This document shows positions 1 through 64,000 of a stretch of DNA of 64,000 bases, one piece after another. Where the stretch lies: NCBI GenBank assembly GCA_963815195.1, contig CAWFGE010000013.1, forward strand, positions 416,001-480,000, read 5' to 3'. Position numbers and translations under genes: made by a program. The stretch comes from an uncultured Planctomycetaceae bacterium. GTDB taxonomy: Bacteria; Planctomycetota; Planctomycetia; Planctomycetales; Planctomycetaceae. Within the stretch, counting starts at the first letter, position 1; each line of letters begins with the position of its first letter. Under the pieces are notes generated by a model. That model did not search any database, was not told the DNA's origin, and worked only from the letters and a program-made list of their open reading frames with translations.

Positions 1-2868
1 CGGTCGGCTGCCTGCTTGTGAGAGACCGGAAGAGATCGCCGAGCAACTTCTCGGTGTCGTCTCCATTTTTTTGAAGCATCCGCTCCGCCAGGACGCGGGC
101 GGCTTCCACGAATTGCGGGCCGTTCATCAGCACGAACGTTTGCAGCGGCGTCGCGGTTCTCTCCCGGCGGACCCGGCACACATCCCGCTTCGAGGCGTCC
201 AAGGTCATCATCACCGGAGCCGGCCCGGTGCGCTTCCAGTAGGTGTAAAGGCTCCGCCGATAAAGCCCTTCCCCCTTCTGCCGGCCCACGGGCTTGAAGG
301 AGACTTCCACTTCGTAGGGTCGCGCCGGCGGGCCGCCGATGCGGTTCACCAAGAGGCCGCTCGTAGCGAGGGCATTGTCGCGGAGCATTTCCGCCGGCAA
401 TCGCAGGGAAGACATGCGGGCCAATAACCGGTTCTCCGGATCGCGGGCGATGAGTTCCTGGGATGTTTTGGAAGACTGTTGATAGGTCGCGGACATCGCG
501 ATCTGTTTGAGCAGCCGCTTCACGTCCCAGCCGTGCGCCACAAAATCCCGCGCCAGCCAATCCAACAGTTTCGGATGCGTGGGCGGTTCGCCTTGCCGGC
601 CGAAATCTTCCGGCGTTCGCACCAGGCCTTGTCCGAACATCATCTGCCAAAACCGATTGACCGCGACGCGGGCCGTCAGCGGATGATCGGGCCGCGTCAA
701 CCAGCGGGCGAGTCCCAAGCGGTTTCGCGGGGCGTCTTCCGGGAACGGCGGAAAAACCTCCGGCGTCCGCGCTTCCACGCGCTCGCCCCGCGCATTGTAC
801 GCTCCGCGTGTGAGCACATAGGTCGGCCTGCGTTTCTCCAATTCCCGCATGACCATGATCTCCGTGAGACCGTCTTCGAGCTTCGCGCGCTCTTCGCGGA
901 GTTTTTTCAGCGTCCTCGCGCTCGGCCGCTGCCCTCGGATCGACGGTGGAAAGATAATACTCATACAGCCCATTTCGCTTGGGTCCTCCTGCATCTTGAA
1001 TCGCGGCGGAGAGACTCTTGCCGTCGTGAAGCTGCGCGATCTCCAATCCCGTCAATTGGCGATGGAAGACCTGGAATTCATCGACCAGGCCGTCTTTAAA
1101 ACCGCGGTCGCGGAAGCGTTCGCCGATGGTGATGTTGTCGCCCCCGCCGCCGGTGATGTTCTTGTCAAGATGATCGCGAACCACTTCGCAATCGGCGGGT
1201 TGGCCGTTGATAAAGAGCTTCAAGCCGCCCGCTCGGCTGGAGCCGTCGTAGGTCATCGCCACGTGGAGCCAACGCTTCGTCGGGATCGGTTCGCGGGTGC
1301 GGATGCGAATCGCGTTGCCGGGCCAGAAGTGAATCAGCGAAGCGCTCAAGCGGCCGTCTTCGATCAAGAGTTGATAGCCCCGGCTGCCGGCGTCGGTCCA
1401 AGCCCGCGAGCGGTGAAATATCACGGCCCGCTCCTTGACATCCGGCGTGTTCATCCACAGGGCCACGCTGAACGGTTCGAATCGGCGAAAGTTCCCGACC
1501 TCAAGGCCAATCCCATCATCGCCCGTCAACCGCACCGCTTGCCCCACTTTGCCGGGCACCGCTTTGTTCGCTCCGCTTTTAGAATCCTCAAAATCCAGAT
1601 GAGCGATCCGGCCGGGGATGTCCGGTTTCGGCGAGGTTTCGCGCCAGGCTTCAAACGCTTCCCGCCGCTGTTTCGCGAGAGCGGTGAGCCTGGTCTCGGC
1701 TTCGTTGATCCGGCTTTGCTTTGCGGCGAGTTTTTGTTTGGTGGCATCGTCCATCATCCGCAGCGTGGGCGTGGGGACGGAGGAGGTGAAATACGAATAC
1801 AGCCCCGCTTCGTCGATGTTGTCGAAAAACGCCGAGAACTGGTAATACTCCTTCTGCGCGATCGGATCGAACTTGTGATCGTGGCATCGGCAGCATTCGA
1901 GCGTGAGGCCCAGAAACGCGGTGCCGAAGGTCTGCGTGCGGTCCGCGACGTATTCGATGCGGAACTCCTCCGGCACGCTGCCGCCTTCGACTTTTTGCGG
2001 ATGCAGCCGGTTGAACGTGGTCGCCAGGATTTGATCGTCCGTGGCGTTCGGCAGCAAATCGCCCGCCAGTCTGCTCGGTGATGAACTCATCATAAGGCAG
2101 GTTCCGGTTGAAGGCCCGGATCACCCAATCCCGCCACGGCCACACGAAGCGGTCGCGGTCCACTTGATAGCCATAGGTGTCGCTGTAGCGGGCCGCGTCC
2201 AGCCAATCCGCGGCGAGCCGTTCGCCAAATCGCTCCGACTGAAGCAAGCGATCGACCAGCCGCTCGTAAGCCTTCGGGGAATCGTCCTTCAAGAACTCAT
2301 CCAACTCTTCCAAAGTCGGCGGCAAGCCGGTGAGGTCGAAAGACACCCGGCGGATCAACCGTTCCCGGCTCGCTGGTTCGGATGGCGTTAAACCAGCCTG
2401 TTCAATGCGAGACAAGATGAACGCATCAATTTCGTTCTGTCCCCACTTCTGGTTTTTGACCGAGGGAACCGCTGGAGCCCGCGGCGGATTGAAGGCCCAG
2501 TGATCCTGCCACTTTGCCCCCTGCTCGATCCAGCGTTTGATGAGTTGGATTTCCTCTTTCGTCAGCGAGAGTTTGGATTTCGGCGGCGGCATCCGTTCGG
2601 CCGGGTCGTCGCTGGTAATCCGCCGGAAGAGTTCGCTTTCGTCAGGTTTGCCCGGGATGATCGCGTAATCCTTGGCGTCGGCTTCCAGGTCCAACCGCAA
2701 ATCCGCCTGGCGTTTGTTGGCGTCCGGACCGTGGCACAGAAAACAGCGGTCCGACAAAATCGGCTGAATCTGCGCATCGAAATCGACGGGTTCCTCGGCC
2801 AGCGCGAACGCCGGAATCGCGAAACCCATCACAAAGGCAAAACTCAAGGCGAACGACTTCAATGCCAA
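1..2868 (-). CDS. Planctomycete cytochrome c / DUF1549 / LamG-like / DUF1553 domain protein (3' end outside window, frameshifted)
   Basis: Signal peptide, then [20 protein letters not shown] (CxxCH) and DUF1549 motifs ([29 protein letters not shown]). After a frameshift near 2070 the sequence reads [13 protein letters not shown]. Near the window start it reads [12 protein letters not shown]...[12 protein letters not shown]...[10 protein letters not shown] (DUF1553). Confidence 0.8.
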
Positions 2869-3099
2869 AACACTCCGGTTCTCAAAGGGAAAAACTGGTC
2901 TCCCACTATGTTCAAGCCTGGCCGAAAAAATAGCAAGCGACGCAATCGGGGCGAACCAACCGCCGGCTACCGGGATTCTCTGAGAATCCCCAAATTTGCG
3001 TGAAAAACCGCCGACCGCAGCGGCAGGGGCCCCGCGCACTCGCTATGATTCTCCAGATGACGGCCTGTCCCTCTTCCTTCTCCAGACAAGAAAGATGAC

Positions 3100-4428
3100 A
3101 TGAAGTCGGCATTGGAACAGTCTCCTCAAGACGTCGCCGGGAGTTTTCGCGAACGTTATCGCGCGATTCGCCGGTTCACCGAGGAATTGACGAAGGGCCT
3201 CAGCCCCGAGGATTGCGTCGTGCAATCGATGCCCGACGCCAGCCCCGCGAAATGGCACCTGGCCCATACGACGTGGTTTTTCGAAACGTTTTTGCTCCAA
3301 GAATACCGGCCGAACTATCGAGCCTTTCATCCGCGGTATTCGTATCTGTTCAACTCGTATTACAACGCCGTGGGCGAGCGGCACCCGCGGCCGGGGCGGG
3401 GTTTGCTCACGCGTCCTTCGTTTGCCGAAGTGATGGAATACCGCGCCGCTGTCGATGAGGCGATGGACGCGATCTGGGATTTGTTGGCGTTGGAGGAGGT
3501 GCGGCGGATCATCGAAACGGGTCTGCACCACGAACAACAGCATCAAGAATTGCTCCTCACGGACATCAAACATTTGCTCGCGCAGAATCCGCTCCGGTCC
3601 GCGGTTGCGGATTGTCAACCGCCGGCCGACTGCGATGGGTACTGCCCGCTCGAATGGATCGAGCCGCCGGCCGGGTTGATCGAAATCGGACATCCCGGCG
3701 GCGAGTTTTGCTTCGACAACGAGACGCCCCGGCATCGCGTGCATCTGGAGCGATTTGAACTCGGTTCGCGGCTGGCGACGAACGGGGAGTATTTGGAGTT
3801 TATGGAAGATGGCGGATACCGCCGGCCGGAGCTTTGGCTGTCGGACGGATGGGATCAGGTCGAGGCCCGAAGCTGGCGGGCTCCGCTGTATTGGGAAACA
3901 GGCGAGAGCGGCTGGCGGCAATTCACGCTTGCCGGGATGAAGCCGGTGGCGAAGCACGAACCGGTCTGCCACCTCAGCTATTACGAGGCGGACGCGTTCG
4001 CCCGCTGGTCCGGGGCGAGATTGCCCACGGAAGCCGAGTGGGAAGCCGCCGCCCAAACGCAGCCGATCGCGGGACACTTCGCCGACTCGCGGCGGTTTCA
4101 CCCGGCCGGTTTGGGGGCGATGTTTTTCGATGACGCCCAAGTCTCCGCCTCCGAATTCTCCGCCTTTGACGCCTGCCGGCAAATGTTCGGGGATGTCTGG
4201 GAGTGGACCCAAAGCCCGTACACGGCCTATCCCGGTTATCGCCCGCCCGCGGGAGCGCTCGGGGAATACAACGGGAAATTTATGTGCAACCAAATGGTGC
4301 TGCGGGGCGGCTCGTGCGCGACGCCCGAGTCCCACATCCGCGCCAGCTACCGGAATTTCTTCAAACCCGAAGCCCGCTGGCAATTCACCGGTCTCCGGCT
4401 GGCCCGCGATGACTGCTCGGCAAGATAA
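3100..4428 (+). CDS. egtB: ergothioneine biosynthesis sulfoxide synthase EgtB
   Basis: SPAKWHLAHTTWFFE and HEQQHQE (iron-binding His), FNSYY, and a C-terminal FGE-sulfatase domain (RLPTEAEWE, GDVWEWT, VLRGGS, YRNFF...RWQFTGLRLA). Confidence 0.92.
   Translation: MKSALEQSPQDVAGSFRERYRAIRRFTEELTKGLSPEDCVVQSMPDASPAKWHLAHTTWFFETFLLQEYRPNYRAFHPRYSYLFNSYYNAVGERHPRPGRGLLTRPSFAEVMEYRAAVDEAMDAIWDLLALEEVRRIIETGLHHEQQHQELLLTDIKHLLAQNPLRSAVADCQPPADCDGYCPLEWIEPPAGLIEIGHPGGEFCFDNETPRHRVHLERFELGSRLATNGEYLEFMEDGGYRRPELWLSDGWDQVEARSWRAPLYWETGESGWRQFTLAGMKPVAKHEPVCHLSYYEADAFARWSGARLPTEAEWEAAAQTQPIAGHFADSRRFHPAGLGAMFFDDAQVSASEFSAFDACRQMFGDVWEWTQSPYTAYPGYRPPAGALGEYNGKFMCNQMVLRGGSCATPESHIRASYRNFFKPEARWQFTGLRLARDDCSAR
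4349..4410 (+). repeat. 62-bp direct repeat, copy 1 (3' end of egtB)
   Basis: accggaatttcttcaaacccgaagcccgctggcaattcaccggtctccggctggcccgcgat is identical to 5000-5061. Confidence 0.95.
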
Positions 4429-4504
4429 TTCATGCGGAAATATTTTTCCCGACCGCATACAATTGGTTGAGAGATGCGAAAAGCAGTTCGGCAAGAGGAA
4501 GAGC

Positions 4505-4999
4505 ATGTATCAAGAGAAACGACCAACGTGCGTGACGGTGATCGGTTGGTCGTGGATCATCATTGGTGGTCTGATGTGTCTCTCCGCCATCACGGCAATT
4601 CTCAGTTGGGTCGTATTTGGCCAATTGGCACAAGATGATCCAGACACGCCGTTCATCTTCAAGATCTACCCGTTGATTGCCCTCCTTCAAGTCGGCATAG
4701 GCGTCCTTGGCCTCGTTTCAGGAATGAACTTTCTCAAGCTCAAGCCCTGGGCTCGCTACGGACTTCAAGTTCTGACCGGGCTTCTCCTTGTCTTTGTTCT
4801 GGGCTTCATGGTTTTTTGGGAATTTAGCTGGGTTTCCATGACCTCCAACCACGATCCCCCTGGCTTCGGGATCATGGGGGCCGTCATGGGCGTCCTGATC
4901 ACGGGAATCTATGGAGTTCCACTCGGCATCATGCTGAAATACCTAAGAGGACCGCAGGTTAGGAACGCCATCAGCGGAACAGCCGAGCAAACGCATTGA
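4505..4999 (+). CDS. hypothetical 4-TM membrane protein
   Basis: ATG at 4505 after a purine-rich gaggaagag. MYQEKRPTCVTVIGWSWIIIGG... has four hydrophobic helices. The segment is AT-richer than its neighbours. Confidence 0.75.
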   Translation: MYQEKRPTCVTVIGWSWIIIGGLMCLSAITAILSWVVFGQLAQDDPDTPFIFKIYPLIALLQVGIGVLGLVSGMNFLKLKPWARYGLQVLTGLLLVFVLGFMVFWEFSWVSMTSNHDPPGFGIMGAVMGVLITGIYGVPLGIMLKYLRGPQVRNAISGTAEQTH

Positions 5000-5061
5000 A
5001 CCGGAATTTCTTCAAACCCGAAGCCCGCTGGCAATTCACCGGTCTCCGGCTGGCCCGCGAT
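5000..5061 (+). repeat. 62-bp direct repeat, copy 2 (duplicated egtB 3' end)
   Basis: Identical to 4349-4410. It continues into an alternative egtB-like tail (RDLASAQ* versus RDDCSAR*). Confidence 0.95.
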
Positions 5062-5207
5062 CTTGCCTCGGCACAATGAGTCCCGGTTTTTCTAGACGCC
5101 CGTATAACCCTTCGGAAACTTCGTCTAGGTGTCGTTCGCGGGATTGCGTAACATAACCGGCCGGCAAAATCTTCACCCTGCGAACATCTCAGCGTAAGGA
5201 TCCGTTT

Positions 5208-5882
5208 GTGTCTTCTCCTCATCCTGGAGAATCTCGACCCGCGCCCCAGGATTTCCCTCATCGGCGCTGGATGCTGTGGGGATTCGGTCTGTTGATCGCC
5301 TTCGGGCTCGGCGGGGCGGGTTATTGGTGGAGCCTCAACAAATACGAATACATCCCCAAGCGCTGGGGCGTCGTCGTGCCGGGGAAGATCTACCGCAGCG
5401 GTCAGCTCACGCCTCGGGTCTTGGATCGGCAGGTCAGAAAGCACGGGATCACGACGATCATCGATCTGCAGCTTAATGACATTCACGATCCCAACCAGCA
5501 GGCGGAAATCCGCTACGCCGCGGAGCATCACCTCAAGCATGTTCGCTTCCCGCTCGGGGGCGACGGCACGGGAGAATTGACGAGCTACGCGGGTGCCGTC
5601 TCGCTGCTGATCGAGTGCGAACGGCGGAACGAACCCGTGCTCGTGCACTGTGCCGCGGGCACGCAGCGGACCGGAGGCGTCGTGGCGTGCTACCGGCTTC
5701 TGGTCGAAAACGCCGACCCGCGTGAAGTCATTGCGGAACTCAAAGCCTACGAGTGGAAACCGCAGGGCGACGCCGTGTTGCTCGGCTACCTCAACGACCG
5801 CTTGCCCCAACTCGCGAGTGTATTAGTCGAACGCGGCAGCCTGGCCGAGATTCCCGCGTCGATTCCGCATCTGAGCGAATAA
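5208..5882 (+). CDS. membrane-anchored protein-tyrosine/dual-specificity phosphatase family protein
   Basis: N-terminal TM helix, IYRSGQ motif, and the CX5R signature VLVHCAAGTQRTG. Confidence 0.85.
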   Translation: MSSPHPGESRPAPQDFPHRRWMLWGFGLLIAFGLGGAGYWWSLNKYEYIPKRWGVVVPGKIYRSGQLTPRVLDRQVRKHGITTIIDLQLNDIHDPNQQAEIRYAAEHHLKHVRFPLGGDGTGELTSYAGAVSLLIECERRNEPVLVHCAAGTQRTGGVVACYRLLVENADPREVIAELKAYEWKPQGDAVLLGYLNDRLPQLASVLVERGSLAEIPASIPHLSE

Positions 5883-7309
5883 CCGCCGCCGTCATTCGGG
5901 CGTTTTGATTTCGCGCTCTTCGCGGACGTCTCCGTGGGCTCCGTCGTCGAAAGTTTCAATCGGAAACAGGTTTTGCCGTCGTCGCGGCTCCAATCGAGCG
6001 AACCTTGGTGATCGAGGGCGACCTGATGGGCCAACGCCAGGCCGAAGCCCACGCCTTCGGGTTTGCCGGTGATGAACACGTCGAATATCCGCTCGCCAAG
6101 TTCGGCCGGCGGACCGGGGCCGGTGTCCAAGACTTCAAAGACCAGCCGGCCGGGAGCCGCGGTCCCTTTGAGGTCCACTTCGCCGCCCGCGCCCGCGGCT
6201 TCAATGGCATTGAGCGCCAAGTTGAGCACGGCGGTCCGCACCCGCTCCGAATCCGCGACCGTGCTGTTCTCCCGCGTGGCTTCCGCCTCGAAGTGGAGCG
6301 CGTGATGAAACGCCACGCCCGCGTGCTTTGAGACCGGCCCGACCAAGGTGGCGATTTCTTCCACGAGGGATTTAACGTCCCGCCGAATCGGCCTGCGCTG
6401 TTCGGGTTTGCCGACCGAAAGCAGACCGCGAATCTGCTCCTCGGTCAGTTCGAGCTGTCGCAGCGCGACGCTCAAACTGTCGTCGGCCGCGAGCGTGCAA
6501 CGCTTGGCGTGGATTTGCACGGCCATGCGGGCACCGGTGATGGCGTTTCGCAATTGATGGGCCAGCCCGCCCGCCAGTTGTCCCAGGACGCGGGTTTGCT
6601 CCGTCTGGCGGATCGTTTCCCGCATCTCGCGCAATTGCCGGCTCATTTGGTTGACGGAGCCGGACAACTCGTGGATTTCATCGTTTCGGGCATCCTGCGG
6701 GAGTTGGCGGAAATCGCCACTGGCGATCGCGGCGACTTGTTCCTGCAGCCTGCGGATCCGGCCGCTCATTCGGCCCGCGAGCCAGGCCGAGACGACGACC
6801 ATCAATCCCAACGTGACGCCGCCCACGACCAGGGGCGGCAAAATCGCGTCCGTGCGGGCTTCCCGCCAGCGGGCTTCGGGATACAGCACCAACAAAGCGT
6901 CGGCCCGCGTGGAGGGGTTCAGCCGGGTGATGAGCGAGGCGAAATACCGCTGATCGTCGAGCGTGGTGGTGGACGCGTTCGCAAAGGATTCGATCCGTCC
7001 GTGCTGCTCGATCCGGGAAACGCGGTCCCACGAGAAGTTGTCGCCCTGCAGCGTGCCGGCCATCATGCGGCCGCCGGAATCGTACGCCACGAACTCGGCC
7101 CCCGACAGGCCGCGCATCTGCTCGAGCACGTTTTGCGAAAACGGAAACCGGGATCGGCCCAGCGTGTCGATTACGCGGTTGAGCTGCTCGACGGTGATTT
7201 CGGTGCTCCGCCGGGCCGCGAGCCACGCCGACGAAACCGACGTCACCGCCACCGCCACGAGCAAAATGGCTCCGAACGGCACGAGCCACTGGAAACGAAT
7301 CGACGACAT
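5786..7309 (-). CDS. sensor histidine kinase (HAMP-HisKA-HATPase)
   Basis: Two TM helices, HAMP (DEIHELSGSVNQM), H-box LAHQLRN, N-box NLALNAIEA, G-boxes DTGPG and GFGLA. The C-terminal tail overlaps the convergent phosphatase gene and may be over-extended. Confidence 0.9.
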   Translation of the reverse strand: MSSIRFQWLVPFGAILLVAVAVTSVSSAWLAARRSTEITVEQLNRVIDTLGRSRFPFSQNVLEQMRGLSGAEFVAYDSGGRMMAGTLQGDNFSWDRVSRIEQHGRIESFANASTTTLDDQRYFASLITRLNPSTRADALLVLYPEARWREARTDAILPPLVVGGVTLGLMVVVSAWLAGRMSGRIRRLQEQVAAIASGDFRQLPQDARNDEIHELSGSVNQMSRQLREMRETIRQTEQTRVLGQLAGGLAHQLRNAITGARMAVQIHAKRCTLAADDSLSVALRQLELTEEQIRGLLSVGKPEQRRPIRRDVKSLVEEIATLVGPVSKHAGVAFHHALHFEAEATRENSTVADSERVRTAVLNLALNAIEAAGAGGEVDLKGTAAPGRLVFEVLDTGPGPPAELGERIFDVFITGKPEGVGFGLALAHQVALDHQGSLDWSRDDGKTCFRLKLSTTEPTETSAKSAKSKRPNDGGGYSLRCGIDAGISARLPRSTNTLASWGKRSLR

Positions 7310-7451
7310 GAGATTCTCCCACGAACGAAATCTCCAAGGTGATAGAGATATGCTAAATCCCCGCCGGGAAATCCGGAATCCGAATGTCCAAATCAATCCG
7401 AAACAAATCCCGATGAGCGAAATTGCAAGCTCAGTGCTTCCAAAAAGGCCT

Positions 7452-7518
7452 GAGCCGCGCACGAAGTAAGCGGTGTTGCGTTTGAATCCCTGAAAACCGC
7501 TTCCTTCGTGCGCGGCTC
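7452..7518. repeat. REP-like inverted pair, family A (GAGCCGCGCACGAAGTAAGCGG)
   Basis: Forward arm 7452-7474 and reverse arm 7496-7518. The same motif occurs at 60118 and 62541. Confidence 0.85.
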
Positions 7519-7674
7519 TCCAAACCAGTTTCTTGAGCTTTTTGGGAAGTCAATTTCGTGCTTCGGATTTCCCAGGGGCATGTTGCCAAAAAACAACGGA
7601 TTCGCGAAACCCCAGCATCATGCGCTCGGGGCGACGCATTGACGGGCGAGGTCCCGGAATCGGCAAAATACCCT

Positions 7675-7702
7675 TTGACATGCCTTGGCGACATGTCATT
7701 AT
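7675..7702 (+). promoter_or_regulatory. candidate sigma70-type promoter with overlapping palindrome
   Basis: TTGACA-N16-CATTAT about 95 bp upstream of ORF 7798. The inverted repeat TGACATG...CATGTCA spans the spacer. Confidence 0.45.
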
Positions 7703-7797
7703 GAACTTTCAAGAGACGCTGTTTCCCTCGACGAACTTCCGCTCGTGCCCTTCTGAGAGATCATCAACTCGTTCCCACTTCCCTGAGAAAGCACGCC

Positions 7798-8511
7798 ATG
7801 AAACTCATTCCAAGTTGTTGTTTAGGACTCTTGTTGCCGTTGTCCGCGATGGCGCAAGCCCCCGGTGCGAATGCTCCGCAATCGGCCCCCGAATCATCGC
7901 AAACCGCGCCGGTCGATAAAGAACGGCAAAAAAAACTCCACGAGCTGCTCATGAAAGTCCAGGACGAGATCGAACTGGACAACACGCTCCGCGGGATCGC
8001 GTTCACGGGGATCGAACTTGTGAACGACCCGCAAACTCAAGGGCAGGTCATGCAGCTCAAGGGCCGGCTTCTCGATCCCGCCCAGGCCGCCCAATTGAAG
8101 AAACTCGTCGACGATGTGCTGCAAAACGACCAATACTGGTGGGTGGGCAACGGCCCCTTGCCGGTCTCCACGCAGACGATGCAGGTGGCCCCGGGCGACC
8201 CGGCGTTGGCGAACCGGTTTTACGGGATGGCTTTGCAGCATTTTTGGAAGGGGGAATACGCCGAAGCCGACCAGTTGTTCTTCCGGGCGCTCGCCGAAGC
8301 TCCGGCGGATGATGTGCTCCGTTATTGGCGGGCGGTGACGGCGCTTGCCCAGGATCAGACCGAGCGGGCCACGAAAAAACTCGCCCCGCTGACGAAATTC
8401 TATCCGCTCGGCTCCCGCACGCCGATGATCTCGGCCGCCTTCGAACGATTGCAAGGGCCGCTGCGCTGGAAACTGATGTCGCTCGAAAACAAAGTTCTTG
8501 CCTCGATGTAA
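7798..8511 (+). CDS. secreted hypothetical protein with C-terminal TPR-like helices
   Basis: Signal peptide (LLLPLSAMAQA) and the TPR-like pattern FYGMALQHFWKGEYAEADQLFFRAL...LRYWRAV. Confidence 0.7.
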   Translation: MKLIPSCCLGLLLPLSAMAQAPGANAPQSAPESSQTAPVDKERQKKLHELLMKVQDEIELDNTLRGIAFTGIELVNDPQTQGQVMQLKGRLLDPAQAAQLKKLVDDVLQNDQYWWVGNGPLPVSTQTMQVAPGDPALANRFYGMALQHFWKGEYAEADQLFFRALAEAPADDVLRYWRAVTALAQDQTERATKKLAPLTKFYPLGSRTPMISAAFERLQGPLRWKLMSLENKVLASM

Positions 8512-8605
8512 GACGGCGATCGTCGGTGGCGGCGGCATTTAGCCGGCGAGGTGTCTCCACGGCGGCAAGAGGCCGCCGCGACGTTCGTTGCGTCTCGCGA
8601 GTCGC

Positions 8606-11600
8606 TCATTTCAGCTCGTCGAGCATTTCCTGCATCTCGACCTCGAAGGTCTCGAAGCCGCGCTGGTCGATGTTGGGGCCGAGTTCGTCGACGATTTTCT
8701 TCGCTTCCGCGGCGCGGCCGGCCAGGATGAGGACGCAGGCGCGCTGCGAATCGAGGAAATGCTTGCGGTCCTCGTCCTGGGCGAGTTGGCGATAGCCGCC
8801 GATGATCTGCAGATAATCGTCCGCGACGCCGGGCTGCCGGTAGACCTTTCGCCAATTCTCGCCCATTTCCGAGACCACCTCCGCGACGGCCTGGTGGAAC
8901 TGCCAAGGCACGAGCGTGTCGAACCTTTGGGTGGCTTTGCATTCGCGTCCGAACGAGAGCATTCGCGAATGGCTGCCGCCCCAGCGCGGGCGGCTGGCCC
9001 ACAAATAGGCTTTGTAGGCGGGCTCGTAATCGAACTGGGCTTCGACGGCCCGCTCCAGCCAGAACCGCTCATCTTCGCCGGCGATGCTTTGGGTGGCCAT
9101 TCTCACCCTGAGCATCTCGGTCGCCGCTTCGGGATATTCGGGCCGCAGCCGCCAGGCCTTCAACCAGTGAGCCTGGGCCTGGGCGAGTTTCGCGTAGAAG
9201 ATTTCCCAGTCTTCCGGCGAGACCCCGTCCGCAAAGCCGCTGCCCCGCGCCCGCCAGCCCAGCGTGTGATGCGCCAGCCCCATGAGCATTTCCCGCAGCC
9301 AGGGATCGACGTTGTCCCGCGATTCGAGTTCCGATAAAAAGCCCAGTTCCTGCTCTTGAACGATCAGGCCCAGCCGGGTCTTGGCGTCGTCATAGGTCAT
9401 CCGCCGCTCAAGATCGGTGAGTTGGGAACTGCTGATCGCGTCCAGGAAGTCTTGATGGATTTCTTCGAGCGTGTCGGCGATGTCTTCGCGTTCTTCGGGA
9501 AACTGGCTTTGGATGGCGATGTAGAACATCCGCAGCTTGTAGCGGATGCCCGGCGGATATTTGGAGGAATCGAGTTCGTCAGCCGCCTTTTTGCCGAGTT
9601 CCAAAGCTTCTTCTTTCGGCAAAAACAGCAGGGCGAAGAACATCAACACGGCGGGATCGTTGCAGTTGGCGTCCACCGCGGCTTTCGCGGCGTCGCGCAG
9701 CGATTTCTCGCTTTTCTCCTCCGCTTCGAAAATGTCCCGCACGAGCTTGTCCCACCGCGGATTGCGTTTGCCGAGCTTTTGATAGGCCGTCAAGATCTGC
9801 CGCTTCCACTCCTTCTGCTGATCGCGATACAAGGGGCCGGTGGATTTCGCATAGGTTTGCAGCGGCTTGGATCCCATCAGGCGTTTGATCTCGGCGATGG
9901 TTTCGGGTTCGATGGGGATCGGCTCGGGTTTCGCACCGGCGTCTCCGCCCAGGCCGAATTCCGCGAGCGTGGTCCGCTTGGTCCGCTTGGAGAGCGGTTC
10001 GGGTTCGCTGCTCGTGCGGTCCAGGATCGCGGTCTTCACGTCCCGCGCGGAAATGGCGAAGTTCAAGTTCTGCCCGTACCGGAACGACATCGTGTTCACC
10101 GCCACCACTTCGCCCTGCCGGTTGACCAAAGGCCCGCCGCTGTTGCCGGGCGAGATGGGAGCCGTGGTTTGAATCCAGGTTCCCTGATGGCCCTCGGCTC
10201 CGACATCATCCAATTCATTGCCCGTGCGAACGCCGCTGACGATGCCTTCCGAAGGCGTGAAGCTGAGGCCCAAGGGCGCGCCGAAGGCCACAACCTCTTC
10301 CCCTTTGGGTGGGATCGCGTTTGTGAGCTTGAGCGGCTTCAGATCGAGTCCGAACGTGTTGAGCTTGAGCACGGCGATGTCCCGCGCCGGGTCCGTGTGC
10401 CAGACTCCGTCGATCGTGCCCCGCATCCCGTTCGCGAACACGACCGAAGCGGTGGCCGCGTCTTCGATGACGTGATAATTGGTGACCACCGTGCCCTCTT
10501 GATCGACGACAAACCCGCTGCCCGTGCCTTCGAGTCCGTCGGCCGTCGTGACATTGATCCGCACGACGCCGGGCTCGACCGATTGAATGAGGTCCTTTGT
10601 CTTCATCGGCTCCCGCGAAGTCCGCGGCGTCTGCCCGTTGTTCTCCCAATCGCCGATGGGATTGTTCCCGTCAAAGGCGACGTTCTTCACCTGGGATGGA
10701 TTCCGCCGGATTGGCTTTGCCATTGGCATTCGCGGTCGAGTCCTTTGTTTCTTCCTTGGAATCGCTCCCGAAGAACGCCGAAACGCCCCAGACCGCAAGC
10801 AACAACACAACCGCCCCGCCGATGCCCCCGCCGATCAAAAGCGGCTTTTGCCGGCCGGGTTTTTGCCTCGAAGCGGACTTCGGCTTGCGCGCTTCAGGCG
10901 GGCGGTGACGGACTGCTCCTCGACCGGCGGCGTCCAATCGCCAAGCCCCGCCGTTTCGTTGACGGGACGAGCGACGGGCGGAACTTTGGGAGACGCGTTC
11001 GTCTCCCCCTTCGCCGCGCGGATGGGAGCCGGGAAAGCCTCGGACGCGGGCGGGGCTTCGGCGACCGGTGCTGCGGGGGTTCGCGCGGCGGGGGTTTTGG
11101 GGGCGGCGGCCGTCAAACCGTTGATGAGGGCCAGCGCTTCCAGTTCCGCCAGCAACTCCCCGGCCGAGGAAAACCGCTCGTCGGGATTCTTCGCGAGCAT
11201 CCGCAGCACGATCGCTTCAAATTCCGCGGGGATCGCGGGGTGAAAGGACCTTGGCTTCGCGGGCTCGGCAGTTTCCAGGTTGCGGATCGTCTCCGAGAGC
11301 GAATTTCCCGTGATCGGCGGTTGCCCGGTGAGAGCCGCATAAACCGTCGCCCCCAGGCTGTAAATGTCCGCCCGCGTGTCGAGGTTTCCGCCGCCGAAGA
11401 GTTGCTCCGGCGCCAAAAACGAAAGCTCCCCGACCGTCTCGCCCGGACGGGTGATCTTTTCCGCCTTCCCGCCTTCCAAGGCCTTGGCGAGCATCAAATC
11501 GCCCAGCTTGGCCAGGCCGTCGCTCCGGCGGATGAGGATATTGTTCGGCGTGATGTTCCGGTGCACGATCTGATGCGACGCGGCCACTTCGAGGGCCCGC

Positions 11601-12421
11601 GCGATGTGCACCGCGATCATGAGCACCTGCTTCCAAGGCAGCCTTCTTTCGGCGGCCTGGTCCATCAGGCTCGCGAGATTGTCGGCGTCCAACAATTCGC
11701 AGGCCGTCCAGCAGAACGCCCCGGTCTTGCCGGCCCCGTACACGCGGACGAGGTTCTCGTGCCGAATCCCCACCATGCTCTTGATCGCCCGCAAGAACCG
11801 CTGCACGTCTTCTTCGTTCTGCGTGAACTCCGGCCACAACACCTTGACCGCGATCGCGCGCTGATGCTTGGCGTCGAGCGCCCGAAACAGAATCCCGCTT
11901 TTCGAGCGGGCCAGGATGTCCTGGATTTCATAGCGGTGCAGCGTTTTGCCCACGAGCGATTCGAGCGAGTTGGAACTCACTGCCGGCTGAGGGACTGGCG
12001 TTTTCTCGCGCGGAACATCGGCGGTCTTCGCGGCCGACTTTTCCGTCCGCGGCTTCGGCGGCTTCTTCGCAGCGGGCTTTGACGCAGGGTTTTCCGCGGA
12101 AGGAGCCCATGTCGCCGACGCCGCGTCCGGGGAAACTTCAAACCGCAACTGCGTCTCGCTCAGCGCGATCACATCGTTGGGCTGAAGCGGATGGGTTTGC
12201 ACCTTGTTCCCGTTGACCTCCGTGCCCCAGGTGCTGTTGAGGTCTTCGAGCGTCGCCCGCCCGCCTTCGATCGAGATCCGGCAATGATGGCGGGAGATCC
12301 GGGCATCGTTGAGCCTTATGTCGCAATCCTCGCCTCGCCCCAACAAGAGCGTCGTTCCCGAAGCCAAATCAAACGCCGCGCCCATGTCCGGACCGACCGT
12401 GACCAACAACCGAAGCGCCAT
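8606..12421 (-). CDS. probable single fusion protein: FHA - Ser/Thr (pseudo)kinase - TM - trypsin-like serine protease - DUF4034 (two frameshifts near 10900 and 10690)
   Basis: FHA (LLGRGED, ISRHH, DLNSTWGT), kinase fold (IAVKV, HRNITPNNILI, KLGDLMLAK, LAPEQ, DIYSLG), a TM in the bridging frame (LLIGGGIGGAVVLLLAVWGV), trypsin triad (TNYHV, DIAVL, GNSGGP), and DUF4034-like WRARGSGFA...PRWGGS. Confidence 0.7.
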
Positions 12422-12628
12422 GATGGGATTCCTTGATGCGGACAATTCCCCGCAAACCTGCCGAACAAGAAGCGAACGTTCAAAGAATCCAGGGGGTTAT
12501 CGAGAGAATCGCCACGAGTTGCGTAGAAGCCAGTACACTCGATTATACGATTCCCGGCGCCGGATGCACCCATAAAGTCCGAAAAACGGTGCGGCACTCC
12601 ACGGCCGCTGTTCTTTAGAAGCCGCGAC

Positions 12629-12657
12629 AAAAAAGGCAGCACCCCGCGAGCGCTGCC
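12629..12657 (-). terminator. intrinsic terminator after the chaperone operon
   Basis: ggcagc...gctgcc stem followed by T6 on the minus strand, downstream of the zinc-ribbon gene. Confidence 0.6.
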
Positions 12658-12716
12658 CCGATTCGTTTCCAGAGAAACATCCTTGCTTTCATTGGACCAC
12701 TCCGTGAAGCGAATTG

Positions 12717-13013
12717 TTATTCCGAAGACGGCTTTTTCGAGTCGGACTTGGTTTCCGACTTCTTTTCGCTCGAGCCGCTGCTTGAATCCTGGGCCTTTTT
12801 ATCCGCCTCGGCGGCTTTTTTGTAGGAGTCGCTGCGGTAGTCGGTTTGATAGAAGCCCGAACCTTTGAAGATGATCCCCGCGCCTGCGCCGATCACGCGC
12901 TCGGCCTTCGGCTTGCCGCAGGCGGGGCATTTTTTGACCGGGTCGGCTTTGATCGACTGGAACAATTCCCATTCGTGTTCGCAGCTTTTGCAGCGGTAGT
13001 CGTAAGTCGGCAT
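12717..13013 (-). CDS. FmdB-family zinc ribbon protein
   Basis: MPTYDYRCKSC...CPACG...FKGSGFYQTDY with a Ser/Lys-rich tail. Confidence 0.9.
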   Translation of the reverse strand: MPTYDYRCKSCEHEWELFQSIKADPVKKCPACGKPKAERVIGAGAGIIFKGSGFYQTDYRSDSYKKAAEADKKAQDSSSGSSEKKSETKSDSKKPSSE

Positions 13014-13092
13014 GAGTGGTCCTCTGACGGAATGATGAAAGTGGAAATGGCAAGGCGACCGAACGGCGGTGGGAGAAAGGAAAAGACCGTCC

Positions 13093-13656
13093 TCAATCGC
13101 TGGGAGTGCTTTCAGTTTTGCCTTGGTTGGGCGGGGGGCCGCTGGAAACGATGACTTTGCTCGGCCGGACCACGCGATCGTGGAGCGTGTAGCCTTTTTC
13201 CAATTCTTGAACGACCGTCATCGGGGGATGATCGGCCGAGGGCACTTGTTGCAAAGCTTCGTGCAGGTTGGGGTCGAAGGGCGCCCCAACGGATTCGATC
13301 GCCTCGACCGAATGCCGATCGAGGATGTCCTCGAACTGCTTCGCGACCATGCTCACGCCTTGGAGCAGGTCTTCGATGTTCTTGGAGGTCTCGGCCGCCG
13401 CGATCGCCCGCCGGAGGTTGTCCAAGCCCGGCAAGAGTTCCCGGGCCAAAGGCAGCGCCTGGTACTTGCGCAGCTCCTCGGCCTCGCGCTGGACGCGCTT
13501 GCGGTAGTTGTCCAGCTCGGCTTCGGTCCGCAGCCATTTGTTCCGCAGCTCGTCGCGCTCGGCTTCCAATTGTTCCATCAAGGAAGCGTTGGCGGGTTCC
13601 GCTTGCGGCGAACCTTCGGCTTTGGGCTTCTTGTTTTGGTTTTCCGGTTCCGGCAT
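13093..13656 (-). CDS. grpE: nucleotide exchange factor GrpE
   Basis: AELDNYRKR, LLPGLDNL, FDPNLHEA, GYTLHDRVVRP. Confidence 0.97.
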   Translation of the reverse strand: MPEPENQNKKPKAEGSPQAEPANASLMEQLEAERDELRNKWLRTEAELDNYRKRVQREAEELRKYQALPLARELLPGLDNLRRAIAAAETSKNIEDLLQGVSMVAKQFEDILDRHSVEAIESVGAPFDPNLHEALQQVPSADHPPMTVVQELEKGYTLHDRVVRPSKVIVSSGPPPNQGKTESTPSD

Positions 13657-13699
13657 GTCGTCAGACTTTTTGTTGGCGTTCGGTTCGGGGGGACTCAAC

Positions 13700-13766
13700 T
13701 GAGCGGAATGGCGCTAGCCACCGGTGGTGGAAGAAGAAAAACCGGCGGCTAGCGCCCTGCCGCTCA
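13700..13766. repeat. REP-like inverted pair, family B (GCGCTAGCC core)
   Basis: tgagcggaatggcgctagccaccggt ... accggcggctagcgccctgccgctca. Related copies lie at 44195, 58161, 59225 and 63046. Confidence 0.8.
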
Positions 13767-13799
13767 GAATAAAATGGACACGCATTTCTCGAACGATCG

Positions 13800-14936
13800 T
13801 TAGTTTTCCGGTTCCTCATCGCCCCTGAAATACTCTTTCAACTTCTCCAAGAAGGATTTGCGATGCGGGGTGACGTCGGCGTGTTTTAGCTCGGCGAGTT
13901 GGCGGAGGAGGTCTTCTTCTTCCTCGCTGACTTTCTTGGGGACTTCGAGTTGGACTTGCACGAACAGATCGCCCCGCGCTCCGCCGCGGACGTCGGGCAT
14001 GCCGAAGCCGCGGAGCCGGATGATCTCGCCCGGTTGCGTGCCGGCGGGGATCGTCAGTTGATGCCGGCCGGTGAGGACGGGGATTTCCAATTCCGTGCCG
14101 AGGACCGCCTGCGGATAGGTCACCGGCACCCGGCAGGTGAGGTGGCGATCTTCGCGCTGAAACAGCGAATGCTCCTTGACGCGGACATCGATCAGCAGAT
14201 CGCCCCGCCGGCCGCCCGCGACCCCGGCTTCGCCTTCGCCGCGGAGGCTGATGCGGTTGCCGGTGTCCACGCCGGCGGGAATCTTCACGTTGATTTTGAC
14301 GGCTTCCGGCACGCGGCCGGTGCCTCGGCAGTCGTCGCATTTGTCGCGGACGATGGTTCCCAGCCCATGGCAGCGCGGGCATTCGACCGCCATCGCAAAG
14401 CCGAAAAACCCGCCGCCGCGCTGCATCACCTGCCCTTGCCCGCCGCAGTAATCGCAGGACTCGGCCGACGTGCCGGGCTTTGCGCGGTTGCCGCCACAGG
14501 TCCCGCAGACTTCCTGCCGCTCGAACTCCAACTCGCGTTCGCAGCCGTTGGCGGCTTCCAACAGATCGATCTCGACGATGGCCCTCAAGTCGTTCCCCCG
14601 CTGGGCGCCGCCCTGGGACCGCCGGGTCTGCACCCCGAAGAGTTGGCTGAAGATATCCATCGCATCGTGGAAGCCCGCAAAGCCCGCCCCGGCTCCGCCC
14701 AGGTTCCCATCGACGCCCGCGTGCCCGTAGCGGTCGTACCGCGAACGCCGGTCGGGGTCCGAGAGGATTTCATAAGCCTCGGCCACTTCCTTAAACCGCA
14801 CCGCCGCGGTGTCGTCGCCGGGGTTCCGGTCGGGATGAAACTGCACGGCCAGTTTCTTGTAGGACTTCTTAATCTCGTCGTGCGATGCCTCGCGCGTGAC
14901 TTCGAGAACTTCGTAATAGCATCGCTTGGATGACAT
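13800..14936 (-). CDS. dnaJ: chaperone DnaJ
   Basis: J-domain with HPD, G/F region, four CxxCxGxG repeats, and the C-terminal domain. Confidence 0.98.
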
Positions 14937-15125
14937 GGACACCATCGTTAATTAGTCGCTCTAAAAACGTCGGCAGGACGGAAGCCTCCGCCGAAAATCA
15001 CTTTGGGAACTCTGGAGAATCCTATGCAAAACAACAGTTTGAGGAAACCACAGTTTTTTGCTTGCTGCAAATGTCCCAAGTCGACGCCTTGGCGTCGGTC
15101 CGGCGGCTTGGGTTTCTGAACTCTG

Positions 15126-15173
15126 AAGAAAAGAAACCCCGGGGCCGAAGGGGATTCGACGGTCCGGGGTTTC
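15126..15173 (-). terminator. intrinsic terminator downstream of groL
   Basis: gaaaccccgg/ccggggtttc stem followed by a T-rich tract on the minus strand. Confidence 0.65.
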
Positions 15174-15197
15174 CTCGTTTGAACCAAGAACCGCCTG

Positions 15198-16814
15198 TTA
15201 GCGGACGGCTCCTTCGACTTTGGCCTTTTCGCCGCCTTCCAAGTCGTCGGTGCGGGTGACGAGGACCTGGGTCGTCAGCATCAAGCCGGCAATGGAGGCC
15301 GCATTCTGCAGGGCGTTTTTCACGACTTTGGCGGGGTCGATGATCCCGGCTTCCAGCATGTCCACGTATTCGCCGGTGTTGGCGTCGAAGCCTTTGTTGC
15401 CTTTGAGTTGCTTCACTTCGTCGGCGATCACCGAACCGTCCTGGCCGCAGTTTTGGGCGATCTGGCGAATCGGGGCTTCCAGCGCCTTCACCAGAATGTG
15501 CTGGCCGATTTTCTCGTCGCCTTTGACCTTCGCGGCTTCGGCGGCTTCGATGCACCGCAAAAGCGCCACGCCCCCGCCGGGGAGAATGCCTTCTTCGACG
15601 GCCGCGCGGGTCGCGTGCAGGGCATCTTCCATGCGGGCTTTGGTTTGCTTCATCTCGGCTTCGGTGGAGGCGCCCACAGAAATAATCGCCACGCCGCCGG
15701 TCATTTTTGCGAGCCGTTCTTGGAACTTCTCGCGGTCATATTCGCTGTCGGTGGCTTTGATGTGGTTGCGGATCTGCTCGACGCGGGCTTTGATCTTGTC
15801 TTGATCGCCGGCCCCTTCGATGATCGTGCAGCTATCCTTCGTGACTTCGACCTTGCGGGCCTGGCCGAGGTGCGCGAGTTCGACGTTTTCGAGCTTGATG
15901 CCCAAGTCTTCCGAGAGCATCGTCCCGCCGGTCTGCACCGCGATGTCGCCGAGCATGGCTTTGCGGCGGTCGCCAAAGCCGGGGGCTTTGACGGCACACA
16001 CGTTGAGCACGCCGCGGAGCTTATTCACCACGAGGGCGGTGAGCGCTTCGCCTTCCACGTCCTCGGAGATGATCATGAGCGGCCGGCCCGACTGGGCGAC
16101 TTTTTCCAGGACCGGAATCAAATCCCGTAGCGAGGAGACTTTCTTTTCATAGATCAAGATGTAGCAGTCTTCGAGCACGGCCGACATGGTCTCGGCGTCG
16201 GTGACGAAGTAAGGCGACAGAAAGCCTTTGTCGAACTGCAAACCGTCGGCGAGTTCGAGCGTGGTTTCGTTGCCTTTGCCTTCTTCGACCGTGATCACGC
16301 CGTCGCGGCCGACTTTTTCCATCGCCTCGGCAATCAAGTCGCCGATCTTGCGGTCGTTGTTGGCGGAGATCGCGCCGACCTGGGCGATTTGCTCTTTGGA
16401 ATTGACGGGCTTGGCCATCTCCGCGAGGGTTTCGAGGGCCGCATCGACGGATTTTTCGATGCCCCGCCGGACGACCATCGGATTGGCTCCCAAGGTCAGG
16501 CTGCGCAGGCCTTCGTCATAGATGGCCCGGGCGAGCACGGTGGCGGTGGTGGTGCCGTCGCCCGCCACGTCGCTGGTTTTCTGGGCGACTTCGTTGACGA
16601 GCTTGGCCCCCATGTGCTCGTAGGGGTCTTCGAGCTCGACTTCTTTGCTGACGGTCACGCCGTCTTTGGTGACGACGGGGTTGCCGAAACTTTTATCGAT
16701 GATCACGTTGCGACCGGTGGGTCCCATCGTCACGGCGACGGCGTCGGCGAGAATATCCACGCCGCGCTTCAGCTTGAGACGGGCTCGGTCTTCAAACAAG
16801 AGTTGCTTTGCCAC
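15198..16814 (-). CDS. groL: chaperonin GroEL (copy without GGM tail)
   Basis: Intact 538-aa ORF with [28 protein letters not shown]. Confidence 0.98.
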
Positions 16815-16943
16815 GCTCTATCACTCCAGAAAAACTTCAGTCAGAAGTAGGGTCCGCTGTGCGGACCACAGAATATTTCGACGGGTGAAACCAGAATGTT
16901 TCTACCGTTGGGTGAAACCAGCCAGCTTACGCTGGCCGCTCGC

Positions 16944-17234
16944 CTAGCTGACGATTTTTGCCAGGATGTCGCTTTCGCGGAGGATTTTGACTTCCACGCC
17001 TTCGACTTCGATGTCGTTGCCGCCGTATTTGCCGAACAGGACTTCATCGCCGACCGTAACCGAGACCGGGCAGCGTTCGCCGGAATCCAAGAGCCGGCCG
17101 GGGCCGACGGCTTTGACGATGCCGCGCTGGGGCTTTTCCTTCGCGGCATCGGGGAGGACGATTCCGCCGGCCGTGGTTTCTTCGGCCGAGAGTGGTTCAA
17201 CAACAACGCGATCATCGAGAGGGTTCAACGCCAT
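16944..17234 (-). CDS. groS: co-chaperonin GroES
   Basis: [29 protein letters not shown]. Confidence 0.98.
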
Positions 17235-17251
17235 GTGTGAGACTCCATTGT

Positions 17252-17312
17252 GTAGGGTGGGCACCGCCCACCGTGAGATATGATTGGATTTGGTGGGCAG
17301 TGCCCACCCTAC
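17252..17312. repeat. GTAG-type REP pair
   Basis: gtagggtgggcaccgcccacc ... ggtgggcagtgcccaccctac. A related half, gtagggtccgctgtgcggacc, lies at about 16847. Confidence 0.8.
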
Positions 17313-17367
17313 TAAGTACGCTCAAAAATCATGGGGTTGACACCCCACGCTCGCCCGGGGAAACGGA

Positions 17368-19059
<1,692 letters not shown>

Positions 19060-19179
19060 TCAACCAAAATTGATTGGGCAATTAAGTTTGAGCCAGGAAT
19101 GGGGCGGTGCCGGCTTGTGAAAGGCGAACCCTCTCCCTGACCTCGGTTTGACAATACAACGCGATCCGCCGCATGTGTT

Positions 19180-19195
19180 AGCAAGGTTCGTGCCA
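19180..19195 (-). promoter_or_regulatory. sigma54 (-24/-12) promoter of the groL-groS-groL-dnaJ-grpE operon
   Basis: Minus strand TGGCACGAACCTTGCT matches the TGGCACG-N4-TTGCW consensus, about 130 bp upstream of groL. Confidence 0.75.
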
Positions 19196-19492
19196 ACCGC
19201 GGGTTTTTCAACATAAATCATGTGCCTGAAGTGGTTTATGTCAATAGGCCCCAAGCGGCGCGCAAAAGGCGACTGCCAAGTTGACAGTCTGAGGGTGCAA
19301 TCCGCGAGTTTCCAGCCGCTCGTTCGCAGATTTGGCAGCCGGCGTTTCTGGGGCGGGAATCCGGCCGAGTGACGAAAAACCACCAGAATTGGGGAATTTT
19401 TGAACCCGAAATCGCGTCTCCCTTGTAGAGCATCTCAGCACGTCACGGGGCGGATCGGATCATTTCTTGGGTTCTCACCGGAAGGAAACATC

Positions 19493-21172
19493 ATGCGCTC
19501 TTGGCTCTTCTACGGCAGTCTGGCTGCATTGGCTTTGATCCTCAGCGGTTGCGGCGGATCCCAATCCAAAGTCGAAACGGCCACGGAAGCGACGGCTCCT
19601 CCCCGTTCGTCAGATATGCCTGCATCGCAAACAGCCGCGGCCCCCGCGCCGAAGGCATACCGGCACCATCGCTCAACTTCGGAGGCAGACTTTGCCGGCG
19701 GAGAGGAAAGTGCCGAGCCGCCCCGAAGCCTGCCCCCCGCGGAAGTAGCCTCGGCTCCGAGTTTGGACTTTGCCAAATCCGAAGCCCCGAAGCCCGCCGA
19801 TGTAGATGAACTTCGGAAAGAGACCGAAAGGGCCGAGGAAATCACACGGGAGAAGAAAAAGCGGCAAATGCGCGCCGGCACGCTCACCGCGGGGAGCTTG
19901 AACGATCAAGAGAACGTCGACGACTTCCGCGATTTTCTCTCCACGGTGCAGCAATCGCCGCTCGGCCAGAAACTTCCTCCCATCAACCTCGGCCAGCGGG
20001 TGATGATCGAAGTCCAGGACGCCGACGGCCAAGGCATCAATAACGCCCAGGTGACCGTCACCTCGACCGGGCAGAATGCGAATGCGAAAAACGAAGGCGT
20101 GCTCTTGGACACTTGGACGCGGGCCGACGGCCGGACCTATTTTGCTTCCGGTTTGGATGGGGCGGGAGAAGGCCAGGCGTTTGAGCTCACCGTCCGGCCG
20201 TCCAACGGGAAGCCCATCGTCCAACAGGTTTCGCTCGCGCAAACGCCTTGGATCCTCCAGGTTCCGGATTCGAAGCGGGAACTCCCCGACCGGCTCGATT
20301 TGGCCCTGGTCGTCGATACCACTGGCAGCATGGGCGATGAACTCAATTTCCTCAAGGTGGAGATCGACCACATTGCCGCCACGATTCACCGCATGTATCC
20401 CAACGTCGATCAGCGGTATTCCCTGATCGTCTACCGCGATGAGCAGGATGATTACGTCCGCCGGGTGTTCGACTTCACCGGCTCGCTCGAGGGGTTCCAG
20501 AAAGACCTGGCGTCCCAATCCGCCCACGGCGGCGGCGATTATCCGGAAGCCATGCACGTGGCGCTCGAAGCCGCGACCAAACTCGGCTGGCGGCGGGAAA
20601 ACACGGCCCGCGTGGTGTTCCTCGTCGCAGACGCCCCGCCGCATTCTCAGCACCTGGAGCGGACGATAGGGTCCGTCCGGGAACTTCGGCAAAAAGGCGT
20701 GGCGGTGTATCCCTTAGCGGGCAGCGGCGCGGAGCAGGACTGCGAATTTGTGATGCGGACGACCGCGTTTCTCACCCGCGGGCAGTATCTGTTTTTGACG
20801 GACCACTCGGGCGTCGGCAATCCGCACGCGAAACCCACCGCTGCGAAGTACGAAGTCGAACCACTCGATCAGCTGATGATCCGCATGATCGCTTCGGAAC
20901 TCGCCGGCAAACCCGTGCTGGCCAAGGAAGTCATCGCCACCGAAGAAAGCGACGGCAGCGAACCCGAGCCGATTCCCCAAGAGCAAAACGATTCCGCCAC
21001 CGATTCCGATTCCGCCGCGGCTTATTCGGAAACGCTTCCCGTTGTTGTGACTTGTCCGGGCTCGATTCAAAGCCCGGCGGTGGCGATCTGGGACACTGCT
21101 TGGTTCCGGATTGTGGCCGCGCTTGTGTTGATCGCCGGGATTTTCCTGTTGGACAGCCGGTTGCGAACCTGA
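19493..21172 (+). CDS. VWA-domain lipoprotein with C-terminal TM helix
   Basis: Lipobox LSGC, MIDAS DTTGSMG, GGGDYPE, ADAPPH, YLFLTDHSG, and a C-terminal hydrophobic helix followed by RLRT. Confidence 0.85.
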   Translation: MRSWLFYGSLAALALILSGCGGSQSKVETATEATAPPRSSDMPASQTAAAPAPKAYRHHRSTSEADFAGGEESAEPPRSLPPAEVASAPSLDFAKSEAPKPADVDELRKETERAEEITREKKKRQMRAGTLTAGSLNDQENVDDFRDFLSTVQQSPLGQKLPPINLGQRVMIEVQDADGQGINNAQVTVTSTGQNANAKNEGVLLDTWTRADGRTYFASGLDGAGEGQAFELTVRPSNGKPIVQQVSLAQTPWILQVPDSKRELPDRLDLALVVDTTGSMGDELNFLKVEIDHIAATIHRMYPNVDQRYSLIVYRDEQDDYVRRVFDFTGSLEGFQKDLASQSAHGGGDYPEAMHVALEAATKLGWRRENTARVVFLVADAPPHSQHLERTIGSVRELRQKGVAVYPLAGSGAEQDCEFVMRTTAFLTRGQYLFLTDHSGVGNPHAKPTAAKYEVEPLDQLMIRMIASELAGKPVLAKEVIATEESDGSEPEPIPQEQNDSATDSDSAAAYSETLPVVVTCPGSIQSPAVAIWDTAWFRIVAALVLIAGIFLLDSRLRT

Positions 21173-21220
21173 CGAACAAGGCGATCGCTCATCGGCGTTC
21201 CCCGTCAAGATCGGCATCAG

Positions 21221-21784
21221 TCACAATCGGATCGGAGACAGACTCGTTTCCTGGAAATGCTGCGACCATTGGTAGCGGGAATTGTAGCAATGGCCGCCAA
21301 TGGACCGTGCGCAGCAGTTGGGATCCGGTTGCCGGACGTAGTACGAAGGTCCGTATGTCGTATACGAATCGAAGATATACGGCCGCCTGTAATCCATCCG
21401 GTGCGAAGTGGACGGGCGGGCAAACAGATTCCCATAACCGCGCGGCTTGAAAGGATCGGCCAGGCTGCAGCGTTCCCGCTTGGTCAATCCCCAGGCCTTC
21501 GGGAGAAACCACAGCCCGAAGAATCGATTGGGAAGATCGTAGTTGGGGTAGCCGTGGGTGGGCGCAAATTCCGGCCCCGGATAGGGATATTGGCGAATCT
21601 CGTCCATCCCGGTGGGCTTCGACCGGGGGCCGGGGGGCATCGGAAGCACGTACCCCTCGGGGAGGTTCGACGACATCGCCTGGTAGGAATTATCGACTGG
21701 CGGTTGCGCTGCGAGGTGGGGAGTGGTGGCGGCCAACAATAACAATCCGCCGATTCCGATAATCGCTCTACGTCCGTGGGACAC
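21221..21784 (-). CDS. secreted Pro/Tyr-rich hypothetical protein
   Basis: Signal peptide (IGIGGLLLLAATTPHLAAQ) followed by a Pro/Tyr-rich mature region. Confidence 0.55.
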   Translation of the reverse strand: MSHGRRAIIGIGGLLLLAATTPHLAAQPPVDNSYQAMSSNLPEGYVLPMPPGPRSKPTGMDEIRQYPYPGPEFAPTHGYPNYDLPNRFFGLWFLPKAWGLTKRERCSLADPFKPRGYGNLFARPSTSHRMDYRRPYIFDSYTTYGPSYYVRQPDPNCCARSIGGHCYNSRYQWSQHFQETSLSPIRL

Positions 21785-21973
21785 GACATGACCTCCCTGT
21801 GGCTGAACGGTTCCGCAGAATCCTCTCGCCGCCTCCTTGGGACGAAACAGACCCTTTCCTCCAATCTATCGAACGAGGCCCCGGGCAGATGTTGGCCAAA
21901 CCCGCATCTCCTTCCAAAACGAAGGCGATGGAAAAGGCATACGCCGCATAACCGGCACAACCCGACCGTTTCA

Positions 21974-24047
21974 TCAGGGCCGTGCAGACAGCGCCGCTTT
22001 GCGGACGGAGAAATGATCGTCCCCGGAAAACACCAGCCAAAGGGTCTCGCCGCCCGCATCCATCCAGCGGGTGGGGAAGCTCGACGTTTCTCCGGATCCC
22101 ACGTCCCAATCCTCGGTAGAAAACACCGTCGTCCAAGGCCCCCAGGGCGCGGGGGCATCGTAGATTCCCAGACCGCCCTGAAACCGCGTGTCCTCCCCAG
22201 GCCCGGTCTGGCACCACAAATACCGCTTCGTGGGCGCGTGATAACTCACCCCCGAGCGATAGCACGCCCCGGCATGCGAAAACGCCGCCCCACGGTGTTC
22301 AATTTCTTTCGTCCACCGTGGCTCGTTATTCTCCAACGATTCAAAAAACTCGTACCGCTCGCGATTGCGGATTTGATGTTTCGGAACGCGGGCGAGCACC
22401 ATGCGGTCGGCCCGCTTGTAGGCGCTGTCGGAATCCTGCGAATAGATGTAGACAAACTCATCCCGGGCCCCGGCATAGTTCTTGCCGAACTGCAAAAAAG
22501 TCGGGCAACTGAAACTCGTCGTGAATTTCCAATCGCACCACTCCCAGGTCTTGCCCTGGTCGGCGGACCAGGCCAACTGGGAATTGCCGGCGTTCCGCGC
22601 CCACAAATACAAGATGCCCTCCACCATCAGGATCCCGCTGGCTTTCTTGCCCTTGGCCCCATCGCCGATTTGCTCGATTGTGGGAGACCGCAGATTCTCG
22701 CCTTCAAATGTTCGGCGGCATGCCGCTCACCACCGCGAGGCCCAGGCTGAGCTTTCGATCGACAAACGGCTCGAACCCCCGGCCGTCGCCGTAAGCCGTG
22801 TAAAGCCGATCGTCATCGCCCCAGGTCGTCGGCCAATTGTCCGAGCCGCGGGCTTTGCGAACGATCGTTTCCGCCGGGGCCCATTCGATCGTTTGAAACA
22901 CCGGACTCGGCGGATACGGGGCTTCGGATGTTTTCTTCGCGGCGGTTTTTGTTGACTTCGGTTCTGCCGATGCGGATTGTTTGTCTTTTACGGAAGCCGC
23001 GATCGGTTTCAGAAAGCCTTCGAGCACCGCATAATGCTCTTTGGAAGTCCGCTTCCAGGATTTTCCCGCGCGGGCGGCGACCACATCCAAGCTGGGAATC
23101 ACCACGATCAAGCTGTCGTAAAGCCCCCAGGACCAATAGGCATCGCGAGGCAAACCGGCGATCGTGCCGTCGGCGTTGTTCCACCACAACAGCCCGTAAT
23201 GATCGGAGGCGTTGCCGTATTGCTCGGGAGCGACTTCGGGCAGCCCCTGGACTTCCTTCACCGTCGTCCCGGCCTGTTTGACGAAATCTGAGGGCAGAAT
23301 GTGTTTATCCCGCCATTGGCCGTTCCGCAGATACAGGTAACCGATGCGGGCCATTGCGTTCACATTGGCATGCACGCCGGAGCCGAACTCCCGCCGGGCG
23401 ATGCCTTCGATTTTGTGCGGGCGGTATTGGTTGTTCCGCCAGGTGAGGTCTTGATGAGTTATCCCCAAGGGCGTAAACACCCGCTCGAACATCATCTCCT
23501 CCACATCCCGGCGGTAGGCGAGCGCGACGCATTCCGCGAGCCAGTTTGGGCCGCCGTCGCTGTAGGCCCATTTGCTGCCGGGCGGAAACAGCAGCTTTTC
23601 GTAACCGCCGGGTTTCGCAAACCCCGCCGTCTGCGTGGCGAGATGTTTGAGTGTGATGTCCCCGAGCCAGCCCGTCTTGGCGTTCGTTTCCGGGGGCGTG
23701 CCAAACTGCGGATGCCGATCCGCGGCTTTGTCCGTCAGTTTGAGTTTCCCATCCCCGATCGCCACGCCGAGCGCGGTCGCCCCGATGGACTTCGTCGAGG
23801 ATTTTAGATCATACCGCTGGCCCACATCGCCCCAGGACATCACCAGATAACCGTGCCGGGTCACAAACCCCGACCCGCCGCCGGTGAGGGCGTAGTCCCT
23901 GGCTTTTTGCAAAAGCGAAGCGTCCATGCCCACGTCCGCCGGCGTCTTCTTGACCCACTCCTTCCCCGGATAAACCGCCTCATCCGCCGCCCGGCTTATT
24001 TCTCCAACCCCCAACAAGAAAACCAGGACCAACAGGTTTCGAACCAT
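21974..24047 (-). CDS. secreted serine hydrolase (beta-lactamase/AmpC-like) fused to a DUF4185-like domain (frameshift near 22720)
   Basis: Signal peptide, SxxK (KSSTKS), WAYSDGG, ARIGYLYL, YGLLWW. Then SDNWPTTWGDD and, in the next frame, FLQFGKNYAG...DAPAPWGPW. Confidence 0.7.
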
Positions 24048-24218
24048 CACACTTCTCCTTCCAATTGCGCGTATGCCACGAAATTCCGAGCCCTTTGTGT
24101 GTTCGTGGCGACTTGTACGATACCACAACCCGGCCCGGGGATCGCTGCATCGGCCTTTGGAATTTGGTATGCTCGCGAAGTCGAACGGTTTTTGCTCCCT
24201 GGTCTCTGAGTGTGCTCC

Positions 24219-25437
24219 ATGATTGCTTCCGAATGGCTGGCCGACGAACCTTGGCTCAGGTGGCGGGATGAATGGTCGCTGGACGAGGATGTGATTTATC
24301 TGAATCACGGCTCGTTTGGACCGTCGCCGCGCTGCGTGCAGGAAGCCCGCCGGAAGTGGAGCCAAACGCTCGAATCGCAGCCGATGGATTTCTTTCTGAG
24401 GCAACTCGAAACCCATCTGGATCACGCGACGGCCCGCCTGGGCGAACTGGTCGGAGCCGACGCCGGCGATTTGATCTTCGTGGACAACGCGACCTTCGGC
24501 ATGAACATCGTCGCCGCGAGCGTGGCTCTCGAAGCGGGGGACGAGGTGTTGCTCACCGATCACGAATACGGAGCGGTGCAGCGGATTCTGGCGGCACGCG
24601 GCGAATCGCGCGGAAGCGGAACTGGTGACCGCGAACCTGCCGTTCCCTGTGACCTCGGCGTCCGAACTGGTGGACCAACTGTTGGCCCACGTCACCGAGC
24701 GGACGAAGTTGATCGTCGTCAGCCACATCACGTCGCCGACGGCGCTGACTCTGCCCGTCGCTGAGATTTGCCGGCGGGCGAGAGCCCGGCGGGTGGCGGT
24801 GTGCGTGGACGGTCCGCACGCCGTGGGAATGGTGCCTTTCCACCTAGGGCAGATGGAGCCGGACTTCTACGTCGCGAGCCTCCACAAATGGCTCTCGGCC
24901 CCGTTCGGCAGCGGGTTTCTGTACGCGGCGAAGCGTCGGCAGTCTTCGATGCAGCCGTGCGTTACGAGTTGGGGCGGGAGCCTCGAAGGCCGGCCGAGTT
25001 CCTGGAAGGATGAGTTCCGCTGGATCGGCACCCGCGACCCGTCCGCGTTTTTGTCCGTGCCTGCGGCGATTGACTTTTTGGAGGATTCGGGCCTCGAAGA
25101 TTTTCGCCACCGCACCCATGCCCTCGCCGGCTATGCTCGCGAGCAAGTGCTGAATCTCACGGGACTCACCCCGCCTTGGCCGGACGAATTGACCTGGTAC
25201 GGCTCGATGATCGCATTGCCGCTGCCGAAAGCTCCCGAAGCTCCGCCGGCGGGCGTCCAACGCGATCCGCTGCAACATGCGCTTTGGAAGCGTTACCAGA
25301 TCGAAGTCCCGATCATCCACTGGCGCGGCCATCGTTTGCTAAGGGTGTCCTGCCATCTCTACAACACCCAAGCCGACATCGACCGCATGGTCGCGGCACT
25401 CAAAGAACTCCTCGCCGAAGAACGAGCCGCCCAATAA
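24219..25437 (+). CDS. class-V PLP-dependent aminotransferase (isopenicillin N epimerase / Egt2-like C-S lyase), frameshift near 24590
   Basis: YLNHGSFG, NATFGMN, TDHEYG, SHITSPTA, VDGPH, SLHKWL (PLP lysine), GTRDPS, RVSCHLYN. Confidence 0.85.
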
Positions 25438-25558
25438 TTGAAAGGCATTACATTAGCCGCAGGGGGGCACCGCCCGCAGGGTGGTCCGCCCCGGTTCGCT
25501 GCGGTAACCGGCTAATGATTACGGATGACACCAGCGAATTGTGAAGAGATTTTACCAC

Positions 25559-26731
25559 ATGATGCAATATGATTTTTTCTCGCCGCAACAGATCGTGTTT
25601 GGCTGGGGCCGGCGGAACGAAGCGGGGGAACTGGCGAAGACCTTGGGCCGCCGGGCGTTTGTGGTCAATGGCTCCCAGACGTTGGCGGCGGGCGGCGTCT
25701 TGAACGAGATCACCGACTCGCTTCGAACCGCCGGTCTTGAGGTTGTCGAATTGGTGACGATCTCGCGGGAACCGGAAGTGGCCGACGTGGACGCCGCGGT
25801 CGGGGCGATCTTGAAATATCAACCGGTGGCCGGTGATTTTGTGCTGGGCCTCGGCGGCGGGGCGGCGATGGACTTAAGTAAAGCCGTCGCAGCGCTCGCG
25901 ACGAATCGGCAGGGGCGTTCCGTCAAGGATTTTTTAGAAGGCGTGGGCGCGGGATTAAAAATCGAACACGAACCGCTGCCTTTGATGGTCCTGCCGACCA
26001 CGGCGGGCACCGGTTCGGAAGCCACGAAGAACGCGGTGATTTCCTGTTACGATCCGCCGTTCAAAAAGAGTTTAAGGTCCGCGAAGATGGTCCCCAATGT
26101 CGTGTTGGTCGATCCGGAACTGACGGTGAGCGTGCCTCCGCTCATCACGGCTCATACGGGGATGGATGCGATTACGCAGTTGATCGAAAGCTTTCTCTCC
26201 CGCCGGGCGAAACCAATTCCGCAGGCGCTGTGTCTCGCGGGACTCAAGAACGCCGTCCCCGCGCTCATCGAAGCCGAGCGAAATCCCGACAGCCGCCCGG
26301 CTCGCGAAACAATGTCGCACGCGGCTCTCTTATCGGGGATGGCATTGGCGAATTCCGGATTGGGCCTGGCCCACGGCGTCGCGGCGGCCTTGGGCGTTCA
26401 TTGCCGAGTTCCGCACGGCCTGGCCTGTGCCGTGATGTTGCCGACGGCAATCCGCATCAATGCCGATGTCTGTGAGGACCGCCTGCCCGAACTCGCGTCG
26501 GCTTTGACGGGAAAGGTGATCGAAGATCCCGAAACGGCGAAGCGGGTTTGCATGGAGACCATCGAATCTCTTGCCGAGGCGGTGGGCATTCCGCGGCGGC
26601 TATCGGAAATCGGCGTGACGGCCGACCAGATCCCGGCCCTCGTTCAAAGCTCGCGCGGCAACAGCATGAGCGGCAATCCCCGCGACGTTTCCGACGAGGA
26701 ACTCCAAACGCTGTTGGAGGGCTTGTTGTGA
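25559..26731 (+). CDS. iron-containing alcohol dehydrogenase
   Basis: GLGGGAAMDLSK, PTTAGTGSEAT, DAITQLIES, GLAHG...HGLAC. Confidence 0.92.
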   Translation: MMQYDFFSPQQIVFGWGRRNEAGELAKTLGRRAFVVNGSQTLAAGGVLNEITDSLRTAGLEVVELVTISREPEVADVDAAVGAILKYQPVAGDFVLGLGGGAAMDLSKAVAALATNRQGRSVKDFLEGVGAGLKIEHEPLPLMVLPTTAGTGSEATKNAVISCYDPPFKKSLRSAKMVPNVVLVDPELTVSVPPLITAHTGMDAITQLIESFLSRRAKPIPQALCLAGLKNAVPALIEAERNPDSRPARETMSHAALLSGMALANSGLGLAHGVAAALGVHCRVPHGLACAVMLPTAIRINADVCEDRLPELASALTGKVIEDPETAKRVCMETIESLAEAVGIPRRLSEIGVTADQIPALVQSSRGNSMSGNPRDVSDEELQTLLEGLL

Positions 26732-27654
26732 TCCTCGCCGCCGGTTTGACGCCCGCCTGGCAGCAGATTTTCTGCTTCGATCGTTTCGCGCCGGGCGAGG
26801 TCAACCGCGCGATCCGCGTGGAAGCCTGCGCTTTGGGGAAGGTGCTCAACGTGGGGATGGCGGTGCATGCTCTCGGGGCCGAAGTGCGGACGTTGTCCCT
26901 GCTCGGCGGGCAAGCGGGCGAAGCGATCCGCGAGGAGTTCGCCCAGCGAAACATCCCCGCGCGGTGGATCAAATCTCGAACCGCAACCCGCACGTGCACG
27001 ACGATTCTTGACAATCAAACTCATCAGACGACGGAACTGGTCGAGAACTCGGCGGCGCTCGCGGCGGAAGAGTTAAACCGTTTCCGCGAGGCGTTTCGCG
27101 AAGAAGCGGCGCGTGCGGATTGGGTGGTGCTCTCCGGTTCGCTGCCGGCGGGCGTTCCCGAGACGTTTTATCGCGAGTTGATGGAAGACTGCCGGGGGCC
27201 GGTGGTGTTGGATATTCGCGGCGCGGAACTTCAGGCGGCGCTCGAAGGGCGGCCGTTTCTCGTCAAACCCAATTACGAGGAACTTTCGCGGACGGTGGGC
27301 CGGGAGCTTACCACCGAAGCGGACACGCTCGCGGCGATGCGGGAACTCAATCGGCACGGGGCTACGTGGGTGATCATCACCCACGGTGCCCGGGCTGTGT
27401 TGGCATCAAATGAAACCGAGTCGTTTCGATTGATTCCGCCAAAAATCCCAGTCGTCAATCCCATTGCGTGCGGGGATTGTTTTGCGGCCGGGCTGGTTTG
27501 GGGCTTTCACGAAAACCAATCCCCAGAGGAGGCTCTGCGGCTCGGCACGGCGGCGGCTGCGGAAAATCTCTCTCAACTCCTGCCGGCTCGATTGGACCGC
27601 GACCGCGTCCTGAAACTCGCGCGAACGATTCACGTCGAACCGATCGCCGATTAA
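26728..27654 (+). CDS. 1-phosphofructokinase-family (PfkB) carbohydrate kinase
   Basis: GTGA overlap with the ADH gene. Motifs GKVLNV, SGSLP, LVKPNYEE, NPIACGDCFAAG. Confidence 0.88.
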   Translation: MILAAGLTPAWQQIFCFDRFAPGEVNRAIRVEACALGKVLNVGMAVHALGAEVRTLSLLGGQAGEAIREEFAQRNIPARWIKSRTATRTCTTILDNQTHQTTELVENSAALAAEELNRFREAFREEAARADWVVLSGSLPAGVPETFYRELMEDCRGPVVLDIRGAELQAALEGRPFLVKPNYEELSRTVGRELTTEADTLAAMRELNRHGATWVIITHGARAVLASNETESFRLIPPKIPVVNPIACGDCFAAGLVWGFHENQSPEEALRLGTAAAAENLSQLLPARLDRDRVLKLARTIHVEPIAD

Positions 27655-27656
27655 AT

Positions 27657-29309
27657 TCATTGGCTCGCCTCGCCGGCGGAAATCAAGCCGTCGCCGTTTT
27701 GGTCGAGCTTCTCAAATGCCTTCGAGGTGCCTAAGAATTCCCGCGTCGACACGTCGCCGTCGTTGTTGCGGTCCATGCGGCGAAACCATTCCGGACCGGC
27801 GGCGGTTCGCTGAACTCGTTGGCCGCCCATGGACGGATTGGACACCACCCGGATCCCGCTGAAGCGGCTGAACCGGTTCACATCGCCTTCTAATGTGACG
27901 AGGCGGTATTGCTGCGGGATTTCGCTTTCCGCGACGCGGCCGTCCTTGTCCTTGTCCCAGAGCGCCGCCCGGTCGGGCATGGCCCAGAACTCGCGCTTGG
28001 AAACCCGGCCGTCGCTGTCGCTGTCCAGGATGCGAAACAGATCCCGCCCGCGGTCGGTCACGGTCAGGCGAATCTGCTGGGAAAGCAAGCGGGCGATCGG
28101 CAACATGCCCTCCACCGCCTCGTCGAGGAACAGCTTCTCATCGCGATCCGCATCGAGCACTTCAAACAGGCTCTGCATGTTGCCCAGCCGGCGGGATTCT
28201 TCTTTGTCGATGTAGCCGTTGTTGTCGGCGTCGGCTGCGCGGATTTGCGATTTGAGAACGTCATCCAGCTTCGTCCAGCGTTTGGGCTCGGCGGAGATTT
28301 CCATCTGGACCGTGCCGAGGTTCAAGCTGCCGATGGCGTTCTTGACTTCGCTGTCGAGGTTTTCGTCGTGCTGGAACTCGATCCGCAGACGGCCTTCGAC
28401 AAAACCGCCAAACCGCACGATGACCGTGACATCCGCGCTCGGCGACCGGAGGTACTGCTGGATTTCCTCGAAGTCCCACTTGCCGTTGCCGTCCATGTCG
28501 TGGTTGGCGAACAGTTTTTCGGAAAGCCCCAATTCGTTTCGGCTGAGGGCGTTGTCTCGGGTGGGATCTTTGTCGTATTTGAACGTCAGCTTCTGGGCGA
28601 CCTGGCGGATGGAAGTCTGGTCCGCGAGGCTCAGGAACCGCGTTTGATCTTGTTGCGATGTCGCCATCGCACCGTCCACAACGAAATATTGCGGAAAGTT
28701 CACCGGAATCAGCTCGGCGGAGCTGATGGTTTCATCCTGGTCCAAATCGGATTTCGCCAATGTGGCGAGGGCGTTTTTCTGCTCTTCGCGGGAGAGTTTG
28801 CCGTCCGAATCCCGGTCCAAACGCGCGAACAACAACTTCGCCGCCTGGTTGGGGTCCTGGGGCATGCCCAGCGATGTGAACCTTTGCCCGCGTTGATTCT
28901 GGGACGATTCGATCGTCACCACAAACGGCTTAAAGCCCATGTCTTCGATGGACTCCGCAAAGTCTTTCCGCGCGAGCCCGCCCGGGACCGGCCGAAATCT
29001 CGCGGACTGGCCCGGCTCGAGCGGCCGGAGCACGGACAACAACCGCGTATTCGTCAGCTTGCCCAACTCCTGGGCGGAGAGCTTGCCATCCTCGTCTTTG
29101 TCGAGCATTTTGAAATAATCGTCCAGAAACTTCTCCCAAGCTTCGCCGAACGGCTTTCCGTCCACCGTGACTTGGAAGCGGAGCGTGATCAGGCGGTTGT
29201 CGTCCAGATAGAATAGCGTCTGCGGCTTGTCCTCGGCGGCGGAGGCCTGCCTTCGTTCGGATCCCAGAAATCCGCCGATCAGCACGAGAAGTATTGCTGC
29301 GCGTTTCAT
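27657..29309 (-). CDS. secreted multi-EF-hand protein
   Basis: Signal peptide and many DxDxDG loops (DKDEDGKL, DRDSDGKL, DMDGNGKW, DADNNGYI, DSDSDGRV, DKDKDGRV, DRNNDGDV, DQNGDGLI). Confidence 0.85.
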   Translation of the reverse strand: MKRAAILLVLIGGFLGSERRQASAAEDKPQTLFYLDDNRLITLRFQVTVDGKPFGEAWEKFLDDYFKMLDKDEDGKLSAQELGKLTNTRLLSVLRPLEPGQSARFRPVPGGLARKDFAESIEDMGFKPFVVTIESSQNQRGQRFTSLGMPQDPNQAAKLLFARLDRDSDGKLSREEQKNALATLAKSDLDQDETISSAELIPVNFPQYFVVDGAMATSQQDQTRFLSLADQTSIRQVAQKLTFKYDKDPTRDNALSRNELGLSEKLFANHDMDGNGKWDFEEIQQYLRSPSADVTVIVRFGGFVEGRLRIEFQHDENLDSEVKNAIGSLNLGTVQMEISAEPKRWTKLDDVLKSQIRAADADNNGYIDKEESRRLGNMQSLFEVLDADRDEKLFLDEAVEGMLPIARLLSQQIRLTVTDRGRDLFRILDSDSDGRVSKREFWAMPDRAALWDKDKDGRVAESEIPQQYRLVTLEGDVNRFSRFSGIRVVSNPSMGGQRVQRTAAGPEWFRRMDRNNDGDVSTREFLGTSKAFEKLDQNGDGLISAGEASQ

Positions 29310-30646
29310 GAGAGCACCTCCGTCACGGGTTTGGCTTCGGGATTGGCGAGGCGGATGGGCCGGCCGACGTTGGACATGTTTTGCTTCATGGGATCGAGAC
29401 CCAAGGCCTTGCATACGGTGGCCATCAGGTCGGCGTGAGTCACGGGGCGGTCTTCGACTGTCATGCCGTCGGCACTGGTCTTGCCGATGAACTGCCCGCC
29501 TTTGATCCCGCCGCCCGACAGCACCGTGCTCCAGGCGTTGGGGAAGTGGTCGCGGCCTTTGCTGCCATTGATCTTGGGCGTGCGGCCGAACTCGCCCATC
29601 CAGACGATCAAGGTCGAATCCAACAGCCCGCGGTCTTTGAGGTCGGAAATCAGCGTGGCCCAACCGGGATCCAACACTCCGCAGAGCGCCTTGAGCGCGG
29701 TGAAGTTGTTCTGGTGCGTGTCCCAGCCGAAGGTGTTCGCCCCTTGGACGCCATTGAGCGAAACCTCCACAAACGGCACGCCCCGCTCGATGAGCCGCCG
29801 GGCCAGGAGACAACCCTGCCCGAACAGGTTCCGGCCGTAGCGGTCGCGGAGCTTGTCGTCTTCTTCGTCGAGGTTAAAGGCTTTGACGGCTTCGGAGCGC
29901 ATCATCCGCACGGCTTGCTCGTACGCGGTGCGGTGGCTGGTCGTGGAGACGCCGGGCCGGGCCTGGGCGAAGTCGTCTTCGAGGCCCGCCAACAGGTCCA
30001 AGCGGGCATCGGCCTGGGCGAGTTCGATACCGCCCGGCCGGTCGAGGTTCCGCACTTTGAGGGAGTTTTCGTTGTACTGGCCGCCGATGGAGTTTTGATT
30101 TCCCACGACCAGCGGGGCATGTTTGGGTCCGAGGAAACCCGGGCCATACGCGGCGGGGTTCAAGAACTTGTACGGGGCCACGCTGACATAATCCGGCAGC
30201 TCCGCGCCGGGCGAGGCGAGTTCCTTGCTGAGGAGCGAACCCATCGTGGGATACTGCACCGGGCCGGTGGCGGCGTAGCCGGTTCGCATGACATAAGTCC
30301 CCCGCGAGTGGTCGCCTTCCTTGGTGGACATCGAGCGGATCGGGGCGACGTGCTCCATGACCTTGGCGAGATTCGGCAGATGCTCCGTGATTTTTACGCC
30401 GGGTGCGGACGTGTCGATCGGTTTGAACTCGCCGCCGTTGGCGTGGCCGGGCTTCATATCGAAGGTGTCGGTCTGGCTGGGGCCGCCGGTCATCCACAGC
30501 AAAATGCAGGCGCGTTTGCGTCCTTGGTTTTGGGCGGCTTCTTCGGCCAAGAGGGGCAGCCAATTCGACATCGACAGCCCAAACGTCCCACAGGCCGACA
30601 GCCGGAGCAGTTCCCGGCGGGAGATTTCAAAGGCAGAGCGAGACAT
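29306..30646 (-). CDS. DUF1501 family protein (Tat-exported)
   Basis: SRRELL Tat motif, ILLWMTGGPSQTDTFDMKP, LLARRLIERGV, WDTH, GEFGRTP, GRDH. Confidence 0.92.
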   Translation of the reverse strand: MSRSAFEISRRELLRLSACGTFGLSMSNWLPLLAEEAAQNQGRKRACILLWMTGGPSQTDTFDMKPGHANGGEFKPIDTSAPGVKITEHLPNLAKVMEHVAPIRSMSTKEGDHSRGTYVMRTGYAATGPVQYPTMGSLLSKELASPGAELPDYVSVAPYKFLNPAAYGPGFLGPKHAPLVVGNQNSIGGQYNENSLKVRNLDRPGGIELAQADARLDLLAGLEDDFAQARPGVSTTSHRTAYEQAVRMMRSEAVKAFNLDEEDDKLRDRYGRNLFGQGCLLARRLIERGVPFVEVSLNGVQGANTFGWDTHQNNFTALKALCGVLDPGWATLISDLKDRGLLDSTLIVWMGEFGRTPKINGSKGRDHFPNAWSTVLSGGGIKGGQFIGKTSADGMTVEDRPVTHADLMATVCKALGLDPMKQNMSNVGRPIRLANPEAKPVTEVLS

Positions 30647-30714
30647 GGCATGGTTCCTAAAAAAGCGAAGTGAGCAAGAATGGGCGAAATGGGTCCTGAA
30701 CGATTCCTGAAAAA

Positions 30715-31155
30715 TCACCGGGGATGGGAAATAGGTTCTTTCGCAGCAGGCGGGCGAGTTTGTTGAGAATTGAGAATTGTTTTCTCGTCGAGCTTGTAGT
30801 GTTTGAGGATGTTTTCTCCCAAGCCGCGATTATGCTTCAACAGAGCAATGTCGAGCCAGGGGTTGTCCGTAATCGCTTTCAGCAACGGCAAGTAGGCGTC
30901 GAGGCTGACTCCGCTTTCCACAAGAAACGCCACAGAGACAAGGCTGCCCCACCCTTTGGCGTTTTTGAGGATCTCCCTCGCCTTGGCAATGGAGATCTTT
31001 TGTTGTTGCTCCTCTTGGATGTCGGAATAAATGGAGACGTGAATCGTTTTGCCGTCTCCCTTTTGAACGACGACGGCAATGGACCGGGACTCCGCCTGGG
31101 CCATCGCGGGCAGGAGCACAATCAACGCCAACCCAAACAAACAGAATCTCATCAT
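30715..31155 (-). CDS. small secreted hypothetical protein
   Basis: Signal peptide (LIVLLPAMAQA) and GAGGAG RBS. AT-richer than its neighbours. Confidence 0.65.
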   Translation of the reverse strand: MMRFCLFGLALIVLLPAMAQAESRSIAVVVQKGDGKTIHVSIYSDIQEEQQQKISIAKAREILKNAKGWGSLVSVAFLVESGVSLDAYLPLLKAITDNPWLDIALLKHNRGLGENILKHYKLDEKTILNSQQTRPPAAKEPISHPR

Positions 31156-31172
31156 TTATCTCCTCAAGGAAT

Positions 31173-31661
31173 CTACCGCTTCTTTCCCGGCGGCTTTGAT
31201 TTCGGCAGCGCCTCGAACACGGTTTTCATGAAGTCTTTGTCGAGGCGCGAGCCATAGGAAAAGTTAATCACATAGTGTCCCTGGCCGTCTTCTGTCTTCG
31301 GACGGTCGATGTAGGTCTGCCAATAGGGTTCCCCGAGGATTTGCGGCACCACGGCGGCTCCCTCGTATTTTCCTTCCTGCACCGAGAGAGAAAGCACGAA
31401 GCCTTCGGCGTTGGGACCCTCGACTCGGTCGGTCGTCTCCAGGATTTCTCCAGTCTTCAAGTGTCGGTGGACAGTAAAAATCATCGTGCCGTGTTTTGCG
31501 CTGAGCCAGCCGTTCTTTTGCGTGATCTCTACGTCGGGGTAATGTTGACGCACGATCTTCTGAATCCGGTCGGCGAGTTCCTTCGGAATTTCAGCATCGG
31601 CCACGGCGATCGAGTCGGCGAGACCTATCGCCACGAGAAGCAAGGCGGCCTTGAATGGCAT
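31173..31661 (-). CDS. small secreted hypothetical protein
   Basis: Signal peptide MPFKAALLLVAIGLA and GGAGA RBS. Confidence 0.65.
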   Translation of the reverse strand: MPFKAALLLVAIGLADSIAVADAEIPKELADRIQKIVRQHYPDVEITQKNGWLSAKHGTMIFTVHRHLKTGEILETTDRVEGPNAEGFVLSLSVQEGKYEGAAVVPQILGEPYWQTYIDRPKTEDGQGHYVINFSYGSRLDKDFMKTVFEALPKSKPPGKKR

Positions 31662-31680
31662 CGCGTTCTCTCCATTTGCT

Positions 31681-33303
31681 TTAATGATTGAACAAAAACT
31701 CGCTGCTGTTTAAGAGCGCCCAGAATACGTCGGTGAGGGCTTTGCCGGGATCGTTGGCGGGGCCGCCGCCGTCCACGTATTTTTTCATCCGGGCGAGTTC
31801 CGCTTTGCGGGGCTTTCGGGACAACGCGGCGAGATACAAGGCTTCGATCTTTCCCTCCGTGTCGAGAAACGGGGCCCGGGCGACGGCAGCGAGGGTTTGG
31901 CTCTGCTCGAGGTCGGTCGCGGCCGCGCTGAGCCCGCCGTTCATCAAAGCGAGGGCTTGCAGGATCGTCGTTTCGCGGTCGGTGAGCGTGGTGCCGCTGT
32001 CGTCGAAGGTTTCCTGAAACATCGTTTGCTCGGACTGGCCGCCGAAGATGTAGGGATTGTTCGCCTGAAACGGCACCGGCGTCCCGGTGGCCTGGGCCAG
32101 GCTCTCGTAAAGCTGTTCCGGGGTCAGGCCTTGCACGTTCATGCGGGCGAAGAGTTCGGGCGGCTCCTGCGATTTGTCCGTCAGCCGGCTGCTTTGTTGA
32201 TAAGTCCGGCTGGCGGTGATCGCGCGGATCAGGAACTTCAGATCGAACTCGTGGGCCGCAAATTCCTTCGCCAGAAAATCCAACAGTTCGGGATGGCTGG
32301 GCGGGTTGGCGTCGGAGAAATCATCCACCGGCTCCACAATCCCCCTCCCGAAGAAATGGCCCCACATCCGGTTCGCAGCGGCGCGGGCGAAGTACGGGTT
32401 GTCCCGCGCGGCGACCCAATCGGCCAGCGTTTTTCTCGCCCCCACGCGAAACCGCCATTGCGGCTCGCTGCCGTCGAGGTAGCTTGCTTGCACGACCTGT
32501 TCGCTGTCGGGGATGCTGATTTCCCGGCGGTCGGGGATCTCGCGGACCTGGCCGAACACGTTGGGCTGGCCGTCGCGCACGATCCCGCCGAAGAACGCCG
32601 CGAACGACCAGAACTGATCCCGCTTCCAACTGTCGAACGGATGGTCGTGGCATTGGGCGCACTCGATGCGGATGCCCAAGAAGATCCGCGACGTCGCCGC
32701 GGCAAGGTTTTCCGGCGCGACCTGCTTGGCCTGGTAAAACGCCAAAGGCGTCGCCCCGCCGACCGCTTGCATATAAGCCCGGCGGTTGTCTCGGTCCTGG
32801 TTGAACTTCACATCGATGATCGCCCGCGCGATCTCGTCGTAAGACGTGTTCTCGGTGAGCCGTTCCCGCAGCCAGGCTTCGAAACCGGGAATCAAAAACC
32901 GCGTCTGCAGGTCGGAGTCGGTTTCGGGCAGCATCACCCGCCGCCAGTAGCGGGTGAAATTCATGATGTAGCCCGGCCGGTCCAGCAGTTCCTCCACGAC
33001 TCGCCGGCGTTTGTCGGGCGAGGTGTCCGCTAAAAACTCCCGCACCTTGAACACCGGCGGGATGCCGCCGTCCACGTGCAAGTACAGCCGCCTGAGAAAC
33101 TCCGCATCGCTGGCGGGTTCGGCGGGTTTGACGCCGGCTTCCTTCCAGCGGCGGGCGATCAGTTCATCGATCCGGTCCGCCACCCGCTGGACATCCTCCG
33201 CGGCGGGTTGGGACTCGGTGGCGGAATCCTCGGCTTGCGCCAGGCCGCCTGCCAAGAGCAGGAAGCAGGCGCACATTCGAAAGAGTCTGTGACGTATTCG
33301 CAT
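31681..33303 (-). CDS. DUF1549/DUF1553 domain protein
   Basis: DAEFLRRL, CAQCHDHP (CxxCH), NPYFARAAANRMW, PSHPELLD, QALALMNG, WALLNSSEF. Confidence 0.92.
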   Translation of the reverse strand: MRIRHRLFRMCACFLLLAGGLAQAEDSATESQPAAEDVQRVADRIDELIARRWKEAGVKPAEPASDAEFLRRLYLHVDGGIPPVFKVREFLADTSPDKRRRVVEELLDRPGYIMNFTRYWRRVMLPETDSDLQTRFLIPGFEAWLRERLTENTSYDEIARAIIDVKFNQDRDNRRAYMQAVGGATPLAFYQAKQVAPENLAAATSRIFLGIRIECAQCHDHPFDSWKRDQFWSFAAFFGGIVRDGQPNVFGQVREIPDRREISIPDSEQVVQASYLDGSEPQWRFRVGARKTLADWVAARDNPYFARAAANRMWGHFFGRGIVEPVDDFSDANPPSHPELLDFLAKEFAAHEFDLKFLIRAITASRTYQQSSRLTDKSQEPPELFARMNVQGLTPEQLYESLAQATGTPVPFQANNPYIFGGQSEQTMFQETFDDSGTTLTDRETTILQALALMNGGLSAAATDLEQSQTLAAVARAPFLDTEGKIEALYLAALSRKPRKAELARMKKYVDGGGPANDPGKALTDVFWALLNSSEFLFNH

Positions 33304-33337
33304 GGCTGTGGCTCGCTTGAGAGGAACGCTTCAGGGA

Positions 33338-36300
33338 TTAAGGCTGGGTCGAGTCCGGGATTTTCGCAACCTGGGTTTGCGCGGACGGTTTCATTTCCCA
33401 AACGGACAACGCTCCCGCCTCATCCGCGACGAGGACGTGTTTGCCGTCGGGAGCGAACGTGGCGCAATGCACGAATTTTTCCGAGGCTTTGAAGGACGCG
33501 ATCGGTTGGGATTCGTTTCGATCCCAAATCTGCACCAGGCCGGGTTTGGCGCAGGCGATGATCCGCGTTTCATCCCGGCTGATCTCCACCCAGCGCGTGT
33601 CTTGATCGGGGCGGTAGCTTTCTTCGATCTTTCCGGTTTCGACATTCCAGATGGCACAGCCCACGCGGGCGTTGCCGGCCAGGAGGTGTTTGCCGTCCTT
33701 CAAGAACTGCAAATCGAAGACATAGCCCTCGCTATCGGCGAACTCCTTGATTTTTTTTCCGTCCTCTGGATTGTAGAGCGTGATGTGGCCCGGTTTGTTG
33801 TCCCGCCAATTGCCCGTGCCCACGGCCAGAATCTTGCTATCCGGCGAGAAGGCGAGGCTATAGACGTTGAGCCCCACGTCGATCGACTGGCTGAGCGCCA
33901 AGTCGGGAGTAAACAGCCGGACGTGATGGTCCTCGCAAGCGGTGGCGATGAATTGGCCATCGGGCGAGAACGCCACGTCGCGGCATCCGCTTTCGTGGGC
34001 TTGGGCGGACGCGAGCAGTTTCCCCGTCTCCACATCCCAGAGTTTTACGGTTTTATCCGCGTCCCAACTGACGGTCGCGACTTTTTTGCCGTCCGGAGAG
34101 AACGCCGCGCGGGTCGTGAACGCACGGTGGCCCGACAGCGTGTGGATCAGTTCCATGGTTTCCGCGTTCCAGAGTTTCACGGTTTTGTCGGTTCCGCCCG
34201 TGGCCAGCGTTTTCCCGTCCGGAGAGTAGATGGCGAACCAGACCTGCTCGCCGTGCGGCGAGAGGGATTTCAGCTTCCTCATCTCCAGGGATGTCGCGCC
34301 GCCCAGGGTCAAGGATTGCCAGCCGCGAATTGTCTCGGCGAGCTGATTTCTCTCGCCGGCTTCCGGCACGGGCATTTGCCGAATCGCGAGTTCGGGCATT
34401 TTTGCGGACCAGAGTTTGAAGTAACTGTCGTGGCTGGCGGTGGCGATTTCAGAGCCGTCGGGCGAGAAGGCCATGTTCCCGATCAGATTGAAATGCCCGC
34501 CGGTGCGCTGGGTGACGACGCCTCGTTTGAGGTCCATCAGACAAACGCCGCCGCGAAAATCGCCGAAGGCCAACTGATCGCCCGAGACCGCGGCCGCCGT
34601 AATCGTGCGGTCGTGCACGTAGGTTCGAACGAGACTCTTCTTGTCGACGTCCCAGAACCTTATGGTTTTCGCATTGCCCCACGAAATCAGCGTTTTGCCG
34701 TCGGCGGTAAACAACACGCCGTTGATGCACTGCGAATGCCCTTCCAATTTCGCCAGACCGGCCGCGGGGCTCCAGAGGAAAACGATCCCCGCCGCGTTGG
34801 CGTTTTGCCAGCTTCCCGTGCAGCCGGCGAGGATCTCTCCGTCCGGAGAGAACGCCAACCCGGAGATGGGCAGCGACTGTTTGGGCAGCTCGAAAACCAA
34901 TTCTCGCGTTTTCACGTCCCACACGCGGGTTTCGCCGTCCCAGTTGCCCGCGGCGATTCGCTCGCCGTCCGGGGAAATCGCCACGGACCGCACCATCGAA
35001 ATCTTCTCGGCATGCGCCGTCCACGAGGCGATCTTCCGGCCGGTTTCCACATCCCACAACCGCACCGTCCCGTCGCTGCTGCCAGAGAGAAGCGATTTTC
35101 CGTCCGGCGCAAATACCATCCGGAACACCATGCCGTTGTGCCCGCTCAGTTCTTTTTTGACCGTCTTGGTTTTGGCGTCGATCAGGCTGATCGTCTTGTC
35201 TTTGCCGCCCACGGCGATCAGGCTTCCATCCGGCGAATAGGCCACGCTCAGGGATTCCACCGGATCGTCGTGCAATTGAAACTCGCGAGTCAGCACCGGC
35301 ATGCGTTCGCCCGGCCAGATTTTCACGGAACCATCTTTGGAGGAACTGGCGATAAGCGTGCCGTCGGCGGAAGCGCTGATGTCGTCAACCAACTCTTCGT
35401 GCCCCTCGAATGTCCGTTTGATCTTGCCGGTTTCCAAGTCGTAGACCGTCGTCCGGCCCGACCGTTCGCCGGCGTAAAGCGTATTGCCATCCGGAGAGAC
35501 CGAGGCGGCGGTGATCGTTGTGCCCGCTGCGATGGCGTGGTGCAACTTGCTGTCGAAGCGGCTCCAGATTTTGATCCCGTTCACGCCGTAGGAGATGATG
35601 TGCCAGCCGCCGGCGTCGAACAGCAGGCCTTTGATCTCGGCATCGTGGCTGCCCAGGGTTCGGACAAACTTGCCATCCTCGGCCATCCAGCATTTGACCG
35701 TGCCCGGCTTTTGCCACTCGTGATGCGAGCCGGTCGACGTGATCAGCAGTTTGCCTTCCGGAGTGAATTTTACGTCCGAGAGAGCCAGGCCCTGTTGATC
35801 GATGCGGTAACGGAGCGAGCCGTCGGGCAGGTTCCAGACCGCGGCGGTTTCGTCCCAACCGCAGGTGGCCAGCATCCCGCCGTCCGGGGAAAAGTTCGCC
35901 CGCCGTGCTCCACCGGGATGGGCCTCCACGGAGAACAGTTTTTCGCCGGTTTCGGCGTTCCAAACCGTCGCCCAACCGCTTTGTGCCGCCCCGGCGATCC
36001 ATTGCCCGTCGGGAGAAAACGACACCGACGCGCAAGAGGATTTGAAAGGGCCGATGGTCTTGAGGACGTTGCCGGTTTTGGTTTCGCGGATCTCGATCGT
36101 TTTGGCCGTCGTCGCAACCGCCAATCGGCTGCCGTCGGGCGAGACCGCGACGCTGAAGGGTTCGGCCTTCTCGATCGAAAATTCCACGAGTGCCGGGATC
36201 GGCGGCAAGTCGGACGTGGGCCAGAGTTTCACATGGCCGTCGGCACTGGCGGACGCCACGACCGACCCGTCAGGCGAAACGCCGACATCATAGACATAGC

Positions 36301-39300
36301 GCCTTTTCGGATCCGCACTCCGACTATGACCTTCGTAATTGGCAAGCCGTTGGCGGGACTGCACGTTCCACAACTCCACTTTCCCGTCGTAGCGGCCGAC
36401 CACCGCGGTGCGCGAATCCGGCAGAAACGCCAGGGCGTCAATCTCCGTCCCCATCGGCACGCGCGCGGCGAGCTTTTTATTGGGCACATCGTAAACCAGC
36501 AATTCGTTTTGGGTACCGCCCGCGATCAACGTCCGGCCATCGGGGCTGAAGGCGACGGGCCGCATTTTTTTCGTCGGGCCGGGGAGATTCGCGATCTCGT
36601 TCCAGGTCTCCGTGTTCCAGAGTTTGACGGTGCCGGCCTTGTTGCTTTCTTTGTAGTTGCCCGTTGTCGTGGCCGCGAGCTTGCCATCCGGCGAAAAGGC
36701 AATCCCAGTCACCGGCAATTCCTGTTTCGGCAACTCGCCGATCTTCTTGCGGGTTAGGACATTCCAGATCTTCGCATTGCCGTCCCAGTCTCCCGTGGCG
36801 AGGAGTTTTCCATCCGGCGAAAACGCCATAGCGGTGCCTTGCGATTGGCCGGTTTCCAGCGTATCAATCAATTCGAGTGTTTCCGTGTTCCAAAAATACA
36901 ATTTCCCGCCGAAGTCCACGGTCACCAGGAGTTTGCCGTCCGGGGCAAGCGCGCCGTCGCTGATGCCACGCGGGTGAACCGCAGTCTTCATGACCCGGCC
37001 CAGATTGAGATCCCACAGCCGGAGACTTTGGTTCTGGGTGCCGGTGATCATGCGGGTTCCCTCCGGATTGAAAACCACAAACCGCACGAGAGACGCTTCT
37101 CCGTTATCGGCGAGATTGAGATCCGCCAAGGCGGGGATCGGCGGCTCGATGGCGGGCCAGAGTTTCAGAGTTTTGTCATAGCTGCCCGTGACGATCCCCG
37201 AGGAATCGGGAGCATAGGACAGCGACGTGACGACATCCTGATGCCCGGTGAGCGTTTGCAGCGGCGAACCGCTTTGGCCGCTCCAGAGGCGGAGCGAATT
37301 ATCGAACCCGGCACTCGCGAGCGTCCGGCCGCGCGGCGAAAAGGCCAAGGCCCAGACCATCCCCGTGTGTCCTTTGAGTTCTTGGGGCGATTCGCCCGTC
37401 GCGGGGTTCCAGATGCGGATGGTTTTGTCTTCGCTCGCGCTCGCGATGCGGGCTCCATCTGGGGAATACGCCACCGCGCGGACGGCTGCGGTGTGGCCTT
37501 TGAGTTCCTTCAAGGGCTTTTGTGTTTCGAGATCCCATATCTGAACGGATCGGTCGCTGCTGCCGGAGACGAGATGTTTCCCGTCCGGCGAGAAGGCCAA
37601 GGACCGACGGCCGCGGTGTGCCCTTCCAGAACGCCCTTGGGTTCGCCGCCTGAGACGTTCCACAGCCGGATCGATTTGTCGTACCCGCCGCTCGCGAGGG
37701 TTTTGCCGTCCGGCGAAAAGGCCACCGAAAACACCCAGTTCGTGTGCCCTTTCAATGTCCGCAGCAACTCGGCCGATTCGGCGTTCCAAAGTTTGATCGT
37801 TTGATCGTAACTTCCCGTGGCCAGAGTTTGGCTGTCCGGAGAAAACGCGACCGTGGACACCACGTCGTCGTGGCCTTTGAAGGACTTCAAAAGTTTTCCG
37901 GTCGCGGCATCGCGGAGCCGGACCGACGTGTCTTCGTGCGTGGTCACCACAAACCGGCCGTCCGGGGAATGGGCGATCGCAAGTACGGCTTCCGGGGTGT
38001 CTTCGAGCGACTCGTGAGGCCGAAGGATCCCCTGAGGCACGCCGGTGTCGGGGTTCCAAATCCGAATCGTGGCGTCCTCGGCTCCGGTGGCGAGCGTTTT
38101 CCCATCAGGCGTGAACACCGCCGAGAGCGCTTCGCGTTCGTGGCCGGTCATCTGCCGCAGTATCCTGTGGTCTTTCATCACATAGACCGTGCCGTCGCCG
38201 CACGCGGCCGCCATCCGCCCGTCGGGCGCGTAGTTGACCTCGCGCACTCGTGCCCGGCAGGTTGAGGCTGGCGGTCTGTTTCCCGGTGCCGGGTTCCCAA
38301 AAGGCAACCGTGTTGCCAAATTCGCCGGTGGCGATTTCCTTCCCATCGGGTGAAAACTCACCGCGCCGAAAAACCATGCCGCCGGAGTCGAACTTCGCGA
38401 TTTGCTTGCCGCTTTCCACTTCAAACACCAGCCCGCGTCCGAAGCGGTTCTGCTGCTCGAAACTTCCGCCGACCGCCACGAGCAGTTTGCCGTCCGGCGA
38501 GAAGGCGACTTTCTGGAAGCGGAAAAAGTCCCCCTCGAAGGCCCGCTCCTCGTCCCATTGCCCGACGGTCCACATCATCAACTGGCCCGCTTCGTTGGCG
38601 GCCGCGAGGTATTTGCCGTCGGGCGAAAAATCCAGCCGGGCGATCTTCGTGCCGGTGCGTTTCTCGGCGACGAGTTCCCACGTGGCCGTGTCCCGAATCT
38701 GCAATTCGGCGTCTTGCCAGGTCGCGGCGGCGAGGTATTTCCCGTCCGGGCTGAACATCACTGTCGAGACGCCTCGACGCAGCGGAAATTTTTTCAGTAC
38801 CGTTTTCTCCGCGAAATCATAGACCACGATTTCGCCCGTCGTGTCCCAGCGGCCGTACCCCGCCGCCAAGAGCTTGCCGTCGGGAGAGAACGCCAGGTCG
38901 TGGACTTCCAGTTCCGCCATGGGAAAGCCTTGGGATTTTTTCTCGTACTCAACTGGCTCCTGACCGACGATGCGCTTCGCCTGTTGGCCGACGACGATGT
39001 GCTGGAATCCGGCTGGACCGGCTCGGCGGATTTCTGGGCGGTCTCCGCTTCAGCCGGGGCGGTTTCGGTTTTCGATGGGTTCGGCTTTTCGGCGGTCTGG
39101 GCGACCAGTCGGGGCAAGACCGACAGACACGCGACCGCGGCGGTCAGCAATAAGAACTTCGGCAAGCCCGCCAACCGGGCCGAGACTCCGCCTTGCATAA
39201 TCATGGTCAATCTCCGCTTGAGGAATTCCAAATTTCCGATGCCGCTTGCCGCGGGCGGCAAGGCTTTGGGGCTTTTTGACAAAAAATCCACCGTGGCCAC

Positions 39301-40353
39301 CAACGCGTGCGCATACACGCCGCCGCCTTGGCAATGCTCCACCACGAACGCGTCGCAGCATTCTTCTTCCACGATGCGGAGCTGCTTCCGGCCCCACCAC
39401 ACCAGCGGATGCCACCAATAAACGCCTTGGCACAAAAGCTCGAGCACGCGCACCCAATGATCGCCGCGCCGCATGTGGGCCAGTTCGTGAAGGATCAATG
39501 TCTCGGCCGCGTCGTCGTTCAAGCGGGCCAAGAGATCCTTGGGCAACAACAACCGGGGCCGCCAGCCGAACCCCCACAACATCGGCGAGACGGCACCACC
39601 TAGGAGATAAACGTCCGGGGCGCGGTTCAGTCCCACCTGCGTCGCCAACCGCCCGACCCAATGACGCAACGCGTCTCCCGCGGGCTCCGCGCGCTTGAGA
39701 GACCGTTCAAACTGCACGATCTGCCGGACCGCGCAGAAGAACACGGTCATCGCTCCCGCTCCCCAAACGACAAGCAGCCCCCACCACGCCGTTGTCCAAA
39801 AATCATGCAAAACCGGCGACGGCCGGCGCTCACCTGCGGGAAGAGGAGCAGTGGCGGGAAATCCCACGCCTTCCGAAGTCCGAGCCTTCCGGGCGGCCTG
39901 GGCTGGATCGCGTTCACGGCCCTTAAAAGAAGCGACCGTCTCTGGCGAGCCATCCTCCGTCACGCCGAACGATTCGTCAGGAAGATCCATCGCAAATTCG
40001 CCCGGTATCGTGGCCGGATCGGTGAAGTCCTCAATAACGACCGTCGGAAAGGGCTCCAAACCCGTGCCCTCTTGCCATGAGCGCGGACTGGTCGCCGGCG
40101 TTTCGGACAACGTCGCTTCGGGCATCTGCGGCACATCGTCGGGCACGGCCGGTTCCGGGGCCAAGGCCGAGATTTCGACGGGTACGGGAATCGTAACCAT
40201 CGGCGGCGTGACCAGCTTGAGCAGGACCACGACCCATAAGCCATGTAGCAGGGCGGGCTTATGATACCAGCGGGCCAAAACCACGACGCCAAGGGCGACG
40301 AGGCTCGCGACCAACGCATTCCCCAGCACAACAGCCACCAAAGACGTCAACAT
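33338..40353 (-). CDS. giant BlaR1/M56 metallopeptidase fused to about 40 WD40 repeats (frameshifts near 38950, 38250 and 37600)
   Basis: M56 domain with TM helices, HELAH, WWHPLVW, EECCD and LKRRL. It is followed by continuous WD40 repeats (AFSPDG...LATG..D..VKLW) across three ORF frames down to 33338. Confidence 0.8.
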
Positions 40354-40469
40354 CGCACACTCCCGTGAATACGGGCCAGGAGATTCGGACGGGGGCACCG
40401 ACCGGTTCCGCTTTCGAACCGCCGAGAGATTTCGGCCGCCTGGGGAAATGACCTTTCCGCCAGGCAAAT

Positions 40470-40877
40470 TTATCTGCGTTTTTTTTGCGAAGGGGGTTTC
40501 ACCGCGTCGAACTCATTGACGAGTTGGCGCAGCATTTCGATTTCTTCGGGCGTCAGCCGCTCCGGATCGACCAGGTGCATCAACAGGGGCGTTCGCGAGC
40601 CGTCGCACAGGTCATCGGCGACGGCGCTCAGCCGCCGTTCGATGAGATCCTCCCGGCCGACGCTCGCCGAGAACAAGAGCAACCGCCCCGTGTCGTCCCG
40701 GCGGACGCAATCTTTGGCTTCCAATCGCTCGAGAAGCTTCAGCACAGTGGGGGCGGCCCCTTTCTTTGCCGGGTACAGGGCTTCGGCCATCTGCCGCGTC
40801 GTCGAGGGGCCATGATCCCACAGGTGCGAAAGCACCGCGAACTCCGCGTCGGTCACATCATGCGTATGCTTCGTCAT
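40470..40877 (-). CDS. BlaI/MecI/CopY family transcriptional repressor
   Basis: VTDAEFAVLSHLW...TVLKLLERLEAK...LTPEEIEMLRQL, directly upstream of the M56 gene. Confidence 0.92.
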   Translation of the reverse strand: MTKHTHDVTDAEFAVLSHLWDHGPSTTRQMAEALYPAKKGAAPTVLKLLERLEAKDCVRRDDTGRLLLFSASVGREDLIERRLSAVADDLCDGSRTPLLMHLVDPERLTPEEIEMLRQLVNEFDAVKPPSQKKRR

Positions 40878-40891
40878 GTCATGCTCGCAAT

Positions 40892-40943
40892 AAAGACAGT
40901 GTGTCTTTTGCTCCACCATAAGACGCCCTGTCTTAAATTGCAA
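40892..40943 (-). promoter_or_regulatory. blaI promoter with two palindromic AAGAC-N5-GTCTT operators
   Basis: Minus strand TTGCAA-N17-TATGGT. Palindromes at 40892-40908 and 40919-40935, the second lying between -35 and -10. Confidence 0.7.
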
Positions 40944-41052
40944 GCGACTTTTTTGAAAAACTTGGAGATTCTCCGATTTGTTCCCGGCCTCGATTTTACC
41001 GGGTTCCCAGACGGGCCGTGTCACGGCTTTGTAACAACTCAAACTGTAAGCG

Positions 41053-41198
41053 TTTGGGTGGCTGGGGCGCAAATTCCCCTTGGAATAAGGCTTGAACTTT
41101 GAATGCTGGGGCTGTGGCCGGGCGAGAAGAATTTCACATGGCGCCAGGCCTCAAATCTGCTTTTACCTTGGAACATTCCTTTGCGCCCCAGCCACCCC
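41053..41198. repeat. about 145-bp MITE/REPIN-like element with GGGTGGCTGGGGCGC terminal inverted repeats
   Basis: TIRs at about 41056 and 41183. The interior is a diverged reverse-complement match to the 109-bp unit at 57831. Confidence 0.7.
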
Positions 41199-41521
41199 CT
41201 GCACTTTCAACTTTCAGTTTGAGCAACAACAAAATCATGGGGCACGAAATCATGTCTTGCGATCGTCGCGGCGGTTCGCTTGCCGCAGAGGCCGGAACCC
41301 GGAAGCCCAGATGATCGGCGTTCCGTTTGAAACGGCGCGTCGCTTGGACTTCATGATCCACCGCACCGCTTCGCGCGAAGATCTTGGCGGAGTCCTGAAG
41401 CCTCGCTTTTCGGGGGTTCACCTCAACCTGTTGTGCCGAGTGCGCCGATGACAAGGGTGATCACGCGGGCGAATCCGCACAAGCTTTTCTTCGCGCCGAC
41501 CCTTTGCTTCGAGACCCAAGT

Positions 41522-42677
41522 ATGTCCCATTTTTTTGCCGGTCTGGATCTGTTGGTCTGCCCGCAAACCAAACAGCCCCTCGAATTGTTGCCGCTGCCGG
41601 AAGCCGAGATTCTCTTCGGCGAACGGCCGGGACCGCTGCGGCAGACAACTTCGGAGAGAGCGGCCGCCTCGCCGCCGTTCGGGGCGACGGAAACCGTGCT
41701 GGTCCGCGCGGATGGGCGATGGGCGTATCCCGTGGTGGACGGCGTGCCGATTTTGCTGGCTCCCGAAGCTTTGGGACGCCGGCAGGATCAGCGGGCTTTC
41801 GATTTGGACGATCCCCGCTACGCGGAAGCCTACCTGGAGATGGGTTTTTACAACGAAGTCGCGAGCGAAGAAGCGCGAAATATCGAGGCGTCGGAGTCGT
41901 TCGCCATCGTCCGGCCGGTGCTCGAAGCGAGCGAGGCGGATCGCCGATCCTTCCCCGTGCCCCGGCGGGTTTGGCTCGATGCAACTTACGACTGCGCGGC
42001 CCAGTGGGATGCCTATTCGCATCTCAGCCCGCTCACCGGACGGCGGGTGATGCAACTCGGGGGCAAAGGGATTCATGCGGTCAAGTTGTTATTGGGCGGC
42101 GCGGCGGAAGCCTGGGCTGTTACGCCGATGCTCGGAGAGATTCGCTGCGCCATCGCCCTCGCCGAACGCGCGGGCGTGGCCGACCGCTTAAGGTGCCGCG
42201 GTCAGCGTGGGCGAGGAATTGCCGTTCGCTGCGGAGACATTCGACGGCATCTACTGCGGCGGCTGCCTGCACCACATGCAAACCGCGATCGCCATGCCAG
42301 AGATTTCGCGCGTGCTCGTTCCCGGCGGAACGTTCGCAGCGGTCGAGCCTTGGCGGGCTCCGCTTTATGCCCTGGGCACGACGATTTTCGGAAAGCGGGA
42401 GCGCGGGGCCTTTTGCCGGCCGCTCACCAACGAGCGAGTCGCCCCCGTGGGCGAAACGTTCACAGATCATGCCATCATTCAGCACGGCACGATGTCGCGG
42501 TATCCGCTATTGGCCCTCGCCAAACTTGGTTTGCCCTCATCGATGGAAACCGTGTGGCGGTTCAACCGCATCGATGACGCCGTGTGCGCCTTGGTCCCCA
42601 AACTCCGCAAGATGGGCAGCAGCGTGGTTTGCCTCGCGACCAAAGAACCCCGCCGCCAATTCGCCCGCGCCGCGTAA
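41522..42677 (+). CDS. Trm112-like domain fused to a class I SAM-dependent methyltransferase (frameshift near 42200)
   Basis: LDLLVCPQTKQPL...YPVVDGVPILL (Trm112-like). Then MQLGGKG, GEELPFAAETFD, CLHH, RVLVPGG. Confidence 0.75.
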
Positions 42678-42682
42678 CCGTT

Positions 42683-44164
42683 CTACGGTTTGTTCTTGGA
42701 CCGGCCTTTGTTGCCCTGCTTTTTGCTGTCGAGCAAATCGGCGATGGCTTTTGCCTCGGCTTGGGCATCGTAGGCCGGATTGGGCTGGTCCGGAATCGGG
42801 GCGTGAATTTCCTGCTGCCAGGACTTGAGCCGCTGGAGAAGTTCTTGCGTCTTTTCGGGATTCGTGCGGGCGAGATTCTTCGTCTCGCCGATGTCTTCCC
42901 GCAGGTGATATAACTCCAGGCCGCCGTCCTCGAAGTATTGGTGGAGCTTCCAATCGCCGAGCCGGATGATGCTGCACGGGCGGGAGCGGAACAGCGGATC
43001 CCGCTGCTCGTCCCAAACCTCGTAGGACTGCAAGTAAGCTGGGAAATGCCAGTACGAGCGCCCGCTCCGGCCATTTCTTTTCTCCTCGAAACAGCGGTAC
43101 GAGGCTGACGCCGTCGCGAGGCTGATCCGGAGGAAGTTTGGCCCCCGCGATTTCGCAGATCGTCGGATAGAGATCCACGCCGATGATCGACTCTTCGCAT
43201 TTCGCGCCCGGTTGGACGACGCCGGGCCACTTCACAAAAAACGGCTCGCGGATGCCGCCTTCATAGTAGGCGCCTTTGTAGCCTTTGAGCGGATCCATAT
43301 CGGTCGCCGGCCCGTAGCCGCCGTTGTCGGAAAAGAACAGCACCACGGTCTTATCCGTGAGCTTCAACTCATCGAGCGCGGCTTGAATCCGCCCCACGCC
43401 GTCGTCGACCGCTTGGATCATCGTCGCCATCGCCACGTGATGATGCAGCTTGCCTTTGGGCTTTTCTTGATACTTGGGGACGAGTTCTTTCTTCGCATCC
43501 AAGGGCGTATGGACCGCGAAGTGCGTGAGATAGAGCGCCCAGGGCTTGTTTTGGTTCTTGCGGATGAACTCGACGGCCTCGTCGCTCAAGCGGTCGGTGA
43601 CGTATTCGCCTTGGGGGGCGTCTTTCAAGCCGGGTACGTTGCCGTGCGGCGGATAATAACCCCGCGGCGGACCGCCGGAGTGCGTGCCGCCGATGTTGAC
43701 GTCGAACCCATAGGGAATCGGGTCATTGCTCAGATGCCACTTGCCCATCGTGGCCGTGGTGTAGCCGGCTTTTTGCAGTTGGGCCGCCCAGGTTTTGATT
43801 TTGGGATCGAGGGTGTTCGTTCCCGGCACGTGCAAAAGTTTTCGATGCTTCGCGTTCCCGCGCGGCCCCGTGCCGACGTTATAAATCTCGTGCCGAGGCG
43901 TATATTGCCCCGACAAAAGACACGCCCGCGCCGCGCGCAATTCGCGGCACACGAATACGCGTTCGTAAAGACCATCCCCTCGGAAGCGAGCCGATCGAGG
44001 TGCGGCGTCTCATAGAAATCCGAACCCATATAGCTCGTGTCTCGCCAACCGAAATCGTCGAGAAAGATAAACAGAATATTCGGCGTCTCGGCGCGAGAAG
44101 GTCTTGGCTGAACAACAACAAGAGCCAGGATGATCGCAACAAGGATGTAAGCGAGGCGTCGCAT
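42683..44164 (-). CDS. sulfatase (formylglycine-dependent), frameshifted
   Basis: PNILFIFLDD, ETPHLDRLA, C...RACLLSG across a frameshift, GKWHL, FFSDNGG, YEGGIR, WKL...ELYHL. Confidence 0.88.
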
Positions 44165-44194
44165 GCAAAGTCTCCGGGGGGGTTATCTAAGAAC

Positions 44195-44347
44195 GTGAGC
44201 GGCGAGGGGCTAACCGCCGGTTTGGCTTTTGGGAATCTCATTTCATCGAAGCCGGAGGCTAGCGCCTACCGCTCACATCATCGAAGCCGGAGGCTAGCGC
44301 CTACCGCTCACATCATCGAAGCCGGAGGCTAGCGCCTACCGCTCACA
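44195..44347. repeat. family-B REP: one left arm plus 3 x 35-bp tandem right arms
   Basis: tcatcgaagccggaggctagcgcctaccgctcaca repeated exactly at 44243, 44278 and 44313. Inverted partner at 44195-44222. Confidence 0.9.
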
Positions 44348-44361
44348 TTTCAAACACATTC

Positions 44362-45524
44362 CTAAAGCGAATTCAATAGAGCACGCGTGGCGGTGAGTTC
44401 GCGGGTCAGGCCGTCCACGAGGTTCACCGCCCCGCCGGGCAGGACTTCCCAGGTATAGGTTTCCACCTCCAGGTGCGGCGCGGAATCCAATTCGGCGACG
44501 GCCCCAAGAGCCAGCTTCAATTCCCGCCGCGTGGTGCCCAGCGGACCGAGGTGCTCCGCGTCCACGGGCACGTGGAAATGGATCCGCCAGGCCTCGGCTT
44601 CGGCAAAATTCGAAGGCGGCTGAAGCGCCAGCGACTCGCTCAAATCCACATGCCGGAGCGTCTGGCCCGCGGCGGTCTTCGCCAGCATTTGATGCAAATA
44701 GCGAGGCTCGACATATTGTGCGAGCGCCTCTCGGCCCTCGGCATTCGCTGCGGGATTTTCGAGATGGATCGCGCAGGTGATGTGGATTTTATTGAGCCGA
44801 ATCCCCGCGGCGTCGATTTGCCGAATGGAATCCGCAACGTCTTCAAACTCCACCGCTTGATGGCAAACGTCATAACACAGGCCGAGGTATTCTTGGGCGA
44901 GGATCGGGCTTGATGTCTCGGCGGCGGTTTCAAACAGCTTCGTAAAAAAGGCAATCGATTCGTCCGTCGTTTCCAAAAGACAAAACGGCTCCGGTTCGAT
45001 CGCGAGGCGGACTTTGCGGCCCGTTTCCTGATAGAGACGATCCAGTTGCACCGCCAGGTCCAAAAGCTGCACGATGGCCTGGGCTTCAAAATCCGCCGGG
45101 TATTGGAAAACCTTAAAACCCAAAGGCACCGTGGAAATGCTGCCTTCCCCGCCCGCGGGCAACAGGGCCGCGAGGATCCGGCGCAGTTTTTCGTGTATTC
45201 CAGGCGCTCGGGATCGGTCCAATCCGGCAGGTAAACGTTTTCCTTCACCCGCTGGCTGTGAAAATCACCGAACGGAAACGCATTGAGTGTATGGCAACTT
45301 AAATCCTGGCGATGCAACTTCTCGGAGAATTCCTTGACGCCGTCGGGCGTGCTCAATAATTCCTCGACCACCGGTTGAGCGAGCCATAAGCCGGCCGCCA
45401 AGGGTTCGCCAAAGTTCGCGTGCATCGGGACGGTGTATTCATTGAGGCCATGCTCGACCTCGGCCACCGTGCGGCCTGGATGGACGTTGGTGCAATAACT
45501 CAAAGGCAGGGGGTTTAATGCCAT
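44362..45524 (-). CDS. eboE: metabolite traffic protein EboE (xylose-isomerase-like TIM barrel), frameshift near 45200
   Basis: LSYCTNVHPG, TLNAFPFGDFH...VKENVYLPDW, IEPEP, CYDVCHQAVEFE, EPRYLHQ, RIHFHVP, HLEVETYTW. Confidence 0.85.
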
Positions 45525-45666
45525 CAGATCATTGATCGGATTATCGAAGGGACAGAGACAGGACGTGCAAGACCGCAGGCGATTCTACCGCGCCGAGATC
45601 TGTCACACCACCGTCCCGGCGGTTTGAGAACGCATTAACATCCGGCAAAACTCTGATGCCCTCGAA

Positions 45667-46548
45667 TCAGTACCCGATGCGGTGGCCGGTGGGATCGATG
45701 AGCCAGAGCCAATCGTCGAACAGGAATTCAAAGCGAATCGCCAAAAGCGCGATCCGGCCCATGACGGTATAGCCGAAGGCCGCCCCGAACGTAATCATCA
45801 GCACCCAGATTCCGACGCGAGAGATTTTTCCGACCGTGCCTTTGTGCTCGATGGAGAAGAAGAAGTACACGAGGCAGCACAGGATGCTGGCGATGATGAG
45901 CACGTTCTTCAGCGAATCCCAAGGTTCAAAGCTTCCTTCGCCGTTCAGCACGATCAAAGGCAGGATGCTGTTGTTGATCTGGCTGATGAAGTCGGCCTGC
46001 AGAAAGCCAATGAGCCGAATCCCGGCCGTCGCTCCGATGATAAACGCCAATGGCCAGCGGGAAATCCAGCCGCCGACGGGCATCAACCGCCAGAGGAGCA
46101 TCGCGCTTAAGATCAAAGGGATGATGGACCATTCCCAACCGCCGGTGTAAAGGGGCGAAAGTCCCGGCTGGGCCCAGGACTGAATCCAGGAGGGAAACAG
46201 CACGCCGAACAGGTTGGGAACCAGCGTCGTCCAAAACCCCACGACCATCCAATACGCGGCGGAGACGCCGACGACTGTGGATTCCGCCAGTTTGTAGAGC
46301 GGATTGTCGCGGTACAAAAAGGAGAACACGCACAAGGTCATGATTGCGGCGACCCAAATCCCGACGGTCCGCGAGAGGCTGAACTCCGCGGCCCCGGCGG
46401 CGGCTTCGGCGGGAGAGGCTCCCACCCAATTGCCCGCGGGCGTCTCGCGCACAAAGCCGAAGCCCATGCCCGAGGTCGTCGCGCGGTAAATCAGGAATCC
46501 GCCTCCCGCGACAAACAGAATCAGCCAGATTATCGTTTCACGTTTCAT
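45667..46548 (-). CDS. uncharacterised polytopic membrane protein (GlmL/DUF6754 cluster)
   Basis: About 7 hydrophobic helices with SFLYRDNPLYKLAE and MITFGAAFGYTVMGR. ATGA overlap with the upstream gene. Confidence 0.75.
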   Translation of the reverse strand: MKRETIIWLILFVAGGGFLIYRATTSGMGFGFVRETPAGNWVGASPAEAAAGAAEFSLSRTVGIWVAAIMTLCVFSFLYRDNPLYKLAESTVVGVSAAYWMVVGFWTTLVPNLFGVLFPSWIQSWAQPGLSPLYTGGWEWSIIPLILSAMLLWRLMPVGGWISRWPLAFIIGATAGIRLIGFLQADFISQINNSILPLIVLNGEGSFEPWDSLKNVLIIASILCCLVYFFFSIEHKGTVGKISRVGIWVLMITFGAAFGYTVMGRIALLAIRFEFLFDDWLWLIDPTGHRIGY

Positions 46549-47406
46549 CGGGTCGAACCCTCAAGCGAACGTTCCATAAAGAAGATCACATTCCCCGCGA
46601 TGATCAACAGGATCATCAAGACGTGGGCAATAAGCTGCGGCCCCATGCGGCGTTTGGCTTCCAGATATTTCGGATCGGGATTCGGGCCCGCGTATTCGTC
46701 GTTCACGAGCTTCTCATACTCCGCCGCCCCTTTGATGGCCCCCAACAAGCCCGGCAACTGATCGCCGAGATAAGGATAGAGTAATGGCGCTTGCACCCCG
46801 GTGCAGCCCGCGACCAGCGGGATTTTATAAGGCGTCGCCGCGTATTGGACCCACTCCTTCGTGCCCGGATAACCGGCGCTCACGTTGATGACCAAATCCA
46901 TGTCTTGCACGCTGTCGATTCCCCGGCACATGGGGATCTGGTCGATGTTCGTGCCGCGGGCGTCGGTCGTGTAAAGCTGCCGGAGATCGGTGACGATGAC
47001 CTTGATCACGCCTTCCTGCCCGGGCTTGAAGCCCAGGTTCACGTAGTCTTCGCCGTAGACGAGATGCGGGAAGTCGGCCTTGATGACGTTGTCGATGGAC
47101 TCGTCGATCATCTGCGGACCGACCGGCCAGAGGGCGAGGAAATACATTTTCAGTTTCTTCTCGCAGCAGTGCCGGACGAAGGCGGTGGCCATCGGGCCGA
47201 GTTCCCCTTCGCTGGCCGGGTCGAAGTCGAAGGCCAGCAGCACCTTGTCGCCCGGCTGCGAGGTCTTCGATTTCCTCGAACACGGAATCGGCGAGCTTCG
47301 TCGGCTTCTCGGGGAATTGCAGCTCGAGCAGGATCGGCACGCCCACCGCCAATGCCATCAGGAGAAAGATCCAGCGGCGGTCCACGTTTTTCAAGAATTG
47401 ATACAC
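46545..47406 (-). CDS. uncharacterised membrane-anchored alpha/beta protein (GlmL/DUF6754 cluster), frameshift near 47260
   Basis: N-terminal TM (DRRWIFLLMALAV), soluble domain (FDFDPASEGEL, YGEDYVNLGFKPG, GLLGAIKGAAEYE), and a C-terminal TM. Confidence 0.7.
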
Positions 47407-47409
47407 GGG

Positions 47410-49239
47410 CTAATCCTCCGACGAACCCAAATAGGATCGGTCGATTCCCAAGAGCACTTTCAGCGATGTCGAGGCAATCCCCAGGGCGATCCCGATCATG
47501 ATCGCCCGGTTCCCGGCGGTGTTGAACACGATCATGATGTAAACGGCCAGGTTTTCGATTCTGAGGCCCGACAACGACTCCGGCATCCAGGAGGTCAACC
47601 ACACCCCGGCGGCAACTCGGCCGAGCAAAATGATGAATGCCGTCCCCAACAGCAAGGTGGCCTCCAGGTTCTTCGCCCGGAACGCCCGGAACGCCGCCGA
47701 TGCCACATAAAACGCCAACAGCGAGAACATCGTCGCCGTCAGCGGCTTGAAGAGATACTCGTAAATCCACCAGAACGGCGTGCCCTGTTCGCGGTAGTCG
47801 CCCGACCAGCGATATTTGATCTGATGGGCCAGCTTGAACAGCTTCACGATTTGCTCTTGCCAGGCGGTCTCGGCTTTGAGTTCCGCCAGCAGAAAATCTT
47901 TCTGCTCCGGCGTGAGCGGCCCGTGCTTGAGCAACGCGAAATACAGCGCACGGTTCCGATCGCCGATCGTGGGCTGCGATTGCAGGAATTTTTTCAAGGC
48001 CGCTTTCTGGCCGTCGCTCAACGGGCCGGCTTGTTCGAGCTGCTTTGTGAGCCGGTCCGTCAATTGTCCCGGGGGAGCCGGTTCGATCGCCGCCCTCAAC
48101 AGCCCTTCCTGCGCGGCGTTCAATTTCTTCGCGGGCTTCTCGGCGACAGCGGGCGGGCTGGTGCCGATTTCGGACAACATTTCGCAGGCGTCTTTTTCCG
48201 GCGCTTGATAGGCCCCGCCCGCGTTGATCGCTTCAATCAGTTGATCCGCGGTCCAGAGTCCGTCCAAGACCTTATTGAATTCTTCGAGTTGTTCTTCATT
48301 CAAAGGTTCGCCGCGGGATGCCATGTCTTCGCGGAGGGCGGTTCGCTCCTCATCCGTCAACGGGACCGCCACGGGAAACTGATCGAGCAGCGCGTCCCGC
48401 TCCGCGGTGGACATCGGGCCTTCAAACGCCAGCGTGCCCGAGTCCTTTTTGAACATGGCCACCTGAGCCAACGACTTCGGCACGGCAAAACTCGGCGGCC
48501 GTTCGGCTTTCACTTCCACAATGCGATGCGATCGTTCGCTCAATTTGTTGACGGCCGATTCCCAGGCCTCGTCGCCGTTCATCTTCAGCAGTTCGCTGCG
48601 CCGTTGGTCGGTCATCGCCCCTTTGAAGGCGAGCGTTTCGTGATCGGACAGGAAGGAAATCTTGCCTTTGAGATCCTGGGTCGGCTGCGCGGTCTCTGCC
48701 AAATGTTCGACGGCGCACCGCCACTTGAGCGAGCTGTCATATTCGTTGAGATCCTCGATCTGGTTCTCGCGGATCCAGCCTTTGAACACGATCTGGCCGT
48801 CTTTTCCCGAAAGTTGCCTGCGGACCGACGCGGGCAGTTCCTCCTCGACTTCGCGGTGCGGGATCTCGCCGGGGACGCGGAAGGTTTGCGAGTCGGGAAG
48901 GTCTTCCAAGGGGAAGTCGGCGAAGACCTGGCCGTAGAATTCCTGGTTCGGCGCGGGCGGGGCTCCGACTTTGATGAGCCCCACAATCAGCGTGACGAGG
49001 AACGCGAGCAACGTGATCATCGCATAACCCCAACCGGCCGACCGGTCGCTGATCTTCTTGAGTTGGACTTTGAGCAAGTTGCCGCCGCCCAGAATGAACG
49101 CGACCGCCGCGAGGATGTCAAACCAGACGGCCGCCACTTCCCCCCAGCCCACGGTGGCGGGAATGAACGATGCGACGATCAACACAAACCCCACCGCCGC
49201 GGTGATGAGCAGGGGCGTCGTGCGTTTCAAAAAGTTCAT
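47410..49239 (-). CDS. uncharacterised polytopic membrane protein with a large soluble insertion
   Basis: Three N-terminal TMs, a roughly 400-aa hydrophilic insert, and C-terminal TMs with ATMFSLLAFYVASAAFRAFR and RAIMIGIALG...LKVLLG. Confidence 0.75.
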   Translation of the reverse strand: MNFLKRTTPLLITAAVGFVLIVASFIPATVGWGEVAAVWFDILAAVAFILGGGNLLKVQLKKISDRSAGWGYAMITLLAFLVTLIVGLIKVGAPPAPNQEFYGQVFADFPLEDLPDSQTFRVPGEIPHREVEEELPASVRRQLSGKDGQIVFKGWIRENQIEDLNEYDSSLKWRCAVEHLAETAQPTQDLKGKISFLSDHETLAFKGAMTDQRRSELLKMNGDEAWESAVNKLSERSHRIVEVKAERPPSFAVPKSLAQVAMFKKDSGTLAFEGPMSTAERDALLDQFPVAVPLTDEERTALREDMASRGEPLNEEQLEEFNKVLDGLWTADQLIEAINAGGAYQAPEKDACEMLSEIGTSPPAVAEKPAKKLNAAQEGLLRAAIEPAPPGQLTDRLTKQLEQAGPLSDGQKAALKKFLQSQPTIGDRNRALYFALLKHGPLTPEQKDFLLAELKAETAWQEQIVKLFKLAHQIKYRWSGDYREQGTPFWWIYEYLFKPLTATMFSLLAFYVASAAFRAFRAKNLEATLLLGTAFIILLGRVAAGVWLTSWMPESLSGLRIENLAVYIMIVFNTAGNRAIMIGIALGIASTSLKVLLGIDRSYLGSSED

Positions 49240-49297
49240 GCGGGCCGTCTCCCTGGGGTGCCGTCTGGTCGCCTGATTTTTGACATGTTAAAGGCCT

Positions 49298-50521
49298 TTA
49301 TGACAACACTTCGGATTTGAGAAATTCCACGGCATTTTCAAAGAACTCGGCTCCCGTAAGGTTGAACAGCGTCGCAAAGATGCAGCCCAATAGCAAGAGG
49401 CAGCCCACGATCAGCTTGCCCACATCCTGGCCTTTGAGGCTGCCGAGTTGGTCGGGGTCGCCCGACAAGTAAGCCGAGGCCGCGAAGAATTCTTCGCCGA
49501 TCAACGTGTAATCGCAGGCCGCCACGAAGAACGGCAGCTGCGCCGGCTGGGCCGTGCCCGCGACCTGGATCGCTCCGATGGAGTTCCCGGTCTCGGCGAG
49601 GATCAGCGACTCGGCGAAGAACGAGCCCATGTAAAAACACGCGGCGGGCTTTTCGCGAACCATCATCCCGGACAAATACGCGACGTAGCCGAATTGCTCG
49701 TCGGTCACGTAATAGATGCGGTCTTCGTTGTAGGCGTCGGGCCGGCCCGCGGCGAGGTAAGCGGACTGCACGGTCTCGCGGCCCGTGGTCATCACCAGGG
49801 ATCGGCTCGTGGGGACTTCCACGACGGCGTCGTATTCCGCCGCCGTCTTCGCCACCCGCGAAAGCACCGTAAGCCCCGCCACGGTCTGGATGTCGTTGAT
49901 GTCCTGGACGCCTGGCACGAACAAGCACGTCCGGCCCATTTCGGTCGCCCGGCCGACGGCTTCATCGACCGCTTCCAGACCCGCGATTTTGCGAATCTTG
50001 AGCTCCCGCCCCGTGCGGGCAATCCCGATAAAGATAATCACCGAACCGCACACCAACGTGGTGATGATCGCCAGTCCGAACCGATCGCCCAAGAACCATT
50101 CCCGCGTGGCTTCGGCGGGTTCTTCGGTCGTGATCCAAGCCGAGGTGTCGCCGCCGGGTGACACGGCCCGCACGCGAAAATAATACGGTTCCCGCCGGTG
50201 GTTCTTGCCGACGGTCACGGTGATCGTGCCGGCCTCGTACGCGTCTTCATCCGGCACCGCCAGCCCGACATCCGTAAAGATGCCATCGGGTTCAACAGCC
50301 CGCTGCACGACATACCGCGCGACGCCGGGCGTTTCGAGGCCGGGCTTGTCGCTCGGCGAGAGCTTGAACGTCACATCGATCTGCTCGCCGTTGTCGAGCG
50401 GATGATCGCTCGCCGTCACATTTCGTGGCGGAGCCGGCACCGCGGCGCTGCCAGCGTCGGGCAGAAGAACCACGGCCGCCGCGAACGTCAGCAGAATGAA
50501 CAAGCATTGTGTCGGACGCAT
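49298..50521 (-). CDS. FN3-like plus DUF6754 domain membrane protein
   Basis: Signal peptide, FN3-like (PPRNVTA...YYFRVRAV), TM, IRKIAGLEAVDEAVGRATEMGR, FFAESLILAE, DYTLIGEEFFAASAYL, and a C-terminal TM. Confidence 0.75.
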   Translation of the reverse strand: MRPTQCLFILLTFAAAVVLLPDAGSAAVPAPPRNVTASDHPLDNGEQIDVTFKLSPSDKPGLETPGVARYVVQRAVEPDGIFTDVGLAVPDEDAYEAGTITVTVGKNHRREPYYFRVRAVSPGGDTSAWITTEEPAEATREWFLGDRFGLAIITTLVCGSVIIFIGIARTGRELKIRKIAGLEAVDEAVGRATEMGRTCLFVPGVQDINDIQTVAGLTVLSRVAKTAAEYDAVVEVPTSRSLVMTTGRETVQSAYLAAGRPDAYNEDRIYYVTDEQFGYVAYLSGMMVREKPAACFYMGSFFAESLILAETGNSIGAIQVAGTAQPAQLPFFVAACDYTLIGEEFFAASAYLSGDPDQLGSLKGQDVGKLIVGCLLLLGCIFATLFNLTGAEFFENAVEFLKSEVLS

Positions 50522-50524
50522 GGA

Positions 50525-51653
50525 TTATTCTCCAATAATCTCCACATTGGCGCGGGGGACGAGGACTTTGCTGCCGGATTCCAGATCGACTTCCAGGACG
50601 CGGGCTTTGGAGCCCGAGCCGAGGACTTTGGGTTCCGGAGGGCAGGCCGCTGACGTGGCCGATCAGGCCGAAATGCGGGTCGCGGATGATCCGCACCGGG
50701 GAGCCGATGTTCAAGGCTCCGTCCGCGTGGGCGGGCTCGGCTTCTTGGTTGAGTTCGTCCCCTGAAAGCGGGATCAGAATCTCCGGCCGCATCACGCCCG
50801 CGCGGATTTGCGTGGCCCCGTTGACCGCGGCGTCATCGCCTTCGCGGGACTTCAAAAGCCCGAACGTGCGCTCGGCCATGGCGATCTCGCCGAAGCCTTC
50901 AGTGATGATTACCGTGGTGCCGACGTGTTCGGAACCCGTGACCGCCACGCCCAGGTCGTAGCCGAGGATTTCCTTGAGATCCTGATCGTCCATCCCGCCG
51001 GAGACGACCGCCGAGATGCCGATGTCGATAGCTTTCCGCACGGCGTCGCCGGTCATTCTCGCCCCGCCGATGACGATGTGGTCTTTCATGTCCGAGGAGA
51101 GCAGTTGGGCGGTGAGTTCTTCCTTAGGGTCGGCACAGGCCATTTTGAGTTTGCCGTAGGCTTCGCCGCCGATGCCGAAGATGCCCTGGATGTAGGTGAT
51201 GTCGGCTTCGATGACCACGCCTTCGTTGGGAATCACCTCGATGACTTGTCCCGCCAGGAATGCGAGCACCCGCACGGCGAGCGGCTCGCCGCGAATGATG
51301 AGCTGCCCGGTGACTTTGGAGACCGATTCCAGCGTGCCCGCCGCCTTGGATTTGTACTCGTTCTTGAACATCCCGAAGATGCCCTTGGTCCGGGCGAGCG
51401 GCTGGCCGATCTCGACGGCTTCGCCTTCCTTCACGAGCAGAGATTCGCTGACTTCGGCCGGCGGCAGCGAGAGCAGATTCGCCAGGTTAATCGGCGTGAC
51501 ATCGCCCGGCATAAACGTTTGGGCGACGACGTCCCGCGCCCCGACCTTCTGCCCGACCTCGACGAGCACATCGCCCGCAATCGGCAACAGCCGCCGCGTC
51601 TGATGCCTGACGCGATTGGTGACTTTTAATCCGGGTGTGTATGCAACAGCCAT
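50525..51653 (-). CDS. conserved hypothetical protein with barrel-sandwich-hybrid-like repeats and a C-terminal KOW-like motif (frameshift near 50640)
   Basis: MAVAYTPGLKV, VLVEVGQKV...VVA, LVKEGEAVEIGQPLA, IITEGFG, TQIRAGVMRPE, GSPVRIIRDPHFG, and VPRANVE in the shifted frame. Confidence 0.7.
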
Positions 51654-51687
51654 GCAAAGAATCTTTTCTTCTTCAAACGAACACAAA

Positions 51688-51817
51688 GGCGAGCGGGGGG
51701 CGTAAGCCCCCTGGTTGCTCACGATGTGTGATCGTGTATTGCGCTTCTATTGACTTCCATAAATCGAAGTTCTTTCAGCATTCCACATAACCAGGGGGCT
51801 TACGCCCCCCGCTCGCC
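51688..51817. repeat. REP-like inverted pair, family C (GGCGAGCGGGGGGCGTAAGCCCCCTGG)
   Basis: Near-perfect arms of about 29 bp around an AT-rich spacer. A related half copy lies at about 17333-17356. Confidence 0.8.
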
Positions 51818-51820
51818 GTT

Positions 51821-53645
51821 TTACTCGGGATAAAGTTGTAACTCATCAATCCAACTCTTCACCGCACTCCGACACGCGACCGGATCTTGCGGCAAGGATA
51901 GCGGGCGGCCGCGGGCGTCGAGAATCAAACCCACGGTGCCGCCTTTGACGGTTTTCTTGATTGCTTTGCCGGAGCCGGCTCCCATATTAAAACCCTTGGC
52001 CGGATCGATTTCGACCTCGGCGGTTTGGTCTTCCGCGAGCGGGAAGAGTTTCATTTCGCCGTAGGCCAACTCTCCCTGTTCCGAGAGGCCGCCGCCTTCG
52101 ATCTGGTACTTAAAGCACGCTTTGCCCGGCTTGCCGGTGCCGGCGGGGGCGATGCAGGTGCCCAGGTAGATCAAGCAGTCCCGCTCGAAGACTTCGAGGG
52201 CCGCCGCGGGATGCACTTGGGCCAGCACGCCCAGATGGGGCATCATGAAGATGCTGTCTTTCGCGAGCGTCGTGAAACCTTCCGGCTCGAAGGCATCGAC
52301 CAGCATCGCGGCCGTCTGGTGCATTCGCGGGGCATGCGACAACACGCCGCCCGATGCGACCAACAGGTTGAGCTTCATGTTATCGACGATCGTCTGCCCG
52401 CTGGTCTGCTGGCTGAACGTGTCGCCCACGGTCCGCTGCTGCTGCACGCCTTTAAGCGTCGTGGCGAACTCCTTGTGCTGGATGTAAGCGAGCCTGAGCG
52501 CTTCCGCGCGACGGCTTGCTCGAAGATTAAGGCCTCGAGCGTTTGCGGGATTGTGGTGGGGCGGATCATTTTGTTCTTCACGCGGTTTCTGAGGTCCCGC
52601 TCGTCCATGTCGAAATGCACCCACCTTAGAGATCATCGGCAGCGTGGCCTCGGCACAGACGTTGGAGATCGAATAGCTCATCCCCAGATTCGCCGAGACC
52701 GTGCGGTTGAAAACCGGGTCTTCCGAATCGGGGTCGCGGAACACGCTGAACACGTCCGTCGTCGCCCCGCCGATGTCCACACCGACCGCCGTGATCCCCT
52801 GCCGCTCGGCGATGGTTTGCAGAATGTTCCCCACCGCGCCGGGCGTGGGCATGATCGGGGCGTCGGTCCATTCGATGAGCTTGTTATAACCCGGGGCGTG
52901 GGCCATCACGTGTTCGAGGAACAGATCGTGAATCGCATCGCGGGCCGGGCCAAGGTTCTCCCGTTCGAGCACCGGGCGGAGGTTGTCCACGATCTTCAGC
53001 TCGACCGAGTCTGTCGAACACCTTCGCGACCAAGGGGGCGGCGTCTTTGTTCCCCGCATAGACCAGCGGCATGCGGTATTCCTTCCCGAACCGCGGCTGC
53101 GGCTTGGCGGGGGCGATGAGTTCGGCAATCTCCACCACCTTCGTCGCGTTGCCGCCGTCGGTGCCTCCGGAGAGCAAAATCATATCCGGCCGCAGTTCGC
53201 GGATCCGCTGGATTTGCTCGTGCGGCAGGCGTTTGTCGTTGGAGGCGATCGTGTCCATCACAATCGCCCCGGCTCCGAGGGCAGCCCGCTTGGCGCTGGC
53301 GGCGGTCATCTCCCGCACGATGCCCGCGACCATCATCTGCAGTCCCCCGCCCGCGCTCGAGGTGGAGATATAAATATCGCAACCTTCGCCGTCTTTGGCG
53401 GGGCGGATGATGTTGCCGTCGTCATCGACCAGTCGACGGCCCGCGAGTTCGCCGACTTCGGTGACGGCATTCACCACGCCCACGGTCACATCGGCCACGG
53501 GTTGCTCGACGGTCGTGGGGGCTTCGCCGCGATAGGTCTGGCGGTAATGGCCGTCGACTTTTTCGATGAGGATGGCCTTGGTCGTCGTGCTGCCGCAGTC
53601 GGTGGCCAGGATGACGTTGATTTTGTCGGGATCAAGCTGGTTCAT
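51821..53645 (-). CDS. glutamate mutase L (GlmL/MutL)-family ASKHA ATPase, frameshifted
   Basis: ATDCGSTTTK (phosphate-1), TSSAGGGLQM, AALGAGA, LLSGGTDGG, YAGNK, MPTP, VDIGGATTDVFS (phosphate-2), RTVSANLG, SGGVLSH. Confidence 0.8.
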
Positions 53646-54006
53646 CGGGGGTGTCTGTCCGTAAGTCGTCCTGTGTGGGGGCGGCTTCGTGCCGGGTCGC
53701 TTCGGCTTCGAGTTCTTCAATCCGCCGGCAAAGGTACTCAATCGAACCGCGTTGTTCCAGGAAGGCGGCAAAATGCCGGTGCCCGCCGGTTTTGCTCAGC
53801 ACCGACAACACCGGGGCGAAAAAATGCAGCGCCTGCGAGCCGAGGTAGTTCAGCGGCCGGGACATTTCCAAAAACACGAGGGCCGGCGTGGTGAGATGCC
53901 GTTTGACGATCTGCCGGCACACCGCATCCACCGCGTGCCGCTGTTCGGGCGTGGGTTCGGATGGTCCGGGCGGATCGACCGCAAACGCATGTTTCAACCA
54001 CTGCAT
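53632..54006 (-). CDS. small conserved hypothetical protein (GlmL cluster)
   Basis: IVKRHLTTPALVFLEMSRPLNYLGSQALHFFAP...LEQR. Overlaps the start of the GlmL gene. Confidence 0.7.
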   Translation of the reverse strand: MQWLKHAFAVDPPGPSEPTPEQRHAVDAVCRQIVKRHLTTPALVFLEMSRPLNYLGSQALHFFAPVLSVLSKTGGHRHFAAFLEQRGSIEYLCRRIEELEAEATRHEAAPTQDDLRTDTPDEPA

Positions 54007-54640
54007 GGCGTTCGCTCCTCCTGTGAAACTTCCACTTTCGTGCGTATCTCAGAAAGGTTGGCAAGATCCGGCTGGCACGTCCCGGAGCGCAGCGAAAGGG
54101 GTGGCGAATCGCAAGCACCATCCCGTTGACCACGCCCTTCGTTCCTCAGGGCGTGCCGCCCCTCCCGCGAAACGTCCCGCACAATCGCCCCGTCCGGCAA
54201 CAGATTGCAAATCTGCCGGATGACCTCTTCCGAGTTCTTGCCAAACAGCACCGAGACGCCGCGGTATTCATCCAGAAACGACCGCTTCGTGCGGGGCGAC
54301 AAAAACCCGCCGGCTTCGTCGAAGACAAACCGCCGAAGTTCCGCCCATGGGTAGCGAGCGGTTTTGAGCGGAAAGCGGGCCGAGATGCCCTCTGCGTCCA
54401 ACTCATACCGCGTCGGAAAGAAAAACCGATTGCACCCGACCAGCAACACCCCCGCCGCGAAAACTCCCCAGCCGGGTTGTTCCATCAACTCCGCGCACAG
54501 CCAAGCAGCCAGAAGGATCGCCAGCAACACACAAAGCGCGGTTCCCGGGCGGCTCCCGTGCCGGGTGAACTCGCCAGGCCAAGATGGAGGACGGAGGTGC
54601 ATCCAACGCAAAATCTTTCGCCAAAACCGGTAAGGGCGTT
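53994..54640 (-). CDS. hypothetical 2-TM protein with a bPH-like beta region (start uncertain, probable frameshift near 54550)
   Basis: Two hydrophobic helices followed by FFFPTRYELDAEGI...YPWAELRR...LSP...LDEYRGV. Confidence 0.55.
54070..54161. repeat. REP-like inverted pair, family E
   Basis: ggcacgtcccggagcgcagcgaa ... cccttcgttcctcagggcgtgcc. Same family as 61226-61306. Confidence 0.7.
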
Positions 54641-54691
54641 TTGGAGTTACGATAGCATCCCCGCACCGAGAATGCGACCAACCGCAGCGCT

Positions 54692-55153
54692 TCATTCCTG
54701 CGCCTGGAATCCCAGATCGACATCATAGTAATTGAGCGCCCATTCCTTCATGTACCTGACCTGGTTGGGGACGATGCGGTACACGATGAGGTCCGGGTTG
54801 TCGAGGCTGCCCAGGTATTGGCGGAGGAGCGGGTTTTCGTTCCAGATGTCTTCGAGCAGCGGCCGGTCGGTGACGACTTCGGCCACGCCGGTGATGCGGA
54901 CCTGGTTGTGCCCCTCGTCCAGGTAGCACAGCTCGACTTTGGGGTTGGCGGCGATTTCTTCGGTCTTGTGATACTGCCGAAGGTTCGCGACATACACGGT
55001 GAAGCGTTCCGTGCGGACGGGAGACACGGGCCGCAGGCGGGCCTGGTCTCCGTCCATCGACGCGAGGTACGGAAACCGGTCGTGGGCGACGACGCCGAGC
55101 GCTAACTCTTCCACGCGGGCGGGATCGAGAGGTTCCGGAACGGGCTTGGTCAT
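54692..55153 (-). CDS. pyridoxamine 5'-phosphate oxidase-like (FMN-binding split barrel) protein
   Basis: YLASMDGDQARLRPV, KTEEIAANPKVELCY, QVRITGVAE. Confidence 0.85.
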   Translation of the reverse strand: MTKPVPEPLDPARVEELALGVVAHDRFPYLASMDGDQARLRPVSPVRTERFTVYVANLRQYHKTEEIAANPKVELCYLDEGHNQVRITGVAEVVTDRPLLEDIWNENPLLRQYLGSLDNPDLIVYRIVPNQVRYMKEWALNYYDVDLGFQAQE

Positions 55154-55338
55154 CGTTGGGGCTTCCTGTGTTGTAAACTGTCGGCGGGGCGATGCTCATG
55201 GTAGCATACCGCGAATCGATTGCGTTTTTCAAAACCGCCCGGTAGGTTGGTTTGCGGGTTTTACGAAGAAATTCAGGTTAAGGAAAGTCGCCCTTCGGGG
55301 AGCGAAGGGCGACTTTCGTTCCCTTTCCAAAGGTTTCC

Positions 55339-57339
55339 ATGATGTTACTCAGTTCCCGGTGGATGTTGCTGATTGTCGGCGGTGTGGGGGGGGCGATTTG
55401 GCCTGGCGTGGTTTTGGCTCAAGCCCCGCCGGCCGAGGTCGCGAAAGAGTTGCGTGCCGAGCTGGAAAAGCTGCAACAGCAGGTCGCCGAGGAAACCAAG
55501 CGGCGGGAAGCGGAGGCCAAGAAAACGGGGCGGCGGATCGATCGGCAATCGCTCGCCGATGCCGCGGTATTCCCGAAGGCCGTCGAGTGGATCCTCCGGC
55601 ACGAGGAATTCTATAAGCCCAATTACATCGACCAGACCCGCCAGGTTTTGAAGTGGGGCCGGGAACGAGCCGGCCAGCTGGCCCAGGGAAAATCGCCCTG
55701 GCAAAACCGCGCAGGCTCGACGGTGTATGGCTACTTCTCCAAGGTCGATGGCTCCGTGCAGCCTTATGCGATCACATTGCCCGCCGGCGTCGATCCGCAA
55801 GCGGGCCAGCGCTGGCCGCTGTACGTCAAACTCCACGGCCGGGCGGCGACGATGAATGAAGTCAACTTCATCACCCGCTACGAAAACAAACCCACTCCCG
55901 CGGAGCAGACGTGGATTCAATTGGACGTGTTCGGCCGCACCAACAACGCCTTCCGTTTCGCGGGCGAGACGGACGTCTTCGAAGCCATCGCCGACGTGGA
56001 ACGCCGCTTCCGCATCGACGACAAGCGGATCACGCTGTGGGGCTTTTCGATGGGCGGAGCCGGGGCCTGGCATTTGGGTCTGCATCATCCGTCGAAGTGG
56101 GCTTCGGTCGGCGCGGGCGCGGGCTTTGTCGATTTCTACAAATATCAGAAGCGCTCGGAAAAACTTCCGCCTTATCAGGACAAAACCTTGACGATTTACG
56201 ATGCGGAAGATTATGCCCTGAACGCGGCCGATGTGCCGATCATCACCTACGGCGGCGAACTGGATGCGCAGCTCGTCGCGAGCACGAACATGGTCGAAGC
56301 CGCCAAGAAGTTGGACGTCGAGATTCCGCTCCTCATCGGCAAAGGCATGGGCCATAAATTCAGCCCCGAAGGCTACAAGAACTTCATGGCCTTCCATGCC
56401 GAGCACTCCAAAACCGGCCGGCCGAGTTATCCGGGGCGGAAGAAAATCCGCTTCATCACCTACACGCTGAAGTACCCCCATTGCGAATGGCTGACGATTC
56501 AGGAAATGAACTTTATGTATCAGCCCGCGACCGTGGAAGGCGAAGTGACGAACGAACGCGTGCTCAAACTTGCCACGAAAAACGTCGCGGTGCTGGCCAT
56601 CGCCCGGGACACGGCTCAGGACATCGAACTCGACGGCCGGCGTTTGCCTTTGCAATCCGCGGCCGACGCTTTGTTGCCGGACGTGTATTACGAGCGCGGC
56701 GAGAAAGGCTGGATCGTGCTCGATTACAACGAATCCCGCCGATACATGGCGAACCCCAACCACAGCAAACGCCACAATCTCCAAGGGCCGATCGACGATG
56801 CGTTTATGCTGCCGTTCGTTTGCGTGGAAGGCACCGGCAGGCCCTGGTCCGCCGAGCAAACCGCCTGGGCGAATTGGACGCTCGAACGCTTCGATCGCGA
56901 GTTCGACAAATGGATGCGCGGCAAAATCCCGGTCATCAAAGACACCGAACTCACTGAGGACATGATTCAAGACAAAAACCTGATCCTGTTCGGCGATCCC
57001 GGCTCCAACAAAGTGCTCGCCAAGGTCCTGGACAAGCTGCCCGTCGAATGGACGAAGGATTCGCTCAAAGCCGGCGGGAAAACTTGGGACGCAAAGAGGC
57101 ACGGCTTATCGATGATCTATCCCAACCCGCTCAATCCGCAAAGGTATATCGTGATCAACAGCGGGCACACCTTCCACGAGAAGGATTTCAAAGCCTCGAA
57201 CGCCTGGCTGTTTCCCCGCTTGGGCGACATCGCCGTCCAGCGGTTTGAAAAGAACGCCAAGAATGGCTACGACGAGACGGTCGAATGGGCGGCAATTTTT
57301 CACTCCGGTTGGCTTCTCCCGCCGGCTGAGGCAAAATGA
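55339..57339 (+). CDS. secreted alpha/beta hydrolase (prolyl oligopeptidase/esterase-like)
   Basis: Signal peptide, DGSVQPYA, LHGR, nucleophile elbow GFSMGG, GELD, and GMGH (catalytic His). Confidence 0.85.
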   Translation: MMLLSSRWMLLIVGGVGGAIWPGVVLAQAPPAEVAKELRAELEKLQQQVAEETKRREAEAKKTGRRIDRQSLADAAVFPKAVEWILRHEEFYKPNYIDQTRQVLKWGRERAGQLAQGKSPWQNRAGSTVYGYFSKVDGSVQPYAITLPAGVDPQAGQRWPLYVKLHGRAATMNEVNFITRYENKPTPAEQTWIQLDVFGRTNNAFRFAGETDVFEAIADVERRFRIDDKRITLWGFSMGGAGAWHLGLHHPSKWASVGAGAGFVDFYKYQKRSEKLPPYQDKTLTIYDAEDYALNAADVPIITYGGELDAQLVASTNMVEAAKKLDVEIPLLIGKGMGHKFSPEGYKNFMAFHAEHSKTGRPSYPGRKKIRFITYTLKYPHCEWLTIQEMNFMYQPATVEGEVTNERVLKLATKNVAVLAIARDTAQDIELDGRRLPLQSAADALLPDVYYERGEKGWIVLDYNESRRYMANPNHSKRHNLQGPIDDAFMLPFVCVEGTGRPWSAEQTAWANWTLERFDREFDKWMRGKIPVIKDTELTEDMIQDKNLILFGDPGSNKVLAKVLDKLPVEWTKDSLKAGGKTWDAKRHGLSMIYPNPLNPQRYIVINSGHTFHEKDFKASNAWLFPRLGDIAVQRFEKNAKNGYDETVEWAAIFHSGWLLPPAEAK

Positions 57340-57376
57340 AGGCCAGGGGCTTTCTCCGGATGCGGGACACTCAGGC

Positions 57377-57712
57377 ATGACCTCTTACAAAACCAACAAC
57401 CTGCATGTTTACGAGGCGGGCAAACTCACGGTCGTCGGCTTCGGCCGCCGCGATGTGCTGGATCATGTCAACGTGCCCCAGTGCCGGGATGAACTGGCCC
57501 AGATGATCCGCGACCACGAGGTGGAAGTCCTCGCCTTCGATTTGACCGGCGTGAAACTCATCCCCAGCGGCATGCTGGGGCTTTTGGCGTCGCTTCACAA
57601 GCTGGGCGTCAAGGTGATGGTGTTCAATCCCAGCGAGGACATCCGCGAAATCCTGGAGATCACTCGCCTCAACCAGTTCCTCGAAGTCCACGAGGCCCGC
57701 ATCGGGGATTGA
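57377..57712 (+). CDS. STAS-domain anti-sigma-factor antagonist
   Basis: LAFDLTGVKLIPSGMLGLL...NPSEDIREILEITRL. Confidence 0.88.
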   Translation: MTSYKTNNLHVYEAGKLTVVGFGRRDVLDHVNVPQCRDELAQMIRDHEVEVLAFDLTGVKLIPSGMLGLLASLHKLGVKVMVFNPSEDIREILEITRLNQFLEVHEARIGD

Positions 57713-57794
57713 AGGTTTTGTCCCCCTTGGGGGAGAGGGGGACACGAGTGGCTTCAGCCGCTACTGCTTTTCTCCTCAAACGGTAACGCGGATG

Positions 57795-58157
57795 GGGGTG
57801 GCTGGGGCGCACTGAAATTCATCAAGCGAAAAACGCGTTTCGAAAGCTGGGGCCGTGGGAGTTATTTCTCTCGCGTTCATCGCCCCAGTACTTCGCTTGC
57901 CTCACTTTATTCATAAAGGAATCTGCGCCCCAGCCACCCAAACGCGTTTCGAAAGCTGGGGCCGTGGGAGTTATTTCTCTCGCGTTCATCGCCCCAGTAA
58001 TTCGCTTGCCTCACTTTATTCAAAAAGGAATCTGCGCCCCAGCCACCCAACCGCGTTTCGAAAGCTGGGGCCGTGGGAGTTATTTCTCTCGCGTTCATCG
58101 CCCCAGTACTTCGCTTGCCTCACTTTATTCAAAAAGGAATCTGCGCCCCAGCCACCC
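57795..58157. repeat. MITE/REPIN-like element: one left TIR plus 3 x 109-bp tandem units ending in the right TIR
   Basis: Units start at 57831, 57940 and 58049 with few differences. Each ends in gcgccccagccaccc, the inverse of ggggtggctggggcgc at about 57795. Confidence 0.9.
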
Positions 58158-58160
58158 AAA

Positions 58161-58275
58161 CGCAGGGCGCTAGCCCCGGTTTTCGCGGGCGACGTGGACG
58201 TCAGCGCGTTCCGCCCGGTCTCGACCAAGGGAGGATCTCTGAAAATCCAGACCGGCGGCTAGCGCGTTGCCGCTC
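58161..58275. repeat. family-B REP pair
   Basis: cgcagggcgctagccccggtt ... accggcggctagcgcgttgccgctc. Confidence 0.75.
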
Positions 58276-58280
58276 GCTTC

Positions 58281-59138
58281 TCAAGCGAACGCCTTGTGGA
58301 ACGGCGTGATGGCCCTGGCATCCTGGCTGTGATCGAGCACCGCGAAGACCACCCGGTCGAACGCGTCGCGGAAGGTTTCGTTTTCCACGAAATGGTATCG
58401 GAACCAGCCGGCGACGTCGGCGGGATCGTTCTGGAACACGCCGCAGCCCCACGCCCCCAGGACCAGCGTGGTGTGCCCGCAGACCACGGCGACCGACAAC
58501 AGCTTCTCCATCCGCCGAAGCATCGTTTCCTGGATCCGCGGGATGTTTTCGGGTTCGTTCTGGCGGACGGCCCCGGCATTGACCGCGGGAGCGGTCAACA
58601 GGGACACGAGCCAAGGCGTTTCCAACAGCCGGTCTTCATCATCCCGAAACACCGGCACCCGCGGGGAATGGATCAGGTGGTCGGTATACAGGCTGGATCG
58701 GTAGCGGGCGTTGGTGTCGTACATGGTCCGCATCGGCGAGATGCAGGCGTAAAGTCCCGACGCCCGGGCGAGGCTTTCCTCCTGGGCCTGGCTGCCGTTC
58801 AAAAACCCGCCGCCTGGATTCTTGGCCGACGCAAAGTTCAGGCACAGCACATCGCCGCATTTTTCGTGTTCCACCAGATGCCGGGCGGCGGCGAAGGTGG
58901 TGGCGTCGACGACCTCGAACCGGGTCGGCTTGGGGCAAGGCGAACCGGCGAGCCGTTCGTCGCGGCGGGCGAAGACCTGGGGAAACTGCTGCGGAGCGAA
59001 AAGCTGCGACCCATCGACCGCCTCGCTTAACGCCTCCGCAATCTCCACCGTTTGGCCTCGGGGAGATTGATAATGGCCGCGCTTTAGAATCTCAAGCGTG
59101 TCGCGCGCAATCGCCGCGCGCCCCTGTCGACTTGGCAT
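58281..59138 (-). CDS. TIGR02452 / DUF2263 bacterial-type poly(ADP-ribose) glycohydrolase (macrodomain)
   Basis: LNFASAKNPGGGFLNGSQAQEESLAR (GGG-X6-QEE), SPRVPVFRD, LVLGAWGCGVF. Confidence 0.9.
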   Translation of the reverse strand: MPSRQGRAAIARDTLEILKRGHYQSPRGQTVEIAEALSEAVDGSQLFAPQQFPQVFARRDERLAGSPCPKPTRFEVVDATTFAAARHLVEHEKCGDVLCLNFASAKNPGGGFLNGSQAQEESLARASGLYACISPMRTMYDTNARYRSSLYTDHLIHSPRVPVFRDDEDRLLETPWLVSLLTAPAVNAGAVRQNEPENIPRIQETMLRRMEKLLSVAVVCGHTTLVLGAWGCGVFQNDPADVAGWFRYHFVENETFRDAFDRVVFAVLDHSQDARAITPFHKAFA

Positions 59139-59612
59139 GGAACGCAGACTTTAATCGAGAGAGGTGATTCGAGCGGTCTGAGGCGTGCACTTCAAACCGC
59201 ATAGGTTGATCGAACAATTGAATTAGCCGCAGGGCGCGAGCCCCGGTTGACAGACGGATTGTCTCAACGGGAAGTTCCCGCAGAACCGGCGGAAATTCAA
59301 TTTTTTTACGAAACGGCCCGGCGGTTTTTTCAGTCGGCGATCCGATTCGCCGCGCCGGTTGCATGGCCCGTCCCGGAACAACCCGTTCAATTTGCATGGG
59401 CCTTCAGGCCGCTGAGGGTGGCGGGAACCGTTTCGCCTAATCATTTGGAGCGATGCGCACCATGCCGCCGGAAACCCGGACCGCCCCGCGAACGGACTGA
59501 AATCATTGAAATCTTTCGGCCCGCTTCCCGATGTAGAAGCCTGCGGCGAAGATCTGCCGACTTTGCGAAACGTCCACTTTGCGCCCAGACAACCGAATCG
59601 GAGACTCCACAC

Positions 59613-60107
59613 TTGAGCCACTCTCACATCCCGGTGAAACATCTGTTGAAACAGCTGGAAGTTTATCGCTCCACCCGTCGCAACCGCGACATTCGCCCCG
59701 ATTGGCTGACCCATCTGATCGGCCGGCTTTCGGATTTGTTCGACCCCGAAGACGACGTGGCCCGCGTGGGGTTCGAGTGCGGGTGGACGGAAGACGCCTG
59801 GGAAGTCGTGTTGTTTCTGGGCAGCACGGAAATCGTGGGCGGCCCCAACGACGGCAAGAGCCGGCTGGCGAATTTCCGGTTGGATCTCCTCACGCTCATG
59901 GGCAATTTCACCGAGGTCGACCACGTCGAATGGCTGGCCCGGCCGCAATCCGAAATCGGCCATGAACCGTCCCGCGGGGCGTCGTGTCTTCAAATCGTCG
60001 GGCGCATCGACGCGGAACCGTTGCGGCTGATGATTTTCGCCGCTCCGCCCGCGGACGTCGGGCCCGGCATCCGCAAACACCAAAACGGCCACTGCGAACC
60101 GGCGTGA
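59613..60107 (+). CDS. hypothetical protein (start uncertain)
   Basis: TTG start after ggaga. Globular-looking product SHSHIPVKHLLKQLE...WEVVLFLGSTEIVGGPNDG. Confidence 0.6.
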   Translation: MSHSHIPVKHLLKQLEVYRSTRRNRDIRPDWLTHLIGRLSDLFDPEDDVARVGFECGWTEDAWEVVLFLGSTEIVGGPNDGKSRLANFRLDLLTLMGNFTEVDHVEWLARPQSEIGHEPSRGASCLQIVGRIDAEPLRLMIFAAPPADVGPGIRKHQNGHCEPA

Positions 60108-60117
60108 GCGTGCGCCA

Positions 60118-60273
60118 AAGAGCCGCGCACGAAGTCAGCGGACCCGAAATGAACAGCCCGCATCCGCTTACTTCGTGCGCGGCTCTTTTCGGCATTGCCC
60201 GCATCCGCTTACTTCGTGCGCGGCTCTTTTCGGCATTGCATCCGCTTACTTCGTGCGCGGCTCTTTTCGGCAC
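60118..60273. repeat. family-A REP: one forward arm plus three tandem reverse arms (about 41-bp unit)
   Basis: Forward arm aagagccgcgcacgaagtcagcgg, then tccgcttacttcgtgcgcggctctt at about 60163, 60204 and 60241. Confidence 0.9.
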
Positions 60274-60275
60274 TG

Positions 60276-61055
60276 TTATCGGCGGATGGGGCTCGTGAGC
60301 AGGTTGATCAGCCAGGCGAGAATCAGCGTGACAATCAGAATCGAAAGCGTGAACGCGAACACGCCCACCAGATAGGGCACCAGGGCGTTTGCGAGGCTCT
60401 TCACCAGAGAGCCCGCCACGTACAGAATCAGAAACACCACGCCCGCCGCCGCGACGAATTTCAAAATGTGCCGCCAGAAATGGCGGTACGAGTTGGCAAA
60501 GTCCTGCTTGCTGGGAGCCAGCGCGATCGCGAGGGAAATCGTCAAATACAGGTATCCCCAAAACGTCCACTCGCCCGCGTGGTCCATCACGTGGCCCGGC
60601 AGGCGGCCGATGACATAGCTGATGCCCGAGAGGATGCTCGTGAGATTGCTGAGCGGCGCGGCTTCGAATTCCACCGTTTCCGAAGGGCCGCTCCGAAAGC
60701 CCAACGGATCATCCGCCGCCCACGTCAAAAGCGCCATCACGCCCAGGCAGCCGAACACCGGGGCGAACGAAATCAGCGGATCGCCCAGCAAAGGCAGCTT
60801 GGAAGGCCCGTGCGTCACATAGCCCCCATAGACGGTGTGCCCTTTGACCTCTTGCTTCTCGAAGAGCTTGAGTTCCACGACCTTGGCTCCGGTGAGTTTG
60901 CACATTACGTAATGCGACAACTCGTGCACGAGCACGCCGGGGAAAATCATCAGCCGGAATAGATATCCCGAGGTGGCGGAGGTCATCAGCCGGGTGATGA
61001 GGTTGCTCAATAAAATGACCAACCCCAGCCAAACGGCACAAGCCAAGACAATCAT
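60276..61055 (-). CDS. membrane metallopeptidase (M50-like, HExxH)
   Basis: PGVLVHELSH, GGYVTH, LISFAP, APSKQD, and multiple TM helices. Confidence 0.75.
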   Translation of the reverse strand: MIVLACAVWLGLVILLSNLITRLMTSATSGYLFRLMIFPGVLVHELSHYVMCKLTGAKVVELKLFEKQEVKGHTVYGGYVTHGPSKLPLLGDPLISFAPVFGCLGVMALLTWAADDPLGFRSGPSETVEFEAAPLSNLTSILSGISYVIGRLPGHVMDHAGEWTFWGYLYLTISLAIALAPSKQDFANSYRHFWRHILKFVAAAGVVFLILYVAGSLVKSLANALVPYLVGVFAFTLSILIVTLILAWLINLLTSPIRR

Positions 61056-61225
61056 GGGCGAGCGGATGGGAAAGACGAAGGGAACATTCGGGTTCGGTTT
61101 TTATCATACCGTCTCCGGCGCGGAAACTCGAACGCAATCGGTTCCGCGGAATTCGGCATGGTGGACAAGGGCCGCCGCCGGGTATCATACTCAAATGTGT
61201 GTTTCACGACAGTCGGTTGGAGCCC

Positions 61226-61306
61226 GGGTGGCACGTCCCTGAGCGCAGCGAAGGGCGTGGCAATGCGCAGCGGCCATGCCCTTCGTTCCTCAGGGACGTG
61301 CCACCC
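61226..61306. repeat. family-E REP pair
   Basis: gggtggcacgtccctgagcgcagcgaagggcgtggc ... gccatgcccttcgttcctcagggacgtgccaccc. Confidence 0.8.
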
Positions 61307-61373
61307 ATGCCACCCCATCCGAATCTCCCACTCGGTCTGTGAGTTTTGTTTTTGATTTCCCGGCACGATCTTT

Positions 61374-62516
61374 ATGCAGAATCTTGTCCGCCGCGAAGTG
61401 GTGGAAACCGCGCACACTTTTGTCGTCAAAATCGGCACGAACGTCCTGTCCCGGCCGGACGGTTCGCTGGACGTGGATCGGCTCACGAGTCTGGCCGAGC
61501 AGATTCACCGCGTCCACACGACCGGCCGGCGGGTGGCGATCGTTTCCAGCGGAGCCGTGGGGGCGGGCATGAGTCTGCTCTCGCTCACCGAGCGCCCGCG
61601 CGACCTGCCGCACTTGCAAGCCGCCGCCGCGACCGGGCAGGCGCATCTCATTCGGCTGTATGACGACTGCCTTCGCCGGCACGGATACCACGCCGCCCAG
61701 ATGTTATTGACCGGGAACGACTTCAAGACCCGCGCCCGCTACCTCAACGTCCGCAACACGCTGCACACGTTGTTTGAATACGGAGCGGTGCCCATCATCA
61801 ATGAAAACGACACCGTGAGCGTGGCGGAAATCAAGTTCGGCGACAACGATCACCTGGCGGCGATGGTGGCGAACCTGATGTCCGATCCGCTGCTCATCAT
61901 CTTGTCGGTCGTGGACGGGCTTTACGACGGCGACCCGAACCAGCCGGAGACTCGGCCGATTTCTCTCGTCGAGCGGTGGGACGATTCGCTTTTCGATCTC
62001 GCCGGCTCCGCGCGGAGCTCGCGGGGGACGGGCGGGATGCAATCGAAGCTCTCGGCCGTGCGGATGGCGACCGCCGTCGGCGAGAACGTGATCATCGCCA
62101 ACGGCACGGCTCCCCATGTGCTCGAACGGATTTTGGCGGGAGAAGATGTCGGCACGCTGTTTTTGGCGGAAGGCAAAACCGTGCCGGCTTGGAAACGCTG
62201 GATCGGCTACACCGTCCCGCCCAAGGGCCGATTGCTTTTGGATGAAGGGGCTTGCCGGGCCATTGCCGAGCGCGGGCGGTCGCTGTTGGCGATTGGGATC
62301 GCTCGCGTCGAGGGCGATTTTTCGAAGGGCGAACTCGTGTCCCTCGCCGATGCGTCCGGCCGGGAACTTGCCCGCGGCCTGACCAATTACTCCGCTCACG
62401 AACTCGTCCAGATCTGCGGCAAGCACACGGAGGAAATCGCGACGATCCTCGGCAGCCTGCCCTACGCCGAAGCCGTGCACCGCGACAACCTGGTCCTGCT
62501 CCCCGGCACGGCATAA
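61374..62516 (+). CDS. proB: glutamate 5-kinase
   Basis: [40 protein letters not shown], and a C-terminal PUA domain. Confidence 0.97.
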
Positions 62517-62540
62517 CGGCATCGCCGCAGCGAGAAATGA

Positions 62541-62688
62541 AAGAGCCGCGCACGAAGTAAGCGGATCTTTGGCAGCGTCCGCTTACTTCGTGCGCGGCTC
62601 TTCAGGATCTTTGGCAGCGTCCGCTTACTTCGTGCGCGGCTCTTCAGGATCTTGGGCAGCGTCCGCTTACTTCGTGCGCGGCTCTTCA
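62541..62688. repeat. family-A REP: one forward arm plus 3 x 42-bp tandem reverse arms
   Basis: Units start at 62563, 62605 and 62647 (ggatctttggcagcgtccgcttacttcgtgcgcggctcttca). Confidence 0.92.
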
Positions 62689-62868
62689 GGCAATTTGATT
62701 CCGCCTTTAACAGTGCTGCGGATGTTGCAGGTTTTCGGAATCGCGCCGGCGACCGGGGCGGATTTTTGAAACGCGGCCGAATTTTTGCCGCCTGTTTCTC
62801 CGCGGCGACGTAGGGTTTCATGACGGTTGCGTCAAATTGCCCCTTTCCTCGCCCGCGTGAGATGGATC

Positions 62869-63039
62869 ATGCTGGACAACGCCCTTGCCACTTTTCGCCA
62901 GTACATGTCGTTCTACGGCAAGTTCATTTCCGACCAATGGCACGCCATGGGGCCCACGGGTTATGGAATCTTATTGATCTCCATCGGCGTTTTCGGTTGG
63001 CTGTTGATGAAGAGCGGCATCAAAGGCCCGGGAAGTTAA
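62869..63039 (+). CDS. small single-TM hypothetical protein
   Basis: MLDNALATFRQYMSFYGKF...WHAMGPTGYGILLISIGVFGWLLMKS. Confidence 0.6.
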   Translation: MLDNALATFRQYMSFYGKFISDQWHAMGPTGYGILLISIGVFGWLLMKSGIKGPGS

Positions 63040-63239
63040 ACGATTAGCCGCAGGGCGCTAGCCCCGGTTCATTGCTGACTGGGAAACCCGCATCCATCAG
63101 CCCCCGGGCGCTCGCCCCGGCACCGGTGAGATTTTCGAGATTTTTCTGGAGCGATCGCCTCAAGCCGACCCGCCGGGCGAGTCGATGATATTTTCGCTGA
63201 GATGGGGAGGCGAAGAACAGTCCAAACCAACTATCAGAA

Positions 63240-63390
63240 CCAAGCAAGCCTCGTTGTGGCGATTCCCGTCGGAGGTGCCAAACACATTTTATTGGTCGGC
63301 TTCCAATCACGGGACGTGCTTGAGCACGCCCGGAAGCCCGCCATTCTTAAAGCGACTCCACCGTCGCGACCCCAATGAGGTTTGATTCGA
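63240..63390 (+). ncRNA. 6S-like RNA (rod-shaped hairpin with central bubble)
   Basis: 63245-63256 pairs with 63373-63384, and 63271-63278 with 63352-63359. An A/U-rich bubble follows, then 63293-63304 pairs with 63332-63343 and an apical hairpin. An intrinsic terminator lies directly downstream. Confidence 0.55.
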
Positions 63391-63392
63391 CC

Positions 63393-63429
63393 GCCGCGGC
63401 CGGGGAGCATCCCCGGCCGCGGCATTTTT
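63393..63429 (+). terminator. intrinsic terminator
   Basis: gccgcggccgggga-gca-tccccggccgcggc followed by attttt. Confidence 0.8.
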
Positions 63430-63552
63430 ATGGGAGGATGCCGATTTTGGGACTGCGATTATCCGCGCCTCGCAAATTTGATAATCTGGAACGCGGGCGC
63501 CTTCGTTTTATGATCGGCTGGTCCCTGGCCGCAGTCCGAGAGATCCGCACTT

Positions 63553-64000
63553 ATGCCCACTTCGGTTTGGTCGCGACTGATCTTCTTTCTCACAGTCTTG
63601 GGAGCCGTCTGCACGGTGGCCTCGTGGTTCGGACCGGCGGGCCGGCTGATCCTGTTGGTGCTGATGGGCATGTTCGCACTTCAGGCGGCACCGGTGTACG
63701 CGGTTTATGTCCTTTCGCGGACCCATCATCGCCGGCGGGTTTTGGAATCCATCGCGGCTGCCGGCGGACGCATCACCGCCCGTCTCGGCAGCGATCCCCG
63801 GCAGATTCTGGAACTGGATCTCTCTGGGACCGATCTCGCGGAGTTGCCTTGGGAATCGTTTCACGCCCTTCCCGAAGTGGAGTCGCTCAATTTCGCCGGC
63901 ACCGACCTGACGGACGACAACCTCGACCACCTGGGCCGGCTGTCATCGCTCCGGCGGCTGTGTCTCGACGGAACGGCGGTCAGCGATGCCGCGGTCGCGG
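63553..64000 (+). CDS. membrane-anchored leucine-rich repeat protein (partial)
   Basis: Two N-terminal TMs, then LELDLSGTDL, ESLNFAGTDLTDDNLDHLGRLSSLRRLCLDGTAVSD. The frame runs off the window. Confidence 0.8.
   Translation, partial: MPTSVWSRLIFFLTVLGAVCTVASWFGPAGRLILLVLMGMFALQAAPVYAVYVLSRTHHRRRVLESIAAAGGRITARLGSDPRQILELDLSGTDLAELPWESFHALPEVESLNFAGTDLTDDNLDHLGRLSSLRRLCLDGTAVSDAAVA

Follow-up and report, generated by a model that had tools for sequence, protein, structure and literature searches.

The locus described here raises the question of what an ATPase of the GlmL/MutL family is doing in a row of genes for membrane proteins. MutL/GlmL is described as a chaperone for the reactivation of glutamate mutase (PMC4682846). 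A preliminary description of the same DNA proposed that the ATPase has been recruited to power a multi-subunit membrane machine. It is concluded below that eight of the genes form one conserved system, which is unlinked to B12 mutases, and we infer that the membrane machine has a transport role.

Organization of the locus

All nine co-directional genes of the preliminary description were confirmed, on the minus strand of the 64-kb window (the whole stretch of DNA analysed). They are listed here together with a repeat element:

54692..55153, minus: PNPOx-like flavin split-barrel gene (PF01243), a co-directional neighbour outside the conserved system
53994..54681 (start approximate), minus: accessory small membrane protein with a bacterial PH-like domain (weak bPH_6 match; indel at 54551)
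53632..54006, minus: 124-residue protein without known family, usually directly upstream of GlmL (adjoining the system at 28 of 63 loci)
51821..53645, minus: long-form GlmL/MutL-family ASKHA ATPase, about 608 residues (PF13941; indels near 53013, 52631 and 52505)
51677..51817, no strand: REP-like inverted repeat in the gap between GlmL and partner, outside the system (fold z = -11)
50525..51653, minus: partner protein, 375 residues, with barrel-sandwich hybrid, swivel and KOW domains predicted from a model (indel near 50638)
49298..50521, minus: membrane subunit A, the DUF6754 protein (PF20539)
47410..49239, minus: membrane subunit B (M609), assigned from alignment, topology and lengths in relatives
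46545..47406, minus: membrane subunit C (M286), about 286 residues, assigned from a model (indel near 47260)
45667..46548, minus: membrane subunit D (M293), 293 residues, polytopic, assigned from alignment and fusions

The tight packing noted earlier was measured at most junctions. The PH-like gene overlaps the gene for the 124-residue protein by 13 bp (53994/54006), which in turn overlaps GlmL by 14 bp; the partner and DUF6754 genes are spaced by 3 bp, as are those for subunits B and C, and the genes for C and D overlap by 4 bp. Two gaps are wider, namely 58 bp between the genes for A and B, and 167 bp between GlmL and partner, the latter containing the repeat, of which 229 blastn pieces were found genome-wide. 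Pfam matches above cut-off in the nine genes are PNPOx_N, MutL and DUF6754, with nothing above cut-off in the other five genes; Biotin_lipoyl is a weak match below cut-off. The 124-residue protein has no match in Pfam or NCBIfam.

The reading frames carry the six single-base indels marked in the list, and are intact in close relatives. With regard to repair of the frameshifts from reads, suggested previously, two of the six indels (53010 and 54551) are absent in the short-read contigs of run X1, and the remaining four are not listed as differing in these contigs, whose coverage is patchy. The 3′ end of the PH-like gene is extended by a repeat element. Promoter and terminator scans of the locus gave results that were at chance level or unhelpful. 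No riboswitch was found in the window or in 45 loci searched, where the only matches were two tRNAs, and there is therefore no substrate clue from this source; the idea of cobalamin import gained no support from the same search.

Conservation of the gene set

Whether the genes are conserved together in other genomes had been set as a check, and both co-occurrence and gene order show that they are. Five components were tested in 201 genomes of the same phylum: all five were found in 52, none in 143, and some in 6, these counts including related genomes and thus not being independent samples. Gene order is kept in records named Planctomycetota, Acidobacteriota, Marinimicrobia, Zixibacteria, Latescibacterota, Gemmatimonadota, Ignavibacteria and Cloacimonadota. 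The components are also retained when they are scattered, megabases apart, in some single-contig genomes; in G035, for example, the partner and DUF6754 genes are at 0.29 Mb, GlmL is at 0.79 Mb, and the genes for subunits D and C are at 2.30 and 3.53 Mb, respectively. The flavin split-barrel gene is beside the system in 0 of 63 related loci and is a bystander, so that eight of the nine genes originally grouped together make up the system; the PH-like gene adjoins it at 12 of the 63.

Several of the genes are fused in relatives: GlmL with the partner in five loci (L013, L054, L012, L077 and L089), and subunit C with D at locus L040 and in proteins P0126, P0127 and P0142. In P0333 and P0338, the outer part of subunit A includes a C-like domain. 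A single GlmL accompanies two DUF6754 genes in nine genomes, and in G202 four cassettes were found alongside a single MutL match.

The ATPase is a long form of GlmL

The ATPase was rightly identified in the preliminary description as an ASKHA-fold GlmL/MutL homologue with both phosphate motifs, which are DCGSTTTK and DIGGATTD. Pfam MutL (PF13941) matches both of the pieces into which the frameshifts split it, at 192 bits each. The corresponding NCBIfam scores for the two pieces are 117 and 96 bits for NF040745 (cut-off 475), and 104 and 83 bits for NF040744 (cut-off 600). The phosphate-1, connect-1, phosphate-2 and adenosine motifs are invariant, and GlmL has three invariant histidines in alignment A8. 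There was no match between the GlmL sequence and PDB chains, and PDB sequence searches otherwise gave nothing significant.

Canonical GlmL/MutL of glutamate (methylaspartate) mutase operons (PF13941, NF040745; the GlmL-related ornithine protein is NF040744) has the same ASKHA motifs as this protein and can be aligned to it over about 480 residues (26–32% identity), which cover only residues 8–490 of the long form. The long form has about 600 residues, including an extra C-terminal region of about 120, whereas the canonical form has about 460. It has RTVSANLG where two canonical sequences have RTVEGD.G, and it is accompanied by a fixed swivel partner and a membrane cassette. Canonical GlmL has glmS/glmE neighbours in 5 of 5 annotated loci, and the long-form system has none. 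A tree separates 25 long from 7 canonical forms with support of 100/99 (long branches were flagged); the homologue is thus on a branch of its own and does not group with mutase-linked reactivases.

The absence of a mutase, noted earlier for the locus, extends to the genome of the window (94.6% complete), in which glutamate mutase E, aminomutase and methylmalonyl-CoA mutase were not found, and to 54 carrier genomes, none of which has glutamate mutase E or lysine/ornithine aminomutase. The built-in control for PF09043 was blank, and separate positive controls were therefore added, which matched. The 54 genomes do not include G195, which has a fragment only, or G000, which was searched separately. 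Three B12-binding matches in the genome of the window resemble methionine synthase and two radical-SAM proteins. An alternative would be that GlmL is no more than the usual reactivase for a B12 mutase whose gene is elsewhere, and lies beside membrane genes by chance. This would fit the Pfam label, and one genome (G201) has the system plus a lysine-aminomutase-family gene on another contig. However, the lack of mutases, the identity of the B12-binding matches and the separate branch of the tree all speak against it; it is extremely improbable, and as far as the genomes allow it is already refuted.

The partner protein

The structure model of the partner (pLDDT 85.5) is predicted to contain a barrel-sandwich hybrid region, a swivelling β/β/α domain and a C-terminal KOW domain. 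The first of these had been recognized before, and the model and fold matches agree with it; the other two are added here. The barrel-sandwich region resembles the N-terminal part of NqrA/RnfC (Z 6.8–7.0), while fold matches of the swivel domain include PTS enzyme I (Z 8.8, rmsd 2.7, 107 aligned) and the small subunit of aconitase X (Z 7.6).

The swivel fold is common to PTS enzyme I and rifampin phosphotransferase, and could indicate a membrane-bound enzyme or group translocation, in which GlmL phosphorylates or activates a substrate in the manner of hydantoinase/oxoprolinase-type ASKHA enzymes or PTS relays. The histidines of GlmL would be consistent with this, as would a weak Hydantoinase_A match in one fused GlmL. 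Against it, no His, Cys or Lys column of the swivel domain reaches 60% conservation in 27 sequences, which makes a phospho-histidine relay unlikely; such a role for the domain was rejected on the His result. A role of the partner as a biotin or lipoyl carrier was likewise rejected, because the barrel-sandwich region has no invariant lysine for biotin or lipoate. Since no metabolic gene recurs nearby either, we consider an enzyme of this kind improbable.

The top structural matches of the partner include the KOW domains of NusG and Spt5, and RraA. Together with interchangeable outer domains, these matches might suggest transmembrane signalling, in which the outer domains act as sensors, and the ATPase and KOW partner switch transcription, translation or another cytoplasmic target. 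However, the NusG match has an rmsd of 13.9 over 110 residues and so represents domain content only, and KOW/SH3 barrels are common. Receptors usually need fewer than the approximately 16 helices predicted here, and there is no recurrent regulator gene next to the operon. Signalling is therefore an unlikely function.

Membrane subunits

Subunit topologies were predicted from hydropathy and the positive-inside rule. Subunit A matches DUF6754 (PF20539) at 407 bits (cut-off 27), and is predicted to have an N-terminal hydrophobic leader, an outer FN3-like domain, a helix, a cytoplasmic 200-residue DUF6754 domain and a second helix. The earlier designation as an FN3-DUF6754 protein holds for DUF6754, while the FN3 label derives from Pfam labels of relatives and not from the copy in the window. 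Subunit B has a six-helix core of about 230 residues and a lineage-specific insert of about 380 residues in an outer loop, its relatives having either 205–246 or 516–628 residues. Subunit C (model pLDDT 97.3) is predicted to consist of a helix, an outer Rossmann-like domain and a helix, and its best structural match (Z 9.3) is a generic Rossmann fold. Polar and charged residues are conserved within or next to helices of the membrane subunits, and include invariant Arg, Glu and Thr in subunit D. An Atlas search gave only unnamed clusters for subunit D, and otherwise unnamed clusters or no usable match. Subunits A and C look similar by eye in predicted opposite orientation, but profile comparison found no homology of A with C or of B with D (probability 3% or less), and an inverted duplication is thus not supported.

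The outer part of subunit A differs among relatives and can exceed 1000 residues, with FN3 repeats, PQQ-type propellers or HEAT repeats. Such domains could span or tether the periplasm, as would be expected of an ATP-driven machine for envelope building or export, which moves or inserts a lipid, a lipid-linked sugar or a surface protein. This would be in keeping with the invariant arginines of subunits B and D, with the TolB-like, OmpA-like and CsgG-like genes adjoining the system in L072 and L074, and with its retention in all 12 genomes from the window's family and in 10 or 11 of the 11 from family f27, whose three tested genomes carry an anammox marker. Conversely, the 143 genomes of the phylum in which it was not found imply that it is not core envelope machinery, the envelope-type neighbours are not recurrent, and genomes with as many as four diverged cassettes point to a variety of cargoes. 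An envelope machine, tethering domains included, is consequently rather unlikely.

Predicted complex and proposed mechanism

Inter-subunit interfaces had been proposed as a check on the membrane machine. For a relative (L002), the complex of GlmL with the swivel and DUF6754 domains was predicted with a score of 0.50, compared to 0.00 for the best control and 0.00 once GlmL was replaced. Contact agreement between runs was at least 93%, with partner pLDDT of at least 73. The mark for the complex score was reached by 116 of 157 solved pairs and 2 of 215 mismatched pairs, the L002 prediction being unlike this calibration; those at 0.60 or under were only 18 of the 157 solved pairs and both mismatches. 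The prediction thus weakly supports a contact of GlmL with the cytoplasmic DUF6754 domain.

The long GlmL and its swivel-domain partner are likely to be an ATP-driven motor. Its predicted docking site is the cytoplasmic DUF6754 domain of an inner-membrane complex of four subunits, through which it probably drives transport. In the glycerol dehydratase reactivase, the alpha subunit combines an Hsp70-like ATPase with a swiveling domain, and ATP hydrolysis leads to release of the beta subunit (PMC7674605). By analogy, GlmL and partner together may act like this alpha subunit, the alpha/beta docking domain being bound and released in step with ATP hydrolysis. With about 16 membrane helices attached to the docking domain, this cycle would open and close a pathway. 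Cargo would be captured by outer domains of the complex, namely the Rossmann-like one of subunit C and the variable ones of A and B. One motor can probably serve several cassettes, as in ECF transporters, in which the motor is shared. The best-fitting cargo would be a small solute, ion or cofactor required by heterotrophs and autotrophs alike. Hydrazine synthase alpha is an anammox marker and was found in 3 of 3 genomes tested of family f27; the fact that such genomes retain the system speaks against a role solely in the supply of peptides or sugars.

Some results do not favour a transporter with such a motor. For subunits B and D there is no match among transporter families or solved structures, and the fold of subunit C is not that of a recognized solute-binding protein. 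DUF6754 occurs alone at 10 of 63 loci, some with long flanks, and G169 (99% complete) has GlmL and partner with no cassette match. Neighbouring genes have no substrate theme, only 2 of 103 neighbouring or core proteins scanned being clearly parts of a peptide ABC system. Overall, a reactivase-like ATP dock-and-release motor driving a transporter of about 16 helices with interchangeable outer modules is the reading that we prefer, with confidence just short of even. More tentatively, the system could represent a new class of primary active transporter, in which a motor of actin/Hsp70 fold docks on a membrane-tethered domain, releases it again, and is shared among interchangeable four-subunit cassettes, mutase-linked GlmL being a shortened offshoot or cousin.

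Comparison with known systems

The likeness to the glycerol/diol dehydratase reactivase (PDB 1NBW) lies in the combination of Hsp70-like ATPase and swiveling domain, here as two genes or a fusion. The system differs in that the swivel domain belongs to a protein that also has barrel-sandwich and KOW domains and is either separate or fused C-terminally, and in that the presumed docking domain is membrane-bound. Reactivase subunits were not among the fold matches listed for the partner, and the analogy therefore follows from domain content only; the scanned neighbours did not include a dehydratase gene. With ECF and ABC importers the system shares a soluble ATPase module, membrane subunits and, in some genomes, one motor for several cassettes, but its ATPase is of ASKHA and not P-loop ABC type. 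No Pfam or NCBIfam match to ABC permease, EcfT, S-component or P-loop ABC ATPase families was found in the eight genes or alignments. Rnf/Nqr likewise has several small polytopic subunits, besides the resemblance of NqrA/RnfC to the partner, but here an ATPase is in place of redox input, and no conserved subunit matches flavin, Fe-S or FMN-binding families.

DUF6754 is a Pfam family without described function, on which no literature was found. The earlier remark that the gene set lacks a functional description agrees with the literature searched, most subscription papers being outside its scope. Among the matches listed for GlmL, reactivases and mutases, nothing by title or start of abstract concerned the system, and those for GlmL were nearly all unrelated word matches; searches on 'glutamate mutase L' in Planctomycetes, Kuenenia glutamate mutase and ASKHA transporters found none. 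Few kinds of ATP-driven membrane machine are known (ABC/ECF, P-type, rotary and secretion ATPases), and we know of none with such an ASKHA motor. If the proposal is true, transport would be driven by ATP but energized by neither a P-loop nor a P-type ATPase.

The system is abundant: the partner accounts for at least 8000 protein clusters, and subunit C has 3306 representatives at 50% identity. Anammox-type genomes retain the system, as do sediment and soil phyla, many of these bacteria being little studied. Some planctomycetes of the window's family are genetically tractable, and testing therefore looks feasible. A consequence for annotation is that long 'glutamate mutase L' proteins of this kind are no sign of glutamate fermentation.

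Gene layout and reading frames

The window comes from an 8.87-Mb genome that is 94.6% complete, and among the matches listed its nearest relatives are Planctomycetaceae. The preliminary description proposed nine co-directional genes with tight junctions, and the junctions were found as given, the genes running from 55153 to 45667, all on the minus strand. The genes referred to below are:

50525..51653, minus strand, partner protein (barrel-sandwich hybrid, swivel and KOW domains)
49298..50521, minus strand, membrane subunit A (DUF6754 protein)
47410..49239, minus strand, membrane subunit B
46545..47406, minus strand, membrane subunit C
45667..46548, minus strand, membrane subunit D

Four frames are broken by six single-base indels (near 54551; 53013, 52631 and 52505; 50638; 47260). 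Short-read contigs of a near-identical organism lack two of the six, flanking genes including eboE and a sulfatase are likewise split, and the frames are intact in relatives at ~85% identity, so that the indels are most likely sequencing errors.

The frameshifted eboE-like TIM-barrel gene (44362-45524) is on the same strand, 142 bp downstream of the gene set, and is followed by the split sulfatase; eboE adjoins none of 63 related loci. A repeat family (108 blastn pieces) occupies 54010-54170, where it extends the PH-like gene at its 3′ end, making the frame longer than in relatives. A near-perfect inverted repeat at 51677-51817 (fold z = -11; 229 blastn pieces genome-wide) resembles a REP/MITE element, and a palindromic hairpin (55270-55330; 16 blastn pieces in the genome) lies between the divergent flavin and esterase-like genes. 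Elsewhere in the window are several ORFs of near-identical translation at 57855-58309, suggesting a ~109 bp tandem repeat in about three copies, a PF10021 gene for a microbial-type poly(ADP-ribose) glycohydrolase (58281-59138), and a BlaR1/M56 peptidase gene with a BlaI-type repressor (38794-41072).

Conservation of the gene set

Searching with the DUF6754 protein recovered 63 related loci. Many end at contig ends; with that limit, DUF6754 is accompanied by subunit B in 51 of them, by C and by D in 47 each, by the partner in 42 and by GlmL in 34. The 124-aa gene was found in 28 loci, the PH-like gene in 12, and the flavin split-barrel gene in none. The proposed nine-gene set is therefore conserved as a grouping except for the flavin gene, which does not belong to it. 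Gene order is constant at every locus with several of the genes; at two further loci (L074, L078) GlmL and partner are placed after the membrane cassette. DUF6754 stands alone in 10/63 loci, one of which belongs to a genome with a full operon elsewhere (L003, L057). Two lone genes (L006:9959-12182, L016:9920-12212) are flanked by genes for seryl-tRNA synthetase and an MshEN/T2SSE ATPase. In Zixibacteria, one cassette has an extra gene of ~215 aa between B and C (L043:11816-12463, L045:10418-11029, L051:11936-12607, L061:11797-12471), with no Pfam match.

Across 201 genomes of the phylum, five components (DUF6754, C, D, long GlmL and swivel domain) were profiled. DUF6754 and subunit C occur in one and the same set of 56 genomes; long GlmL is also found in 56, D in 55 and the swivel domain in 54. 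All five are present in 52 genomes, none in 143 and some in 6; kin among the genomes are not independent. The partial carriers (G050, G053, G139, G190, G169, G195) are all multi-contig drafts; in G169, which is 99% complete, the cassette was not found. Carriers of DUF6754 fall in 21 of 74 families, and where diverged cassette copies occur they number two to four, often with one GlmL. In several single-contig genomes (G035, G101, G120) the components lie far apart, and the link therefore exceeds shared position. The expectation that the set is kept together elsewhere is thus borne out, both by gene order and by these profiles.

The membrane module

By hydropathy and the positive-inside rule, A and C are each predicted to have two helices, B six and D (whose topology is less sure) about six, with the DUF6754 domain inside and the C domain outside. 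The outside placing fits the presence of C-like segments in the outer part of two long subunit A proteins. Four C-D fusions were found. Subunit C is modelled (pLDDT 97.3) as a Rossmann-like domain, for which a fold search gave nothing specific (best Z 9.3, MTH777), and B and D matched no family or structure. For subunit A, relatives show interchangeable outer parts, made of FN3 repeats, PQQ-type propellers or HEAT repeats, and B here carries a 380-aa outer insert. A role in envelope building or export is rather unlikely.

The B insert (about 47790-48960) contains three short L-x-F-x-G-x-(M/I) segments, repeat-like by eye, which self-blastp did not confirm; it has one weak match elsewhere on the contig (E 0.003). 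An inverted duplication within the module was suspected, and profile comparison gave it no support.

GlmL and its partner

GlmL has the invariant motifs DxGSTTTK, TSSAGGGL, DIGGATTD and SGGxLSH. The partner is predicted (pLDDT 85.5) to resemble the barrel-sandwich part of NqrA/RnfC at residues 51-123 (Z about 7) and the swivel domain of PTS enzyme I at 152-297 (Z 8.8, rmsd 2.7), middling scores that indicate folds and not function, and to end in a KOW barrel (311-375). Invariant swivel residues are G, T, E, Q and R, with no conserved His, Cys or Lys found; an enzyme or group translocation system is improbable. GlmL and partner are fused at five loci (L013, L054, L012, L077, L089). Divergent second clades of both proteins occur (L075, L079, L077, L089), some fused and without the KOW domain, and at L075, L077 and L079 without an adjoining cassette.

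Glycerol dehydratase reactivase alpha also combines an ATPase with a swivel domain, and ATP hydrolysis frees the beta subunit (PMC7674605). The reactivase is not among the matches listed for the partner fold, and the likeness is therefore an analogy.

Relation to B12-dependent mutases

GlmL had been described as an orphan, and the searches agree: glutamate mutase E and lysine/ornithine aminomutase were found in 0/54 GlmL carriers, and neither these nor methylmalonyl-CoA mutase in the genome itself, whose three B12-binding matches resemble a methionine synthase and a pair of radical-SAM proteins. The searches for the first two families were strongly positive on records with known operons. One carrier outside the 54 (G201) has an aminomutase-family gene on a separate contig. 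Canonical GlmL (461-467 aa) lies between glmS and glmE in 5/5 annotated loci, and matches the first 490 residues of the long form at 26-32%. In a tree, the 25 long sequences stand apart from the 7 canonical ones (100/99 support, with long-branch warnings), so the long form is not grouped with mutase-linked GlmL. An ordinary reactivase is hardly credible, and the genes very probably form one mutase-independent unit.

Predicted contact and proposed function

A three-chain complex was predicted using sequences from a relative (L002). Placement of the DUF6754 domain scored 0.50, whereas all three controls, replacement of GlmL among them, scored 0.00; at least 93% of contacts agree between runs, with partner pLDDT of at least 73. 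The score mark was reached by 116/157 solved and 2/215 mismatched pairs, but at 0.60 or below by just 18/157 solved pairs, together with both mismatches. The present job differs in kind from the calibration cases, and the tool grades the result as weak support. Of the inter-subunit interfaces anticipated, a GlmL-dependent DUF6754 contact is thus predicted at that weak grade. We accept modest support for docking of the DUF6754 domain with GlmL, because co-occurrence gives a prior.

The system is real, widespread and matches no characterised family, and no description of the gene set was found in the literature searched. Our leading, tentative reading is an ATP-driven transporter, in which ATP would drive a dock-and-release cycle; signalling is rather unlikely. 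As to the substrate, the neighbours show no recurring theme in a scan of 103 proteins, and no riboswitch was found in the window or 45 loci. Hydrazine synthase alpha is a marker of chemolithoautotrophic anammox bacteria. In one family (f27) GlmL is present in 11/11 genomes and the cassette in 10/11, and hydrazine synthase alpha in 3/3 tested, which speaks against a role confined to peptide or sugar feeding.
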